Shown: positions 1 through 64,000 of the stretch, in pieces
How positions within the stretch are numbered: position 1 is the first letter of the stretch
Layout: every line of letters begins with the position of its first letter
From: a virus
DNA length: 64,000 nt
Virus record (IMG/VR): IMGVR_UViG_3300017760_000001
Location: 64,001 to 128,000 of that record
Strand: one strand, 5' to 3'
The notes under the pieces: model-generated
Seen by the model: only the letters and a program-made list of their open reading frames with translations
What the model was told of the DNA's origin: nothing
Databases searched by the model: none
Program-made: the position numbers and the translations under genes

Positions 1-1416
1 AAAGTATCCGAACATAACTAGATTCATCATCAAGTCATCATGGTTACCGTCAGATGCCTCGTAGGATTGACCCTTACCTACGAATGTACTGATTTCCATG
101 ATTGTGTTCTCGTCCATTATCTCTAGTTTGCCTTCCTCAAGTATATCCTTGATGGCGGTACAACCAAGACGTTTACTCTTGCGAGTCATCTCGATACCGA
201 TAGAGTTTGCTTTTACTGCGGATGATACGAATACATTCTCATATTCTAGATCATAATACAGACCGTTACAAACAACCGTACCTTGGTCATTCGACTCAAT
301 TACCACATATGCTTCGTTGTAGAGAGTGGAATACTTATATATAATATTAGGAAAAAGCACAGGCGATATAGAATTATTGCGATAGACGGCAACCTGTTTA
401 AATGGTTTCGTGCTAATGTCGATTACGTTAAACGTAGAATAGTCCTGTCCTCTTCCCTTCGATACATCGACACAGACAAGGTATTCATGTCCTTTTTGTG
501 GTTTATCGTAAACTAGGAAGTCCCCACCATTGAGGTATTCGATAGGTGGTTTTGCACGTAGGGATAATAATGTTTCTGCGTTGATTAATGTATCACCTGT
601 TCCAAAGAAGGTGTTACCAAATTCTTGATCGAACTGTAGTTGTGACGTGTTCGCAACTGTTTGACGCTTCCACTCCTCATCTCGGCCTGGCACATCATGC
701 CAGTTTACCTCAAAGGGTTTGAACTCGTTTACTCCTTGCTTTGCTCCAGTCCAGATTTTCTCGAATGGATTCCCAATGCCGTTCGCAGTGGAGGTAATAA
801 TGACTTTAGTTTCTCGACCAGCCGACACGACAGGATATGTGGAAGTGTAGAATTCATTTGCTCTTTCCACAAAAGCGAACTCATCAAGAAACAGGAGGTT
901 GACAGACATACCACGAATAGAACTGCCTGAGGTGGCAGCCGCAATAATTCTAGAGTTATTACTAAACTCAATACTACCTTTATTGAGTGCTTTACAACCT
1001 GGCTGTAAAAAGAACGGTAAGTTTTCCAATGCGAGCGTAACACGACCTAACATCTCCCTTGCAGTTGCACCTTTGTTGGCAAGCACTGCGATTGTTTTTT
1101 CGGGATGGAATATCGCATACCATAGAATATACACTACAGACGAAATACTCTTCCCAGATTGACGGCAGGCAAGTACTACGCAGAAGCGGTTATCGTTGAA
1201 ATGATTGAACATCTTCTCTTGATATGGATACAAGTTAAAGTTAACCAGTCCGTCATCAAGTGAGATAATCTTTACGTAGGTTCTTGCAAAATACGCTGGG
1301 TCATTCATACACTTAGCGTATTCTTTTACCGACTCCTCAGTCCATTCCTCCGCAACACCATCCTTCTTTACGTTGGGATTGCCGAGGTAACTATTCTTTT
1401 CCGCTGGGTTCAACAT
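1..1416 (-). CDS. gp17: Terminase large subunit (T4 gp17-like), runs off the window edge
   Basis: Not in the ORF track. Manual translation from the ATG at 1416 gives MLNPAEKNSYLGNPNVKK...LYPYQ...ACRQSGKS (Walker A), LFLDEFAFV (Walker B) and VDVSKGRGQDYS (nuclease). It overlaps gp16. Confidence 0.97.
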   Translation of the reverse strand, partial: MLNPAEKNSYLGNPNVKKDGVAEEWTEESVKEYAKCMNDPAYFARTYVKIISLDDGLVNFNLYPYQEKMFNHFNDNRFCVVLACRQSGKSISSVVYILWYAIFHPEKTIAVLANKGATAREMLGRVTLALENLPFFLQPGCKALNKGSIEFSNNSRIIAAATSGSSIRGMSVNLLFLDEFAFVERANEFYTSTYPVVSAGRETKVIITSTANGIGNPFEKIWTGAKQGVNEFKPFEVNWHDVPGRDEEWKRQTVANTSQLQFDQEFGNTFFGTGDTLINAETLLSLRAKPPIEYLNGGDFLVYDKPQKGHEYLVCVDVSKGRGQDYSTFNVIDISTKPFKQVAVYRNNSISPVLFPNIIYKYSTLYNEAYVVIESNDQGTVVCNGLYYDLEYENVFVSSAVKANSIGIEMTRKSKRLGCTAIKDILEEGKLEIMDENTIMEISTFVGKGQSYEASDGNHDDLMMNLVMFGYF

Positions 1417-1747
1417 CAATCACTTTTTCCTCATCACGTAGTATTCGCTGAAGGTCAGCAGTAGAACCTATAAACACATTGTTGTTGGTGGTGCCACCAT
1501 CTTGACCAATCTGTTTGGGTTCTTGTTTAATGTCCTTGTTCTTCTTATTCAAGTCCATCAACTTATCGTTCACGTCCGAGATGTTTTTGATCATCCCAGA
1601 TAATACTTCGAATGCACGAGGGTGTTCTGACTCTCGTGCCACTTCGATCATGAGTTCCAACGACTCCCTACCCTTCTCGATTAACTCGTAGTAGGTGTCT
1701 CTTGAATATTCATAATCGGTATTAACATTTTTGTTGTCATCTGTCAT
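1391..1747 (-). CDS. gp16: Terminase small subunit (gp16-like)
   Basis: DYEYSR...ESEHPRAFEV...NNNVFIGSTADLQ motifs typical of marine T4-like gp16; lies between gp15 and gp17. Confidence 0.92.
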   Translation of the reverse strand: MTDDNKNVNTDYEYSRDTYYELIEKGRESLELMIEVARESEHPRAFEVLSGMIKNISDVNDKLMDLNKKNKDIKQEPKQIGQDGGTTNNNVFIGSTADLQRILRDEEKVIDVEPSGKE

Positions 1748-2526
1748 TCTGCTTCACTGTCAAGGCTTGTTACATTAAATCCAAAGTCATCATCTGGACT
1801 TACATTAGATGGTGTAGGTGTTATATTTATCCCACTTGCAAATAGGTCACTATCTTGTGGGCCTTCATTCATTAGGAAGAAGTTTGTATTCACTTCTCTA
1901 ATGATAGGCGCATCTTTGTCTGGGCCATAGAAAGACACTTTCATCTCGAAGTCTAGTGTATAGAGAATGGTACGTCTTTGACCTACCGATCCTTCGAAGT
2001 CGTCCGAGAATGTAACACCGTTCAATATGATGGGGGTGTCTTCTGTAATCTCTGAGTAATCAGCAAACGGTTTAACCGATACTGTGTACTGGGGATTGAA
2101 ATATGGTATGACCTGTTCCACGATCTGTAGTGCATCGTCTTGTGACTTGGCATATACGTTCAACTGGAAACCAATTGTATATGGAACAGATGTATAAAAT
2201 CTTTTCTTTTTGGTATTGTCTGTGGCAGACCGTGTAAACTTATTTACCTTGGGTAACTGTCTCTCTGGATCGTATGCAATGTTTGTAATCTCGAAAGACA
2301 TACGTGGGAGTTTCATTGCAACTCTACGTTCCGCTTCCTCTCCCTTTGCCATCTCTGCGAGACGATCAATAAATGATCTACGTGGAGCATACGACAACGG
2401 AACCTTGACCTGAGATATTGTTGCGCCCGAAGAGTTCTGTCTCAACACGTGTATGTTATTGAACATAGAACCGAATACCGATACGGCAGTTCTTACTCTC
2501 TTGTTATAAAACCAAGTACCAAACAT
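1744..2526 (-). CDS. gp15: Tail terminator / sheath stabiliser (gp15-like)
   Basis: FGSMFNNI, KVPLSYAP, LPRMSFEI and QIVEQVIPYFNP motifs; synteny. Confidence 0.95.
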   Translation of the reverse strand: MFGTWFYNKRVRTAVSVFGSMFNNIHVLRQNSSGATISQVKVPLSYAPRRSFIDRLAEMAKGEEAERRVAMKLPRMSFEITNIAYDPERQLPKVNKFTRSATDNTKKKRFYTSVPYTIGFQLNVYAKSQDDALQIVEQVIPYFNPQYTVSVKPFADYSEITEDTPIILNGVTFSDDFEGSVGQRRTILYTLDFEMKVSFYGPDKDAPIIREVNTNFFLMNEGPQDSDLFASGINITPTPSNVSPDDDFGFNVTSLDSEAE

Positions 2527-4613
2527 TAGAACATATCTCCGAATGGGTTAGACTCTGAGAAGTCTAAGAAGTCTGCCTCAAAATCATCAAATACTTTATT
2601 CTGTGCAGTAGGTTGTATTTCCTGTAGATCTTCTACAAGTTTAGGAACCCACTGAGCGTTAGATGATGCACCGACTACAGATCTCGATGTTGAGAATGTT
2701 TTGAATGTACCATCAGTACTACCAACATGAGCGAGTTGAAGTATGCGGTCACTATCTGACCAACGAGTAACTTCACCTTTAATCGTATAACTTGCGTTGG
2801 TTTGGGTAACAGTCTCTCCGATCAAGAAGTCAGATGAATCTAAGTTTTCGGCTGTAGTAACTGTAGGCAGATCAGAATAAAATGAACCAGAGTCAACTAT
2901 ATTTACAGATGTGACAACACCATCTGTTATGTTGGTCGTCAACACCGCAGTAGACCCTTCAAAATGTTCTAGTAGGGCAGTATTAGAGTTACTATCAAAT
3001 GCGGAAACCACTTCAGTGAATGACGTTACTGGAGCAGGTTGCGATGAAACAATAATGTTTCCGACCATGTTCTCATGACCACCTACAGTACATTGATAGG
3101 TGTAAGTTCCTGTCGCAGAAGGTGTGAATGTTGTCGTTCCACCTGTCTCTGTCACCAGAACATTGTTCCCATCATCTTTTATCTCAACAGGGTGACCACC
3201 AGAATTGTTCTGTAGGACTAATGTATCTCCATTGATGATATTGATATCGGGATCAGTAAGATCTGTGATTTCACCGTTTCGGTCAGACTGACTCGCATCA
3301 AAGGTATAATCACTACCATCACCACTAGCAATAGTTAGAGTATACGATTGTGTAGTGTGAGTTGTCGTAGATGTTCTTCCGTCAAATATGTCAGCTTTAC
3401 TTCCAGCTAACGCACGGAACTCATCGATTTTGCCTAAAAAACCAGAATAAGAAACTCCACCGACTGTACGTGGCGATTCCGAACCTAATGAAACCGTGTT
3501 GGAAGTAATTAATGATAGGTTTCTAGTCGTGTCACTATCTAAAATTTGTGTGCCGTCTAAGAAAGCGTATATGCGACTATTTGTACCAGAACCATTACTA
3601 TCAAAACCAATAACTAAGTGATGCCAAGTATCATTCGTAAGACTAGCATTAGTTAAAATATTTGCATCTGGTTCACCAGATAAAGGTTCCCTGAAAGAAT
3701 ATGATATCCTACTTTGATCATCTATACCCCAAGTCATTATATTAGGATCGATGGAGTTAGTACCAGCAACAGTCATGAACGACTGATATTGACCATTTGT
3801 GGGAACCGAAAGTTGACGTAAAAAAAGTTCGACCGTACCGTTATCACTAGCAAATAAGAAATTCTGGGTAAAACCTCTATCTAGATTTGACGATAAGGAG
3901 TTTTGTCCAAACTTAGCAGTAGTCTGAGGCGCAGTGAGTGTTACTGTTGGTGCCGTTACATAACCCTTACCACCTTTGACAATATCAACCTGACGTACAC
4001 CACCAGTAACAGGATTAAGGTTTTGAATATTCATCTCTAGAGTGTTTTCTGAAGACGGTTCCATTGTGACTTTATACTGGTAAGCACCTTCATACTCAAT
4101 TTGATCAATAGATGCAATGTTAGTATCAAAGTCTTCGTCACTATATTCAAACAACTCACACTGCATTCGGAATACAGGTAGTTGACTCAGTTGATAGAAC
4201 GGAGTCTCGGTCTCTACCTTCATTACCTCAAACATAGAGTTTGACATCGGTAGGTAAATCACATCACCTTCACGTGGACGGAAACCAACCTCTGCTAGGT
4301 TGTCGCCAATTAGTTTCTTCCAACGTCTACGTGCAAATACGAATGTTGCCTGATCACGCAATTCGATACCAAATTTAGTGAACAGGTCACCCTCTCCATC
4401 GAACCCTTCGGTATTCTCGATGTAAGTCTCGATCTTGTACGCATCAGTAAATCGTGAAGGAACATCATCAGCAAAGATTTTATCCTTGTTGACAATTTCA
4501 CGTGGGATGTAGTATACGTCCTCACCATAGAACTTCAGAGACTCGATTACGAGATCTTCGTAAAGACTTTGTTCGGATCGTACCTTTTTGCTGATATACG
4601 GATTTGTTGCCAT
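2526..4613 (-). CDS. gp14: Neck protein gp14 with inserted Ig-like, LamG-like and cupredoxin-like domains
   Basis: N-terminal EQSLYEDLVIESLKFYG...KFGIELRD...RPREGD and C-terminal DFSESNPFG are gp14 signatures. About 400 aa are inserted between them. Confidence 0.93.
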   Translation of the reverse strand: MATNPYISKKVRSEQSLYEDLVIESLKFYGEDVYYIPREIVNKDKIFADDVPSRFTDAYKIETYIENTEGFDGEGDLFTKFGIELRDQATFVFARRRWKKLIGDNLAEVGFRPREGDVIYLPMSNSMFEVMKVETETPFYQLSQLPVFRMQCELFEYSDEDFDTNIASIDQIEYEGAYQYKVTMEPSSENTLEMNIQNLNPVTGGVRQVDIVKGGKGYVTAPTVTLTAPQTTAKFGQNSLSSNLDRGFTQNFLFASDNGTVELFLRQLSVPTNGQYQSFMTVAGTNSIDPNIMTWGIDDQSRISYSFREPLSGEPDANILTNASLTNDTWHHLVIGFDSNGSGTNSRIYAFLDGTQILDSDTTRNLSLITSNTVSLGSESPRTVGGVSYSGFLGKIDEFRALAGSKADIFDGRTSTTTHTTQSYTLTIASGDGSDYTFDASQSDRNGEITDLTDPDINIINGDTLVLQNNSGGHPVEIKDDGNNVLVTETGGTTTFTPSATGTYTYQCTVGGHENMVGNIIVSSQPAPVTSFTEVVSAFDSNSNTALLEHFEGSTAVLTTNITDGVVTSVNIVDSGSFYSDLPTVTTAENLDSSDFLIGETVTQTNASYTIKGEVTRWSDSDRILQLAHVGSTDGTFKTFSTSRSVVGASSNAQWVPKLVEDLQEIQPTAQNKVFDDFEADFLDFSESNPFGDMF

Positions 4614-4614
4614 A

Positions 4615-5382
4615 TTACCCTGCGAAGAAGATAGGGCCTACATCTTCCTCTTCCCTAAACCTAGTACGAATCTGTTCAAGTTCATTGTTAGCGTCCTCAA
4701 ATATAGAACGACCACTGATCTGAACACCCCCAGGCAAGGTCATGCCATCAAACTTTAATAGGTTGGTTCCCCATTGCCTTTTGATAATTGCGGTTAGATA
4801 CTCTTTAAGAAACTTGTGATTGAACAGAGAATTGTAATCACCACCAGCAGATTCTTCAGATGGAGTTCTGATACCATAGACTTCGATAACAATGTGATCG
4901 CCTACAGTGAGTTTCTCGGAACTCAAGTAGTAGTATAAACGATTACCTTGTCGGTCAAATGTAGTTTCGGGCGTACCGCTTAGTTTCATATCAAGTAATG
5001 ATAGATGTTGTTGCATTTGTTCGTAGTATGCAATGTCACCAGCATAGTTGTTCAAATCGGTGACATCGTTCAACATCATCTGATACTTGATATCAAAGAA
5101 ATTTGTTGTTTGTGAAACAGTGTTGATCGGGAACATACGAACAACAGTGGAGATGGATGCATCTCCGAGATCGATATATCCGTTGTTAACAATGTCTTGA
5201 GTGACGGCAAACGACATGTAGTGTCTACGTGAACCATCTGGATGATTCTCACGGAACCACTGAAGTGCCTCGTCTACACGATCTTCTAGTTGTTCGTCAT
5301 CGACATTTATTTCAAGAACAGGCGCACCCAAACTACGTAAGCAATAATCTATTAGTTCTTGTCTAGTGTTAGGACTTGCCAT
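4615..5382 (-). CDS. gp13: Neck protein gp13
   Basis: ELIDYCLRSLGAPVLEINVDDEQ and KRQWGTNLLKFDGMTLPGG motifs. Confidence 0.96.
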   Translation of the reverse strand: MASPNTRQELIDYCLRSLGAPVLEINVDDEQLEDRVDEALQWFRENHPDGSRRHYMSFAVTQDIVNNGYIDLGDASISTVVRMFPINTVSQTTNFFDIKYQMMLNDVTDLNNYAGDIAYYEQMQQHLSLLDMKLSGTPETTFDRQGNRLYYYLSSEKLTVGDHIVIEVYGIRTPSEESAGGDYNSLFNHKFLKEYLTAIIKRQWGTNLLKFDGMTLPGGVQISGRSIFEDANNELEQIRTRFREEEDVGPIFFAG

Positions 5383-5401
5383 ATCTCTTCTCTTAAATTA
5401 A

Positions 5402-6961
5402 TTAGTATGTTCCACCGTCAATAGCAGTAAGTCTAACTCCGCCAGAGGTAACAGTAAACTGATTAGTTGATCCACCATCCGATTCAGCAATACCGTCAAA
5501 CTTAGCAACACCTACCACACTTGTAGTCGCAATATCAACATTAACCGTAAGTGTGTTTGCAGCGTCATCGTAAACAGAACCAATACTTTGACCATCTGTA
5601 AATAAAGTATTAACACGATCATCAATTGTTTCGGATAGATCATGAATCGTTGCTTCAACGGTTTTGTTGAATACCCATCTGTCGTTCGATCCATCATATG
5701 TAAGAGATGGTGGACTACTGAATGAAGATGAACCAATAATGATACCAGCACCATTAGCTGCTGTTCCATCATCTGCACTGTCAGCGAGGGTAAGAACAAG
5801 ATCATTAATTGTTACTTCAGTACTATTTATTGTTGTTGTAGTACCTTGAACAGTTAAATCACCTAGGATAACAACTTCACCCGAATCACCAACAGGGCCT
5901 GGATTCAAGAAAAGAGTTGATTCACCAGCGTCAGTTGTACTGATTGTGTTACCATCGATTCGAATATTGTCAACATCAACTTGAGTAAGTCCTGCCAGTG
6001 TGGTAGAGGTCGCACCAAGATCGATTTCGGTAGTACCGATTGTTAGACTGTCGTTCGCAAGTTTAACGTTGGTAACACCGCCGTCTTTAATACGGAGTAC
6101 ATCTGAGTTTGTCTCAATAGTAGCATCATCTACACCTACAGCGAGAGATACAGAAGCACCAAGAGCTACACTGCCACCGCCACTCAGACCATCGCCCGCA
6201 GTAACGGTTACTGCACTATTTGCGAGTTTGCCGTTTGCGATAGAACCAGCAAGTTGATCATTGGTGATCGTACCACTCAGAGATGAAGTTGGGTAACTAG
6301 TCGCATTTGTTAAGTCAAATGCTGGTTGAGCAACGGAGTCACCCAATGAAACACTTACACCGCCATACTTAACTGCTGTATTAGTCAAGTTATAAGTTAC
6401 TGTATCATTAGTGACAGCAGATGTTAGTCCAGTACCGCCAGCGAAGGTTAGATTAGTACCAGTAGTATATTTGTCAGAGTCGGCTGCATCATCCACCAGT
6501 GTGATGACCATAGACAGTGCGCCTGTCTGAGCGTCAACATATTCTTTGGTGGTTAATGAGTTAGTACCAAACCCAGTTCGGTCTTTGTATCCTACTGGAA
6601 CGGTTACTGTTGCTGTACCGTTTGGTGAAAGAGCTAATCCTACATTAGTATCGGTCACACTGATAGTGTTACCGTTAAATCTTAGACTATCAACATTCCA
6701 CGAGTCAACTTTAGAATTAGCATCTAGAACAACTGCTTTTCCGTTTGCTATTTGACCAGCAGTTGCACTCAATAAGTCAGTGTAATACTTACCACCGATG
6801 GCACTTATATTTGCAGCTTCACCGTTACCATTTTCAGATCCCCAACCGATAAATAATTTACCGCCAGTGGTTCCTTCCCAAGAATATGCCAGTTCACCAG
6901 CGCCAAGAGTGGATGGGGATACCGCAACTCCTGATCGTTTAATTTTAATCTCAGTTGCCAC
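5402..6961 (-). CDS. Fibre-like virion structural protein
   Basis: N-terminal IKIKRS...LGAGELAY; Gly/Thr/Ser-rich repeats (KLANS, VDNIRIDGNTIS); C-terminal IDGGTY; located in the fibre block. Confidence 0.75.
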   Translation of the reverse strand: MATEIKIKRSGVAVSPSTLGAGELAYSWEGTTGGKLFIGWGSENGNGEAANISAIGGKYYTDLLSATAGQIANGKAVVLDANSKVDSWNVDSLRFNGNTISVTDTNVGLALSPNGTATVTVPVGYKDRTGFGTNSLTTKEYVDAQTGALSMVITLVDDAADSDKYTTGTNLTFAGGTGLTSAVTNDTVTYNLTNTAVKYGGVSVSLGDSVAQPAFDLTNATSYPTSSLSGTITNDQLAGSIANGKLANSAVTVTAGDGLSGGGSVALGASVSLAVGVDDATIETNSDVLRIKDGGVTNVKLANDSLTIGTTEIDLGATSTTLAGLTQVDVDNIRIDGNTISTTDAGESTLFLNPGPVGDSGEVVILGDLTVQGTTTTINSTEVTINDLVLTLADSADDGTAANGAGIIIGSSSFSSPPSLTYDGSNDRWVFNKTVEATIHDLSETIDDRVNTLFTDGQSIGSVYDDAANTLTVNVDIATTSVVGVAKFDGIAESDGGSTNQFTVTSGGVRLTAIDGGTY

Positions 6962-7218
6962 TAAAAGTTTCCTCCGTTAATGAACTGTTTTTCTAATGTT
7001 TTCGTTGCTTCGAAATTCTCTGAAGATGCATTGTAAACCAATACACTTCCGTCTTGTTTTGTGGTAGTGTCAACCCCTATTATATTGTTGATGTCGCCCG
7101 AAGATGTCCGAACATTGCTCACAGGTCTCCCGACTTTAAATGAGAATACTTTGGTTCCACCGCCAACCTTTACTTCGGTTACGGTATTCCCTCTACCTGT
7201 TCTTACATCTAGTGCCAC
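6961..7218 (-). CDS. Small virion-associated protein
   Basis: DGSVLVYN motif and C-terminal INGGNF; translationally coupled to its neighbours. Confidence 0.65.
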   Translation of the reverse strand: MALDVRTGRGNTVTEVKVGGGTKVFSFKVGRPVSNVRTSSGDINNIIGVDTTTKQDGSVLVYNASSENFEATKTLEKQFINGGNF

Positions 7219-7223
7219 TTTAT

Positions 7224-7580
7224 TTACCTAGTTACAGATGGGTTTACTTTTATTTTACCTTCTAGAATACGTTCTATAATCGTAACGCCATTTTCATCAT
7301 TAAACGACAACTCAACATCATACACATATCTTCCCGAAGTATTCAATGCATCAGTCTGAATATTAGTTAAAGCGAGAATAACTATACCATTACTTTTAGG
7401 ATCTTGAATAGTACAAGTAAATTCTACAGTATCATCTGCACCTGAGTTATAATTCCTCTTCATCTTAGAAGCGACTGTGTAACCAGTGAGGTCTTTTACG
7501 GAACCATCAGCTTCCTTTAGATGCATTTCAATTGCAACATCAGCGCCTTGATCGATTGAAAAGTCTTCGTAATTTGCCAT
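7224..7580 (-). CDS. Conserved small virion protein (Ig-like adaptor)
   Basis: IDQGAD...DLTGY...GRYVYDVE...RILEG.I.V.P.VT pattern seen in marine T4-like phages; has its own late promoter. Confidence 0.75.
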   Translation of the reverse strand: MANYEDFSIDQGADVAIEMHLKEADGSVKDLTGYTVASKMKRNYNSGADDTVEFTCTIQDPKSNGIVILALTNIQTDALNTSGRYVYDVELSFNDENGVTIIERILEGKIKVNPSVTR

Positions 7581-7612
7581 AAACCTATTCTAAAAAGTAG
7601 TTTTCTTTGTTT

Positions 7613-7620
7613 TATTTATA
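7613..7620 (-). promoter_or_regulatory. T4-type late promoter TATAAATA
   Basis: Exact TATAAATA on the minus strand, intergenic, upstream of the gene starting at 7580. Confidence 0.85.
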
Positions 7621-7633
7621 AGAATTGCAACCT

Positions 7634-8362
7634 TTATTTAGAACTAATTTCGGTTAATAAGTCTTCTCGGAAATCCTTACTTACCTCCCTACGATCATAG
7701 ATGTAAGAAATTGTGTGTCGCCAACACTTAGTTTTAGCTGCATGGTACATTAATTTTTCTGGTTCTCCGTAATGACCAAAGTATCCTGCTTTGAGTGACC
7801 ATCCTGGCTTATCTTGCATATACACAACCTCTTTCTTTTCAATGTCCCAGTATTTGAAATATCCCTCTCCAGTTTCACTCCACGTAAAGATAAGATTCCA
7901 AGCAGCTGCATTAGCGTTATTATGCCATGCGATATAACCCCCAGGCGGATAAACCGCATGTAGTGCATTATTCCTACAACCTAGGATATCCATTATACCA
8001 AGGTTAGTGCTGGATATATTTTTATACGCAAATTCTCTATATTTTATTTTTTCTGATGTCAATTTATAAGATGGGGAACGGTTTTTATCCAGAAAAATCG
8101 GTTTTTCTTTTTGATTAAATCTCAATTCATAACCATGTATAGTTTCAGGAAAACCATCATGTTTACGTCCCATAGAGATAATATCATGTAAATATTCATC
8201 ACTAACAAATTTATCGTCTGGATCTGCGTTTCCTGTAAGCATTGCGTTTTCTTTGAAACTATGAATATCTGAAGTGCGTGTAAGCAACGATTGATTTAAA
8301 ACTTCTAAAAGTTCTTCGTTTTCTACAGGTATAACTCGCATTCTATCATTATTTTCAATCAT
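7634..8362 (-). CDS. 2OG-Fe(II) oxygenase-like (DSBH fold) protein
   Basis: YPPGGYIAWHNN ... YHAAKTKCWR gives an H-x-N...H...R arrangement resembling the metal and 2OG ligands. Confidence 0.55.
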   Translation of the reverse strand: MIENNDRMRVIPVENEELLEVLNQSLLTRTSDIHSFKENAMLTGNADPDDKFVSDEYLHDIISMGRKHDGFPETIHGYELRFNQKEKPIFLDKNRSPSYKLTSEKIKYREFAYKNISSTNLGIMDILGCRNNALHAVYPPGGYIAWHNNANAAAWNLIFTWSETGEGYFKYWDIEKKEVVYMQDKPGWSLKAGYFGHYGEPEKLMYHAAKTKCWRHTISYIYDRREVSKDFREDLLTEISSK

Positions 8363-9153
8363 TATTTTTTCTTGCCTTTATCATCATTTGAATTAAAAAA
8401 ATGAAAATCTTTTTTAATACCACAAGAATAATGTCTTAACACTACTGGATTCTCTGGACGTGTTATTTCCCAGTTCCAAGCGTTGTAGTAGTTCCAACGC
8501 ATGTCATCATCAAATATACCGACTTTTAAATCTTTATATTTGGATTCTTTCTTTGTCAACCACCAGAGAGAGAACTGATCCCAAGCTTGAAGGGATTTTG
8601 CATATCCTTCTGGCCACCATTCTTTATCCATTTGTTTTTTGGTAAGTTCCCACCATTCATTTATAAATTCACGAACAATGGGTTTAGTCATATCGTAAAG
8701 ACAAACACCCCCACAGAGATCAAAATGAGTTCTTCCCTCATCGGGTGTATCAAAGTCATATTCAGCGTAAATATAATCTCTTTCTGGTGTGAGCGCAGAA
8801 AAAACGACATCGTGGTCTTTCATTTCATCCCAGATTGTAATAATGTCTTCATGTTCACATTGCATATCTGCATCAATATACATTGTGATGTCGTAAGGAG
8901 ATTGAGCCATGCCCCATAGTTTGGCACGGTAGTGATCATCACAAATTATAATATTGTCAGCTAATTCTCTACCGTAATCATCGATCATCCACTCTTCACA
9001 CACCAATGTAACATTGGCGTCCTCGTAGTAGTCTCTAATAGAATCTATTAGGTTGGTAGCGTAGATGTAAAAAGATCTCTTGCGAGAAGCAACAACTAAA
9101 AAACCTTTACTTTTTTGTTTCTTCTTCGGCACTCTCTTTCTCCTCATTAGCAA
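8362..9153 (-). CDS. Glycosyltransferase, GT-A fold (GT8/nucleotide-diphospho-sugar transferase-like)
   Basis: SPYDITMYIDAD (DxD), GGVCLY, WDQFSLW and RWNY motifs. True start may be the GTG near 9132. Confidence 0.8.
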   Translation of the reverse strand: MLMRRKRVPKKKQKSKGFLVVASRKRSFYIYATNLIDSIRDYYEDANVTLVCEEWMIDDYGRELADNIIICDDHYRAKLWGMAQSPYDITMYIDADMQCEHEDIITIWDEMKDHDVVFSALTPERDYIYAEYDFDTPDEGRTHFDLCGGVCLYDMTKPIVREFINEWWELTKKQMDKEWWPEGYAKSLQAWDQFSLWWLTKKESKYKDLKVGIFDDDMRWNYYNAWNWEITRPENPVVLRHYSCGIKKDFHFFNSNDDKGKKK

Positions 9154-9589
9154 TGTATTCTTGAAGAATCATCATTGCATATAGATCAACTTCAACTTTG
9201 CTTTTAGCACGTCTAAGTTTTGCCTTGAGTTTTCTATTTTTACATTTTTTTATTTCTTCAACTTCAAAGGCTTCCATTTTATACCCAAAAAGTTTCTCTA
9301 ACGCACGTGCCTTTTCGTGTTCAATGTCACGAATTTTTTTCTCTTCTTTTTCGGCTTTCTTTCTTGTTAGACGTTCTTCGGTGTTTTTGGTGATAAGGTC
9401 TTCGCCTAGAACTTCAATAAGTTCTTCAAAATCCGAATTTAAATTCCCCGACTTGGTGAATTTTTTAAGTCGCATTACCTGTTCGACTTTTTTATCTTCA
9501 TCGTCAATGATTTGCAAAATGCAAGTCACGTCATCTTTGGTATCTGGTGCTTCCCAAAAAGCATTATCTAACCATTTTCTACTACTCAT
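9107..9589 (-). CDS. Hypothetical protein (charged, helical C-terminus)
   Basis: 160-aa ORF with GGAG SD; coupled to the glycosyltransferase gene. Confidence 0.75.
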   Translation of the reverse strand: MSSRKWLDNAFWEAPDTKDDVTCILQIIDDEDKKVEQVMRLKKFTKSGNLNSDFEELIEVLGEDLITKNTEERLTRKKAEKEEKKIRDIEHEKARALEKLFGYKMEAFEVEEIKKCKNRKLKAKLRRAKSKVEVDLYAMMILQEYIANEEKESAEEETKK

Positions 9590-9639
9590 CTCAATCTCCT
9601 AATTGTTTAATGATGATATTATATGTATGTAGTCTTTAA

Positions 9640-9855
9640 CTAAAGAGGGTCTCCATGAGTGTCTCTGATCCACTCATTGTCCGTACTCAGATGTTGTACG
9701 AAAAAATGGACAATTGTAGAATCTCCTCTTTTACTTTCTCTTAAAGTTTCAAATTCAACCATAGCGTCTGACCAACCTGTTTCTATTCTTAGATGTATGG
9801 TATCTTCTTGTTCCGAAGTTTCTAAATTTAATGAAGTGTATCCTATTTCTATCAT
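9640..9855 (-). CDS. Small hypothetical protein, possible fibre chaperone
   Basis: Overlaps the stop codon of the fibre gene (ATGA). Confidence 0.55.
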   Translation of the reverse strand: MIEIGYTSLNLETSEQEDTIHLRIETGWSDAMVEFETLRESKRGDSTIVHFFVQHLSTDNEWIRDTHGDPL

Positions 9856-11411
9856 GATGGGTCTTTACATCCTATTAACATTATTGTGCCGTCAAGAGCT
9901 GTTATTTTGTCGGTGCCTGATAAACTAGTTGGTTGGGTTGTATAGTATTTAAATTGAATCCTTACTTCACGATTTAAACTTGTCTTAGGGAACACTACCT
10001 TATGCCTTATTTGATCCATAAAATGAGATAAAGGTTGTATCGTGTGTTTTCTTACATAAGCAAAATTAAGCGCCCTCATTTCTGTATGCCAGAGACCAGA
10101 ACCTATAAATCCTGTAACATTGTAATAACAATCAAAACTTGTAGTTTGTCCAGCAGAAAGATTGGTGGCACCACCAAAATTATTATAATGAAACATACTG
10201 GATACTCTTATATAAGTTTTATCTTCTGATGCTACATAATAAATATTCGAAGAGTAGAAAGGGTATGAAGCTCCACTAGCGCTATTCCCAAACTTACCTA
10301 AACCAACCATTAATACATCTCGCAGATCTCCGCTGAATCTCCACAAGCCGGTGAACTGTGCTGGAGAACTTACAAATGTCCCTGGCCCTATATTAACAGA
10401 CTCAGTAGATGTCCCTTTTGATTTTAGTTGTATACCCACATTATAATCAGTAATCAGTCTGCTCGAACTAGAAGTACTTTGGACAATATAGTTCATATTA
10501 AAATCTAATATTGCTCTTTTTGGCCCAGCTGCTGGTTGAGGTATATAAAGCTCATGAATAATGTTTGTTCCACTGGTGCTAGCAATATTGAAGTTATCGC
10601 TGGAGGCACCTTTACCATTAACTTGAAAATTGTAAACCTCTGTAGCTCCATCTCCATCTGTGGGTTGATCTAACGTTACTGCATTTTTAAGTGTTATTTT
10701 GTGTGGGATGCCACTACCATTAATGCCTGAACCTATATTAATATTTTGAGTTGATGTAGCATTTATGTTTGTAGTACCGATATTAATATTACTAGTACCA
10801 CCAGTAGCTATATTGCCCCCAATATCGATTGTTTTGGTTTGCGACCCAGAAGTAGTACCAGAACCTAAAGAAACTGAATAAGTTGAAACACCTCTGCCGA
10901 TATTTATGTCACCTGAACTTGTTGTTGATCCTAAATTGATATCTCCAAAAAAGTTATCAACTGTAAGACCACCTGTAATATCAGTAGTACCATAGGTGGT
11001 TCCAATATTTATTAAAGTATTAGTAGTTGCAGGGCCGCCTTCTCTCCCAATATTAATTGTTTGAACCGCATTTCCTGCTAATGTGCCGCCAGCAATGTTA
11101 ATTGTATTTGAATCCTGACTTTTACCAACAGTGATAGTACCTGTTGTATTAGTAGAACCTAGAGAGATAGTATCTGATGCGGTAGACGGAGATACTTCTA
11201 GTTTTCCGTTTATCTGAGCGGAATCGTTGACGAGCAAAGCGTCAACATCTGCGTTGGTCAGATTTGATCCGACTTCGAATATATCATTACCACCACGAGA
11301 GTAAAGAACTCCATCTGCGGTGTTGAGGGCTAGTTCGCCTTCTACGATATTGTTGGTGTCAGGAGCATTACCAGACGTATTGCTCCGTTTGATTTTAATG
11401 GTGGATGACAT
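9852..11411 (-). CDS. Tail-fibre-like protein
   Basis: N-terminal IKIKRS...EGELALNTADG, repeated INIG(T/S/R) motifs and a globular C-terminus. Confidence 0.75.
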   Translation of the reverse strand: MSSTIKIKRSNTSGNAPDTNNIVEGELALNTADGVLYSRGGNDIFEVGSNLTNADVDALLVNDSAQINGKLEVSPSTASDTISLGSTNTTGTITVGKSQDSNTINIAGGTLAGNAVQTINIGREGGPATTNTLINIGTTYGTTDITGGLTVDNFFGDINLGSTTSSGDINIGRGVSTYSVSLGSGTTSGSQTKTIDIGGNIATGGTSNINIGTTNINATSTQNINIGSGINGSGIPHKITLKNAVTLDQPTDGDGATEVYNFQVNGKGASSDNFNIASTSGTNIIHELYIPQPAAGPKRAILDFNMNYIVQSTSSSSRLITDYNVGIQLKSKGTSTESVNIGPGTFVSSPAQFTGLWRFSGDLRDVLMVGLGKFGNSASGASYPFYSSNIYYVASEDKTYIRVSSMFHYNNFGGATNLSAGQTTSFDCYYNVTGFIGSGLWHTEMRALNFAYVRKHTIQPLSHFMDQIRHKVVFPKTSLNREVRIQFKYYTTQPTSLSGTDKITALDGTIMLIGCKDPS

Positions 11412-11501
11412 ATGTACCTCTGTTTGTTCAATCTCTATTTAGAGTTTATTTAAATCTTATCTTCCCTGTATATACAAGGTTTGCGATAGATAAAATCTTA
11501 C

Positions 11502-14500
11502 TTATGTTGTTCTTACATATAATGTATACGTTTGTATATTTTCGTAACCAGCTTGAATTGTTGATCCTATATAATTTCCAACATAACTTTCAAGTCTGGT
11601 ACTACTGAAAGTTCTTATAAAATCACCAGTATATACACCAGTGTAGTATTCGTACCTATTTCTAACTTGGGTGCTTTGATAATTTGCGGTTGCATCTAAT
11701 TCGTTGATGTAAGTTATTTCTGTGTCCCTTGTTGATGTAACAGATCTGTTAACTACTTTAGTACTTTGGAAATTACCAGTAAATGTTTTACTAACATAAT
11801 CTAGAGTGTTAACGGATGTCTGCCTAGTCGAAGTATATAGGTTGTTTGATTGACGATCAACTGAAATACTTGCAGTAGAATTACGAGTTCTATCCTTTAT
11901 AAAATCACCAGCAAATTGTCTAACATAATCACCAACAAAAGTCCCCACTGAGTCACCTTGTTCAACTATAGTACGAGTAGAGAGTCGTGTTCTGTTACCC
12001 TCCCTGACGCTAACTCTCTCACTTACGCTCGTAGCGGAATTTTGGAAGTTACCAATATAATCACCAGTGTATTTCGGAATGTAGTCACCAACAAAGTTTC
12101 CTTCAAAAGTTAAAGTACTTTCTTCGGTATAATCACCAATAAAATCACCAACAAAAACGCTACTAAAATTACCAGTATAAGTTACTTGCCTAGGTTTTAG
12201 AACAATGCTTTGAAAGTCGCCAACATAATTAGTTATTCTTGTGACGGAAGTTCTGGTCTGATCTCTCTCTTTTGTAATAGAATCTTTTGTTTCTCTAGCG
12301 TAAGCGACATCGGGTTCTCTCGTGTAGTTTGTTATAACATCGACCGATGTATGTCTTGTACTAATGTAAGTCTTATTTACTGTCACGTCTGCCGTACGTC
12401 TTACCGATTCATTAGTATATGCGACAAAACCTATATAACCACCAGTGTAACCTTCCAGTCTGAGGCCACCAGTGTAATCCCTTATGTAATTTCCTTCATA
12501 CGTTCTGACGTAATTACCAACGAAATACTGAGGGTCATAAAATGGAAGACCTACGTAGTTACCTACAAAAACATCTTCGCCAACATACGTTGAGGAGGGC
12601 CCGCCTGGGGCTGTGCGGTACACGAAACCTATATAGGAATCAGCGTAGTGAGGGTTGTCTGGAGTACCTGATACATAACTCCTACTACCTACGTAAGTTA
12701 TCGTCCCTTGCCCTGTGTACGATCCAGCGTTATCTTTCCTAAACCGAGTAAAATCAGGATAAGGAGCTGGGCCCAGAGTAAAGAATCCAATCTGTTTAGG
12801 ATCATCAAAATCAGCTGTATAACCGCCGGGAATATGCTTTATATACACTGCTCTGCCGGCAAAAAACCCACTTGGGTCTGTATCTGTGCTTGACCCGATC
12901 GCTTCATCAGCCTGCCATCCAGATTTAAGATAATTACCAGAATATACTGGGTCGCCCATGTTGGCGTCACGTACTCTACTGTAAGCTACCTGAGTCCTTT
13001 GAGTATAGTTGCCTGTATAGGTAATTGATGTAGCGACAGAATTAAGATAGTTCTGCGGAGGCAGTAAGTAGTTACCAATGAAATTAGCGATGAAGTCGCC
13101 AGTATAGTTACCAGTATATTGTCTAGTATAATTCCCAACAAAATCACCAATGAAGTCGCCAGTATAGTTACCAGTAAAATCTCTAACATAAACACCAGTA
13201 TAATCACCAACAAAATCTCTACTAAAATCACCAGTATAAGTTACTTGTCTATTCTGTTCATAGTTACCAATAAATTCCACTACACGTTCACGTGTACGTA
13301 CCAATTTTATTATTGGTGTTATTGTATTGCGTGTAGAAACAAAATTTGAAACTCTAGTATTAGTTACAGATGCGTAGTTACCTTCGAAATTAGCGCCACC
13401 ATAGTTACCAGCGAAATTAGTTGATCGATGGAATGTGAAATTACCAGTATAGTTACCAGTATAACCTATACCAGCGGTATATCCAATAAAATCACCAGTA
13501 TAGTCACCAGCGTAAGGATTACTGAATGTCAGACCAGTATAAGTTATTTCGTTTGGTTTTAGTACATTAACAGATCTATGTTTTATTATATTACGTGAAA
13601 AATTACCAGTATAAGATACTTGATATGTATCAGTATAATTACCAATGAAGTCGCCAATATAGTTACCTTCATATTGCCTAACATAATCCCCAGTATAAGC
13701 CCCAGTATAATCAATTTCAACAGAACCAATAAAATTACCCTCATATGCTGTTGTATATTCACCAGCAAAATTACCAATAAAATCACCCACAAATTCTTTT
13801 ATAAAATCACCAAGATAATCACCAACGAACAATCTGTTAAAAGTTTTACTTACAGGGAGTTCACGATTTTCGTCTCTCTCTCCGATAAAACCAGAGACTC
13901 TGGGTTTTAATTGATCAACATCTATTTTATTATTTCTTATGTCTGTCGCTGTACCTACTGATGCCCAAGTTCCTGTATCGGTAGGAACTCCTTGACCAGA
14001 ACTCCTCAATTGGTAAGTGCCTACATTGCCTTGTATGCCTCTTCGGTACTTACACCTTTTACCTATCACATAGGATAGATCATCAGCAGAGAGGGGTTTT
14101 ATTGATAGGTTTTCTGGATCAGTAATAGCTTGGGATACATTGTTTACACGGTCAAGTTTAGCGATATTACATGAAGTGGCGCCAGTTGGAATACTACCAG
14201 TAGTTCCTTTTTTTCTCCAAATATGATAAACTACACTAGTGCCGTCCGTTCTTCTATCGGTAAAGAGAGTGGTAGTTGTTCCACCGCCTCCAGTATTGAC
14301 TTTTTCGTAGGTTGGGTCATTAAATGTGGATGGTTCTAATCTGAGAGAACCAGCGTAATCGTTTTGTACGATAAGACCATTCATCTTATCAGCAAAGGTG
14401 TCTAAGTCAGTATCATTTATCTCATGAAGACCAAGTTTGTCATCAACTGTACCATAAACTAAAGGTCTATTGCGTATAGTTCCTTCTAGACTGGTATTCG

Positions 14501-14810
14501 GGTAACTTCCTGATTCAACAGTATTTAAATATGTTGTGGTACTGGTAATCGATATCGAAGATTCTGGATGAGTACCTACTTGTTCATTATATTTTGTATC
14601 TACATATGATCCTACTTCAAAAGTACCGCTTTGTGATTGAGTACCTGTTCTAAGTGTACCATAAGAATCGGAGACATCACGATATACATTGAGTTCAACA
14701 CCAGCAAGGTGAGCGACATACTTTTCTTCGGCCGCAGACAACCGTTGTAAATCACCTTTACCAATAGGCGTATTACCTTCCGTTATCTTGAGTAGTAAGT
14801 CTGTTGACAT
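11502..14810 (-). CDS. Long repeat fibre-like protein with [YF]xG[DN] tetrapeptide repeats
   Basis: Dozens of YTGD/FVGN-type units alternate with R/S/T-rich blocks; located in the late fibre block. Confidence 0.8.
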   Translation of the reverse strand: MSTDLLLKITEGNTPIGKGDLQRLSAAEEKYVAHLAGVELNVYRDVSDSYGTLRTGTQSQSGTFEVGSYVDTKYNEQVGTHPESSISITSTTTYLNTVESGSYPNTSLEGTIRNRPLVYGTVDDKLGLHEINDTDLDTFADKMNGLIVQNDYAGSLRLEPSTFNDPTYEKVNTGGGGTTTTLFTDRRTDGTSVVYHIWRKKGTTGSIPTGATSCNIAKLDRVNNVSQAITDPENLSIKPLSADDLSYVIGKRCKYRRGIQGNVGTYQLRSSGQGVPTDTGTWASVGTATDIRNNKIDVDQLKPRVSGFIGERDENRELPVSKTFNRLFVGDYLGDFIKEFVGDFIGNFAGEYTTAYEGNFIGSVEIDYTGAYTGDYVRQYEGNYIGDFIGNYTDTYQVSYTGNFSRNIIKHRSVNVLKPNEITYTGLTFSNPYAGDYTGDFIGYTAGIGYTGNYTGNFTFHRSTNFAGNYGGANFEGNYASVTNTRVSNFVSTRNTITPIIKLVRTRERVVEFIGNYEQNRQVTYTGDFSRDFVGDYTGVYVRDFTGNYTGDFIGDFVGNYTRQYTGNYTGDFIANFIGNYLLPPQNYLNSVATSITYTGNYTQRTQVAYSRVRDANMGDPVYSGNYLKSGWQADEAIGSSTDTDPSGFFAGRAVYIKHIPGGYTADFDDPKQIGFFTLGPAPYPDFTRFRKDNAGSYTGQGTITYVGSRSYVSGTPDNPHYADSYIGFVYRTAPGGPSSTYVGEDVFVGNYVGLPFYDPQYFVGNYVRTYEGNYIRDYTGGLRLEGYTGGYIGFVAYTNESVRRTADVTVNKTYISTRHTSVDVITNYTREPDVAYARETKDSITKERDQTRTSVTRITNYVGDFQSIVLKPRQVTYTGNFSSVFVGDFIGDYTEESTLTFEGNFVGDYIPKYTGDYIGNFQNSATSVSERVSVREGNRTRLSTRTIVEQGDSVGTFVGDYVRQFAGDFIKDRTRNSTASISVDRQSNNLYTSTRQTSVNTLDYVSKTFTGNFQSTKVVNRSVTSTRDTEITYINELDATANYQSTQVRNRYEYYTGVYTGDFIRTFSSTRLESYVGNYIGSTIQAGYENIQTYTLYVRTT
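13090..13176. repeat. 27-bp direct repeat inside the tetrapeptide-repeat gene
   Basis: atgaagtcgccagtatagttaccagta at 13090-13116 and 13150-13176, with a near copy at about 13645. Confidence 0.85.
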
Positions 14811-14839
14811 TCAGTTACAACCTTTTGTGGGTTTCTATA

Positions 14840-17512
14840 TTATGTATTTAGTAGGTTGCCCGAAGCGTCATAGACGTTTATTACCCTAGCTCCCACTCGG
14901 TTTAGAGCAGCAATTATACTCTGTTTGTGATTTAAATAATCCGAATCTGACAAATCCGTAAGTGTTCCCACATCATCATGTACTTCGTTAATCGCACCGA
15001 CAAGTTCGGTTGCAGTTGTATTTAGTGTTGTGCCTGGCGTGATAGTTCCAGCAGTTGTAACATTCGCACCACTGAATGTCATTGCAGTGGTATCACCAGA
15101 TCTTACTATCAAGTTACCCGAAGTATTCTGGAATCTACCGAACTGAGTTCCACCGTCTTTAAGTAGTACGTCACCGCCATTGGCATCTAGTACTATGTCA
15201 CCATCAACATCAAATGTCAGACTACCATTAGGCACATCTATTTCAGTACCAGTCGCAGTAGTAAAGTGTACTTGGAATCTACCGTTCGATGCCGAATCAC
15301 GTAAGTAGACACGACCTTCGTTGGCATCAAGATAAATATTCTTATCGACTTCAAAAACTAAATTTCTGTTATAAACATGTTGTGTCACTGAATTACTATT
15401 GTTACCTAGATCAAAGGTTACTCTGTCTGAATCGATACTGTTATATCTTCCTTCAAACTTAATATCATCACCAGCTGCATGTAGTATAATATCACCAGTA
15501 GCATCAAGGTTAATACCAGATGTACCTGAAATTGTGTTATCTTTGAAATTGAAGTTTGCGATAGTACCACTGTCACCGTCTAGGTTATCTGCAAATACTG
15601 TTCCGTCAAAGTAACCGTTTTTCCATTCTTTACCAGAAGAACCTAAGTTATATGCGTTGTCTGATTTAGGAACTATGTTTGATGCAACTTGACCAGTGAA
15701 TGTAATGTCATCCCCTGTTCCATTACCCAGAGTGACATTACCATTTAATGTGGTATCACCATCTACATTCAAATGTCTGTCAACATCAAGATCGTTCTCA
15801 ATGTTTACATCGTTATTGAATACTGCATCTGAATCTTCGAATGATAATGCAAGTGTTTGATTTGAGTAGATACCTAATTGGTTAGAACCGATATGACGGA
15901 GTTTACCAAACTCAACGCCATCATCTTTTAGTCTGATGTCTTCACCACCAGCATCTAGTGTGATGTCGCCAGCCGCTTCAAACTCAACCCCACCTTGACC
16001 GTATATAATTCGAGTGCGTGATGGTGCGCCAGCAACACCCATTCGAGTTTTTACAAACTCAACACCATTACGATTGAATAAGATATCACTATCACCAGCA
16101 TCGAGGGTAATGTCACCAGCGACATCAACGGTGAAATCACCTTTACCCACATTTAATTTGAAGTTATTAGGGTTGCCTTCAGTACCCATCTGCCATCTTG
16201 CATAGTTATTTGATGGGCCATTTCTTCTGAATATAATATCACTGTCACCAGCATCCAGAACAATATCACCGTCAGTGTTTAGTGTGATATCCTGAGATGC
16301 ATTTATATCTACGGTTCCAGTAGTTGTTTGAGTGAAAGAAGCACCAGTTGTAACACCATAAGCACCACCAGATACAATATCGAATGTTCCTCGTGTATCG
16401 ATGTCCATGTTTCCAGTCGCACCGATATGGTATGTTCCAACCGCACTGTCCGATACATTACCTGTAACAGTTTCGGTTCGGTTACCAGTTGTTGCAATTG
16501 TGGTTGTTCCACCTAGAGTATATTGTTGACGTGTTGTACCACCGTCTTTTAATGTTATGTTATCTCCACCAGCATCGAGGGTAATGTCACCGGCCGCATC
16601 TACTAAGAAATCAGAAGGAACATGTATATCGAATGTGGCATCGTTATTAAGGTTTATTCGACAAGAATCACCCCCATCGCCATTTCTGAAGACTAGGTCG
16701 TTACCGTCCGCATCAAGGACGATATCCCCTACCACATCAAGTTTCAAGTTGGCGGGTGTACTTATTGTATATGTACCATTAACACCAAGATTATGAGTTA
16801 CTTGGTCATTACCATCACCATTCTTAAAGATAATGTCGTTACCTTCAGCATCAAAGGTTATGTCGCCATCCACATCAACAGTGTAATCACTTGGTGTAGT
16901 CACGGTATAATGACCATCATCGGCAATATTATGGGTTACTGTATCTCCACCCTGACCATTCTTAAAGATAATGTCGTTACCGTCAGCGTCAAGAGTAATA
17001 TCACCAAGTGCATCAAAAATGAAATTACCAGATGCGCTCATGTCGATATTACCAGTAGTATTCTGAATAAAGTTACTACCAGTTGTGAGAGTGTATGTAG
17101 AGTTACCTGTTACGGTGATTGTTCCACCAACAGAATCTAGAGATGTACTGGCAACCTTATTGATGTAGGTTCCAGAATGATCACCGTCAAAATTAACACT
17201 AGTAAGATTGATATGACGAACGGCATCAACAAGAAAGTCTTGACCAGCATCAATGTCGATGTCTGTACCACCACTTTGATTAGTACTAATCTTCAGTCGT
17301 GTCTGAGTCTCCCCCGCTTGTCCGTTTGGATATAAGATCTCACCAGCAGATGCATCGAATGCAGCTTCAATCTCATTCAATACTGTAACAAGATCACTGT
17401 CTTGATAAGTATTCAGTTGCGATGGATCACCGACATTATTACTCAGTATGTTGAACTTGTCAACAAACAGTTTAAATGACTCTTGTAATCTTACTATTGG
17501 TTTTCTTGACAT
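14840..17512 (-). CDS. Virion fibre protein with GDITLDAxGxDI repeats
   Basis: About 10 GDI(T/V)LDA repeats; LVTVLNEI and LVGAINEV fibre-type motifs at the two ends. Confidence 0.75.
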   Translation of the reverse strand: MSRKPIVRLQESFKLFVDKFNILSNNVGDPSQLNTYQDSDLVTVLNEIEAAFDASAGEILYPNGQAGETQTRLKISTNQSGGTDIDIDAGQDFLVDAVRHINLTSVNFDGDHSGTYINKVASTSLDSVGGTITVTGNSTYTLTTGSNFIQNTTGNIDMSASGNFIFDALGDITLDADGNDIIFKNGQGGDTVTHNIADDGHYTVTTPSDYTVDVDGDITFDAEGNDIIFKNGDGNDQVTHNLGVNGTYTISTPANLKLDVVGDIVLDADGNDLVFRNGDGGDSCRINLNNDATFDIHVPSDFLVDAAGDITLDAGGDNITLKDGGTTRQQYTLGGTTTIATTGNRTETVTGNVSDSAVGTYHIGATGNMDIDTRGTFDIVSGGAYGVTTGASFTQTTTGTVDINASQDITLNTDGDIVLDAGDSDIIFRRNGPSNNYARWQMGTEGNPNNFKLNVGKGDFTVDVAGDITLDAGDSDILFNRNGVEFVKTRMGVAGAPSRTRIIYGQGGVEFEAAGDITLDAGGEDIRLKDDGVEFGKLRHIGSNQLGIYSNQTLALSFEDSDAVFNNDVNIENDLDVDRHLNVDGDTTLNGNVTLGNGTGDDITFTGQVASNIVPKSDNAYNLGSSGKEWKNGYFDGTVFADNLDGDSGTIANFNFKDNTISGTSGINLDATGDIILHAAGDDIKFEGRYNSIDSDRVTFDLGNNSNSVTQHVYNRNLVFEVDKNIYLDANEGRVYLRDSASNGRFQVHFTTATGTEIDVPNGSLTFDVDGDIVLDANGGDVLLKDGGTQFGRFQNTSGNLIVRSGDTTAMTFSGANVTTAGTITPGTTLNTTATELVGAINEVHDDVGTLTDLSDSDYLNHKQSIIAALNRVGARVINVYDASGNLLNT
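16817..16981. repeat. 27-bp direct repeat (138-nt spacing) in the DITLDA gene
   Basis: accattcttaaagataatgtcgttacc at 16817 and 16955. A 25-bp pair also occurs at 16093 and 16567. Confidence 0.85.
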
Positions 17513-17751
17513 TATAGTTTCTCTATAAGTTGCGAAAGCATATTTTTCATGTCTGAGATATCACTCTCTAAACCTTCAACCTTTGCTTTCAGATCTTTTT
17601 GTTCTTTTATTTTTTGGTGTTTAAGACGTTTCTGTTCTAACTGCTGTTGAACCTTTCTAGTATTTATATTAACTATAGCTCCAGTATCAGGGTCACGAGC
17701 CAAATCTGGGTGACCCTCTACTGTTATATACTTTTTAGGTTTAGTCTGCAA
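17512..17751 (-). CDS. Small conserved coiled-coil protein
   Basis: VEGHPDLARDPDTGAIVNIN followed by a coiled coil; typically follows the large DUF4815-like gene in T4-like marine phages. Confidence 0.8.
   Translation of the reverse strand: MQTKPKKYITVEGHPDLARDPDTGAIVNINTRKVQQQLEQKRLKHQKIKEQKDLKAKVEGLESDISDMKNMLSQLIEKL
17661..17668 (-). promoter_or_regulatory. Possible late promoter TATAAATA (intragenic)
   Basis: Exact motif about 150 nt upstream of the fibre gene starting at 17512. Confidence 0.45.
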
Positions 17752-20700
17752 GTGCTATCACCCTCAATGATTTAATTACAGGAACTTTAGCAGCAGTCAA
17801 ACTAGAGAATACTATCTTCAACTGGAACCTATCAAATCTTGTCAACGGTTGAACTGGATTGTCCCCAATTACGAACTGATACTCACGGAAATTATTTTTA
17901 TTAGTATCCGCAGGCATATCACCTTCTGGAGATATGTAATTCCAACTCACATTTTTAATGTTTTGGTCTTTATTACAAGTTCTGTAGTATAGACCAATAC
18001 CTGTGTCTGGTGGTCTATTCACACCCATCTTAACCGAAATACCCTGAGACGATTGCGCTAGATCAATTGGAATACAGACATGTTTAGCGGCGACTGTACC
18101 ACCTAAAATGTTTTCTTCATCAAGTTCGTTGTACCTGTTATCCAACTCATCAGAAAAAATGAACTCCTCGTCAATAAACTCATCATTGTTATCAATAACA
18201 TTGTGTGTCAGTTTAAGATCAGATGACTCCATGTCTAGTATAGGACTAACTCGTGTATCCGCAGTTGTTAATACCAACTGACCAGCAAATGACTTAAACT
18301 TATCGTTGGCATCAAGTGGATTAACAAAATTATTCTCAGTCTCTTCTTCAAATGTATTGAAAATACAATATTCCTTATCCAGATCCAATCTAGTTTTATT
18401 CTTCATTAAAGTGAAATTGGTATCCCTAACAAATCTAGTTCCGTCACTGTCACTCAACGGTGAATTGTCATACATTTTTGCAGAGAAAGTATAGTTAGTA
18501 GTCTCTGGTTGTACTATATCGAAGTCTGGTCTGATCTGTTCAAAAGGCAAGTGTTGTAACATCGTAACCGTACCACCACCAGTCCTTCCGTTAGCGTTTG
18601 ATTTACCTCTTACTTTAACTCGGATACTTGTAGCATCTACACCCTGAACCTCTAACAAGTTGGTTGTTACAGCAGCCTTGTTGGCACCCTCAGACATAAT
18701 CTCAGAACCTTGGATACCATTGTAAGATGTACTACTAGTTAATCCAAATATTCTAGTCTTATCGCCCTTTCTCAGACCATGACCTTCAGCAAAAACGGTA
18801 ACAGTCGCATTTCCTGATCCATCACTGTCGTCATTTTCATCAGTCATTATAGGATTAGCTACTAATTTCATTGGTCGAAGTTTTCGGTTGGCCAACTGTA
18901 CCGTACCTTTGGTTTCAAACTCCGCACGATAGAAGACAAACGCCAGATCTTGTTCACCACGTGGTTCCCAAACATCTGTATTCTGAGATACGAACAACGA
19001 ACCTAAAGTTGGTTGTTGTTGAATAAGTGTATCGGTAGAACCTAACAAGAACTCTTTTACTTGTGAGATGTACAACTTATACTTCATAGACTTAGAACGA
19101 ATAATGATTGCGTAGTTTGCACCATTACCTTGCAAGAAGATCGGTTCGTCAAATACGAAGTCAGTACCAGTTGATAACATATCACCTATAGTAGCGCCAC
19201 TTTCAGCTAAAGTTCTAACCTGAGAAGGAATCAAGTTCACAAGTGAGCCTGGAACTCTTCGGGTACGATCTGGTTTACCAGCAGGAGCTTCCGTAATTGC
19301 AATACTTACACCGTGTTGGATATCTTCTGCCGAAGGTTTCTCAGCAAAGAATAATCTTACACGAGTCAGAGTAATACCATTTGGATCTAGTACCTCGAAT
19401 GATTGTGCAGTTGGATCTTCATCCTTATAAACCGCACCTTTTGGTTGAATAGTAACTACTCCATCACCAGTACCGTATCTAGGTATGAAGGTCTGTTCGT
19501 TATCGTAAACATAACTGGCAAGACCACCTTGACCCTGAGCATAATCATATGTCACGTTCTGTCCAACATGAATAGATTGAGTACCAGTAATCTCGGTGTT
19601 TACTTCGGTCTCTCCATGTACTGGAGTTCTGGTGATCTCAACTTTCTCATCTGTTACTATGTTGGACGCTACTATCGGATCATCCGAACTTACAGTATGA
19701 GTAGTGAATCTGTCGTTGTCAACTGTGGTATCCTGTATGCCACTAGTTTCTAATACACGAGTTGTAGTGACCGTATACTCACCCTGTAGACTTTGAATCG
19801 CACCAGCAGAAGTATATCTTTGTGATGCGTAAGACAACGCCTTGTCCTTGTCTGGTACACTAACATCATACAATTCGAACAACGCTGTTCCAGTTGGGAA
19901 TCGCATCGGAGGTTGAACTATATTAGGGATTTCAAACTCACCCTCAAGAACACCATTGCCATCAGATATCAATGAACCAGAACCTTCGGAGTGTTCGGTT
20001 GAGGTTGGTAATTCTACCTCTGGAACCATGTTTGCGCCAGACTCAACATCAAAATAATCAGGATCTTCAAGTGTGGAAGACTTATAGAAAGTCTTCGGTT
20101 TACAGAACCTAGACACATCCGTGTCATTAAAGAATGGGAAGTAACGAGTATTTGGACGTAAGTTGGTCGCCTTGAACGATACCTTTCTCGATCTCATGAA
20201 AGGAATGTGCAATATTTGTAATACACGATTGTCTACAATTTCTTCGAGAACAGATTCCGAAACAATTCTTGCTACCGAAGTAGTTGTTTCGGTTGCAGTG
20301 TTATATTCTTCTGTTGTTAGATTATAGTTTGTTGTACTTACAGTATCAGTCTTCGCTAAACTAGTATTGGTAGTTGTAACCTGAATACCAGTGTCACGAC
20401 TATACGTTTCAATTTCTGTGCTGACATCTGTATAGTAATCAGTTATAACCACATTATTAACCGCAGTTGCATCACCTACATAGATAGCAAATGACCGTTT
20501 GCCTGATAGATTACCGCTAGACAGTCTTCTTCCCTTAGTAGTTCTGAGGTGGAATTTTCCGTCTTTGATCCCCCTGATTAGGACTAGACCGCCAGGTTTA
20601 ACTTTTTTAGCTGTATAACCTTCGCCAGCAAACGTCCAAACACCGTTATTAGGGTCATAATAACCCTGAGCGGTATATGGGTTTGTCGATTTGAAGGTAT

Positions 20701-23700
20701 TCTTTTGAGCTGCATCCGCTGGTGGTTCCGAAACAAAAACATCAGCATGTTCGTTGTGATTACTTCGTGGACAAGTACCGACATAACTATTGAAGTTGTG
20801 ATTAGCAGGTTTTTGGAATACCCACTCATCAGCCTCTCTGAGTTTGCCTGGAGGCCAAGACTTTCCGTTTTGACCTGTTGTATAGTCCCAATCAAACTCA
20901 TCTTGATGACCTACTACTCCATAGGTTACATCTTTTGTGGTGACTTCTTTGGTGTCACCAACAACTCTGTTCGTTGTTTGTGAAAGAATTTCAGTACCAG
21001 TTGATAAGACTTCATTAGTTGATGTTGAACCTGTGGATACCCAGTCACCTAGGTCTTCCGTAACTTTCTGACCGATAAATGAAGTATCAGTACCTATCAG
21101 TGTTGTTACTGGTAGAGAGGTTGCAACCAGAGGTTCTGAAGTCATTCCAACCTGAAGGTCAGCGACATCTATACCACTCCACGAATATTCTCCAATATTA
21201 TAGAGTAGACCCTGATCAGTACTAAATTCAGTGCCACCATCAACCAAAAGTGGAGCATCATGATCTATTTCCATCCAAGTATCTTTTGAGGGTGAAAGTA
21301 CTAGATCACCAGCGGTCTTTTCAACATGGAATGGGTTAACATTAATAGTTCTAGATGCAACAGTCTGGGAAAGGTATACTTTCTCGGTGTGTGCAAGATA
21401 AACATTGTCGCCTTTTTTAACAGTATTTGTGGAGTTATCACTATCATAATTTAAGAATGTCGATCTACACTTATAGCCAGGTCTAATTAACCCTTTAGTC
21501 ACATCCATTGATGCTCTATGCTCAATGCTTTTGGTATCTGTGAATTTTTGGTTCTTAAAGTTATCTACAAAGAAACCTGTGTGAATTCTTTCTTCACCAG
21601 TGGAATCAAAAAGTCTTTCATTAGCAGCATTGACTTCTAGTAAAGAAAGTGTAGTCGCTTGTTCTAACTTGTCAAGTCTTTTTTCAATCTTGTTGATGTC
21701 TTCCATCGTATAACCACGTCTAGGAATAATCGTGGTTTCGATATCTTTAGTATGCAAAGTGTTTGCATTCATCTGGATCTTGTAGAGATCAATACAATCA
21801 ACAGGAGTAGAAGGATACTTAGGTTGTAATGATGGTACACCCATGATCAATCGTAACTCGCCGCCTTTCGATAACACTAGTTTATCAAGACGAGGCATGA
21901 AGTACTCACCGTCAGCGTTTATCAAAGTATTTGCTTGTGGTAGGTCTAAAGTTAAACCTGATGTGAAGTTACCACTACCATTCACAGTTGGTCGTAAGTC
22001 GATAACATCACGCAAACTTACTAGTCTACCATTTTCGGTTCGGTGAACAGGTAAATTTACGTAGTCAACCTGACCAGAGTATGAACTAACATCGAAGAAA
22101 TCACCAGTACCATGTGCGAAATAATCGAAGTCAACATAGACATTTTGACCTACAGAGTCCAGACCGTGACTGTATATTAATTTTGCTAGATCATAGTGCG
22201 TGTCTCTCTGACCATTATCAACTTTAAAGGAAGATAAAACATTTTTACCATTGACATCATTCGCTTTACAAGCATTGATTCTATATAAATCGGTTTGTGC
22301 TAGATCTAAGAACTTAACACCTTGACCATCGGAGTCTAATCCATAGGTTCCTGTGACTTTAGTTAGTGTTTTTTGTTTTCTCTGAGGATTAGGTATCTGT
22401 TCATAATGCATGACCTCATAAGTTACACCATTTGCAAGGCCATTAATTGTTGATGAGTTAGTCCCAAAACTAATGAACGAACCGTCAACGTGATCTGAGT
22501 CTGGTGAAGATACGATCCATTCTCCAGAATTAGCTAAGGCATTACCACTAGTAACATTAAGTGTTGCGGTAGTCCCAGAAGCCGTGACACTTTTCTTTTT
22601 TGCAACCGTCATTAAATGATCGGTAAAGGTTTTTGGTCTGGGTAACGGACTATCAAATATAAGATTTCGTTGACTCGTTTGATACAGAGCAGTTTGATTT
22701 TGTTCTTGATACAGATTCACATAATTGTTAGTAGCGTCACCAGTGTCGGTTACGATAGACTTAATGTCTCGTATGGTTTTAGCAGGATTTGTAATTTTTG
22801 TATTGAAAACGTGTAATTTTCGTGTTCCTAACACAGAACTATTTGAATTCAACGCACGAACATTAGTTGTACCAATAGCATTACCGCCACCATTAACAGC
22901 ATCTCTCAACTGTAGTTCTTGACAAGAAGTAAAGTCTGGCATATCACCCTTACCGTCAGTATACAGGAAGTAGTTACCATAGTCAACAGTAATTGCATCA
23001 TTATTTCTAATGATGGTGTCAGTAGGTCTATCCGAAAGGATAGTGGTAGGCGCATCTTTGTTGATACGATAACCTTTAACATATGCGGTGCCTGGTGTTA
23101 CTTTTAGTTTAAAAGTAGTGGCATTGTTAGGTTCAAACGAAGCACGGAAATAACGTCTAACATAATCACCAGATTCTTCGTGAGTACGGATTGCCATCTC
23201 GTCTTTGATAGACTTGAAACCAGAACTTGTTGTTGTTTTAGAAACAATCTGTCCACCAACAACTTCAATAATTGGAATAAAGTTTTCGTTGTTTTTTACA
23301 ACCCTACCGTCAGCAAGAGTAAGAGTGATTCGATATCTATCAGCTCCAGGCGAGGTTAAATTTGGTGTCGCCCCTTGATTATCATATAGGGTAGCATCGT
23401 CATCAACGTTTACGATATCTTGGGTAATCTTAAAACCAAAACGACTCGATTGGTCGGTTTCGTATTTACGGAAAATTAGTTTTTGTGGAGGACAGTAAAC
23501 AACGTGACCTTGTATGAAAAAATGACCCTCGTCAACAGATATGGCGGAACCTAAACCTACCGCTGGATTAAGAGAAGTATTAGTGGTTTGAACATTAAAT
23601 GTAAATGATGAACCAGTCGTACTAGTTATTTCTTCACCAGCTGAAATTCTAGTGCCTTGAGTAGTCTGAGACTGATCCTTCAAATACTCTACGAATAATG

Positions 23701-24064
23701 TGTCTGGATCACTATTCTCAGCTGCAATAGCATTAACAACTAAAAATTCAATTGAACTATCAGAGTTTCTGAACGTTAAACCTTCTAGTACACTTGGATC
23801 ATCAGGGAAGGACGGTGACTCAATTTTAATAAACTCTAGTTTGTTGTCAACTCTAAACGAGCCTGGAGTTATTGATGCGCCTTCGTTAAACAAGTTACCA
23901 GCGAGTTGAGAAAACTGTTGTTGAATTATTGTTTGTAACTGAGTTAACTCTCTTGCTTGTAACGCACGTCCACTATTAAATAAGATCTTATGATAATTTT
24001 TACTCTTATCGTAATCGTCTTTATAAGTTGTCGCAAAAGTATTTTCTGTATAAGTCGTTGGCAT
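17741..24064 (-). CDS. Large virion structural protein (VrlC/DUF4815-like)
   Basis: YKDDYD...KILF..GRALQARELTQLQT, APGADR-like SPGADRY, GTAYVKGY, GFFVDNF, PFMRSR, DPTAQSF and C-terminal LRVIALA motifs. Confidence 0.88.
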   Translation of the reverse strand: MPTTYTENTFATTYKDDYDKSKNYHKILFNSGRALQARELTQLQTIIQQQFSQLAGNLFNEGASITPGSFRVDNKLEFIKIESPSFPDDPSVLEGLTFRNSDSSIEFLVVNAIAAENSDPDTLFVEYLKDQSQTTQGTRISAGEEITSTTGSSFTFNVQTTNTSLNPAVGLGSAISVDEGHFFIQGHVVYCPPQKLIFRKYETDQSSRFGFKITQDIVNVDDDATLYDNQGATPNLTSPGADRYRITLTLADGRVVKNNENFIPIIEVVGGQIVSKTTTSSGFKSIKDEMAIRTHEESGDYVRRYFRASFEPNNATTFKLKVTPGTAYVKGYRINKDAPTTILSDRPTDTIIRNNDAITVDYGNYFLYTDGKGDMPDFTSCQELQLRDAVNGGGNAIGTTNVRALNSNSSVLGTRKLHVFNTKITNPAKTIRDIKSIVTDTGDATNNYVNLYQEQNQTALYQTSQRNLIFDSPLPRPKTFTDHLMTVAKKKSVTASGTTATLNVTSGNALANSGEWIVSSPDSDHVDGSFISFGTNSSTINGLANGVTYEVMHYEQIPNPQRKQKTLTKVTGTYGLDSDGQGVKFLDLAQTDLYRINACKANDVNGKNVLSSFKVDNGQRDTHYDLAKLIYSHGLDSVGQNVYVDFDYFAHGTGDFFDVSSYSGQVDYVNLPVHRTENGRLVSLRDVIDLRPTVNGSGNFTSGLTLDLPQANTLINADGEYFMPRLDKLVLSKGGELRLIMGVPSLQPKYPSTPVDCIDLYKIQMNANTLHTKDIETTIIPRRGYTMEDINKIEKRLDKLEQATTLSLLEVNAANERLFDSTGEERIHTGFFVDNFKNQKFTDTKSIEHRASMDVTKGLIRPGYKCRSTFLNYDSDNSTNTVKKGDNVYLAHTEKVYLSQTVASRTINVNPFHVEKTAGDLVLSPSKDTWMEIDHDAPLLVDGGTEFSTDQGLLYNIGEYSWSGIDVADLQVGMTSEPLVATSLPVTTLIGTDTSFIGQKVTEDLGDWVSTGSTSTNEVLSTGTEILSQTTNRVVGDTKEVTTKDVTYGVVGHQDEFDWDYTTGQNGKSWPPGKLREADEWVFQKPANHNFNSYVGTCPRSNHNEHADVFVSEPPADAAQKNTFKSTNPYTAQGYYDPNNGVWTFAGEGYTAKKVKPGGLVLIRGIKDGKFHLRTTKGRRLSSGNLSGKRSFAIYVGDATAVNNVVITDYYTDVSTEIETYSRDTGIQVTTTNTSLAKTDTVSTTNYNLTTEEYNTATETTTSVARIVSESVLEEIVDNRVLQILHIPFMRSRKVSFKATNLRPNTRYFPFFNDTDVSRFCKPKTFYKSSTLEDPDYFDVESGANMVPEVELPTSTEHSEGSGSLISDGNGVLEGEFEIPNIVQPPMRFPTGTALFELYDVSVPDKDKALSYASQRYTSAGAIQSLQGEYTVTTTRVLETSGIQDTTVDNDRFTTHTVSSDDPIVASNIVTDEKVEITRTPVHGETEVNTEITGTQSIHVGQNVTYDYAQGQGGLASYVYDNEQTFIPRYGTGDGVVTIQPKGAVYKDEDPTAQSFEVLDPNGITLTRVRLFFAEKPSAEDIQHGVSIAITEAPAGKPDRTRRVPGSLVNLIPSQVRTLAESGATIGDMLSTGTDFVFDEPIFLQGNGANYAIIIRSKSMKYKLYISQVKEFLLGSTDTLIQQQPTLGSLFVSQNTDVWEPRGEQDLAFVFYRAEFETKGTVQLANRKLRPMKLVANPIMTDENDDSDGSGNATVTVFAEGHGLRKGDKTRIFGLTSSTSYNGIQGSEIMSEGANKAAVTTNLLEVQGVDATSIRVKVRGKSNANGRTGGGTVTMLQHLPFEQIRPDFDIVQPETTNYTFSAKMYDNSPLSDSDGTRFVRDTNFTLMKNKTRLDLDKEYCIFNTFEEETENNFVNPLDANDKFKSFAGQLVLTTADTRVSPILDMESSDLKLTHNVIDNNDEFIDEEFIFSDELDNRYNELDEENILGGTVAAKHVCIPIDLAQSSQGISVKMGVNRPPDTGIGLYYRTCNKDQNIKNVSWNYISPEGDMPADTNKNNFREYQFVIGDNPVQPLTRFDRFQLKIVFSSLTAAKVPVIKSLRVIALAD

Positions 24065-24077
24065 CTTCTATGTTACC

Positions 24078-25532
24078 TTAGAGTTGTATTACGATTTTTA
24101 AATCTTCTGTTTGTTCAGCTGAACGATCAACTGCTGCTCTGTTATCAATATATAGGAGTTCTCCAGAATGAGGATCTATCTCTCCTCTAAGGAATCCATT
24201 AGATTTTATAGTCCCTTGAACACCACTAGGATTTTCAACAACATCTCCATCTGCAAATGCTCTAAATTGAGTATCTTCTGTTTGATGCACTAGTAGTCTC
24301 ACTTCATTATTAACCGCATCGACAGAGTCGATAGCATCAACATATGCCGTTGCTCTAGGTAAAGCACCTGTCTGTGAAGTAATTGTTGTATCTTCAGTGA
24401 AAGTACCAGCGCCACTCAATTCAATTCTATCTAGTGTACTGCCTGTCGCATCAGCGAAAAAGTGTGTGTCTTCTCTATTAGCAGAATCTCTAACCAATGG
24501 ATTACGAACAAGTATAACTTGACGGAAGGTGTTGTCACCTATCAAAAAATCTCCATTTTCTGTACCATCGATCTTAGCGTTGAACATACACGCACCTGTT
24601 TTCAGATCATCTCTCGGATCAGCGCCCAGACCCTTCTCTGGGCCAAGAATAACACGAGCTTTTGCGCCAGTACCACCACCACCAGTGATAGCAACACTAG
24701 CACGTTTATAACCAGATCCACGGAAGGAACGTTTGTCTGCAGCAAGTGATGCGTAACTAGATGGTAATGTTCCATTTAGATTTCTATCAGAATCTCCCTT
24801 AACCCTAACATCTACTAATGCATTACCCGAAATAATTGGAACAAGTACACAACCTGTGCCATCACCTATTACTTCAACTGTAGGTGTAGAAGTATAACCA
24901 CTACCTTGATCAGTAACTTCAATACCCACCACTTCACCAGGCCTTGCCGCTAATTGTACTGCACGTTGTTCTACTACTTCCGCAGTCGCATCAACAGATG
25001 CAGCTTCATCGGAATCAACAAGCTGTACAGGCATATAAGACGAAGAAAGGAATTTAGAAGCACGCAAAGCACCAATAGAAAAAATAAACTTCCATCGATA
25101 TCCATCGGAAGTTTCAAATGGTTGACCGTTTGTGTTACCAGTTGGTTGTTCCGTAGAAACTACAGCGGAACCATTAGCATCTCTACCTTGTTGTACACAA
25201 ATGTAAATTTCTTGGTTACTATTCATTACATAGAATTGATTGAGTGGGTAACCAATCGTGTCATCATCATAATGGTTATATATCGCACCAGAAGTCCAAT
25301 TACTACGAGGAACAACGAATGATCTGTCGGTGATATTTTTCATAGACTGCATGTTCATTCTAGCATCACGTTCATCTCTAACACGAGGTTGTGGAGTAAC
25401 AGGATTATCTGATGCATCCCACTGTTCAGATCTACCGATACCAGCGTAATATCTTACACCAGTGGAATCAAAATCGTTGAATAGATCAAGAAGAAATTGT
25501 TTTTTAATTTTGTCTGTTACTATAGCACTCAT
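24078..25532 (-). CDS. gp8: Baseplate wedge subunit gp8
   Basis: VVPRSNWTSG, FYVMNS, DGYRWKF, FRQV..V.NP and SGELLYIDNR...EDLKIVI motifs. Confidence 0.93.
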   Translation of the reverse strand: MSAIVTDKIKKQFLLDLFNDFDSTGVRYYAGIGRSEQWDASDNPVTPQPRVRDERDARMNMQSMKNITDRSFVVPRSNWTSGAIYNHYDDDTIGYPLNQFYVMNSNQEIYICVQQGRDANGSAVVSTEQPTGNTNGQPFETSDGYRWKFIFSIGALRASKFLSSSYMPVQLVDSDEAASVDATAEVVEQRAVQLAARPGEVVGIEVTDQGSGYTSTPTVEVIGDGTGCVLVPIISGNALVDVRVKGDSDRNLNGTLPSSYASLAADKRSFRGSGYKRASVAITGGGGTGAKARVILGPEKGLGADPRDDLKTGACMFNAKIDGTENGDFLIGDNTFRQVILVRNPLVRDSANREDTHFFADATGSTLDRIELSGAGTFTEDTTITSQTGALPRATAYVDAIDSVDAVNNEVRLLVHQTEDTQFRAFADGDVVENPSGVQGTIKSNGFLRGEIDPHSGELLYIDNRAAVDRSAEQTEDLKIVIQL

Positions 25533-25541
25533 TTACTTTTC

Positions 25542-26549
25542 CTATGAAACCGTTGCGCCGTTATTTGAAATTATGTACCACTCTGTTGTAATACTTGAAT
25601 ACACTAAAGATATAGATGCACGTTCTGGTATCGATACCTCATCGTGACCCGAAGGATTGCCTGGAATATCTAAAGTCCAAGTGGCGGTATTCCTGTTGAT
25701 AATATGTTTTACTTCACCATCTTCTGTACCATCAAGTATTGAACAAGTCGGTGAACCTGATGATATGTTGAGGAACGTTATAGGTGAAAGCAAAGAAATA
25801 TTAGATGGGTTGCTAGTCGCATTTTGTGTTGCTAATATTAATTTGTCTTGAATCCTAACGCCACCAGTACCCTTACCGAATAAGTCTAAATTTATATTAG
25901 TATTATCACCGACAGCTTTAACAGCAGGATGTGCGGCATTGGCCGCACTAAGAACTTCGATATGATTGACTGCATTGCCAACGCTATTGAGACTCAGTAT
26001 TTCGTTACCCGAAATGTCGTTAATAGATCCGCCAGTAATTTTTGGTGTGGTTAAAGTTTTATTGGTTAGTGTCTGTGTGTGATCATTAAAGGTAAACTCA
26101 TCACTATCTGTTAGTAGTGGTAAGTTTATGTTTCTGTTCGCAACGATGTCAGATGGAACTAGAGAATATTGGTGATTGGCACCACCATCAGTGATCGTCA
26201 AACCAGAGATTGTTGGACTAGAGATCGTGGGACTTGTGATCGTCTTGTTAGTCAACGTCTGAGTTGCAACCGTAAGTACGAAGTCACCATCCGCATCTGG
26301 AAGAGTAAGGATACGATCCGCAGTTGCGTTTGCAGCCTTCAACCTAACTTCGTGTTGATCCGTTGACGATCCCTCAAAAACAAGGGCATCGTTTTCAATA
26401 GCTAACTGACCAGAAAGTGCATCGGGATCACCACTAAGGAACGTATAAATTTCCTGAAAGTTCTGATTGATCTTCTGTGATGCAACACGCAGAGTATCAC
26501 CTGTACCATCATTGGGTAACGAACCGTTGTTTAAATTTTGTCTTGCCAT
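25542..26549 (-). CDS. gp9: Baseplate wedge / fibre connector with gp9/gp10-like N-terminus
   Basis: MARQNLNNGSLPNDGTGDTLR...KINQNFQEIY; QTLTNKT repeats. Confidence 0.8.
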   Translation of the reverse strand: MARQNLNNGSLPNDGTGDTLRVASQKINQNFQEIYTFLSGDPDALSGQLAIENDALVFEGSSTDQHEVRLKAANATADRILTLPDADGDFVLTVATQTLTNKTITSPTISSPTISGLTITDGGANHQYSLVPSDIVANRNINLPLLTDSDEFTFNDHTQTLTNKTLTTPKITGGSINDISGNEILSLNSVGNAVNHIEVLSAANAAHPAVKAVGDNTNINLDLFGKGTGGVRIQDKLILATQNATSNPSNISLLSPITFLNISSGSPTCSILDGTEDGEVKHIINRNTATWTLDIPGNPSGHDEVSIPERASISLVYSSITTEWYIISNNGATVS

Positions 26550-26577
26550 TTACTTTTACCTAAAAGTTCTATGATTC

Positions 26578-26585
26578 TATTTATA
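26578..26585 (-). promoter_or_regulatory. Late promoter TATAAATA
   Basis: Exact motif, intergenic, upstream of gp9. Confidence 0.85.
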
Positions 26586-26589
26586 CGTT

Positions 26590-27672
26590 TTATAGTAACT
26601 CATTCAGAGTTATTTCACTATCTGAGTCACCTGTTACGCCCACCGCCGTATTGTCACCATCTTCTCTTCTTTTATTGACCCAAGTGAATCTATCCTGATC
26701 CAATGTTTCTAGTGCAGATAGACCCATTGCAGAACCACTGTCATCATCATCTTCATCAAATGTTGGTGAATCTGGACGTAAAAATTCCAACAAGTTACTA
26801 TGTAGACCTTGTAATTCGCTGATAGATACATCTTCGACATCTTTAATGTCATTACCCGCTGGATTAGGATATGTACCTTTACTGCCCATACTCATTCTAA
26901 ATTTCATTTCATCTCCTCCTAATCCTGAAAGTGGAATGTCGAATAGTGCGGTATGATCAGCAATACCCAACGGATGACGTACGTTAGCAATACTCTCAAC
27001 TTCTTGAGGCGGAATGTCCAGTAAGCCTGGGGGCGGTTGTATTTCAAAGTCAATATCAACCACACCTTGAAGTTGTACCTGAGAACCCAAGTACATACCA
27101 GCAGGGTGAACAAACAACTTGTAAATTTCTCTCCATTCATTGATCGACAATTCACTTTTAATTTGAATAGCATATGTCTGATATAGTTTATCATCAGTCA
27201 AGAATCTTTGCGATGATGGGCCAACCTCAGATTCGTTCAATGTGAATATTTGTTTCTTTGTATAAACTACGTCTGGATCTATACCAAAGAATGTACGGAA
27301 GAACTGTTGTATCGAATACTTAGTACCCTTTGATCGATACAATGTATTCGAGTACTTTGCTGCCTCTCTCTTATCTTGGAATCCTTCGAAGTAGGATTGT
27401 CCCAAAAGTAATTCGTCTTCTAGGAATGATAACAGATCTATGTCTGTCTGTGTAATATCTCTTAACGTAAACAGTTCATTCAAAAGATCTGTCGGCGAAC
27501 CCGACTGTTCTTCAAAATGGAAGTACGTTTCCAATAACTGTACTAACTTCGGATAATTCTCAACAATATGGTCGGGTAAAACCTCCTCGACTTTATAGTG
27601 ACGAAGGTTTAACTCCCTCCGACCTAAGTCGTGTAACGTTTTGTCCTGATGTCCGTTACTATTTAAATTCAT
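26590..27672 (-). CDS. gp7: Short baseplate wedge initiator (gp7-like)
   Basis: LYRSKGT..S...FFR and KLFVHPAGM motifs; follows gp6. Confidence 0.75.
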   Translation of the reverse strand: MNLNSNGHQDKTLHDLGRRELNLRHYKVEEVLPDHIVENYPKLVQLLETYFHFEEQSGSPTDLLNELFTLRDITQTDIDLLSFLEDELLLGQSYFEGFQDKREAAKYSNTLYRSKGTKYSIQQFFRTFFGIDPDVVYTKKQIFTLNESEVGPSSQRFLTDDKLYQTYAIQIKSELSINEWREIYKLFVHPAGMYLGSQVQLQGVVDIDFEIQPPPGLLDIPPQEVESIANVRHPLGIADHTALFDIPLSGLGGDEMKFRMSMGSKGTYPNPAGNDIKDVEDVSISELQGLHSNLLEFLRPDSPTFDEDDDDSGSAMGLSALETLDQDRFTWVNKRREDGDNTAVGVTGDSDSEITLNELL

Positions 27673-29501
27673 TAGTTAGTCGCTGTTGTTAGTACACCAT
27701 CCGATTTAGATGCTGACTCGTCATATACCAAGACATCATTTCTTGTCGGGACAATAAGAGATTGATTGCCAGGGAATATGGAAATTTTAATTTGTGTTTG
27801 TCCACCTATCAAAGAATCAACTTGTAAACCAACTAAATGAACATCACCTTCAATTGTAAAATAACCTACGTCATCTACTTCAATTCGATTGTCCTGTAAG
27901 TTAATTACTTGTAAAGTGTTGCTACTCAACTTATTTTTTATTTGACACGTAACACCATTTAAAGTAAAGTTTGTTGACGAAATAATGAAAGTGTCGTCAT
28001 CTGGGTTAGCAATATCAACTGGGAATTTTAATTTATAATCATACTTTCCGCCCAGTATTGGAGTAATTCTCTGTTGCATTTTAACATCAGCACGTGAAGA
28101 AAGAACAGAAGGCGAAACGTCATCTATCAATGTTAGTAGATTCGAACGCCTAAATGCTAGATCAAATTTACCTGTATTTTCTGCAAAGTAATTTCTTATG
28201 ACATCATCGATCTGAGACTTAATAGTATTCAGAGTCAAAGATGTCAACCTTTCGTTAAACTGAAAACGTGTGTCAAGTTCAACGAATGTGGTTACAGGGT
28301 CAGCAAACTTCAAATCAAAAGAAGCGATAGCTAATTGTTCTGCGAGATCTATAATGGATTCTTTTGTTCTATTAACAGTATTCTCTGGAATTTCTGAGTT
28401 AAACAGAACCGACATATAAACACAACCATATTCTTTAATTATGTTGTCCTCTCCGCCCCAAGACTTGATATCTCTAATCAAGGACGAAAAGTTACGTAAC
28501 ACAAGAGACGAATAGTCCGCATGAGTCACCATTCTATTCTGAGCTGCATATTGGAACGGTGCGTTCTTACGAATAGATTCTATTGATTCTTTATCAGCGC
28601 CACCAGAACTTCTGGTTTCGGTTGTTATTGTTGGAACCTGATCTGTATCAGGTGCGACATTCGCTATAGCTGAAATTGGTTCGAATATTTCCGCAAAGTT
28701 TGCATCTGCGCCAGAGACGGACAAATACTCAACAACAATCTTGTTGCCTGGTTGAGGTGTCTTACCTAATGTAGTACCGTTACCGAATGTAAGTTCAAAG
28801 TAACCATTAGGCATTTCTTTTAGAATGTAAATGGTAGTATTTTCGTTCAAGACATTGGTGTCTAAAATATTGTTATAGGCAGCAAATTCCTCAGAAGTTG
28901 AACTAGGGTAAACTTTAACCACCGCAGTAGTAAGATCTAAATTTGAGTCTGGTATAATGTATGTCACATTCTCTGTATTATCACCAGAAATAAATGTTTT
29001 AGTTTTTGCAATACCTTCTTTGATAGGAATAACATTAGTGCCGTTGTCTAACTTAAACTCATAGAATCCAAAACCATCATTGGTTGCGGTTATAGTTTCT
29101 GTAGTTTGGAATGTATAATCAACATCGTCAACGGCTGATGTGAATTTGTATCCAGCTGCGAGGGATATTCTAGGACTGGGATTGTTAATACCAGATAAAT
29201 TCAATGACATCTTTATTTCCGCAGATGATCCGTGTTTACTATCAGGAATATAACCGATACCCTCAGAAAGAGATACCAAAGAACTACGAAGTTGTGCAGT
29301 TCCAAGAAACGCTTCGTTCAAAGCAAAGTTAGCTGTCAATCCATTTATGTGAGTATTGTATGCCAACACATCGAGAATGTTCGAAAGACCCGATGCCTCA
29401 AAATTAAAGTCTTTAAATTCTTTTTCTTGTTCTAGATATTCTTTCAGATTATTCTTAATTGACTGAAAGTCTAACGCTGTTGATTTAATCGTTGTCGCCA
29501 T
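27672..29501 (-). CDS. gp6: Baseplate wedge subunit gp6
   Basis: LDFQSIK, DFNFEASGL..LDVLAYNT and ESIESIRKNAP...QNRMVT motifs. Confidence 0.96.
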   Translation of the reverse strand: MATTIKSTALDFQSIKNNLKEYLEQEKEFKDFNFEASGLSNILDVLAYNTHINGLTANFALNEAFLGTAQLRSSLVSLSEGIGYIPDSKHGSSAEIKMSLNLSGINNPSPRISLAAGYKFTSAVDDVDYTFQTTETITATNDGFGFYEFKLDNGTNVIPIKEGIAKTKTFISGDNTENVTYIIPDSNLDLTTAVVKVYPSSTSEEFAAYNNILDTNVLNENTTIYILKEMPNGYFELTFGNGTTLGKTPQPGNKIVVEYLSVSGADANFAEIFEPISAIANVAPDTDQVPTITTETRSSGGADKESIESIRKNAPFQYAAQNRMVTHADYSSLVLRNFSSLIRDIKSWGGEDNIIKEYGCVYMSVLFNSEIPENTVNRTKESIIDLAEQLAIASFDLKFADPVTTFVELDTRFQFNERLTSLTLNTIKSQIDDVIRNYFAENTGKFDLAFRRSNLLTLIDDVSPSVLSSRADVKMQQRITPILGGKYDYKLKFPVDIANPDDDTFIISSTNFTLNGVTCQIKNKLSSNTLQVINLQDNRIEVDDVGYFTIEGDVHLVGLQVDSLIGGQTQIKISIFPGNQSLIVPTRNDVLVYDESASKSDGVLTTATN

Positions 29502-29960
29502 TTATCTTAACCTACTTAGTACGGTAGTAAATTCCACTAGTTCCCCAGTGTTTATTATTTTAAAAATAACAGTTACTTCTGCTGAGTTATTGTCTGGTTC
29601 CATGTTAACAAGTATTTCTAATGAAGAAACATCGACACGAGGTTCGAAAACTTCAATAGCATTTCTTATTTCACGAATCATTGATCTTTCTGTATGTTGA
29701 TCTGATAACTCAAACAAATAGTCATACAGGTTTGCGCCATAGTAAGGATTGAATGGTTTTTCTCCTTGATTGGTCAACAAAAGATTTCTAACCGCAAATT
29801 TGACTGACTGAGCATTAAACTTTTTAAACACATCTTTAGTAGTATTTGATAATGCGAGAGAAATATCTAAATCCGAATATTCTTTGTTCTGTGTTGTTTT
29901 CACAGTCGAAAGATTGATTAGATCTTTATCTTCTATTGATAATGCTCTTTGTGTTGCCAT
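29502..29960 (-). CDS. gp25: Baseplate wedge subunit gp25
   Basis: YSDLD, VRNLLLTNQGEKPFNP and FEPRV motifs. Confidence 0.94.
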   Translation of the reverse strand: MATQRALSIEDKDLINLSTVKTTQNKEYSDLDISLALSNTTKDVFKKFNAQSVKFAVRNLLLTNQGEKPFNPYYGANLYDYLFELSDQHTERSMIREIRNAIEVFEPRVDVSSLEILVNMEPDNNSAEVTVIFKIINTGELVEFTTVLSRLR

Positions 29961-29986
29961 AATAGTCTCTTAAATAACCTTGTATC

Positions 29987-29994
29987 TATTTATA
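29987..29994 (-). promoter_or_regulatory. Late promoter TATAAATA
   Basis: Exact motif upstream of gp25. Confidence 0.85.
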
Positions 29995-29998
29995 CATT

Positions 29999-30595
29999 TT
30001 AGTTCAACTTTACTTCAACTAATTCACCACTAGTCAGAAGTTTTCCGTTGTAATTTGTTGCGATACCAAGTTTAAAGTTTATATCAAATGATTCTGGGAC
30101 ATCAGGCATTTCTACTACAATCTGTGAAGTTAATGAACCATCTGGATTGTAGATATCATAGTCTAGAGTTATCTTGTCATAGAAACAATAGTCTTTCCAA
30201 TATTCCGCCACATCAAATGTTGCGGTGTGATCTATCTTGCCTTCTCTATCAATAACTTGATATACTACAACACGACCATTTTGTTTTTTAATATTATCTC
30301 CCCCAACTGTCTCTAGAGGGCCACCTTTGTATATTCCTTCACTCACAATCAGACGTACATCATTGAACAACTCGGTATTACCATTGATTGTTCTGTACAT
30401 CTCTGCATGTAGATAAAGGTTACGTGCAATCTGTTTCCTTTCTTCTGCCGTACCGATATGAGAGAACGGTGTCTTGTCCCCATACGCACCAAGGTATTTC
30501 GCAATGGTTACGCCTGGCGCTAACTTAGTTCTCGATGAGATCTTATCTCCATCAAGAAAGTTTGGATTGTAAATTGGATCTGGTAATATAATCAT
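29999..30595 (-). CDS. Baseplate-associated protein, possibly a degenerate peptidase M15-like fold
   Basis: KLAPGVTI...ARNL...YDKITLDY resembles M15 domains attached to gp5, but no Zn ligands are evident. Confidence 0.45.
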   Translation of the reverse strand: MIILPDPIYNPNFLDGDKISSRTKLAPGVTIAKYLGAYGDKTPFSHIGTAEERKQIARNLYLHAEMYRTINGNTELFNDVRLIVSEGIYKGGPLETVGGDNIKKQNGRVVVYQVIDREGKIDHTATFDVAEYWKDYCFYDKITLDYDIYNPDGSLTSQIVVEMPDVPESFDINFKLGIATNYNGKLLTSGELVEVKLN

Positions 30596-32022
30596 CCTGT
30601 AAACCTCTTTCCTCTGCTACCAATAGAATTACCAATAGGAACACTACCGAAACGTGAAGACTGTTTCTTCGATGCAGTTCTACCAATCTTAGGTGGACTC
30701 GTATTGTCGTAGTCAGCATTCAATCTACCTTCACCGACCATCTTGTTTCCAATAAGAGAACGGTTAGCTGTGTCACGAATCGTAGATCGAATCTCTTGTG
30801 TAGATGGAACCTTTTCGAATAGTCCTTCATAGTCGTCACGTAGAAGTATTTTGTTCTTCAATACGTCACCAGCATCTATAGTCACGGTGCGTACAGAGAA
30901 GGGCCCCATAGTCATCATCGCACCAATCGCATCTGCAAGTGGTACTGGTTTCTTAGGTGTCATAGACTCTTGTGATTCTGTGGCAGCCTTCCATCCGCTT
31001 GGTGGTGATCCAGCTGCACCTATCGCACCAGCAGTTCCTGCCTTCCCTGCTTCTTTTGCCTTATCTGCTTTGTTCGCATTGTATGACTTGATCGCTTCCG
31101 TTGCCTGTCCGTGGAATGATCCGTAGAACGCAGCACCAGATGCAAATGGAACCGCACCTTTTGGCCCCATGTAAACTGGTGAAGTCATCTCTACCTGTTC
31201 ACCACCGATCACACCTTTCATACCCATGACCGATAACTCTGCACCTGTGATTGCCATTACTGGTGCGGTCTGAATGTATTCGTCCTTTGCAGTCATGATC
31301 AAACGATTGTCAGTAAACACATTGAGTTCTCCCTCAACATGTTCTTTAGAATATCCTTTAGTCCACTCAGTGTTGTTACCTAAAACGAGTTCTGTCTTGT
31401 TCTCTACGGTCTTGTACGAAGCAGACTGTTTAGTGATATGTTCTGTGTTACCCGATACTTCGGTTCTCTTGTTCAACAATACATGTTGCTTATTGTGTCC
31501 ATGTATGTTAAGATTGTGGTTACCACCTACGTCCATATTCCAGTCACCTGTAACCGTCTGGTTAAGATTACCTTTATAGACCATCTCTGCATCACCCTCT
31601 ACGATGACCGTATTGTCTCCTCCAGTCACCTCGACTTTATTGTTCGGGGATGATATAATGATAGAACCGTCCGCTCGCATTTCAATACCACCACCTTTAC
31701 GGTGTTTGATAAGAATACGTTCACCGCCTGGGGTGTCATCGTGTTCAACAACATGACCAGATGCAGTCTCCATAACCTGATTGAATGGATACTGTGAAGG
31801 TTGTTGATCTTCTAGGTTGAGTGATACATTGAAATCCCCACCCCCAAGATATAATTCGTTTACTTCAAAACCACGAGCCGCATAGTTTATGGAAGACGAA
31901 TAATGATAATTTGTCTTGGGAAACTCGCCTGTAGGATCTTGGAACCCATCAAGTGGTACACCAAGAGTTTTTTCCTTAGCGACATTTTCCCCTAAATTTT
32001 TCTTTTTGTTTTGTACTGTCAT
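30592..32022 (-). CDS. gp5: gp5 C-terminal part (central spike beta-helix)
   Basis: FQDPTGEFP, YPFNQVMETASGHVVEHDDTPGGERI and VxGD/N octapeptide repeats. Confidence 0.88.
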   Translation of the reverse strand: MTVQNKKKNLGENVAKEKTLGVPLDGFQDPTGEFPKTNYHYSSSINYAARGFEVNELYLGGGDFNVSLNLEDQQPSQYPFNQVMETASGHVVEHDDTPGGERILIKHRKGGGIEMRADGSIIISSPNNKVEVTGGDNTVIVEGDAEMVYKGNLNQTVTGDWNMDVGGNHNLNIHGHNKQHVLLNKRTEVSGNTEHITKQSASYKTVENKTELVLGNNTEWTKGYSKEHVEGELNVFTDNRLIMTAKDEYIQTAPVMAITGAELSVMGMKGVIGGEQVEMTSPVYMGPKGAVPFASGAAFYGSFHGQATEAIKSYNANKADKAKEAGKAGTAGAIGAAGSPPSGWKAATESQESMTPKKPVPLADAIGAMMTMGPFSVRTVTIDAGDVLKNKILLRDDYEGLFEKVPSTQEIRSTIRDTANRSLIGNKMVGEGRLNADYDNTSPPKIGRTASKKQSSRFGSVPIGNSIGSRGKRFTG

Positions 32023-33944
32023 TGTGGTTTCTTCGTTATCAATTCATCTGGTGTTAATGACTGGTCTTTGATTAGATCTTGGTACACCGAACTTTTGCGG
32101 AACAACGTCTCAACATACTGTGAGACATCAAAGTATGGATCTGTAACTAAAGGTTCGATTTCATTGTGTCCGAACACTTGTCCGCCATGATACCTACGGT
32201 AGAATGCTTCACACACTGCCTCTAAAGTTGACATCTGTTCACGTGTGTAAGATTGGGGGGATCGATATTGGTCTGGATTCTCACAACCTGTCGAACAGTT
32301 TAGACCCCCTACTAGACAAACATCTATAGATCTAACATCGTGTCCTCTAAGTTTACTTGATTGCCCTGTCGTGTCTAGGGGACGACCTCTTTGTAATTTA
32401 CCATCTCTTCTTATGACAAAATGATATTGCAGACCGTCTAAATCTTTGTCATTATGTTCTATATGAAGTTCTTCGGAACCAATGTTTTGATTAGTGTAAG
32501 TATCCGATGCGTGGACAATCATTTGTGTTATAACACGTTTTATCTTTCTAAATTCGGCACCTAGTTCTTCTTTAGAATCGACATATGTAAAAGTGTTGAA
32601 GGCAGTTTTTTGGCCATTAAACTTAGCAAGTGTTTCACCGAGATCATATTCTTCAACCACAAAGTCATCAGAACTTTTAATGAGTGTTCCTGAAATTGTG
32701 GTGTCGAGTTCAAGTAGTTCATCAGCCACTTCAAAAACTCGTGTCTCAACTAGATCTATTTCTGTTTGTGGAATCTGAGAACTTCTAGCTTTAACTTTTA
32801 ATGTTGCAACGAAAGTATCATTGTCTATACCATCGGGTATCGAACCAATAACACTTTTCATTTCCGAACTGAATGTAGTATCTTTTTTGATGATATCCTG
32901 AGTAGCTTTGTCTCTATTTTCTTTACTATCTTTCAATGCATTATTAGTTATCTCGGATACTTGATCGGTAGGTAGTCGGGCATTACTAGTAAAAATTCTA
33001 ATTTTAGATGTCACATCATTTGTTATATCTTCAACAATGTCTTGTAACAAACCGAGTCCAGTCTTTACTTTAGGTTTGTTGAAAAAATTATCAAGACTGG
33101 TTTGTGATTTTACTAAATCCCCTAATGATGGATTTGTACCACTAATAACTTCTTCTGCTAACTGATCTAGTGATGATCCGATAGAGTTTAAATTAGGTGT
33201 AGAAGGCGCATCGATGTTACCGATGGCATTTGTCACATTACTCAGGTCAGGCGCATTGATATTTAAAGAAGGAATTGATGAAACTTCCTTTGCAACTTCT
33301 GATATCATGTCTTTTGCTTTATCTAATAATCCAGTGACAGCACCTAGTCCACCATCCGCACCACCACCAGTACCAGATGCAGCTTTCGCTTCCGCAGCAA
33401 CACCTTCAATTTTTGATTTCAATATGTTTGATTTACCAGTCGCATCACTCGCAGTCGCATCAATAGCATCTAATGAAGAACCACCAAGTGTCTGAATAGG
33501 CAATTTAGGAACAGTTGTTTCTTTCAGTCCAGTAAGTTGAGATAATACCGATGATACAGGTTGGTTCTCTGTTGCACCTGCTGTTATTGTTGTTTCTGCC
33601 TGACCGTAAGAATCGGTGTCCGTGACGGTAGTCGCAGTAAACGTAGGAACTGACAAGTCGAGTTCTACAGATGTTGGATTGGGTATACCAGAGATACCAG
33701 TAACCTCGTCGCCAAAGGAACACATCGCATCACCCAGAGATGTACTGCCTGCAAAATCAACTTTGCTCTCTAGTGATTCGATACCAGCATGTATACTGCC
33801 AGGCCCATCACCCAGAAGAGTCGCATTCTTTGCGAAGTTCTTTTCTACTAGATCGTTAACATTATTCTGTATGTCTTTACCAAAACTCTGTCCTGTTTGG
33901 TTTGATAGTAATCTAGAATTTAATTGATTTTTATTTAGTGGCAT
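32019..33944 (-). CDS. Virion-associated N-acetylmuramoyl-L-alanine amidase (Amidase_2, T7 lysozyme-like C-terminus)
   Basis: IVHASDT, YHFVIRRDG...GRP, SIDVCLVGG and GHNE...DPYFDV motifs; long low-complexity N-terminus. Confidence 0.88.
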   Translation of the reverse strand: MPLNKNQLNSRLLSNQTGQSFGKDIQNNVNDLVEKNFAKNATLLGDGPGSIHAGIESLESKVDFAGSTSLGDAMCSFGDEVTGISGIPNPTSVELDLSVPTFTATTVTDTDSYGQAETTITAGATENQPVSSVLSQLTGLKETTVPKLPIQTLGGSSLDAIDATASDATGKSNILKSKIEGVAAEAKAASGTGGGADGGLGAVTGLLDKAKDMISEVAKEVSSIPSLNINAPDLSNVTNAIGNIDAPSTPNLNSIGSSLDQLAEEVISGTNPSLGDLVKSQTSLDNFFNKPKVKTGLGLLQDIVEDITNDVTSKIRIFTSNARLPTDQVSEITNNALKDSKENRDKATQDIIKKDTTFSSEMKSVIGSIPDGIDNDTFVATLKVKARSSQIPQTEIDLVETRVFEVADELLELDTTISGTLIKSSDDFVVEEYDLGETLAKFNGQKTAFNTFTYVDSKEELGAEFRKIKRVITQMIVHASDTYTNQNIGSEELHIEHNDKDLDGLQYHFVIRRDGKLQRGRPLDTTGQSSKLRGHDVRSIDVCLVGGLNCSTGCENPDQYRSPQSYTREQMSTLEAVCEAFYRRYHGGQVFGHNEIEPLVTDPYFDVSQYVETLFRKSSVYQDLIKDQSLTPDELITKKPQ

Positions 33945-34832
33945 TTATTCACCTACAAGGTTTTGAAGATCAACTACAATTTTGTCGATACTTTGAAAAT
34001 CAATATCTTTCTTTAGTCCCAAATAGTATTTTGCAAATACTCTCTGGCAACTATTTTTTGTATCTTTTTCTAAGGTTGTGGTTCTTTTTAATCGTATGTT
34101 AGCAGCTGCTTGTGAACTATTTAGTTCATATTTAACAAACACTAACTGTGAACTATACTTTCTCCAATCACTAGTAAATCTTTTTAGTAAAAGTTTTCTT
34201 TCGTTTTTCCATCCAGCTATACCTAATGGGTTAAACTCATCTTCCTTTACAACCGCAGTGTTATTTAAATTAGATCTATTTAACAAACCAGCAATAATAC
34301 CTATAGACTGATTCAAAGTATAACCAGCGTTCATGAAGTATTTTATTCCTTCCAATTTACGTTTTTCAATCGTATCCCCAGGCACATCACCAAACTCTTC
34401 ATCTTCTACTTTTTTCGAGTCGATGACTTGTATCTCTTGGTCATAAAAAACAACGTCTTGATCTATTCTTTCCATCACGGTTGAAAATTGAACTTGTCTC
34501 TGTACACGAGTAGGATACTCTATTTTAGGAATCGACCCTACAACTATAGGAACCTGTGACGCTTTACCGTCCATGAAAAATCCGAATACAGTCGCACCTG
34601 AAGTGAGTCTAGGTGTTCTACCTAACCCAGACACTCCACCTTCGGTTGTAGGTAATACTACTTGGGCCCAAGGAAGGTCGTTCTGGGGTATCTCTCTTGT
34701 TGATGGATTGTGTACACCGTGGACACGAATCTTAACACGACCTTCATATCCGTATGGGGGTGTGTGGTCAACAACATCGGCAATAAACCAACGAGTGTTG
34801 TCTCCGTAAAATTCTGATTGGATTGCCTTCAT
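33945..34832 (-). CDS. gp5: gp5 N-terminal OB-fold fused to a tail-lysozyme-like domain
   Basis: GRVKIRVHGVH...DLPWA...VFGFFMDG...P..VGSI (gp5 OB fold). The C-terminus resembles Phage_lysozyme2 (GIIAGL, GIAGW...R, QL.F..YEL). Confidence 0.85.
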   Translation of the reverse strand: MKAIQSEFYGDNTRWFIADVVDHTPPYGYEGRVKIRVHGVHNPSTREIPQNDLPWAQVVLPTTEGGVSGLGRTPRLTSGATVFGFFMDGKASQVPIVVGSIPKIEYPTRVQRQVQFSTVMERIDQDVVFYDQEIQVIDSKKVEDEEFGDVPGDTIEKRKLEGIKYFMNAGYTLNQSIGIIAGLLNRSNLNNTAVVKEDEFNPLGIAGWKNERKLLLKRFTSDWRKYSSQLVFVKYELNSSQAAANIRLKRTTTLEKDTKNSCQRVFAKYYLGLKKDIDFQSIDKIVVDLQNLVGE

Positions 34833-36163
34833 TATCCCCTCACTAACTTACAAACCGACATGACAACATCATGTCGAGTGTTTTTAAATGTGTGCCTAAC
34901 ATTGTATATTAAGAAATCTCCACTACGTAACAGATCCAATGTTTCAGATGTTGTTGTGTCGCCATCATCTGATATAGTGTTAACAGTAACAATATCGCCA
35001 ACACTTGCTTTGGAAACAATAAACCCTGCGCCAGGCACTGTAATCTCGAACATATTTTTTAATAACATGTTGCGGATAGCGTAGTTACCTATTTTTGTGG
35101 TGAAACTTCCAGGCTTTAACTCATCATGATAACTCTTCCAAGTTCCATATGTACCAGTAGATGTTATCTGGTGAAATATTTTAGCGTTCACATCATGCAA
35201 ATGTTCATTTTGTATTAAAAACTCTTCAGGATAAATGTTCTGTTGCTTTTCTTTGGGTATTATTTCATTATCTTTTAATTTATCGATAACCTTTGTCACA
35301 TCAAAGTGTTGAGAAGTTACTTGACCTGTATTTAAATTTGTGTTATTATAAACTGCACCAATGCCACCCGACATCATTTGTTTCATTGTATTCTGCATTT
35401 TTGCCGTTCGCATAGTTTGAACTTGCATTGTACGATGGAGTGGTGATTTTTCTTCTGTCTTCTTAACATTTGATGGGGAGTAAAGATACGGAAGTTTTTC
35501 GTTCCAAGGGTTTTGTTCCAACATCTTATCGAGACTACCCAATCTTAAATTGGTATCATGTATAGAAGCATACAAGAATAATGGACAACCATTTACTGTG
35601 GTCGCACGATCTCTCAACCACTCACATGCCTCAAGTGGGTGCATGTATGGTATGAGTACTTTAACATTATTTTGAACTGAAGGATATAAGTATGAAACGT
35701 CAACTTGTTTTTTTAAGTCTTGAATACATATTTTTGTTATCTCAGATTCTAACGAATCCGTAATTGACCTACTAACCTTTCGTGTTCTGCTATAAAATGC
35801 ATGTTCATCTAAAATTGTAAATAAATATACACTCGCCTGTCCAGCATCGTTTGATTTAATCGATTGATCAATACTGGTCATGATAAATGTTCTAGACATT
35901 ATTGGTTCTAACGTATCATCTTCAGATGCGAGTTGAATGAACAATCTTTCCGTACCAGAAAATCCAATAGCGTCAACAAAACCCTGATCATCAGATATAG
36001 CAATCTGACCAGAAATATATGGTTTTTCCAAACTCTCAAAGAAAACTATTTCAACGATGTTGGAATTTATATTTATTCTCTGGTCTTCACCGCCCATCGA
36101 TTCCGAGGTGATGTATGCCTCAGTAATCTTGTATTGTGATTGTTGTTCGCTTTTTACACTCAT
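34832..36163 (-). CDS. Baseplate hub protein (gp27-like)
   Basis: FESLEKPYISG...GTE at the N-terminus and SGDFLIYNVRHTF at the C-terminus; lies between gp53 and gp5. Confidence 0.7.
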   Translation of the reverse strand: MSVKSEQQSQYKITEAYITSESMGGEDQRININSNIVEIVFFESLEKPYISGQIAISDDQGFVDAIGFSGTERLFIQLASEDDTLEPIMSRTFIMTSIDQSIKSNDAGQASVYLFTILDEHAFYSRTRKVSRSITDSLESEITKICIQDLKKQVDVSYLYPSVQNNVKVLIPYMHPLEACEWLRDRATTVNGCPLFLYASIHDTNLRLGSLDKMLEQNPWNEKLPYLYSPSNVKKTEEKSPLHRTMQVQTMRTAKMQNTMKQMMSGGIGAVYNNTNLNTGQVTSQHFDVTKVIDKLKDNEIIPKEKQQNIYPEEFLIQNEHLHDVNAKIFHQITSTGTYGTWKSYHDELKPGSFTTKIGNYAIRNMLLKNMFEITVPGAGFIVSKASVGDIVTVNTISDDGDTTTSETLDLLRSGDFLIYNVRHTFKNTRHDVVMSVCKLVRG

Positions 36164-37206
36164 CGTTCTTGTTGTAACCTATGGAACTCTTTAACCACCG
36201 TTTCAACGGCACTAGATTTTAAAACCTTTATCTGTTTTAGGTCATCATTTTTCTTCTGAACTCTTTGTAAATTCGTTACTGCTGTTAACCCAGCGGGAAT
36301 AGTTTCATTATAAGGATCGATGTCTACCCATTCACCTTCACTATTTTCATAGTGATGCACGGCAAGATATTGAGGGTCTTCCCTGAATAATCTTTTTTGA
36401 ACTTCAAGTCCAGTTGAAGCGTCAAACAATCTTAAAACCTCTCCAACAAAGTATCTACTCTCATCAGCATTACGTAGAAGTATTTTAGCAGTAACTTGAT
36501 ATTGGAAATTACCTGGCTGAAATGGTATACTTCTTATTGAAGCTTTAGTATCGATTTCTGATAATGTAACTGTAAAATTAGATACTACTTCTGGAGTAGC
36601 ATTGACATCATCTAAATTTGTTTTAGTCATAATCCATAAAGGGGTATCAGTAAAAAACTCTAGTTCGTTGGTTAATTCTATTTCTGCCGCACCATTACTA
36701 TTAACATCAATCGTGATAACTCTATCAGGAGTAACTGGTTCAAAATCGTGAGTAGTATCTAACACTAACTGACCTAAATCTAAATTACGTTTTATAATCG
36801 TTCCATGTGTACCAGAGTCATTTCCTATGACCCTTCTGCCCACACGGTAATCATATCCACCTTCAGCTGAACTGATATCGCTAGTAATTGTAAGCACACG
36901 ATGAGGATAGAAATCTTTCGCTACTTTTAAAACTTCTTCATTCTTTAGTGGCCATCCAGATTCACGTAGATCGTCATTCATCAAAAAGAATGTCCAATAA
37001 TATTTCGGGTCACCGTATAACTGTGTTGACAAAGTATCTGGTCTATCACCCGACTTAATTGTGTAATCTTCATAAAATGCGGTTTGAGATTTTATTTGAT
37101 CAATAATATCGACATACTGGGTTAAATTTTGAAACAGAGAAGATGAGATCTCGTCACCAAATCTATAGAATATTTTCTCAAAGTTTTTAAAATATTTTGT
37201 ACTCAT
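36160..37206 (-). CDS. gp53: Baseplate wedge subunit gp53 (LysM-like), with insertion
   Basis: YFKNF, GDRPDTLSTQLYGDPKYYW, WPL, VHHYE and NDDLKQIKVLK motifs. Confidence 0.92.
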   Translation of the reverse strand: MSTKYFKNFEKIFYRFGDEISSSLFQNLTQYVDIIDQIKSQTAFYEDYTIKSGDRPDTLSTQLYGDPKYYWTFFLMNDDLRESGWPLKNEEVLKVAKDFYPHRVLTITSDISSAEGGYDYRVGRRVIGNDSGTHGTIIKRNLDLGQLVLDTTHDFEPVTPDRVITIDVNSNGAAEIELTNELEFFTDTPLWIMTKTNLDDVNATPEVVSNFTVTLSEIDTKASIRSIPFQPGNFQYQVTAKILLRNADESRYFVGEVLRLFDASTGLEVQKRLFREDPQYLAVHHYENSEGEWVDIDPYNETIPAGLTAVTNLQRVQKKNDDLKQIKVLKSSAVETVVKEFHRLQQER

Positions 37207-38220
37207 TTAGAAACCTTCCTTCTGAATGTCTTTCTTAGACAATGTTACAGTTTCGGTAAAGTTAAGGTTCATGTCTACTTCTAAGAACTCACCGTCCTGA
37301 TGAAACGCCATCTGACTAGCATTGTATGTTGTGTCAACCGAACGCAAGAAACAAGGTTTTACTTTATGTGCAATGGTTTTACCGTCATATTCAAACTCGA
37401 TGTTGAACTTGTTTGGAAATTCATAACCCAAGGATATTTCTTGACCACCAACCGTCACTTCAATGTCTTCAGGATATAACTCACTACGGAAGAGATTAAC
37501 GATTCTTTTGATTTGATCACTTTCTGCTTTGGATCTTGCGATCATCTTGAAGTTGAACTGGAACTCACGCATGTTTACTTGTTTGAATAACGAACGTGAA
37601 TTAGGATTAGTAGTAACACCAGTTTGTAGTTTAAGACCTGCCGTAATCTCATCACTAAACTTACCTGCCGCTGAGGCCAGTTTCACGGTCGCAAGTTTCG
37701 CAAGACCGTCTGCACCACCCCCAGACATTCCCTGTACAAATGACCCTACACCATCTGCCATAGAACCTAATATGCCTGCACCTTGAGACACCGCAGCTCC
37801 TGTAGAACCTACATCAACGTTCTCGTATGTTACATTGTCTCTGAATTGTAATCCTTGTGGAAGATATAACAAAACCTCAGTGTCAACGATTTGTCTAGGT
37901 TTTGCGCCCAATTCAGTCGTGTTTCTTTCCCCATCGAAAGCTTTTAATTCAGCAGACAGTTCCTCTAGTTCTAGTGTCACTGAAGTAAGATCTTCTCTTG
38001 TGGTATCTTTGGAAACACCAACTAATGAAGCTTCAAGTTTTGATTGTTGAAGAAGATCGTCTCTTTTTTTCTTCAATTGTTCGAAATCACTCTTTTTATC
38101 TTTCAAAACATCTGAAAGACCAGTGTTGAGGTAGGACTCAGCAAAGAGAGTGAATCGGATTCTCCCTTTATAATCATCTTCGTCATGAAGAGGATATTGA
38201 TATGTGTTTTTTGCTGGCAT
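37207..38220 (-). CDS. gp48: Baseplate tail-tube cap gp48
   Basis: LYLP, NP...LF..VNMREFQFNFKM, KVKPCFL and NFTE motifs. Confidence 0.88.
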   Translation of the reverse strand: MPAKNTYQYPLHDEDDYKGRIRFTLFAESYLNTGLSDVLKDKKSDFEQLKKKRDDLLQQSKLEASLVGVSKDTTREDLTSVTLELEELSAELKAFDGERNTTELGAKPRQIVDTEVLLYLPQGLQFRDNVTYENVDVGSTGAAVSQGAGILGSMADGVGSFVQGMSGGGADGLAKLATVKLASAAGKFSDEITAGLKLQTGVTTNPNSRSLFKQVNMREFQFNFKMIARSKAESDQIKRIVNLFRSELYPEDIEVTVGGQEISLGYEFPNKFNIEFEYDGKTIAHKVKPCFLRSVDTTYNASQMAFHQDGEFLEVDMNLNFTETVTLSKKDIQKEGF

Positions 38221-38259
38221 AAGGTTTCCACTAAATAGGGTTATAAAAACTGTTTAATC

Positions 38260-38267
38260 TATTTATA
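38260..38267 (-). promoter_or_regulatory. Late promoter TATAAATA for the baseplate operon (divergent region)
   Basis: Exact motif. A CTAAATA variant on the plus strand at 38231 may drive gp4. Confidence 0.85.
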
Positions 38268-38275
38268 AGGTTTCT

Positions 38276-38755
38276 ATGGCATATTCGGGCAAATATAAAC
38301 CAAAAAATCCAGAGAAGTATCTGGGGGACGTATCTAACATAGTGTATCGATCACTATGGGAAAGACATGTTATGCGCCACTGTGATAACGACTCTAATAT
38401 AGTCGAGTGGGGATCTGAAGAGATCGTCATACCTTATCTATATGAAGTAGATCGAAAGTATCATCGTTACTTTATGGATTTTGTCATTGTATACAAAAAT
38501 GGTACAACAAAGTTGATTGAAGTCAAACCATTCAAAGAAACACAGAAACCTAAGATAAAAGGTAGACGTACTAAACGTATGTTAACAGAATCGTTTACCT
38601 ATGTCAAGAACCAGAACAAATGGAAGGCCGCATCTGAATATGCAAAAGATCGGGGGTGGGGATTCGAGATCTGGACAGAAAAGGAACTGACGGCCATGGG
38701 TATTATGCCTAAGTCAACTAAACCATTAAAACCTTTTAAAAAACGTAAAAAATAA
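38276..38755 (+). CDS. gp4: Head completion protein gp4 (TnsA-like nuclease fold)
   Basis: YSGKYKPKNPEKYLGD, YRSLWE, HRYFMDF, IEVKP and NQNKWKAA motifs. Confidence 0.96.
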   Translation: MAYSGKYKPKNPEKYLGDVSNIVYRSLWERHVMRHCDNDSNIVEWGSEEIVIPYLYEVDRKYHRYFMDFVIVYKNGTTKLIEVKPFKETQKPKIKGRRTKRMLTESFTYVKNQNKWKAASEYAKDRGWGFEIWTEKELTAMGIMPKSTKPLKPFKKRKK

Positions 38756-38756
38756 G

Positions 38757-38764
38757 TATAAATA
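38757..38764 (+). promoter_or_regulatory. Late promoter TATAAATA, 5 nt before the gp2 ATG
   Basis: TATAAATA-gacgt-ATG. Confidence 0.85.
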
Positions 38765-38769
38765 GACGT

Positions 38770-39375
38770 ATGAGTAATTTATTCAATAGACTGGAACTAC
38801 AGGCATTCCGTGCGGGCGTAACACCTCGTACCAAAGAAAGTCGTGACTGGTTTAGACAGAAAGCATCGAATCTACGTTCGATCAACCGTGAAGCATTGAT
38901 GAAAGAAGATCCGTTGAAAAGACGTGATGCATCAAAGGCGGATAATAGGGAGTTGATTGGTTCTATGCAGATGTTCTTCTATGATCCAAAACATAAGAAG
39001 ACTCTACCATACTACGATGCGTTTCCGTTAGTAATCATTATAGGCCCAGCAGAAGGTGGATTCTACGGTCTAAACTTACATTACTTGCCTCCGATTCTTC
39101 GTGCGAAGTTTCTGGATGCATTGATGGATGTACTCGGTGCGAAGATGACAAAGACTGCAAGGATGCAGTTGACCTATCGCATATTAAAGAAAACCGCAAA
39201 GATGCGGTACTATAAACCGTGTTTGAAACACTACCTGACCGCACATGTAAAAAGTCGGTTCGCAGAAGTACAAACACCAGAGTGGGAGATTGCGACTTTC
39301 TTACCAACTGCACAGTTCAGAAAGGCAAACTCTCAGAAAGTATTCTACGATTCAAGGCAAATGATAGATGGGTAG
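38770..39375 (+). CDS. gp2: DNA end protector protein gp2
   Basis: FFYDPKHKKTLPYYDAFPL, GLNLHYLPP and W..A.FLPTAQF motifs. Confidence 0.95.
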   Translation: MSNLFNRLELQAFRAGVTPRTKESRDWFRQKASNLRSINREALMKEDPLKRRDASKADNRELIGSMQMFFYDPKHKKTLPYYDAFPLVIIIGPAEGGFYGLNLHYLPPILRAKFLDALMDVLGAKMTKTARMQLTYRILKKTAKMRYYKPCLKHYLTAHVKSRFAEVQTPEWEIATFLPTAQFRKANSQKVFYDSRQMIDG

Positions 39376-40072
39376 CAGACTAGGCGACATAGAAGAACTA
39401 AAAGGTTTACTTGGTAAGAGTGGTAACATTCAAAGACCAAATCTTTTTCGTGTAATTTTACCTCCGATAAAAGGGTACAATACCAAAGATCTAAACCTTT
39501 TGTGTAAGGCAGTGTTGATGCCTGGCCGTCAGTTAGGTACACTTGAAAAACAAGTTGGTATGTACAAGTATGATATTGTGAACCAAATGAGTGTGTCCGA
39601 AGTGACCATGACATTTCATGTTCCCACTAATCATACTGTAAAAAACTATTTCAATGAATGGCAAAAAGTGGCATTCAACAAAGGTGAAGTCGGTTACTAT
39701 AAAGAATATGCTCGTGATATAAAGATCGAGACAATGTCTAAGGCTGCGACTATTCCAGTCTTTAACAAACAAATTCCTTTCTTGAAGAAAGTAGACCCAC
39801 TTATTCGTAATCGACTACCAGACATTGGGCCGTTTAAATTGTCGCAAGGTGAGATCGATTTGGATTTGGGTACTAAGGACGAGATGTCCTACAGTTGTAG
39901 ATTAATCGATGCGATTCCCACTACAATGAGTGACACTCAGTTAGGAAATGATCAAGAGAACGCAATCATGGAACTTACAGTATCGTTCAAGTTCAAGGAT
40001 TGGGAGGCAGAGTCCGCAGATGCGAAGAGTATATTCGATAAGATAATTAGTGGCGGACTGAGTTTCTTTTAA
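39368..40072 (+). CDS. Tail-tube family protein (gp54/gp19-like initiator)
   Basis: RPNLFRV, LC..V.MPGR, YFNEW and LIDAIP...LTVSF motifs. Confidence 0.75.
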   Translation: MGSRLGDIEELKGLLGKSGNIQRPNLFRVILPPIKGYNTKDLNLLCKAVLMPGRQLGTLEKQVGMYKYDIVNQMSVSEVTMTFHVPTNHTVKNYFNEWQKVAFNKGEVGYYKEYARDIKIETMSKAATIPVFNKQIPFLKKVDPLIRNRLPDIGPFKLSQGEIDLDLGTKDEMSYSCRLIDAIPTTMSDTQLGNDQENAIMELTVSFKFKDWEAESADAKSIFDKIISGGLSFF

Positions 40073-40128
40073 TCGCACACTAAATATATTTTGATTTAAA
40101 CTATTTCTAAATTATTAGGAGAAATGAA

Positions 40129-40845
40129 ATGGCATTACCAAAGTTAAACACTGCACCGATATATGAATTATCGGTTCCGTCAACAGGAGAGAAGGTCACA
40201 TTTAGACCATATCTTGTTAAGGAGGAAAAGGTGTTGATGATGGCGTTTGAATCTGGTGATCAGAAACAAGCGTTGAAAGCAATCGTCTCTACCATTGAAG
40301 CGTGTGTTCAAGAAAACATTAACGTACATGATTTAGCGACATTTGATGTTGAGTATATGTTTACTCAAATTCGTTCTAAGTCTGCTGGTGAGAAGTCTAC
40401 AGTATTGTTGAAGTGTAAGGAATGTGGTACGCAACACGAATACTCTGTCGATCTAGCTAGTATCAGAGTTGAGATCGGGGAAAGGAATCCAACTGTTGAT
40501 TTGACAGATGAAGTGTCAGTAGAGATGAAGTATCCGCCTTATAAGGCATTGATGGACTCTAACCTAAATGCCGACCAAGTTGAACTTGGAATGTCGATGG
40601 TTGTTCACAGTGTTTCAGCCATTGTTACTAAACAAGGTTTGGACGAAGAAAGAATAGATGCGAAAGATGTATCTAAGAAAGAATTGTACGAGTTCATCGA
40701 ATCGATGACGAGTGATCAGTTTGAGAAAGTTACCAAGTATATCGGTGACCTTCCATCAATGAAACATGAAGCGAAGTTTACATGTTTGAATTGTGAAACT
40801 GAGAATGAAATTGAACTTAAAGGGATATCGGATTTTTTATCCTAA
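40129..40845 (+). CDS. gp26: Baseplate hub assembly protein gp26
   Basis: MALPKL, FRPYLVKEEK, FDVEYMFTQIRSKS.GE, two CxxC pairs and C-terminal GISDF. Confidence 0.94.
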   Translation: MALPKLNTAPIYELSVPSTGEKVTFRPYLVKEEKVLMMAFESGDQKQALKAIVSTIEACVQENINVHDLATFDVEYMFTQIRSKSAGEKSTVLLKCKECGTQHEYSVDLASIRVEIGERNPTVDLTDEVSVEMKYPPYKALMDSNLNADQVELGMSMVVHSVSAIVTKQGLDEERIDAKDVSKKELYEFIESMTSDQFEKVTKYIGDLPSMKHEAKFTCLNCETENEIELKGISDFLS

Positions 40846-41033
40846 ACCTTTCTCATGATAGTCTTGTAAATCATTATAAGACGAATTTTGCAATGATGCA
40901 ACATCATCATTATAGTTTAACAGAACTGGACATGATGATGCCATGGGAGAGGGAAATATACGTAGCTATGTTATTAGAACATGTGAAGGAAGAGAATGAA
41001 AGAATAGAGAAACAAAACCAGCAAAACGGATAA
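40833..41033 (+). CDS. gp51: gp51-like baseplate hub assembly catalyst in the -1 frame relative to gp26 (first ATG at 40893)
   Basis: Not in the ORF track. Manual translation: FFILNLSHDSLVNHYKTNFAMMQHHHYSLTELDMMMPWEREIYVAMLLEHVKEENERIEKQNQQNG*. Confidence 0.88.
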   Translation, partial: FFILNLSHDSLVNHYKTNFAMMQHHHYSLTELDMMMPWEREIYVAMLLEHVKEENERIEKQNQQNG

Positions 41034-41039
41034 AAAGAA

Positions 41040-43181
41040 ATGGCAAGACAGGCGAACATTCAAGGTGCGATCGACAAACTAAGGCTTTCTAATGAGAAGA
41101 CTCTTGGGGAAATCAATGATCGTTCGGGTGAAATTGCATTCAACACACGAACCACTAAGAATCTTATTGGGGACATGTTGGATGGGATGGCGCTTGATCG
41201 TCAAAGATCTCAAGATGACCAAGAGGGCGACGACCGTGGTGGCCCATCTGGCGGTGGAGGCACTCCCCCTCCTGCCCCTCAAGATAACGGTAGTTTTGGA
41301 TTCATCGGGGTACTCGGTGGAATCGTTGCTGGTTTGACTGGTGCGGTTCTTGGTCTTGTCGCTGGTATTGTTAAAACTATTACTCGTCCATTCACTCTAT
41401 TAGCTAAGAGTACAAAGGATTTCTTTAAGAACACTAGGTTAGTTCAGTTTGTACAAGGGAAATTCGTTAGTATGATTACTACGATAAAGGATTTCTTTAA
41501 ACCTGTAACGAACTTCTTTACTAATATTAGTAAAGCATTTAAGGCAGGACTAAGAGGTGAAACCAGAGCAGTCCGTGGTGCGATGGGAAGATTCGTTAGT
41601 CTTCAAAGAGGAATAACTGGTTTCTTTGCTAGCATAGGTAGAATGACGAATAGGTTCATCCTTAGACCATTCAATAGAATCCGAAGAGCAATAGGTTCTA
41701 TCGGTAGAGTAATGAATGGTGCAGCTGCCCAAACTGGTAGGATAGGTCAATTCTTTAGTAGAATAGGTGACGGATTTAGAACGGTCGGTAGACTCTTTAG
41801 TGGGTTTGCCAGAACATTTAATGTTGTATTCAGAGCATTCGCAGTAGTTGGTCGTGTAATTGCACTTCCTATCACAATAATCACTGGTCTTATCGGTGGT
41901 ATCAAAGGTATGTTCGCAGACTTCACCAAGTCCAGAGAAGAAGGTGATGGTCTACTCAAGAGTGTCACTAAAGGTTTCTTTGGATTTATTAAGGGTGCGG
42001 TCAACGGTATCATCATGATGCCTTTAGATCTATTGAAGAGTGGTATTGGTTGGATTGCTGGTAAACTAGGATTCAAGAACTTTGAGAACCTATTGGCTGG
42101 ATTCAGTTTCTCAGGACTGTTCAGTGGATTGGTAGACGGAATTGCCAATGGAGTCTTCGGATTTTTCGGGGGTTTAGTCCAGATCTACAAGGATGCGTTC
42201 AAAGGGGCAATAGAAGGATTTAAAGATGGCGGTATATTTGGCGCAATCTCTGGTTTCTTTGGTTCTATCGCAACAAGTATTAAGAATGTGTTCCTCGGTT
42301 TGATTGAGAAAGTATTCGGAATGTTTGAGGGTGGGGACGATATGTTCGCTGCACTTGGCGAAGGTATTGCGAATATCAAACAAAGTATCAAAGACTTTTT
42401 CATTGGGTTGTTACCAAAACAAGGTTCGTTCATGTCTAAGTTTGTACCCGATTCTGTTTATGAATGGGCGGGTCAACCAGCAGTATCCGAACCAGAGGGT
42501 TCAGAACTACCGACCGAAGAACCACAACAACTAGAAAGTACACCAGAACTTAAAAAGGCGCAGATGAACGCAATTAAGACAGGCGACACAACTGAGTTAG
42601 AGAAGAAGAAAGAAGAACAACGTATGTCTGGGGAAGAGAAACTAAAGGCAGAAATTGATCAACTCAAAGCGAGACTTGAATCAGGAGATACTACCTTTAC
42701 ATGGACTGATGCGGATATTGAAAAGGCTCGAGCTGAGGGTCGTGAATCAGCAGCAGCGTGGATGGAATATGATAATACAGAAGAAGGTCAGGAAGACCAA
42801 ATGGAAGAGATGCGAGAATCTCTCCGTATAAGAGAAATGCAACTTGCGGAATTTAAAGAAAAACAAGCGCAAGAGAAAGCGGACGTTGAAAAATACGGAG
42901 ATCTCGATACCGCTAAACTAGCGAAGATGGACGAAGCTAGACGTGAGAAATTGTTAACAAGATCTAGAGATTTGATGATGAGACACAGTAGAGGTGAAGA
43001 GGTAGATCTCGCAAACAAAGAAAATGCAGAAAGAGCATTAGCTGCAGAAGAGAGAAGACAACAAGCAATGATTGTCGCACCATCTACACAAGTAGTCAAC
43101 AACAACTCTTCTTCAGGGATTGTTATGAGTCAAAACATGCCGGCAGTAGATCCCCTAGATCAATCCTACGGAGTCGGATAA
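41040..43181 (+). CDS. Tape measure-like protein (gp29 position)
   Basis: Long amphipathic G/F/I-rich helical repeats, hydrophobic segments and a VVNNNSS C-terminal motif; follows gp26/gp51. Confidence 0.72.
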   Translation: MARQANIQGAIDKLRLSNEKTLGEINDRSGEIAFNTRTTKNLIGDMLDGMALDRQRSQDDQEGDDRGGPSGGGGTPPPAPQDNGSFGFIGVLGGIVAGLTGAVLGLVAGIVKTITRPFTLLAKSTKDFFKNTRLVQFVQGKFVSMITTIKDFFKPVTNFFTNISKAFKAGLRGETRAVRGAMGRFVSLQRGITGFFASIGRMTNRFILRPFNRIRRAIGSIGRVMNGAAAQTGRIGQFFSRIGDGFRTVGRLFSGFARTFNVVFRAFAVVGRVIALPITIITGLIGGIKGMFADFTKSREEGDGLLKSVTKGFFGFIKGAVNGIIMMPLDLLKSGIGWIAGKLGFKNFENLLAGFSFSGLFSGLVDGIANGVFGFFGGLVQIYKDAFKGAIEGFKDGGIFGAISGFFGSIATSIKNVFLGLIEKVFGMFEGGDDMFAALGEGIANIKQSIKDFFIGLLPKQGSFMSKFVPDSVYEWAGQPAVSEPEGSELPTEEPQQLESTPELKKAQMNAIKTGDTTELEKKKEEQRMSGEEKLKAEIDQLKARLESGDTTFTWTDADIEKARAEGRESAAAWMEYDNTEEGQEDQMEEMRESLRIREMQLAEFKEKQAQEKADVEKYGDLDTAKLAKMDEARREKLLTRSRDLMMRHSRGEEVDLANKENAERALAAEERRQQAMIVAPSTQVVNNNSSSGIVMSQNMPAVDPLDQSYGVG

Positions 43182-43209
43182 AAAAAAGGGGAACCGAAGT
43201 TCCCCCTTT
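43180..43209 (-). terminator. Rho-independent terminator with a C(UUCG)G tetraloop, probably bidirectional
   Basis: Minus strand reads GGGGAAC-TTCG-GTTCCCC-TTTTTTTT, between the convergent tape-measure-like and gp32 genes. Confidence 0.92.
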
Positions 43210-43230
43210 ACCACCTCTTTTAATTAAACA

Positions 43231-44157
43231 CTAGTCTGCTTGTGCCATTTTGGCAAAGTAAGATAGTGTGTCGTCCTCATCATCAGATGATGCAGACTCA
43301 ATCGCAGGCTCTGGAGCCGATACGATTTCTGGTTCCGATGCACTAGTAGCAGGAGCCGCTTCCGCAGATTGCGATAACGCCTCATTCTTCATAGTAGCAC
43401 CTTCACCTACCGAATGACCCAACACAAGTTGTAGACGTGAATTCAGTTCGTCATATGACTTGTATTGTTTCGGATCAACAAACTCCGCAAGGTCGTGGAG
43501 TTGATTGTAAGTCGCCTCTAGTTTAACTTCATCAGCATCAAACAATGCAGACTGTGATTTAAACTCAGATTTGTCATAGTTACGATATCCCGCCACATTG
43601 CGAATCTTCAACTGGAAATCTGCACCAGTCCAAAAGTCGAATGGGTTTACTGGTTCTTCGCCAGGGAATTGTGGTTGCATAACGTCCATCAACTTATCAA
43701 AGATCTTCTTACCATACTCGTACAAGAATACTTTACCCTCGTTCGATGGGTTAGAAGGATCAGACACTACAAGAATGTTTGATACGTAATGGAGTCTACG
43801 CTTTTGTTTACGAGCAGTTTCTTTATCATCCTCGTTACCAGAGTTCCACAGACGTGAGTTCAACTCACCGACTGGATCTTTCTGTCCGATTGATGTCAAA
43901 GACTTTTCGATGTACCATTGACCAGTTGGGCCTTTAAACCCATGATCCCAGTAACGTTCCCAAGGTAGTTCCTGTCCTTCCATTGCTGGAAGAAAACGAA
44001 TGACAGCATAACCGTTACCAGCGTCATCGACAGTTGGTTTCCATTTGCGTTCGTCATCGTATTTGTTTTTGGTTTTCTGGCCACCAGATACTTCTTGTGC
44101 AGCTGAAACCAGTTTAGAGATATCGGTTCTACCCGACTTTAGATTTGAAAAAGACAT
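43231..44157 (-). CDS. gp32: ssDNA-binding protein gp32
   Basis: D.R.WKP..D.AGNGYAVIRFLP, GKKIFDK, NPFDFW.GADF and YRNYDKS motifs; acidic tail. Start set at MSFS (44157) with an AAGG SD. Confidence 0.97.
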   Translation of the reverse strand: MSFSNLKSGRTDISKLVSAAQEVSGGQKTKNKYDDERKWKPTVDDAGNGYAVIRFLPAMEGQELPWERYWDHGFKGPTGQWYIEKSLTSIGQKDPVGELNSRLWNSGNEDDKETARKQKRRLHYVSNILVVSDPSNPSNEGKVFLYEYGKKIFDKLMDVMQPQFPGEEPVNPFDFWTGADFQLKIRNVAGYRNYDKSEFKSQSALFDADEVKLEATYNQLHDLAEFVDPKQYKSYDELNSRLQLVLGHSVGEGATMKNEALSQSAEAAPATSASEPEIVSAPEPAIESASSDDEDDTLSYFAKMAQAD

Positions 44158-44224
44158 ATTGTTTTCCTTTATATTTACAGAGTATTTACAGTTTATCCAA
44201 ATGTTGCTCATAATGTAAGACAGT

Positions 44225-44254
44225 ATTATAACACATATAGTATTCATGTGTCAA
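44225..44254 (-). promoter_or_regulatory. sigma70-type early promoter for gp32
   Basis: TTGACA-18 nt-TATAAT with an extended -10 TG. Confidence 0.8.
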
Positions 44255-44258
44255 GCAT

Positions 44259-44266
44259 TATTTATA
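44259..44266 (-). promoter_or_regulatory. Late promoter TATAAATA upstream of gp32
   Basis: Exact motif overlapping the stop codon of the oxygenase gene. Confidence 0.7.
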
Positions 44267-44774
44267 ATTTTGGGTAATCTAACCACGCAACCGCAACAAT
44301 GCGAGTTCCCTTTTCTACAGGTGAAGCTTCATGCCAAAGATTAGATCTAAATATTACGGTATCGCCGACTTCCTGTCTGGGAATACTATATTTGTTTTTT
44401 GGGTCATCCCCATATATCCTTAAACCTTCGCCAACAAAATCATCAGATAATCTAAGAACCGTAGTAGTAGACCAATACCTGCGAAAGCTATCATCGCTAG
44501 ATTCATCGAGATGAATTTTAAATTTATCACCTTCCTCATACAACAATAAGTCCAGTTGACTAACCTTACAACCCATACCTACCCAGTCTTCTAATTGTTC
44601 ACAAAATTCTGGATACAATCTATAATGAGACTGAAACGTTTTACTAGTACGAACATCGCTATATGGGTTATTACCAGTTACTTTAGACTGGTTGGAACCC
44701 CAGATTCTAGAAAGACATTCTTCAGCCATCTCCTCTAAGATATCAGAATCTATAACCTTACCTACTTTATACAT
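44262..44774 (-). CDS. 2OG-Fe(II) oxygenase (prolyl-4-hydroxylase-like)
   Basis: Y..GD.F..HLD, LS.DF.G.GL and IFRS.LWHEASPV.KGTR motifs. Confidence 0.9.
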   Translation of the reverse strand: MYKVGKVIDSDILEEMAEECLSRIWGSNQSKVTGNNPYSDVRTSKTFQSHYRLYPEFCEQLEDWVGMGCKVSQLDLLLYEEGDKFKIHLDESSDDSFRRYWSTTTVLRLSDDFVGEGLRIYGDDPKNKYSIPRQEVGDTVIFRSNLWHEASPVEKGTRIVAVAWLDYPKL

Positions 44775-45027
44775 CCAAAGTATTTACCTTAGGCAAAAAG
44801 TTGAGATCCATCGCTTCCTTCTCAAGATTCTCAGTAATAGAAGGCGAGAGATATTTCTTGATATCTTCGATCTCTATATTGTTTTGTTCACACAACCAAA
44901 CAATTGCATCAAGGTAGGACATTCCATTCATCCGTACTGCCGTCTCCACCATCTTCGAAAACTTCTTCTTGTTCAGGAAGTTCTCTTTTGTAGGTTCTTC
45001 TTGGTTCGTTGTTACCATACCATTCAT
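44767..45027 (-). CDS. gp33: Late transcription co-activator gp33
   Basis: KFS..VE...MSYLDAIV..CE.NNIE.E...LE.EA.DLNFLPK pattern. Confidence 0.9.
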   Translation of the reverse strand: MNGMVTTNQEEPTKENFLNKKKFSKMVETAVRMNGMSYLDAIVWLCEQNNIEIEDIKKYLSPSITENLEKEAMDLNFLPKVNTLDV

Positions 45028-45475
45028 TCCTCAGTTCTTGAGTCCACACCTGTGCTATATCTGGGTAGTACGTACCGATAGATCGTTTTGGTGTGCCGTC
45101 TGGATAGTATGCCATAGTTAAACAAATAGTTTTCATTGTACCCTCACGATTACGTCCATAACGACTGTCTTGATATATCCCACTAGACAGGTATGACTTC
45201 AAGTTTTTCAAATAGACATCAAGGATCTGATATTCATGACGTTCGTCCTTATCTTTCGATAAACGATTTCGTTTCTTGGAACTAACTTCGGAGGTAAGTT
45301 CTTTTACCCACCCCCGAACCTTCTTCCAATGGATAGGACTGTCTTCGTCCATCTCCAACAAATCTGGATGAACAGATGCAGATCCATCGTGTCCTCTTTT
45401 TTCACGAGCGATTCGCAAACGCTCCGCAGCTGCAAGTCGCTGTTCTTCGGTCATTGGTTTGCGTTTCTTTTTCAT
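44909..45475 (-). CDS. Hypothetical protein
   Basis: KPMTEEQR.AAAERL..ARE and MAYYPDGTPKR motifs; 3' end overlaps gp33. Confidence 0.75.
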   Translation of the reverse strand: MKKKRKPMTEEQRLAAAERLRIAREKRGHDGSASVHPDLLEMDEDSPIHWKKVRGWVKELTSEVSSKKRNRLSKDKDERHEYQILDVYLKNLKSYLSSGIYQDSRYGRNREGTMKTICLTMAYYPDGTPKRSIGTYYPDIAQVWTQELRNEWYGNNEPRRTYKRELPEQEEVFEDGGDGSTDEWNVLP

Positions 45476-45479
45476 ATCT

Positions 45480-45752
45480 TTACTCGATTGGCATAAAAGT
45501 TAAAAGAGAGTCCATACGGAATGATCGCCATTCTTTGATCACTAAGTCGAATACTCGAACAGTCTCATTACCACCTACAGACTGATCAACACTCTTACCG
45601 CTCTTAGGAACGTTCTCTTCGGGAATTAAATCGAAATCAAGAGTTGCTTTCATCTCACGTACACCACCATCTTTTACTTTGGTGAACGATAGATCAACCA
45701 TACCATCTTGAAGCATTTCGACCACTTCATCTTTACTATATTCTACTACCAT
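45480..45752 (-). CDS. SH3/Sm-like (WYL_2-type) small protein
   Basis: FTKVKDG..R.M.ATL...VFDL...EWRSFR pattern. Confidence 0.8.
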   Translation of the reverse strand: MVVEYSKDEVVEMLQDGMVDLSFTKVKDGGVREMKATLDFDLIPEENVPKSGKSVDQSVGGNETVRVFDLVIKEWRSFRMDSLLTFMPIE

Positions 45753-45766
45753 TATATATCTCCAGT

Positions 45767-46147
45767 TTATTTATCTTTAGGTTTTTCATTAAACTTACCT
45801 TCATGTAGATCATTCAACCATTCATCAGTTTGATCAACATAACAAATAGCGCTCTCTAAAATGTTTAATTGTTTCTCATGAGTTTCACACTGTTCTTTAG
45901 TAAGTAGTTCATCAGCACTTTTAACATCTTTATTTTTCATATACCAATTCAAGTGGTTGACATAGAGTCCATGCAATACATCAGAACAAATAGCTTCATA
46001 TATAATTTGATCATCAACTTCTGGAAAAGAAGTTGGATCAAGATTTTTAAAAGCATGTAAACCAGAAGATTTATTTTGTTTAACATCTTCTTCGGTTACT
46101 ATTGGTTCGCCTTTACTGTCACCCTTGGTTGCTTTAGATTTTGCCAT
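45767..46147 (-). CDS. Hypothetical protein
   Basis: 126-aa ORF in an operon. Confidence 0.7.
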   Translation of the reverse strand: MAKSKATKGDSKGEPIVTEEDVKQNKSSGLHAFKNLDPTSFPEVDDQIIYEAICSDVLHGLYVNHLNWYMKNKDVKSADELLTKEQCETHEKQLNILESAICYVDQTDEWLNDLHEGKFNEKPKDK

Positions 46148-46148
46148 T

Positions 46149-46361
46149 TTAAATTTCCCCTATGCGAGTATTTTCAAGTACGTCACCAAAGTGTGCCTTC
46201 GCATAGTCTTCTGCATCACTCCAGTGTATTTCGGACATGTCATCGAACTTCTCGACAGATGCCACTAATCTATCAACTTTCTTCTCATGCAACTTTGCGC
46301 TTTGGATTTTCTCCGCAGCTGCTTTGATCATCGCATAACGTTGAACTTTATTTATTGCCAT
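46149..46361 (-). CDS. Hypothetical protein
   Basis: Likely start MAINKV at 46361 with a GGAG SD. Confidence 0.7.
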   Translation of the reverse strand: MAINKVQRYAMIKAAAEKIQSAKLHEKKVDRLVASVEKFDDMSEIHWSDAEDYAKAHFGDVLENTRIGEI

Positions 46362-46362
46362 T

Positions 46363-46776
46363 CTAAATCTCCAATTCATCAAATGGGAAACAATCAAGAA
46401 ATAGATCACGTTCTAGTTTATACGCCTCTATCTCCCACGGTTGATCTTTATATTTAAACTCAGATGCGTTGTTACCTTTCCATGCGAAACCACCTTCACA
46501 CGTCAACTCTCCACGTAGGAACTGTCGAGCATGAACCATCTCATGTGCAAGTGCCTGCATCTGTCTCATAAAACTTTTATCTTTGGTTCCGATACTTACA
46601 AACACTTCAGTGTCATCACCAATACAAAGTCCGTCAGCCTCATCATCAAGTACAGACTTGAACTTGACATTGACTAGTCGAGCAGTAAATCGATGGATCT
46701 TCAAAGCGACCATCAGATTATTCACATACTGATCAACGATTTTTTTCTTTGCGTGACGACCTTCAATAAAATACAT
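46363..46776 (-). CDS. Zincin-like metallopeptidase domain protein
   Basis: LAHEMVHARQ (HExxH) and PWEIEAY motifs. Confidence 0.85.
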   Translation of the reverse strand: MYFIEGRHAKKKIVDQYVNNLMVALKIHRFTARLVNVKFKSVLDDEADGLCIGDDTEVFVSIGTKDKSFMRQMQALAHEMVHARQFLRGELTCEGGFAWKGNNASEFKYKDQPWEIEAYKLERDLFLDCFPFDELEI

Positions 46777-46801
46777 GTACTATCCTCATTAACAGAATGT
46801 C

Positions 46802-46830
46802 ATTATAGAACATCTGTCAACATTTGTCAA
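46802..46830 (-). promoter_or_regulatory. sigma70-type early promoter
   Basis: TTGACA-17-TATAAT, with a second TTGACA within the spacer. Confidence 0.88.
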
Positions 46831-46833
46831 GCG

Positions 46834-47127
46834 TTATCTGCCAATATCTTCAACATTTTTTCTACTGATTACTTGATACGCACCTTTGTTATATGCAGGG
46901 GCGATAGTATAACCAGAAGATATATCGATACGTTCTTCTCTAGAAAGTGTTTCATTAGATTTACTTTGTACAGTATCAGAGGCGCTCGGATAGTCCTGTG
47001 TGTCTCGCCTGAATGATGCCTCAGGTGTGTACGGTTTGAACTCAGACTTATGGGTCTTAGACTTGCCCCATGCGTTATACGACTTCTTACGCCCGTTCGG
47101 GTAGTGTCTCATACTGCCGTGAATCAT
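46834..47127 (-). CDS. Conserved hypothetical protein
   Basis: C-terminal TIAPAYNKGAYQVI motif common in T4-like phages. Confidence 0.75.
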   Translation of the reverse strand: MIHGSMRHYPNGRKKSYNAWGKSKTHKSEFKPYTPEASFRRDTQDYPSASDTVQSKSNETLSREERIDISSGYTIAPAYNKGAYQVISRKNVEDIGR

Positions 47128-47245
47128 CTAGATATTCTCCAGTCTTCTTGGACTCTTTCTTCTTGTCCGTGTGAGTATCAGGTTTGTGGTACTTATCCAT
47201 ATTTCTTTTAACAGGGTTCTTACGATACTGTGTTTTGTTTTTCAT
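47087..47245 (-). CDS. Small basic hypothetical protein
   Basis: Start reassigned to MKNKTQYRKNPV (47245), TAATG-coupled to the upstream gene. Confidence 0.6.
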   Translation of the reverse strand: MKNKTQYRKNPVKRNMDKYHKPDTHTDKKKESKKTGEYLDDSRQYETLPERA

Positions 47246-47388
47246 TAGTGACAATGACCATTCAAGTGATAACCGACCAATGCTCCTAAAGCAAAGATCA
47301 TCCAATCCATAACGAAATGGAAAGAGAAGGCCAAAAGCAGAATCTCTTTCCAATGTTTGGAACAAACTTCCCTATATTTTTTAAACAT
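47245..47388 (-). CDS. Small membrane protein (47 aa)
   Basis: Manual translation: MFKKYREVCSKHWKEILLLAFSFHFVMDWMIFALGALVGYHLNGHCH. Confidence 0.6.
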   Translation of the reverse strand: MFKKYREVCSKHWKEILLLAFSFHFVMDWMIFALGALVGYHLNGHCH

Positions 47389-47515
47389 CCGATGTATCGA
47401 TCATGATTATATCATACTCACCCGAAGATGTCAACCTTTCCATCTCGGACAAGGCAACACGCAAATCTTCATGAACGGAAATCACATTACTATCAGCATC
47501 GACTAACCTAATCAT
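47381..47515 (-). CDS. Small hypothetical protein (44 aa)
   Basis: Manual translation: MIRLVDADSNVISVHEDLRVALSEMERLTSSGEYDIIMIDTSDV. Tiles between its neighbours. Confidence 0.5.
   Translation of the reverse strand: MIRLVDADSNVISVHEDLRVALSEMERLTSSGEYDIIMIDTSDV
47406..47434 (-). promoter_or_regulatory. sigma70-type early promoter
   Basis: TTGACA-17-TATAAT. Confidence 0.8.
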
Positions 47516-47657
47516 CTAGTTTGTTACCATAGTAATCGTGAGTACCAGCTTCGTGATTCTTACGTCTTTCTTTAGCTTCGTGAACTGCAGCTATGGAACC
47601 CATAACTCCAAAGAAAACCAACCAACAAGCAATAAAAACAACTATAAACTCTACCAT
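47508..47657 (-). CDS. Small membrane-anchored protein (49 aa)
   Basis: Manual translation: MVEFIVVFIACWLVFFGVMGSIAAVHEAKERRKNHEAGTHDYYGNKLDD. TAATG coupling. Confidence 0.65.
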   Translation of the reverse strand: MVEFIVVFIACWLVFFGVMGSIAAVHEAKERRKNHEAGTHDYYGNKLDD

Positions 47658-48070
47658 TACGCAACCTCCTTATGTGATACGTGGTATTCTGAACGATCGC
47701 CTTTCGGCATCATGACGAACGACTCCTTACTACCCTCTCTGAGGGGTAACTCCCTCTCAGCAACAAAGTTGCCATAGAAGTTACGAGTGATGAAGTATGG
47801 AGACTCCCACGACTCCCACGGAGTCTCGTCACGGTCTACAATAGACCAGTCAAGAATAAACTCTTGATAAGACTCGTTACTATCCTCAATCAGAGGACGA
47901 AGGGCCTCGACAAGATCCTTCGCATCATCTTGCGAGTGATCGAAGTCAAGAACGTAGGTGTTACCACCTTTGTTCTTCCAACGTTGTGGACATTCACCCT
48001 GTCCGTCCCAATCATGGGCGCCATAGTTTTCACGACACTGGGTCTCGATTACTAAACGAAGTCTTGCCAT
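47657..48070 (-). CDS. Hypothetical early protein
   Basis: Start MARLRL lies downstream of the promoter; TQ..ENYGAHDWDG.GECPQ.WK.KGG motif. Confidence 0.75.
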   Translation of the reverse strand: MARLRLVIETQCRENYGAHDWDGQGECPQRWKNKGGNTYVLDFDHSQDDAKDLVEALRPLIEDSNESYQEFILDWSIVDRDETPWESWESPYFITRNFYGNFVAERELPLREGSKESFVMMPKGDRSEYHVSHKEVA

Positions 48071-48103
48071 ATCAAATCTCTCTCTATCATCAATTAAGTA
48101 ACT

Positions 48104-48132
48104 ATTATATGCCATTGGGCAACAATTGTCAA
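48104..48132 (-). promoter_or_regulatory. sigma70-type early promoter
   Basis: TTGACA-17-TATAAT. Confidence 0.88.
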
Positions 48133-48314
48133 GCGTTTATTTTAATAAACTTTCTACGTGACTTAGACCATTGCTTCTTAGGTTTCTTGAACATGATCTC
48201 TTCAGTAGTGTTCCGTTTGATGTAACCAGCCAGTTGTCCAGCTGAGTTAACAATGTATGTGTGATTGGGAATGTTATGGTCACCCCAATCGGTGACCTCT
48301 TGTAAGTATTCCAT
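48129..48314 (-). CDS. Small conserved hypothetical protein
   Basis: LQEVTDW...PNHTY...GYIK...SKSRRKF pattern. Confidence 0.75.
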   Translation of the reverse strand: MEYLQEVTDWGDHNIPNHTYIVNSAGQLAGYIKRNTTEEIMFKKPKKQWSKSRRKFIKINA

Positions 48315-48613
48315 TATGATCTCTTCTTACGTGGTTTGAAACCAAGGGTTTCCATTGCACCAACTGGAGTATCTTTTTCACTCAGTTCTTTGTACTGTTC
48401 AACAGTAGCATTCTTCACTAGGAAGTTAACCCACGACTTCCAAGGTTTTGAACCGTACTTGAATCGTGCAATGAACGTGCGTTCTGGCATACCGTGCCAA
48501 GATGGGTGACAGTTCGGAGACACTTGCTCCATAGTACGTGAACCTTCGAACGCACCTTGATACATCAGGTACATACCGTCCCAACTGAACTTCTCTTTAT
48601 CAAATCTAGTCAT
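48314..48613 (-). CDS. Hypothetical early protein
   Basis: Start MTRFDK lies downstream of the promoter; FIARFKY motif. Confidence 0.72.
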   Translation of the reverse strand: MTRFDKEKFSWDGMYLMYQGAFEGSRTMEQVSPNCHPSWHGMPERTFIARFKYGSKPWKSWVNFLVKNATVEQYKELSEKDTPVGAMETLGFKPRKKRS

Positions 48614-48644
48614 AATCTTCTCTCTTCTCATTATCAATACAAGT

Positions 48645-48673
48645 ATTATACATGATGAAACATGTTTTGTCAA
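48645..48673 (-). promoter_or_regulatory. sigma70-type early promoter
   Basis: TTGACA-17-TATAAT. Confidence 0.88.
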
Positions 48674-48685
48674 CACTTATTTTCA

Positions 48686-48723
48686 TATAAATAAAGGGGT
48701 AATTTAGATAAAAGGTATAAATA
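48686..48723 (+). promoter_or_regulatory. Tandem late promoters TATAAATA (48686 and 48716)
   Basis: Two exact motifs; the second is 5 nt before the ATG at 48729. Confidence 0.82.
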
Positions 48724-48728
48724 ACACT

Positions 48729-48992
48729 ATGAGTAACGAACTATTCGATTTTGGGTTTACCCTAGTAGATGAGAACGAACTGGAGGTTGTGCAACAGGCG
48801 CAAGCAACAGTCACGTCTGCATCATCGTCCGTAGAAGAAACCCAAGCAAAACTAGACAATTTGTATAACGCAATTCAACCATTGTTAAACAATCTAAAGA
48901 TGAACCCAGAGAAAGAATACATTCTGTGGCCTAATCGTACCGAGAAGATTGAACAATTTGAAGATCACATTCAAGGTATCTACAAAGGTTAA
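48729..48992 (+). CDS. Conserved late hypothetical protein
   Basis: DFGFT.VDE.EL...PLL.NL..NPEKEYI.WPNR pattern. Confidence 0.8.
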   Translation: MSNELFDFGFTLVDENELEVVQQAQATVTSASSSVEETQAKLDNLYNAIQPLLNNLKMNPEKEYILWPNRTEKIEQFEDHIQGIYKG

Positions 48993-48995
48993 TTC

Positions 48996-49850
48996 ATGCC
49001 AACAGAACACATAATAGTCAAGAATCGTATAACATCTAATGAAATTAAAGAGATTGATCCTGATCTACTTGAATTTACGTACCTCTATCTGAATGGCAGA
49101 ATTATCCGTCAGAGTGCCAGAACTGGTTATGATGTAACGTTCAAGGATGAGAGTGCAGAATGTAATCTTGTAAATGAGATGATAGATCTGTGTCCTGACT
49201 ATTGTAATTTTTTATTGTCTCGTAGATACAAAAATATTTTGTTTATTACGCACATGGACATCCATGAAACAAAATGGTATAAAGACGGTCGCCCAAAACA
49301 AGATATTTCAGATGAAACACTAAAGTTTGGACACCCCCCCTCTAAAATTCCAAATAAAAATTATCCTGACTTGGATAAGATTATACACTTCATTCCAGTT
49401 TTTATGGAACACTGGGATTTTGAAACTTTTTATAAAGTTGACCGACCAATGCAACCAAGATATTCTGGGACATTACATGAAATTTATGACAGGTTTGATG
49501 TTAAAAGTGCATCATCTAGTTGTCAATATGAACACGGCTCAAAAGATTGGAATTTAAGAAACCCCGAAGATTCTAAATATGATGCTGTGGTTTTTCTAAA
49601 CATACCATCAAAAGATAACAAATCTTTTTCATTAGAAAACATTAAACCTGTATTTGATAACTACGTCAGTAGTAACTGTGAGTTTGTTGACATCTGGGAC
49701 GGTGATAAGACTGGAAGATTTGAAGGCGATAAAAAATTATCTATTAAAGGCAATGTGTCTGAGGCAATAGTTTTAAAACATGTGAGTGAAAATAAAGAAT
49801 TGAGTGATCTGGATAATTTTTTAAATAATCACATTAGTGTCTACAAATAA
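48996..49850 (+). CDS. Hypothetical protein
   Basis: 284-aa ORF with no motif recognised. Confidence 0.7.
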   Translation: MPTEHIIVKNRITSNEIKEIDPDLLEFTYLYLNGRIIRQSARTGYDVTFKDESAECNLVNEMIDLCPDYCNFLLSRRYKNILFITHMDIHETKWYKDGRPKQDISDETLKFGHPPSKIPNKNYPDLDKIIHFIPVFMEHWDFETFYKVDRPMQPRYSGTLHEIYDRFDVKSASSSCQYEHGSKDWNLRNPEDSKYDAVVFLNIPSKDNKSFSLENIKPVFDNYVSSNCEFVDIWDGDKTGRFEGDKKLSIKGNVSEAIVLKHVSENKELSDLDNFLNNHISVYK

Positions 49851-50723
49851 CTAACCCCAAGTAATATTTTTAGGAACGTATGAGGATATCTTTGCTTTGA
49901 TATCCTTTTCCATTTTGGCGACTGGTGTTGGTGGTTTACCAGATCGTTTTGCGTAGAAGTACTGTGCATCTTTCAAGAACGAACCACCCTTTCCAGATAC
50001 TTTAAGATCAGCATCGACACCGACCTTGTTGAATGCGAATACGATATCCCCATCCATATATCTCTTCAGAGTCTTACCCATGTTAACGATGTCCGCCATA
50101 GTCTGTGATGCACCACGGTGAGTGTTAACTAGGATCTCTGCTGGTACTGTACGACTACGAGTAAGGTTCTGTGCCTTAGCGACTTCGATATCGTTCACTA
50201 CCCATACGATGTGAATGTTCTTCTTGTCATAACCTACGTCAGTCAACATACGAGTTAGATTGTTTAACTTCTGTAGATCTTTCAGAGTTGTATCAAAAAC
50301 AAGATTGGGTTTACGATCAGGGGCGGCCGCAAGAACACCACGCATCAATACTTTCTTTTGACGAGAGTCCAGAGAAAGAACATTGGCAATGATGTCGTGT
50401 AACTTACCAACGTTCTCTGGATTCTTTAGATCGGATGCGATTTTTTCGATATCCATCCCAGTCTCCGCCTTGACTCGTTTGCGAATCAGTTTAGACTTTG
50501 AGGCGGCAGTCTTGAGTTCGTCAACATCTAAGACTTTACCCTCAAGACCAACTAGGTTAGATAGGACGAATCCTTTACCTGAACCAGCACCCCCTGCCAT
50601 GATAACAACGTTACCAAATTTAGGGTAGGCTTTACCTCCGAACGTAATGAGTTTCTCTAATAGAATCTCACTATACTGTTGGAGTTCTTGTTCTTCGGAT
50701 AAGTGCTGGCTGAATGTTTTCAT
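49851..50723 (-). CDS. P-loop kinase (zeta toxin/AAA_33-like) with a capsid-targeting-like N-terminus
   Basis: IMAGGAGSGKG Walker A, LVFDTT, and A...N..R.R.VP lid; N-terminal MKTFSQHLSE. Confidence 0.8.
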   Translation of the reverse strand: MKTFSQHLSEEQELQQYSEILLEKLITFGGKAYPKFGNVVIMAGGAGSGKGFVLSNLVGLEGKVLDVDELKTAASKSKLIRKRVKAETGMDIEKIASDLKNPENVGKLHDIIANVLSLDSRQKKVLMRGVLAAAPDRKPNLVFDTTLKDLQKLNNLTRMLTDVGYDKKNIHIVWVVNDIEVAKAQNLTRSRTVPAEILVNTHRGASQTMADIVNMGKTLKRYMDGDIVFAFNKVGVDADLKVSGKGGSFLKDAQYFYAKRSGKPPTPVAKMEKDIKAKISSYVPKNITWG

Positions 50724-50729
50724 ATAAGT

Positions 50730-50737
50730 TATTTATA
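50730..50737 (-). promoter_or_regulatory. Late promoter TATAAATA, 6 nt before the ATG
   Basis: TATAAATA-acttat-ATG. Confidence 0.82.
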
Positions 50738-50876
50738 CAAAAAAACATCCCAAGGCAAAGAGTAATAATAAAATAATTACATTTGGACGAAAGTCCCAAA
50801 CTGCAACGAAATCGTCTGCGGTGTATCTGATAAACTCAATTATATTTTCTTGTAATTTATTCCAAAGATCTTTCAC
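50733..50876 (-). CDS. Small membrane protein (47 aa)
   Basis: Manual translation from a GTG start: MKDLWNKLQENIIEFIRYTADDFVAVWDFRPNVIILLLLFALGCFFV. Confidence 0.55.
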   Translation of the reverse strand: MKDLWNKLQENIIEFIRYTADDFVAVWDFRPNVIILLLLFALGCFFV

Positions 50877-50877
50877 T

Positions 50878-51492
50878 TCACATTTCCTTTTTTGATTTAA
50901 CTATAACTTCAACGTTTTCTGGTAATTTTATCTTTGCTTTATCATGACTATGATACAAGTAGAACTTAACATTAGAGTATTCTTTAAACAACTCAGGCCA
51001 TATAGGTCTCCAATTGTTTGCGATTCTGAATGTGTTGTTCTTAGATCGATCACTTTCAAGAATTAAATCTGTCGCACTTCTAAGATTCAAATCAAAGATA
51101 GAATCAAACCCATAGATGTGAACTTCAGTCGCTTTCATCTTACCACAAGCATAGTCAACTGCCATGTGACCACAACTGAAGTTCGTTGCATTGATTGCAT
51201 ACTCAGGGACTCTTTGCCAGAATCCCCGAATGTTCTGCGAGTATTTTAGGTAAAAGTTCGGTTGCATCTCCATCCACTTACGAGGACGAGTACCTAGAAC
51301 CCAATCATACATGTCAAGTCTAAACTGACCTTCGGTCAATGCAGCCATCATCTTGAAGTCAACCATGCAAGATGCATGTACTTCGTTAGACGGTATCTCA
51401 AATGGTGGCATGTTACAAATTAGTAACTTACCATCAGTTCCTCTTTTATAGAGAAAACTGTGATCACCATTACCTAAAACATTTACTCTCAT
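50878..51492 (-). CDS. Maf/GT29/GT42-like putative glycosyltransferase
   Basis: VLGNG...CN...VD and SCGHMA..YA....EVHIYGFD motifs. Confidence 0.55.
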   Translation of the reverse strand: MRVNVLGNGDHSFLYKRGTDGKLLICNMPPFEIPSNEVHASCMVDFKMMAALTEGQFRLDMYDWVLGTRPRKWMEMQPNFYLKYSQNIRGFWQRVPEYAINATNFSCGHMAVDYACGKMKATEVHIYGFDSIFDLNLRSATDLILESDRSKNNTFRIANNWRPIWPELFKEYSNVKFYLYHSHDKAKIKLPENVEVIVKSKKEM

Positions 51493-51609
51493 TTATTTTC
51501 CGAACCAATCATCAATCAAGTTTTTACCATAGTACATTATACCAATCCAGATCGAGAAAAGCAAGCCGTCAAAGTAAGATAATTCATTCCAAATAGATAA
51601 AGGTTCCAT
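51493..51609 (-). CDS. Small membrane protein (38 aa)
   Basis: Manual translation: MEPLSIWNELSYFDGLLFSIWIGIMYYGKNLIDDWFGK. Coupled on both sides. Confidence 0.55.
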   Translation of the reverse strand: MEPLSIWNELSYFDGLLFSIWIGIMYYGKNLIDDWFGK

Positions 51610-51974
51610 TATCGTTTACCACCGAAGTATTCTTTAGCGTGACCTTCATTGATCAACATTTGATTTACATTATAAGTACCGTGTTCTTTGTCTACCACGA
51701 TCTCACCAAGGATACGACCATACTTACCTTTCGCATCATATGTTTTAGTTACAAGAGTAATTACCGATCCAGCGGGCGCCATCTCGTTGACGTACGCTTT
51801 CGCTGCGAGTCCTCTCGCCTTTTCTTCAAGGTCTCTGGTACGAGATTCTGGAGTATTGACCCCATATAACCGAACACGTTGTTTAGTAAGGACAACATCA
51901 AAACCAAGATCAATGTTAACATCCACAGTGTCACCATCCACCCAGCGATCAACCGTTGCTTTATATTCATACAT
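51609..51974 (-). CDS. Thermonuclease (SNase-like)
   Basis: VDGDT, VRLYGVNTPE, KYGRILG and N..LI.EGHA motifs. Confidence 0.93.
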   Translation of the reverse strand: MYEYKATVDRWVDGDTVDVNIDLGFDVVLTKQRVRLYGVNTPESRTRDLEEKARGLAAKAYVNEMAPAGSVITLVTKTYDAKGKYGRILGEIVVDKEHGTYNVNQMLINEGHAKEYFGGKR

Positions 51975-52632
51975 TCTTTATCTTCCTCTTTATAGTTTCT
52001 TTTCCCTTCTGCCCAGTATGATGAATCACACACGGTCTTTTAGAAGCGATGTTATCTATGTAGTCTAATCGTAACGTATTGTATTTGTTTGGTATACTAC
52101 GTATGATAGACATTCTTTTTATTTCGTCTCCACCAATCATGGCATAGAGTGTTTCTTGATCTCCTCGTATTGGTCTAAACGTACACTCTCTATCCCAATC
52201 TTTAAGTATGTTTGGACTACCTTCAAAGACAACCACACCACTATTGTGCCAGATACCCATATCACCACGTCTATTAGTCCACGGTCTGTCTTCGACCATA
52301 CCTAATTTATTTGGTTCTGTCCAGTTGAATACTGTTTCGATATCAGGACACACAACTTCACAATCGGTATCTAACCAACATACTTTATCGTAACCCATCT
52401 TAGATGCTTCCAACATTGCAGCTGGTTTCTTGAACCAGTTCTCTGCCTTGGAGTTCAGATCGAAGTAATGTACATCATCGACATGTTGAAGAGAGTCCAA
52501 CATGTCTTGAGACATACCAAAGTTAGCAACCAACAAAGTCGTGTCTGTGTGTTGACGTAGATTAGTAATAAACCAAGGTAGTTGCCACTCAGTCTTGTCA
52601 TCACAACCTGTGAGGAATGTTTTAGATATCAA
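51967..52632 (-). CDS. Glycosyltransferase, GT-A fold (GT8-like)
   Basis: WFKKP, WLDTD, NSGVV, GDQE and HHTG..GK motifs. Confidence 0.82.
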   Translation of the reverse strand: MISKTFLTGCDDKTEWQLPWFITNLRQHTDTTLLVANFGMSQDMLDSLQHVDDVHYFDLNSKAENWFKKPAAMLEASKMGYDKVCWLDTDCEVVCPDIETVFNWTEPNKLGMVEDRPWTNRRGDMGIWHNSGVVVFEGSPNILKDWDRECTFRPIRGDQETLYAMIGGDEIKRMSIIRSIPNKYNTLRLDYIDNIASKRPCVIHHTGQKGKETIKRKIKNV

Positions 52633-53263
52633 TGACTTCTACCTTTTGGTGTTTTGCCTTTGTCCCAAGTTCTGCCTGAATAGTAGTAAACGATTCGTCT
52701 ACTTTAGTTGTCCAAGGATAGTACTCTTGTAACCAAGGGAAATAATCTAGATTTAAAAATAAGTCTGTTGTTCTGGGAAATCCGTTCTTTGCTTCGTTCA
52801 CAAGTTTCTTCGCACCTTTAGGTGTAACCATGTACGCATGTGCGCCAGGGAAGTAACGTTTACTTGTGAGAGGATTTACACCAAACATACTCGGTGTATT
52901 GAATTTACCGTAAGACGGATGACCAATGTTCATTACATACTTGAAAGGAACTGTAGGAACCTTGTCGTGTAGTACTGCATCGTGTTCGAATATTACGAAC
53001 GTCTCGTTCATCTGAATACACTTCTTCCACAAACTGTAGTGAGAGAAGAATGCAGCTGCACAATTCATTGTACGACTATACTTCTCGTCAATGTCTCGGA
53101 AGTTTAATCCTTCGTTCTCAAAGAGTCTCATCGGATTATCTTTGGGGGTGATCGCATCGAACATACGTATGGCACACCCGACTTTTTTACCAGACTCGAT
53201 ACACTTCTCTGCGGACTCAACAGATCTGGGATTATCTTTAATTGTTATGACAAATGATTTCAT
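52622..53263 (-). CDS. GT25-like glycosyltransferase
   Basis: FDAITP, SHYSLW, IFEHDA and GAHAYMVTP.GA motifs. Confidence 0.88.
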   Translation of the reverse strand: MKSFVITIKDNPRSVESAEKCIESGKKVGCAIRMFDAITPKDNPMRLFENEGLNFRDIDEKYSRTMNCAAAFFSHYSLWKKCIQMNETFVIFEHDAVLHDKVPTVPFKYVMNIGHPSYGKFNTPSMFGVNPLTSKRYFPGAHAYMVTPKGAKKLVNEAKNGFPRTTDLFLNLDYFPWLQEYYPWTTKVDESFTTIQAELGTKAKHQKVEVIDI

Positions 53264-53973
53264 GATGTAGTACTTGATTCCACTCCTTGGACTCTAGTGT
53301 AGTAAGGATATACGACACGAAGAGACAAAAAGTTAGCAGTACATAAGAATGCATCATTGGGCCACATACCGACTTCTTTAATCTTATTCAAGAACTCTTT
53401 TGCCATGTGTGGTTCTACCCAGTATGCGGAACCTCCTGCCATACCTTGTGCGATATTCGGTTCATCTAGTTCATTGACAAGAGGAACAAATTTGACAGAA
53501 TCACTCTTAGAAACTTCTTTATGAAAGAGTTGCGCTCTCCGTGTTGCGCCACGAGGATCACATAGACCAACACAACTTAGACCCTTACGCATACCAGTAA
53601 ACTTACGTGTGACTAATGCATCACTCTCAAAGATAACTGCGGCCTGATCATTCATGATAATCTGTTCCCACGCTCTCATATGAGACACCGCACAAGCAAT
53701 AACCTTTAACTGGTTCTGCGCTCGGTAAACGTGTTTGTAGATCCCTGTCTGAAGATCAATACCTTCTTCGTCAGGAGTCACAGGCCAGTTCCATCTCCAG
53801 TCTCTATGATCAAAACAGATCATATCCTTTAGATCTTGTTCCATCGTCTCTGGTGTAGATGCACGGAGTATCTCTGGTTTCAATTCACTTTCAGTGTCCT
53901 TGATACTCTTCAACAGACGTTTGACCGCATCCTGTTGTTGACCATCAACATTAATAATATAAGAATCACTCAC
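53260..53973 (-). CDS. GT25-like glycosyltransferase
   Basis: ACAVSHMRAW, IFESDA and G.SAY...P..A motifs. Confidence 0.85.
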   Translation of the reverse strand: MSDSYIINVDGQQQDAVKRLLKSIKDTESELKPEILRASTPETMEQDLKDMICFDHRDWRWNWPVTPDEEGIDLQTGIYKHVYRAQNQLKVIACAVSHMRAWEQIIMNDQAAVIFESDALVTRKFTGMRKGLSCVGLCDPRGATRRAQLFHKEVSKSDSVKFVPLVNELDEPNIAQGMAGGSAYWVEPHMAKEFLNKIKEVGMWPNDAFLCTANFLSLRVVYPYYTRVQGVESSTTS

Positions 53974-54527
53974 CGTTTAATATACCATTGGTTATTTGCG
54001 AATTTATGTAGTTTGAGGTTGCGTTCCTTCACGAACTGATCAACTGCACTCACTACGCCTGGTTTATTTGGATAGTCGTCCCCAAACATGGTTCCACCTT
54101 TTTTTATGATGTCCCAACAATGCACTAAATCATTGTAACACCCTTCATGATTATGTAGACCATCGACATATACCCAATCGAAATCCGTCTTGGTATTCCA
54201 ATCAAAGAACTCTTGTGATGTCATTCTTTTAACCGTGATGCCTTTTTGTTTTCTAAACCGTTTACATACAAATGCATGTACATCGTCATAGTATGGTTCA
54301 AAATCTTCTATTTTATCTGCGCCTACAAGATCTTTATATCTTTCAAATAATCGATTGGGATCTTCGTTACCTTTTATCGACCAAGGATCGACAGCAATGA
54401 TTGTTTCTGCGTTCTTTATAAACTTTTCGGTCGTATCACCTCTCCACACGCCTAACTCAACACCGTGACTTCCCTTTGGTATTTTTTTGGCGGTTTCGGT
54501 ACTACCTTTATTAAATCCATACATCAT
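53970..54527 (-). CDS. Class I SAM-dependent methyltransferase (Methyltransf_24-like)
   Basis: VELGVWRG, VDPW, DWVYVDG.H and GG...GDDY...GV..AV motifs. Confidence 0.9.
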   Translation of the reverse strand: MMYGFNKGSTETAKKIPKGSHGVELGVWRGDTTEKFIKNAETIIAVDPWSIKGNEDPNRLFERYKDLVGADKIEDFEPYYDDVHAFVCKRFRKQKGITVKRMTSQEFFDWNTKTDFDWVYVDGLHNHEGCYNDLVHCWDIIKKGGTMFGDDYPNKPGVVSAVDQFVKERNLKLHKFANNQWYIKR

Positions 54528-55234
54528 AACTTATGACTCAAATTTGGGTTAATTTTTTGGAATTTTATTGGACTTGGATATATGTATTGCATTGGTATCA
54601 CACGATTATTGAAGGTAAAGTCCCCTTGTTCTATCCCATACTTCTCCACTTTATCCAACAACATCTTAGCGCCCTTAACTGTCAATATATAACCACTTAA
54701 TCCAGGCGTGATACTCTGACCTTTCCAGTCATTCTCTTTATTGTATCGCAAAGGATAGTTCGAAGGAAAATCTTGAATCCCTAACCCATGACTATGACTT
54801 TTATACCAATCAACTAAGTGCGGATAATTGGCTAGAACATTTGGTTTTTTAAATGCCCCATCTATGTTTAGAAAACAAAAATACTCAACCCCAGTGTCTT
54901 TTGGTGGAGGCGATGTGACCACAACATCATGTTCTAAGAAAATCATAGATTCATTTTTCTCTATAACATCCTGTGCGAACTTGAGATTATTGAATAAACA
55001 AGACTTTTTGGTTCGATACTTTCTCTTCTCTTCTGGGTTCTTATGATTCTTCATACTCGCCAGTCTACCATTAGGAAGATCTTTCCAAGGAAACTCATCT
55101 TCATCTAAAGTATTAGGAGTTACCCCCTCCACGACTTCGTAGTCCCATTCATACTTAACTAACGAGTCTACGGTCTTCCGCATACACGCTTCAGAAAGTT
55201 CGTGACCTTTGACGTAGATGACTCTTGCTTTCAT
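54524..55234 (-). CDS. GT25-like glycosyltransferase
   Basis: GVTP, SCL.N, FLEHD and GYILT.KGA motifs. Confidence 0.78.
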   Translation of the reverse strand: MKARVIYVKGHELSEACMRKTVDSLVKYEWDYEVVEGVTPNTLDEDEFPWKDLPNGRLASMKNHKNPEEKRKYRTKKSCLFNNLKFAQDVIEKNESMIFLEHDVVVTSPPPKDTGVEYFCFLNIDGAFKKPNVLANYPHLVDWYKSHSHGLGIQDFPSNYPLRYNKENDWKGQSITPGLSGYILTVKGAKMLLDKVEKYGIEQGDFTFNNRVIPMQYIYPSPIKFQKINPNLSHKL

Positions 55235-55497
55235 TATGCAATCAACTTGACATGTTCTACATCAACAACCGCACACTTTAAACCATCTAACTCAACCGCC
55301 ATTGCCTTTGACCAGTCTAGATAGATCTTATCCTTTGGTGCCAACGCAGCTGCAATGACTTCCTCACCATCACCTGTTGCGATAACTATTGCTGGTTTAG
55401 TTCCAGTCGCAATATCACCCGACAAGATAATACCACCAGAGGTAGTCTCGTCTGCTTTGTGTTCACTCACTAATACATTATTACCTAATACTCTCAT
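55234..55497 (-). CDS. groES: Co-chaperonin GroES-like (functional analogue of gp31)
   Basis: LGNNVLV...TTSGGIIL...VIATG pattern. Confidence 0.85.
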   Translation of the reverse strand: MRVLGNNVLVSEHKADETTSGGIILSGDIATGTKPAIVIATGDGEEVIAAALAPKDKIYLDWSKAMAVELDGLKCAVVDVEHVKLIA

Positions 55498-55505
55498 ACC
55501 ATCCT

Positions 55506-56213
55506 CTAATTTTTATCTGTGTAACGAACGTAGTAAACCATACTATGATCATATGCGCCGTCAAACGGCATACCTTTACAGAACGCTTTCCATCGTCCTC
55601 TCCATCCATCTTTGACTCTTTGCCAGTATGTCATCTTACGGATATTACCGTAGTAGTTGATATACACAAGTTCTCCATGATGTTTGTAACCCATCAGTAC
55701 CAACGGAACACTAGTCACGATGTCATTGTTATTTACACATCTCGTATGTGGTACTTTTAGGTTCTTAACAAAAGAACATGTTCCCACACGTGGACTACCG
55801 AATGTATACAGATGTTTTGTCTGTGATAATCGTGAAGCGCAGATTGTTGCCATTGCACCACCTAACGAATGTCCACAGATATACAGATCTAACTTACTGT
55901 ACTTGTTGACGTATTGTAACACATCTTCCCACACCTTGTCAAGCTCTGTTTTAAATCCAGAGTGTACCCAACCGTCAGTCTCACTCCGTGATGGCCATGC
56001 CTTCAGATCAGCAAGAATGTCGGATATCTCTGATGGTTCAGTACCACGGAAACAGACCGCCATACTCTCCTTGTTGCGTACCAGATGAACTTGTGCGCCA
56101 TCTATGTCAACGAGTTTGTGTGACGTGAATCCGAGTTTCTTAAACCCTTTCTTTGCTTCTTTACTATCAAGATACGCAAGTTGCGCCATCTTTGCTGATT
56201 TACCGATGTTCAT
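55506..56213 (-). CDS. Lipase class 3 (alpha/beta hydrolase)
   Basis: FRGTE, VHSGF, GHSLGGA, TFGSPRVG, NNDIV and DHSM motifs. Start at MNIGK (56213). Confidence 0.93.
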   Translation of the reverse strand: MNIGKSAKMAQLAYLDSKEAKKGFKKLGFTSHKLVDIDGAQVHLVRNKESMAVCFRGTEPSEISDILADLKAWPSRSETDGWVHSGFKTELDKVWEDVLQYVNKYSKLDLYICGHSLGGAMATICASRLSQTKHLYTFGSPRVGTCSFVKNLKVPHTRCVNNNDIVTSVPLVLMGYKHHGELVYINYYGNIRKMTYWQRVKDGWRGRWKAFCKGMPFDGAYDHSMVYYVRYTDKN

Positions 56214-56991
56214 TATTTTTCCTCTTTTCTTTATAGTTCCTATATAATCCCGCTCCGTTCTCATACGATCTACTTTTAACGTCATATGGTTTAACTAAAA
56301 CTTGATGCCATCCAAACTCTGAAGGTAGAAGTTGTTTATCTTTATGTAGTCTATAAACTAACTGTGGATCGAAATGATTTTTATGGTGAATTATTAATTG
56401 ATCAGATATAATTTCTTCTTTTTGATTTTCACGGATCTGATGTAATTTTTTAAAAAAATGTGGGTAAGATCTGTTAGTTGGTGCGCCAAACCCAATAGGG
56501 CCCGTAGTACATAACTTTAAAAAATGATTAAAATCTACACCTTCTTGGACACATATATCCCATCGTGTCCGAATAAAACGGTCATACCCTTTATTTAATT
56601 TTTGAACTTTCTCATAAAGGTCAGCATAACCTAATATTTGTTTTGTGCTTGAAAAATGTTTTTGTAGTTTTTTCCGATGATCGTCACTCACCTGTATTTT
56701 TCCACTACCATCATCTTTACGATAACCAGCATCATAATCTATGAACTGTTGACGCCAGCTCTTATACTTAATATTTGAAGGTGGATCAGGATCTAACATC
56801 GCATTATAGTGAATAATCGGTTCGGGGCATGATTCAACATTCAAATAATCAGGAACTAGATATTTATATTCGTCCCAAGTGTGAAGATAAAGATCTATAT
56901 CTGGAAACGCTTCTAATAGTTCATTAAGAACAACGTGGATCTTGACACACTGTGGTCGGTAAACGCCATTAATCAATATTGCGGTTTTCAT
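56200..56991 (-). CDS. Putative glycosyltransferase, paralog A of the MKTAILxxG family
   Basis: AILING..R, HTW, QILGY, YD.FIRTRWD, DQLIIH and EFGWHQ motifs. Confidence 0.65.
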   Translation of the reverse strand: MKTAILINGVYRPQCVKIHVVLNELLEAFPDIDLYLHTWDEYKYLVPDYLNVESCPEPIIHYNAMLDPDPPSNIKYKSWRQQFIDYDAGYRKDDGSGKIQVSDDHRKKLQKHFSSTKQILGYADLYEKVQKLNKGYDRFIRTRWDICVQEGVDFNHFLKLCTTGPIGFGAPTNRSYPHFFKKLHQIRENQKEEIISDQLIIHHKNHFDPQLVYRLHKDKQLLPSEFGWHQVLVKPYDVKSRSYENGAGLYRNYKEKRKNNEHR

Positions 56992-57166
56992 GACCCTTCC
57001 TTTGCATTTTTATAAATTCTCTTTGTCCAAGATTTTGAAATATTCCCGCTCCGCCAAAATACATTTTAGGGTTATTTTTATATGCTTTAATCATAACTTG
57101 ATACCATCCCCATTCAACAGGCAGAAGTTGTTTATCTTTATGTAGTCTATAAACTAACTGTGGATC
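56327..57166. repeat. Recent tandem gene duplication: identical blocks shared by paralogs A and B
   Basis: 44-bp exact match at 56327-56370 and 57123-57166, plus several other exact blocks of about 29-40 bp. Confidence 0.9.
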
Positions 57167-57796
57167 AAAATGATCTTCATGATGAATTATTAATTGATCA
57201 ACAAAAAATTCGTGAAAATGTTTATCTTTTGTAAGATCCCTTAGAGATTTAAAAAAATGTGGGTAAGATCTGTTAGCTGGTACGGCAAACCCAATAGGGC
57301 CCATCTCACACCGCCTTAGAAAAGTAGTAAAATCTGCACTTTCTTGAATACATACATCCCATCGTGTCCGAATAAAACGATCGTATCCTTTATTTAATTT
57401 TCTCACTTTCTCATAAAGGTCAGCATAACCTAATATTTGTTTTGTACCAGAATATCGATACTTCGCAAAATTTTTCAATCTTCTTGTTGAAATATTTACT
57501 TTTCCACTACCATCATCTTTACGATAACCATCTTCGTAATACTTTATCTGTTGACGCCAATGATTATACCTTTCATTAGAGATATCTACATCAGGGTCTA
57601 CCATTGCATCATAATCAATAATTGGTTCGGGACATGATTTAACATTCAAATAACGAGGGACAAGATGTTTATGTTCGTCCCAAGTGTGAAAATACACATC
57701 AATGTCTGGAAATTTTTCTAGTATTTGGTTAAGGACAAAATGAATCTTCACATATTCTGGCCGATAGACGCCATTAATCAATATTGCGGTTTTCAT
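56969..57796 (-). CDS. Putative glycosyltransferase, paralog B
   Basis: Near-duplicate of paralog A; start MKTAILING at 57796. Confidence 0.65.
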   Translation of the reverse strand: MKTAILINGVYRPEYVKIHFVLNQILEKFPDIDVYFHTWDEHKHLVPRYLNVKSCPEPIIDYDAMVDPDVDISNERYNHWRQQIKYYEDGYRKDDGSGKVNISTRRLKNFAKYRYSGTKQILGYADLYEKVRKLNKGYDRFIRTRWDVCIQESADFTTFLRRCEMGPIGFAVPANRSYPHFFKSLRDLTKDKHFHEFFVDQLIIHHEDHFDPQLVYRLHKDKQLLPVEWGWYQVMIKAYKNNPKMYFGGAGIFQNLGQREFIKMQRKGHENRNID

Positions 57797-58569
57797 TTTT
57801 TCTTTGACTCCAAAATATACCGTTCGATTGTTGCTCCTCCATAATAACAAAGATGGTTGTCTCCATATGGTTCACTCAACACTTGATACCAACCAATCCC
57901 ACCTATCTGCAACTTACGATTTTTGTGCAATTTCCAAACAAGGTTACTGTTCCAAAGTTTTCTTGGGTGAATGATAAGTTGATCCTGTAATCTAAACGCC
58001 CAATCTAAAGTCTGTTCGTTACTAACTGTAGGATTATTTGTTGTTATTTCTACCAACCCATCAAATGAAAAGTTACCATGACGTTTCTTAACCTTGTCTC
58101 TGTTTCTAACAGCAGATCCATCAAATCCTATCGCCCTATTTTCGTCAAAGGATTTCTTTACAAGTTTTGACCAGTCGATTTTTTCAGAAACTACGGTATC
58201 CCATCTAGCCCTAATTATAATATCATAATCTGACGTAACTCTTCTGATCAGTTGATCATGGTATAATATCTGTACTGTTTGTTTTGCAGTTAATTCTCGA
58301 AATCTAGTTGTAAAGGATCCTTTTCCACTAAGCCAGTTTTTTGATCTTTCACGTGATTCATGAATTGGATACGGATCGACATCAATTGCTGGATGATAGT
58401 GCATTTTTGGAACAAAGTCTTCTGGTTCATGATCAACATCAACACCATATTTTTTAGCGTTCCAAGCAGAGGTGTATATGTCAGCGTCAGGAAAACATCG
58501 TCTTAATCTATCTTTATTGTCGTTCCAGTTACCTCGAATTTCACCACTTATGAGTAATGCTACTTTCAT
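57793..58569 (-). CDS. Putative glycosyltransferase, paralog C
   Basis: MKVALLISGEIR, YDIIIRARWD, DQLIIHP and GWYQVL motifs. Confidence 0.65.
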   Translation of the reverse strand: MKVALLISGEIRGNWNDNKDRLRRCFPDADIYTSAWNAKKYGVDVDHEPEDFVPKMHYHPAIDVDPYPIHESRERSKNWLSGKGSFTTRFRELTAKQTVQILYHDQLIRRVTSDYDIIIRARWDTVVSEKIDWSKLVKKSFDENRAIGFDGSAVRNRDKVKKRHGNFSFDGLVEITTNNPTVSNEQTLDWAFRLQDQLIIHPRKLWNSNLVWKLHKNRKLQIGGIGWYQVLSEPYGDNHLCYYGGATIERYILESKKK

Positions 58570-59325
58570 CTATTGTTTCACGAATCTTTCAACATGTGCG
58601 CCACCATAGTAACACACATGACTTTCTTCGTATGGTTCACTGAGTATTTGATACCAACCATACTCTGCGCTTTTCAACTGTTTGTTGTTGTGTAGATCCC
58701 AAACTCTTTTAGAATCCCACAACTTTCTTGGATGAATTATTAATGGATCCATTAGATAGTATGCCCAATCATTAGTTATCTCAACTGGGTCAAAGTGTTT
58801 AGCAGCTGGTTTATCAACTGGAGGATAGTACCTAGGCAACTCTTTTAATCTGTTAATGCCATGTTTCCAACGAGTGTCTCTAGTTCCAAACCCGATAGCA
58901 ACATTCTCTTCATATGATTTCTTTATCAAACTTGTCCAGTCGATCGATGGGTCTAAAGAAATATAAGTGTCAAACCTCATACGAACACACATGTCGTACT
59001 CGTCACTAATTTCATTCAAGAGTTTATCGTAACCCAAAATCTGCATTGTTCTATACTGAGCTTGTTTTTTTGAAGTCGGGTTTGATCCATTGGCCATGGT
59101 TTGTTTATATTGTACATCTTTCCATTTAGGAAAAGGTTCAGTATCTAAAACTGGATGATAATTTATAGACGGCTGATCATGCACAAAGTCTACAATGTCA
59201 TCATTGCCTTCGCCTGACCAAGTAGAGGTAAATACATCAGCATCAGGAAATCTGCCATGCACTCTTTTTATATTTCTTTTCCATTCTCCTCTGACTTGAC
59301 CGTTTACTAATATCGCAGTCTTCAT
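58570..59325 (-). CDS. Putative glycosyltransferase, paralog D
   Basis: MKTAILVNGQVR, YDMCVRMRFD, D.LIIHP and EYGWYQIL motifs. Confidence 0.65.
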   Translation of the reverse strand: MKTAILVNGQVRGEWKRNIKRVHGRFPDADVFTSTWSGEGNDDIVDFVHDQPSINYHPVLDTEPFPKWKDVQYKQTMANGSNPTSKKQAQYRTMQILGYDKLLNEISDEYDMCVRMRFDTYISLDPSIDWTSLIKKSYEENVAIGFGTRDTRWKHGINRLKELPRYYPPVDKPAAKHFDPVEITNDWAYYLMDPLIIHPRKLWDSKRVWDLHNNKQLKSAEYGWYQILSEPYEESHVCYYGGAHVERFVKQ

Positions 59326-59327
59326 TT

Positions 59328-60677
59328 TTAACCTTTGAAATTTTCTAAGAAGTATGTTAGATCTTCGGGTGTACCTAGACCCCACATCTTAGATGCATTG
59401 TGAGTATAAATTCTTTTCTCACCCTCTATCGCTTGATTGAATACTGGACAAACATAGAACTCATTATTTACTCGGACATCTCTTTCGATCATCTGTTCTG
59501 CATAGTGAACAAAATCCTTACCGTTCTTCCAGTAATAATAACCAACAGTCGCAAGGTTACTGATAGGATTCTTCTCTGCCACCTCAGTAACACAACCAGA
59601 CTCGTCTATTTTAGCGAAAGACCATTTTGGGTGTGTCGCCTCAAAGGTGACGATACCACCGTCAGCATCTTTCTCGTTCATCGCATACATGAACTCCATG
59701 ACATCCCACTCAACATACTGATCAGAGTTTGCGAAGAACAACGGATTATCATTGTCGATATACTCTTTCGCAAGAAGTGCGGTACATGCAGCTCCTTCAG
59801 TTATACCATCAACCTCAACAATCTTACAGTCAGGCGCAATTAGATTCAACATGGTGTCAAGGTTATATTGTTCACGATGTTCTTTCTGTACAACAAAGAT
59901 ATAGTTCGCATCAAAACCAAGATTCTCCACAACAGTTTGGATCATTGGTTTTCCGTTGACATCGATCAACGGTTTAGGAAAAGTGTAACCCGCCTCTGCG
60001 AATCTACTTCCAGCGCCTGCCATAGGGATAAGAACATTGAGTTTCTCGTTCTTCCACTTTTTCATAATAGGTTTACCTTCTATTTTTGGAATGATATTAT
60101 CTATAGTTGTTTTATATGGGTTATCCACACGAATATAGTTTGCTCGTGATCTCTGTGCGGATAACAATCCTGGCGGACTGTCTTCTACAATTATGGTCTC
60201 TTCAGGTAACGTTCCCATCATTGACATCGCTTTCCAGTAGATCTCAGGATGTGGTTTACTATTCTTTACGTCCTCATTAGAAAGAATCACCGAACAGTGT
60301 TTTATGAGTTTAGCTTGTGCAAGTGACGTAACTACTGTTCGCCTAATAGAATTAGAACACACACCGATCTTGTAACCTTGATCCTCTAGTTCTTGGAACA
60401 GATCACAAATATGTTCTATAGGTTCTTGATTTGATAATAAGTCTCTTGTTATCTCTTGTTTCTTCTCACTAATCTCCGAGTGAAGTGTTGGGTCTAGTCC
60501 TTTTCTTTTGGTCAACATCTCCAACTTCTGTAGAGTCTTTAGACCATCATATGTCGCTAGATGTTCTTCTTCCGTGATTGCGTACTCAGGGCCTAATGCC
60601 TTATTCAACGCAACGAAGTGTATATTCTTCGCATCAATCAGAACACCATCTAAATCGAAAAGGACTAACTTAATCAC
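59328..60677 (-). CDS. Bifunctional HAD phosphatase / nucleotidyltransferase
   Basis: FDLDGVL, KPHP and VEDS (HAD); IPMAGAGSRF...PKPLI, EKNPIS, NEFYV.P and GLGTPEDL (NTP transferase). GTG start at 60677. Confidence 0.9.
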   Translation of the reverse strand: MIKLVLFDLDGVLIDAKNIHFVALNKALGPEYAITEEEHLATYDGLKTLQKLEMLTKRKGLDPTLHSEISEKKQEITRDLLSNQEPIEHICDLFQELEDQGYKIGVCSNSIRRTVVTSLAQAKLIKHCSVILSNEDVKNSKPHPEIYWKAMSMMGTLPEETIIVEDSPPGLLSAQRSRANYIRVDNPYKTTIDNIIPKIEGKPIMKKWKNEKLNVLIPMAGAGSRFAEAGYTFPKPLIDVNGKPMIQTVVENLGFDANYIFVVQKEHREQYNLDTMLNLIAPDCKIVEVDGITEGAACTALLAKEYIDNDNPLFFANSDQYVEWDVMEFMYAMNEKDADGGIVTFEATHPKWSFAKIDESGCVTEVAEKNPISNLATVGYYYWKNGKDFVHYAEQMIERDVRVNNEFYVCPVFNQAIEGEKRIYTHNASKMWGLGTPEDLTYFLENFKG

Positions 60678-61267
60678 TATAGATCCCAACTTATGGAAGG
60701 ACGTGTATCGCCCTTACCGTTCCAATGTATCGAACATCCACACTCTTCAATGATGGGAATGATCGCCTTTAAATTCTTTACGCCTTCTTTGTCACCGTTA
60801 AAACAGAAAGTCGATTCGTTCTGCATCTCTGGTGGGAAACAAACAAACGAACCCTCTTTAATTAATCCTTCAGGTTCATTCTCTAGAACAGATTCCACAC
60901 CATACTTCTTGGCGACTTCTAACATGGCACCTTTTTGACCATCTTCTTCTGCCCACTGAGCTTCTTCTAACTCCTCAAAGAAATCATCTTCTCCTTCTTC
61001 AAGTAACTCAGACTGCATAAACTCTTCGTGTACATCATACTCACAATCCTGTGAATGATTGAACAGTACCTTGGCGAGATCAACGTCTTTGTATTCTATC
61101 TTGTTACCGTCTTTGTCTTCACGAATCAGGTATCCATCTTTGTCGTACTGCGGATCAAAGTAATCAGGTACATCCATCCACGCACATGATTGACAACAGT
61201 AGTGCGCCCATCCCACGTACCATCCTTCTTCTTTAAGTCTTGCTTGTAACTTTCTAAAACCGTTCAT
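60677..61267 (-). CDS. Hypothetical protein with a CCQSC motif
   Basis: Acidic 196-aa ORF with its own promoter and a GAGG SD. Confidence 0.75.
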   Translation of the reverse strand: MNGFRKLQARLKEEGWYVGWAHYCCQSCAWMDVPDYFDPQYDKDGYLIREDKDGNKIEYKDVDLAKVLFNHSQDCEYDVHEEFMQSELLEEGEDDFFEELEEAQWAEEDGQKGAMLEVAKKYGVESVLENEPEGLIKEGSFVCFPPEMQNESTFCFNGDKEGVKNLKAIIPIIEECGCSIHWNGKGDTRPSISWDL

Positions 61268-61294
61268 AATATATTCCTCTCGTAGTTAATGTGT

Positions 61295-61323
61295 ATTATA
61301 ACACACTGGCGATTATTTGTCAA
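61295..61323 (-). promoter_or_regulatory. sigma70-type early promoter
   Basis: TTGACA-17-TATAAT with an extended -10 TG. Confidence 0.88.
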
Positions 61324-62104
61324 TCGCTTTCATTAGTTCCCCTACGTTCTCACCGTTGTTAGGTAACTTACTCTTGAGAAAGAAATGAACAAAGTGACAT
61401 TCTTTGATGTTGTTGACTGCACTGAACAGTCCGTTCCACTTACCACTCAAATGCTTGGTAGGGACTTTATATTTCTTCAGAAAGAAGTTCAGTAGTGTCT
61501 GGTCAGTACTCCACTTCCAGTTACCCATACCATCAACAAACTCTTTGAACTCTGACCGTTGGATAAACTGTTTACCTGTCTGACCTTTCAGGAATGGTTT
61601 GAACTTCTCGACATTGATCACAATCATACCCATGTTGAAGTATTCGAACCCTAGTTGATTTGGTTTAAAATCTAGTTTCTCAGAATGCAGATTGTTGTAC
61701 TGCATCGAACTGTAGTTTCTGATCTTCTGGGCATAGGTGGGGGTGACATCCATCTCACGTTCAGCAACAGCTCCATACGCACAGTTACAATCAAAGTCTT
61801 CTAGAATATTTGGTGCATCTTCACGGATGTAGATATCCGCATCAACAATCAATAGACGATCATAACCGTCCATCATGTCGAACGCATTCTCTTTCTCGTA
61901 GATGGGTAGGTAACCGCCATACTTCATGTATGACTCTGTACTGCGATTGGAAAAGAACGGATCAGGACGAATCATCATCTTGGGGGTGGTTTGGACGTGG
62001 TGGTCGAAACCATACTTCTCACAATACTGTTTAACACTCTCTATACAATGGTTGTATAACTTAGAGGGTTTACTCACCGATACTTGATATACTAATGTTT
62101 TCAT
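61313..62104 (-). CDS. Glycosyltransferase, GT-A fold (GT8/GT34-like)
   Basis: YCEKYG, IVDADI, YFNMG, DQTLLN, WN and HF motifs. Confidence 0.85.
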   Translation of the reverse strand: MKTLVYQVSVSKPSKLYNHCIESVKQYCEKYGFDHHVQTTPKMMIRPDPFFSNRSTESYMKYGGYLPIYEKENAFDMMDGYDRLLIVDADIYIREDAPNILEDFDCNCAYGAVAEREMDVTPTYAQKIRNYSSMQYNNLHSEKLDFKPNQLGFEYFNMGMIVINVEKFKPFLKGQTGKQFIQRSEFKEFVDGMGNWKWSTDQTLLNFFLKKYKVPTKHLSGKWNGLFSAVNNIKECHFVHFFLKSKLPNNGENVGELMKAIDK

Positions 62105-62109
62105 AATAT

Positions 62110-63819
62110 TTAAATTCCCAAACGCCTACAATATTTTATAAATTTTTCATCTGATATAATATTTCTTTTAATAGCCACTAACAAATCAACATTCTTATGT
62201 TGTCTTTTGTTACAGAAAATTTGATGCCAACCAAACTCACATGGGTACAACTTTTTTTCTTCATACATTTTAGAAACATCAATGTCTTCCATATCACTTT
62301 TTTTGAAAATGATCATCATATCCGATAAAAAATTATTCCAAATAGGATGATTCGTGCGACCTCCTTCACTTAAAGTGTCCTCGCCAATTACACAGTAGAA
62401 AGGACTATCTATATAATGTTTATAGATGTCTCTTTTCTTTTTAACTCTTTTACACCACTCATCCCAGTTTTTTCTTGCGTCTATTCCCCTAAAACTAACA
62501 CTGAGTTTACTGTTGCTTGATCTTCTAGTAGGGGAAGATAACCCTATAACACTATCATCTGCCAACGCATACAGTTCTTTTAACGGAAGATTGTCATTAA
62601 AATATATGTCCCATCGAGTTTTAACGTAATAGTCGTAATCTTTGGGAATACGTTTCCATTGTTCCCAAAACGACAGTTGTTGATTACAAGCAGAAGTGTG
62701 AGAATGGACTTTTTGTTTTTTACCACTTTGTTCGAATCTGATCAGTCCAAGCCAGTATTTTTCGTCTATTTCCTCATTTACCAAACTATATGGATTGTAA
62801 GAACATTTTGGTGGTGGTTTTACAAACTCAACTTTTATTTTGTCGCCGACCGCTTCGTAAACAAGTTTTCTTTGTTCTGGTGTGTCCCATGTCTGCCAGT
62901 ATATGTCACAACCTTGAAATTTCATCCGTAATCTTTGTACCGAGTCCTTAATTTGATCTGTGCTGATGTACTTTGGAATCATCCCATTTACCATTACAGC
63001 AACTTTTTTTGCAACTCGAAATTTTTCATGATGTACTGTGGCGTATACCGCATTTTCTTTTTTAGAAACATCTAAAACATACTTAGAGTTTGACCATCTC
63101 TCATTGTCATAAAATAAACTATGACGGTCTTTTCTGATATGATTTAATTTATAAACCATAGACCCAATTGCAAAACATAATCTATTTTGTAAGGAAGGAT
63201 CTTTCCATATCAAATGTAACAAAATTCTCGTCAAATATCCATCAATATTTTTTAATTTACTAACCTCACCATTTTCACTGATTCTAATTGGGTCAGATAA
63301 ACTAAAGTTTTCGATGACAGATAATATCTTGTTTATTATATAGGGAGTGTAATAACTACAATGAACCGTTGCTTCTCCAAACTGATAGAACTCAAACAAT
63401 TGCATGTCAGGCAATTCGTTAGTGATCACCATGTCATGATCCACCACTATATGTGGGCAATTTCTCTTGGAAATAAGTTTCCAAACCTCTACGTGAGAAT
63501 AGTAAACTGATTTTGCGGTATCTGATATAACTCTATTATAAAACTTACCGTCCGATCCTTTCAACGGTTTGTAACGTTCACTCGGTTCTGTAAGTTTCAG
63601 TCCAAGATCTATAGCCTGTTTAGATATATACTCTAATTTGTGTGGCAATAGTTCATTACCAAAATCCAAATAATTATACTTTTCCAAATCATTTGGTGTT
63701 ATTGCATCAAAAAACTCAGTTACGTAACCAAACTTTTCCCAAGAATCTCTGGTTATCTTTGAAAGTTTATCGGATTTTGGATCGTTCTTGTCACGTATAA
63801 TGATTACTGGTAAAGTCAT
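62110..63819 (-). CDS. Two-domain glycosyltransferase: GT25-like plus MKTAILxxG-family domain
   Basis: N-terminal FFDAITP, YSH..VW and VVDHD; C-terminal VAVMVNG, QTW, YDYYVKTRWD and EFGWHQ. Confidence 0.75.
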   Translation of the reverse strand: MTLPVIIIRDKNDPKSDKLSKITRDSWEKFGYVTEFFDAITPNDLEKYNYLDFGNELLPHKLEYISKQAIDLGLKLTEPSERYKPLKGSDGKFYNRVISDTAKSVYYSHVEVWKLISKRNCPHIVVDHDMVITNELPDMQLFEFYQFGEATVHCSYYTPYIINKILSVIENFSLSDPIRISENGEVSKLKNIDGYLTRILLHLIWKDPSLQNRLCFAIGSMVYKLNHIRKDRHSLFYDNERWSNSKYVLDVSKKENAVYATVHHEKFRVAKKVAVMVNGMIPKYISTDQIKDSVQRLRMKFQGCDIYWQTWDTPEQRKLVYEAVGDKIKVEFVKPPPKCSYNPYSLVNEEIDEKYWLGLIRFEQSGKKQKVHSHTSACNQQLSFWEQWKRIPKDYDYYVKTRWDIYFNDNLPLKELYALADDSVIGLSSPTRRSSNSKLSVSFRGIDARKNWDEWCKRVKKKRDIYKHYIDSPFYCVIGEDTLSEGGRTNHPIWNNFLSDMMIIFKKSDMEDIDVSKMYEEKKLYPCEFGWHQIFCNKRQHKNVDLLVAIKRNIISDEKFIKYCRRLGI

Positions 63820-64000
63820 ATGTTTTCAACATGTTCCCACAAAGCAAAGATACCATCAATATTAACATAGTCTCTTTTTTGACAAAGTATTTCATGCCAC
63901 TCATCTTTATTAATTGGTTGATCTGTACTCACACCATCCATATCACTTTTTTTAAAAATTATACAATCATCACACACTATTCCTTCACTAACCATACTAT
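63816..64000 (-). CDS. 3' end of a further paralog of the same family (truncated by the window edge)
   Basis: Manual translation ...CIIFKKSDMDGV...EWHEILCQKRDYVNID matches MIIFKKSDMED...WHQIFCNKRQHKNVD of the next gene. Confidence 0.7.
   Translation of the reverse strand, partial: SMVSEGIVCDDCIIFKKSDMDGVSTDQPINKDEWHEILCQKRDYVNIDGIFALWEHVENI

Follow-up and report, generated by a model that had tools for sequence, protein, structure and literature searches.

One gp26-family gene of a marine T4-like phage very probably makes two tail assembly chaperones by a -1 frameshift on six T's

Judging from its sequence and those of its relatives, the gp26-family gene of an uncultured marine T4-like myovirus very probably yields two chaperones, of 238 and 301 aa, by a -1 slip on six T's close to its 3' end. 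We give a probability of roughly 0.8 to the full reading, which is that this is a two-product tail assembly chaperone gene whose 238-aa short form is the ordinary translation product and whose 301-aa long form arises by a -1 slip of the ribosome. The source record, IMGVR_UViG_3300017760_000001, is a complete genome of 144,435 bp with terminal repeats, and the neighbors of the phage are cyanophages, Pelagibacter phage Mosig, and Methylophilales phage Melnitz. No phage in the GenBank (INPHARED) collection has a gp26 more than 41% identical to this one. The window analyzed here is a stretch of 64,000 nucleotides, positions 64,001 to 128,000 of that record, and it is AT-rich, with a GC content of 38.8%.

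The signal is real, well supported, and deeply conserved, but to go by the papers that cite the earlier work, it is a further example of a phenomenon published in 2022. Vladimirov, Gautam and Davidson (Virology 2022) identified gp26 and gp51 as the chaperones of T4-like phages, as related in PMC10885494 and PMC12846349. The first of these, the PRFect paper, summarizes their finding as a short gene and a long fusion gene in some T4-like phages, and the second gives it as the reference for poly-T -1 slippery sequences in the T4-like short-form genes. As far as these citing accounts go, their system has the same family (PF12322 plus a gp51 tail), the same logic of short and long forms, and the same poly-T -1 site (PMC12846349), and it differs from ours in no point of principle; what is particular here is the uncultured marine phage and a T_TTT_TTA in place of the commoner T_TTT_TTC. 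A preliminary description of this DNA had put the gp26-51 frameshift forward, an idea that was anticipated by Vladimirov et al. 2022, as cited in those two papers. An earlier review describes the G-T frameshift as conserved in long-tailed phages "except T4" (Atkins et al. 2016).

The gp26-family gene is flanked by a tube-like gene and a tape-measure-like gene (Table 1). In relatives, the counterparts of the tube-like gene are annotated as tail tube or as baseplate tail tube initiator. The downstream gene is probably the tape measure, a call made from weak profile matches (E = 3e-8 at best) and from position, and a pairwise similarity of its product to T4 gp29 was not found. The exact T4-type late-promoter motif ahead of the gp2-like gene is a putative promoter for an operon of the gp2, tube-like, gp26, and tape measure genes; no late-promoter motif and no terminator was found between gp26, the -1 ORF, and the next gene. 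Two minor observations belong to this neighborhood. The gp4-like product also matches Pfam PF08722, a TnsA-like endonuclease N-terminal domain, with E = 8.6e-20. At 43184-43209 there is a strong GC-rich hairpin with T-run flanks that is likely a two-way terminator; it lies between the ends of two convergent genes, the tape-measure-like gene, which ends at 43181, and gp32, which ends at 43231.

Table 1. Features in and around the gp26-family gene (positions in the 64,000-nt window)
Feature	Position	Strand	Evidence or remark
gp4-like gene	38276-38755	+	phrog_218 E = 1.9e-57, head completion protein
T4-type late-promoter motif TATAAATA	38757-38764	+	Exact match; one of 3 on the + strand of the window
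gp2-like gene	38770-39375	+	
Tail-tube-like gene (gp54/gp19-like), directly 5' of gp26	39368-40072	+	phrog_45 tail tube, E = 2.5e-31
Shine-Dalgarno AGGAG, 7 nt 5' of the gp26 ATG	40117-40121	+	Read from sequence
gp26-family gene, 238 aa, short chaperone form (TAC-N)	40129-40845	+	PF12322 E = 2.3e-54; phrog_150 E = 1.8e-58
Shine-Dalgarno-like AAGGG, 8 nt 5' of the heptamer, possible stimulator as in dnaX	40820-40824	+	Anti-SD pairing
Slippery heptamer T_TTT_TTA, recoding site	40833-40839	+	0-frame phase X_XXY_YYZ
-1 extension, 64 codons + stop, gp51-type tail of the 301-aa long form	40839-41033	+	phrog_634 E = 2.6e-28
0-frame stop TAA of gp26	40843-40845	+	TCC (40840-40842) is the 3-nt gap to the heptamer
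Weak hairpin, stem of 9 bp and loop of 4 nt, beginning 22 nt past the heptamer, of doubtful significance	40861-40882	+	Folding
Probable tape measure gene, 713 aa, presumed chaperone client	41040-43181	+	Nine PHROG tape-measure/tail families, E = 3e-8 to 2e-3

The gp26 ORF ends, as had been described, in TCG GAT TTT TTA TCC TAA, and every coordinate given in the preliminary description is correct. Two overlapping slippery heptamers had been read into this end. T_TTT_TTA stands; G_GAT_TTT (40830-36) does not have the form X_XXY_YYZ, since GGA is not a triplet of one base, and it is rejected on sequence, leaving a single slippery site. The -1 frame opens after the TAA that occupies 40818-40820 and stays open from 40821 until the stop at 41031-41033, so that both frames are open over 40821-40845, a stretch that includes the heptamer. 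The first ATG of the -1 frame is at 40893, codon 18 counted from the shift, with no ATG, GTG, or TTG before it, and the 46-aa ORF annotated as gp51 (40893-41033) is the 3' part of the -1 extension. Joining 237 residues of gp26 to the 64 of the extension gives the 301-aa product. The T6 run by itself is not above chance, as 62 runs of at least 6 T's are observed on the + strand of the window where about 50 are expected, and its significance hence comes from the comparison among relatives.

That comparison draws on 80 loci from IMG/VR, with gp26 identity from 92% to 43%, and four isolates. All 83 usable loci have T_TTT_TTN in phase near the gp26 stop, followed by a -1 frame that is open for about 60-67 codons, and neither stop codons nor frame-breaking indels were seen in the -1 ORF of about 95 loci. 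A set of 55 distinct junctions extends the range of gp26 identity from 92% down to about 24%. The six T's, which include a synonymous third position, are invariant and in the same phase in 55/55, and the seventh base of the heptamer can be A, C, G, or T. The codon 5' of the run ends in T in every one of them, whether it is GAT, AGT, TCT, GCT, or AAT, for Asp, Ser, Ala, or Asn. Run lengths are 6 in 39 of the junctions, 7 in 1, and 8 in 15. The gp26 stop ends 3-6 nt past the heptamer in relatives, except for Pelagibacter phage Mosig, where the distance is 27 nt. Of 51 distinct junctions from marine relatives, 14 have both frames open over only 10 nt, the heptamer plus the stop, so any change of frame there is confined to those 10 nt.

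The same layout is found in distant T4-like phages of Vibrio, Aeromonas, Pseudomonas, Acidovorax, Stenotrophomonas, Rhizobium, Cronobacter, and Acinetobacter, and also in the freshwater cyanophage S-CRM01. The distant relatives mostly have GAT TTT TTC at the junction, and the clade of this phage has T_TTT_TTA, which is less common than T_TTT_TTC. The slippery heptamer is conserved across gp26/gp51 junctions, and wherever relatives have the two in tandem, gp51 is in phase -1 to gp26; the preliminary description had proposed to look for both features. Single distant queries against IMG/VR for heptamers other than a homopolymer found nothing new. A distant relative that stands apart is Listeria phage LIS04 (OQ999172.1; locus L096, 1950-2892), in which a PF12322-like gene follows the sheath and tube genes, in that order, and precedes the tape measure gene. 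Its gp51-like extension has 102 codons and a weak profile match (E = 0.039), and it lies in the +1 frame after GAG TTT TTT AGT, where it would require a +1 or -2 shift or the loss of one U from the transcript.

The extension is constrained as protein ahead of its first ATG as well, which was the third point raised in the preliminary description. The 18 codons 5' of the annotated gp51 ATG are as well conserved as the codons 3' of it, and in the -1 frame before the ATG the codon periodicity is 1.11, 1.30, and 0.62 bits at positions 1, 2, and 3. Residues L6, S7, and H8 of the extension are invariant, and L11, N13, T17, N18, and F19 are at least 90% conserved. Mean column identity of the extension is 70% among 33 marine relatives. 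The alignment to phrog_634, the gp51 profile, begins at residue 4 of the -1 ORF taken from stop to stop, well 5' of the ATG at 40893. The extension is predicted to form three helices, with a pLDDT of 83.8.

How the two products relate to the proteins of T4 is of interest. The gp26 here scores 184.8 bits to PF12322 (T4_baseplate) over residues 10-237, against a cut-off of 24.5. T4 gp26 (208 aa) is the PF12322 domain alone, and T4 gp51 (249 aa) is a PF12322 domain (residues 1-201, E = 3.9e-52) with a tail at 197-249. T4 gp51 matches phrog_634 with E = 1.2e-23, and BLASTP aligns the -1 extension to its residues 197-249 (E = 1e-4). By sequence likeness and domain order, the 238-aa product would have the architecture of T4 gp26 and the shifted 301-aa product that of T4 gp51. 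Here one gene would serve for both forms, whereas T4 has genes 26 and 51 apart, transcribed divergently and with no slippery run. The complete genome of our phage has one PF12322 gene only, so a gp51-type protein, in which body and tail form a single chain like that of T4 gp51, can be made only through recoding. Conversely, since genes 26 and 51 are divergent in T4, it cannot fuse them, and T4 itself does not use the shift.

The chaperone identity was approached through structure. The AlphaFold2 model of gp26 has a pLDDT of 87.8, and in a search of 48,161 representative solved chains its three best matches are 3FGX, 2OB9, and 3KLU, in that order, with Z = 6.8, 6.1, and 6.1. These Z values are modest; the alignments cover 85-88 residues, all on gp26 residues 1-96, and the next chain has Z = 4.8. 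The three chains, among which 2OB9 is the HK97 tail assembly chaperone, are the solved tail assembly chaperones (PMC9603447). They surfaced only with an exhaustive structural aligner, as Foldseek of the model against the PDB gave no significant match, with 3FGX at rank 50 and the other two missed. On this ranking, residues 1-96 of gp26 are predicted to share the fold of these three chaperones. A Pfam search of gp26 finds only PF12322 and weak zinc-ribbon matches at E up to 0.01. Tail assembly chaperones of this kind are highly diverged, and a missing Pfam match does not exclude membership. As a separate observation, gp26 has four invariant Cys in two C-x-x-C pairs at residues of about 96-99 and 219-222, and these converge in the model as a zinc-ribbon-like module, with weak matches to zinc-ribbon structures and Pfam families.

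In T4, the products of genes 26 (208 aa) and 51 (249 aa) are hub assembly chaperones, and gp51 is needed for hub assembly yet absent from particles (Leiman et al. 2010, PMC3004832). The fold ranking, the gene position, and the T4 genetics agree on the chaperone identity. The preliminary description had equated the pair with lambda gpG/gpGT, and this finds support in the makeup of T4 gp51 as a gp26-like domain plus a tail, in the predicted chaperone fold of the gp26 N-terminal domain, and in the position between tube-like and tape-measure-like genes. Lambda gpG/gpGT, an instance of the -1 frameshift conserved in the chaperone genes of long-tailed phages (Xu, Hendrix and Duda 2004; reviewed in PMC5009743), likewise lies just 5' of the tape measure gene and has its shift site near the end of the first ORF, followed by a short -1 extension. 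It differs in several ways: gp26 has no sequence-level match to the Pfam chaperone families, its body is about twice as long, the four-Cys zinc-ribbon-like module is absent from lambda-type chaperones, and the slippery site is U-rich here and G_GGA_AAG in lambda.

We propose that most ribosomes would translate 40129-40845 and stop, giving the short form. In a minority, the P-site tRNA-Phe (codon UUU) and the A-site tRNA-Leu (codon UUA) would slip by -1 on U_UUU_UUA, and these ribosomes would read on to 41033 to make the long form, an N-terminal body with a three-helix tail of 64 residues. For the general pattern U_UUU_UUN, tandem slippage would involve tRNA-Phe together with either tRNA-Leu or a second tRNA-Phe. 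The short form would be the counterpart of T4 gp26, and the long form that of T4 gp51. If lambda gpG/gpGT and T4 genetics are a guide, many short and few long copies would hold the tape measure protein encoded downstream, the tail domain would link the complex of chaperone and tape measure to the assembly of hub and tube, and the finished virion would contain neither form. The sequence analysis shows the signal, how well it is conserved, the homologies, and a predicted fold; the ribosomal nature of the slip, the ratio of the products, and the binding partners are what we infer in this scheme. In E. coli, shifting at U_UUU_UUA and U_UUU_UUU is weak next to that at A_AAA_AAG (PMC5009743), and such poor shifting of U-rich heptamers is in keeping with a product of which little is required.

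The nearby stop codon and the Shine-Dalgarno-like AAGGG, which lies upstream of the heptamer as the preliminary description had it, are possible helpers of the slip. Anti-SD pairing at the AAGGG position averages -6.2 kcal/mol over 60 loci, against -1.8 in other windows of the same ORFs, a difference that is confounded by conserved (K/E)-G residues; the element is also absent in some relatives. The E/E' genes of phage P2 reportedly have a T-rich shift site. Downstream, the 60 nt at 40840-40899 have an MFE of -8.5 kcal/mol with z of about -1.0. The hairpin at 40861-40882 has a spacing too long for a canonical stimulator, and its pairing across 40 sequences holds in 70% of cells, where shuffles give 66% and slid controls 33-53%. 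For 40 aligned junctions, RNAalifold gives no consensus structure, and none is conserved at the canonical spacing of 5-9 nt. In HIV-1 gag-pol the heptamer U_UUU_UUA is identical, but our site has no comparable stem-loop at 5-9 nt, is read by a bacterial ribosome, and has a different biological role.

The alternative that survives best has RNA polymerase stuttering on the T6 and adding one U to a few transcripts, which would give a long form that differs only in its junction residue, Phe where the ribosomal route puts Leu; we consider this unlikely. It draws on the site being a pure homopolymer in every -1 relative examined, at each of the three lengths, and on there being no strong ribosomal stimulator found at gp26 junctions. 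LIS04 also retains a T6 (GAG TTT TTT) despite its +1-frame extension, and a polymerase able to add or drop a base would cover both the -1 relatives and LIS04. The T-run would then be a frame-neutral switch that also explains relatives with a +1-frame extension. Against this, most of the runs are only six long. Six T's are shorter than the runs known for efficient polymerase slippage in bacteria. The start of the run is at the identical codon phase in 55/55 junctions with the seventh base free, as the wobble base of an A-site codon would be, and in most loci a Shine-Dalgarno-like element is present at about the distance seen in dnaX. The citing paper PMC12846349, for its part, terms the T4-like poly-T sites -1 frameshift slippery sequences. 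Taken together with the case in which both routes operate, a contribution from polymerase slippage on only six T's is slightly less improbable, though still a minor prospect. The heptamer ending in A makes this clade a natural test case, as the two routes give different junction residues: Leu (…DFLIL…) would point to the ribosome, and Phe (…DFFIL…) to the polymerase or to a slip in the P site only. The same distinction of Leu or Phe at the junction tells the shift route in HIV-1 gag-pol (PMC5009743).

Ribosomal slippage within a single gene also has to be weighed against the way such loci are annotated, that is, as two independent genes, a 238-aa gp26 and a 46-aa gp51 starting at the ATG at 40893, with no fusion. 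A Met is found at or near the ATG position (column M22) in at least 90% of the marine relatives, and a separate small ORF is called in 11 of 15 database records with this layout. We regard independent genes as very unlikely all the same, because the first ATG of the -1 ORF ranges from codon 8 to codon 32 among relatives and is without a Shine-Dalgarno sequence, the mean anti-SD pairing there being -0.4 kcal/mol compared with a mean duplex energy of -6.2 kcal/mol 5' of the gp26 ATG over 49 loci. The protein-level constraint on the 18 codons before 40893, invariant residues included, is also at odds with a start at that ATG, which falls inside predicted helix 1 of the tail domain, so that the 46-residue product would lose most of that helix. 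T4 gp51, moreover, bears the same tail on a gp26-like body, and four of the database records leave the gp51 ORF uncalled although the homologous extension is present. Least credible of all is that the -1 ORF is the decaying remnant of a once-fused gene and the T-run merely codes for a conserved D-F-F, since, although D-F-F is conserved as protein, so that part of the run follows from coding, and T6 runs are common in the AT-rich window, F-F is kept in T4 and IT22 with the coding TTC TTT after GAG and needs no T-run, the codon before the run has T as its third base in 55/55 junctions regardless of the amino acid, and an intact, conserved -1 ORF is found from cyanophages through Aeromonas and Rhizobium phages.

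The practical value of a -1 ribosomal slip in this gene is for annotation. As the preliminary description had supposed of current practice, the two parts are treated as independent genes: the long form is absent from 15/15 inspected records with this layout, in which gp51 appears as a stand-alone ORF of 34-60 residues or is uncalled. Gp51 is unannotated in Aeromonas phage Ah1 (L087), Acidovorax phage ACP17 (L089), Cronobacter phage LPCS28 (L093), and Acinetobacter phage SH-Ab 15599 (L094), each of which has the heptamer and a -1 extension of 58-63 codons that matches the extension profile. Two puzzles in the literature concern the same protein. Cyanophage and marine vibriophage gp51 were noted to "lack the first ~200 amino acids," without explanation there, and gp51 was reported "missing only in Aeh1," an Aeromonas phage (Sullivan et al. 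2010, PMC3037559). A frameshift would account for both the truncated gp51 and the apparent absence, the latter probably through an uncalled -1 extension of the Ah1 type.

The distribution of the two layouts gives an indication of which came first. The one-gene layout is found in Kyanoviridae, pelagiphages, Straboviridae other than Tevenvirinae, and several unclassified lineages, and the two-gene layout was seen in Tevenvirinae only. In the latter, T4 and Erwinia phage IT22 have two genes, code F-F within GAG TTC TTT, and have no heptamer; as they keep Phe-Phe without it, the T-run is not forced by the protein. With the two-gene layout restricted to Tevenvirinae and the other widespread, the shift is probably ancestral: on these sequences, one gene with two products is the widespread and probably the original state in the T4 superfamily, and the two genes of T4, where the T-run has been lost, are probably derived. 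A minor observation concerns how gp26 ends in Tevenvirinae, with F-F-E-L-L in T4 (L085, 3803-4429) and F-F-R-L-L in IT22 (L095, 1492-2118). These ends resemble the first -1-frame residues of other Straboviridae, F-F-R-L-x-L, and not their 0-frame ends. On the strength of three residues, the ancestor of T4 gene 26 may have been a long-form gene that was fused already and then truncated shortly past the junction.
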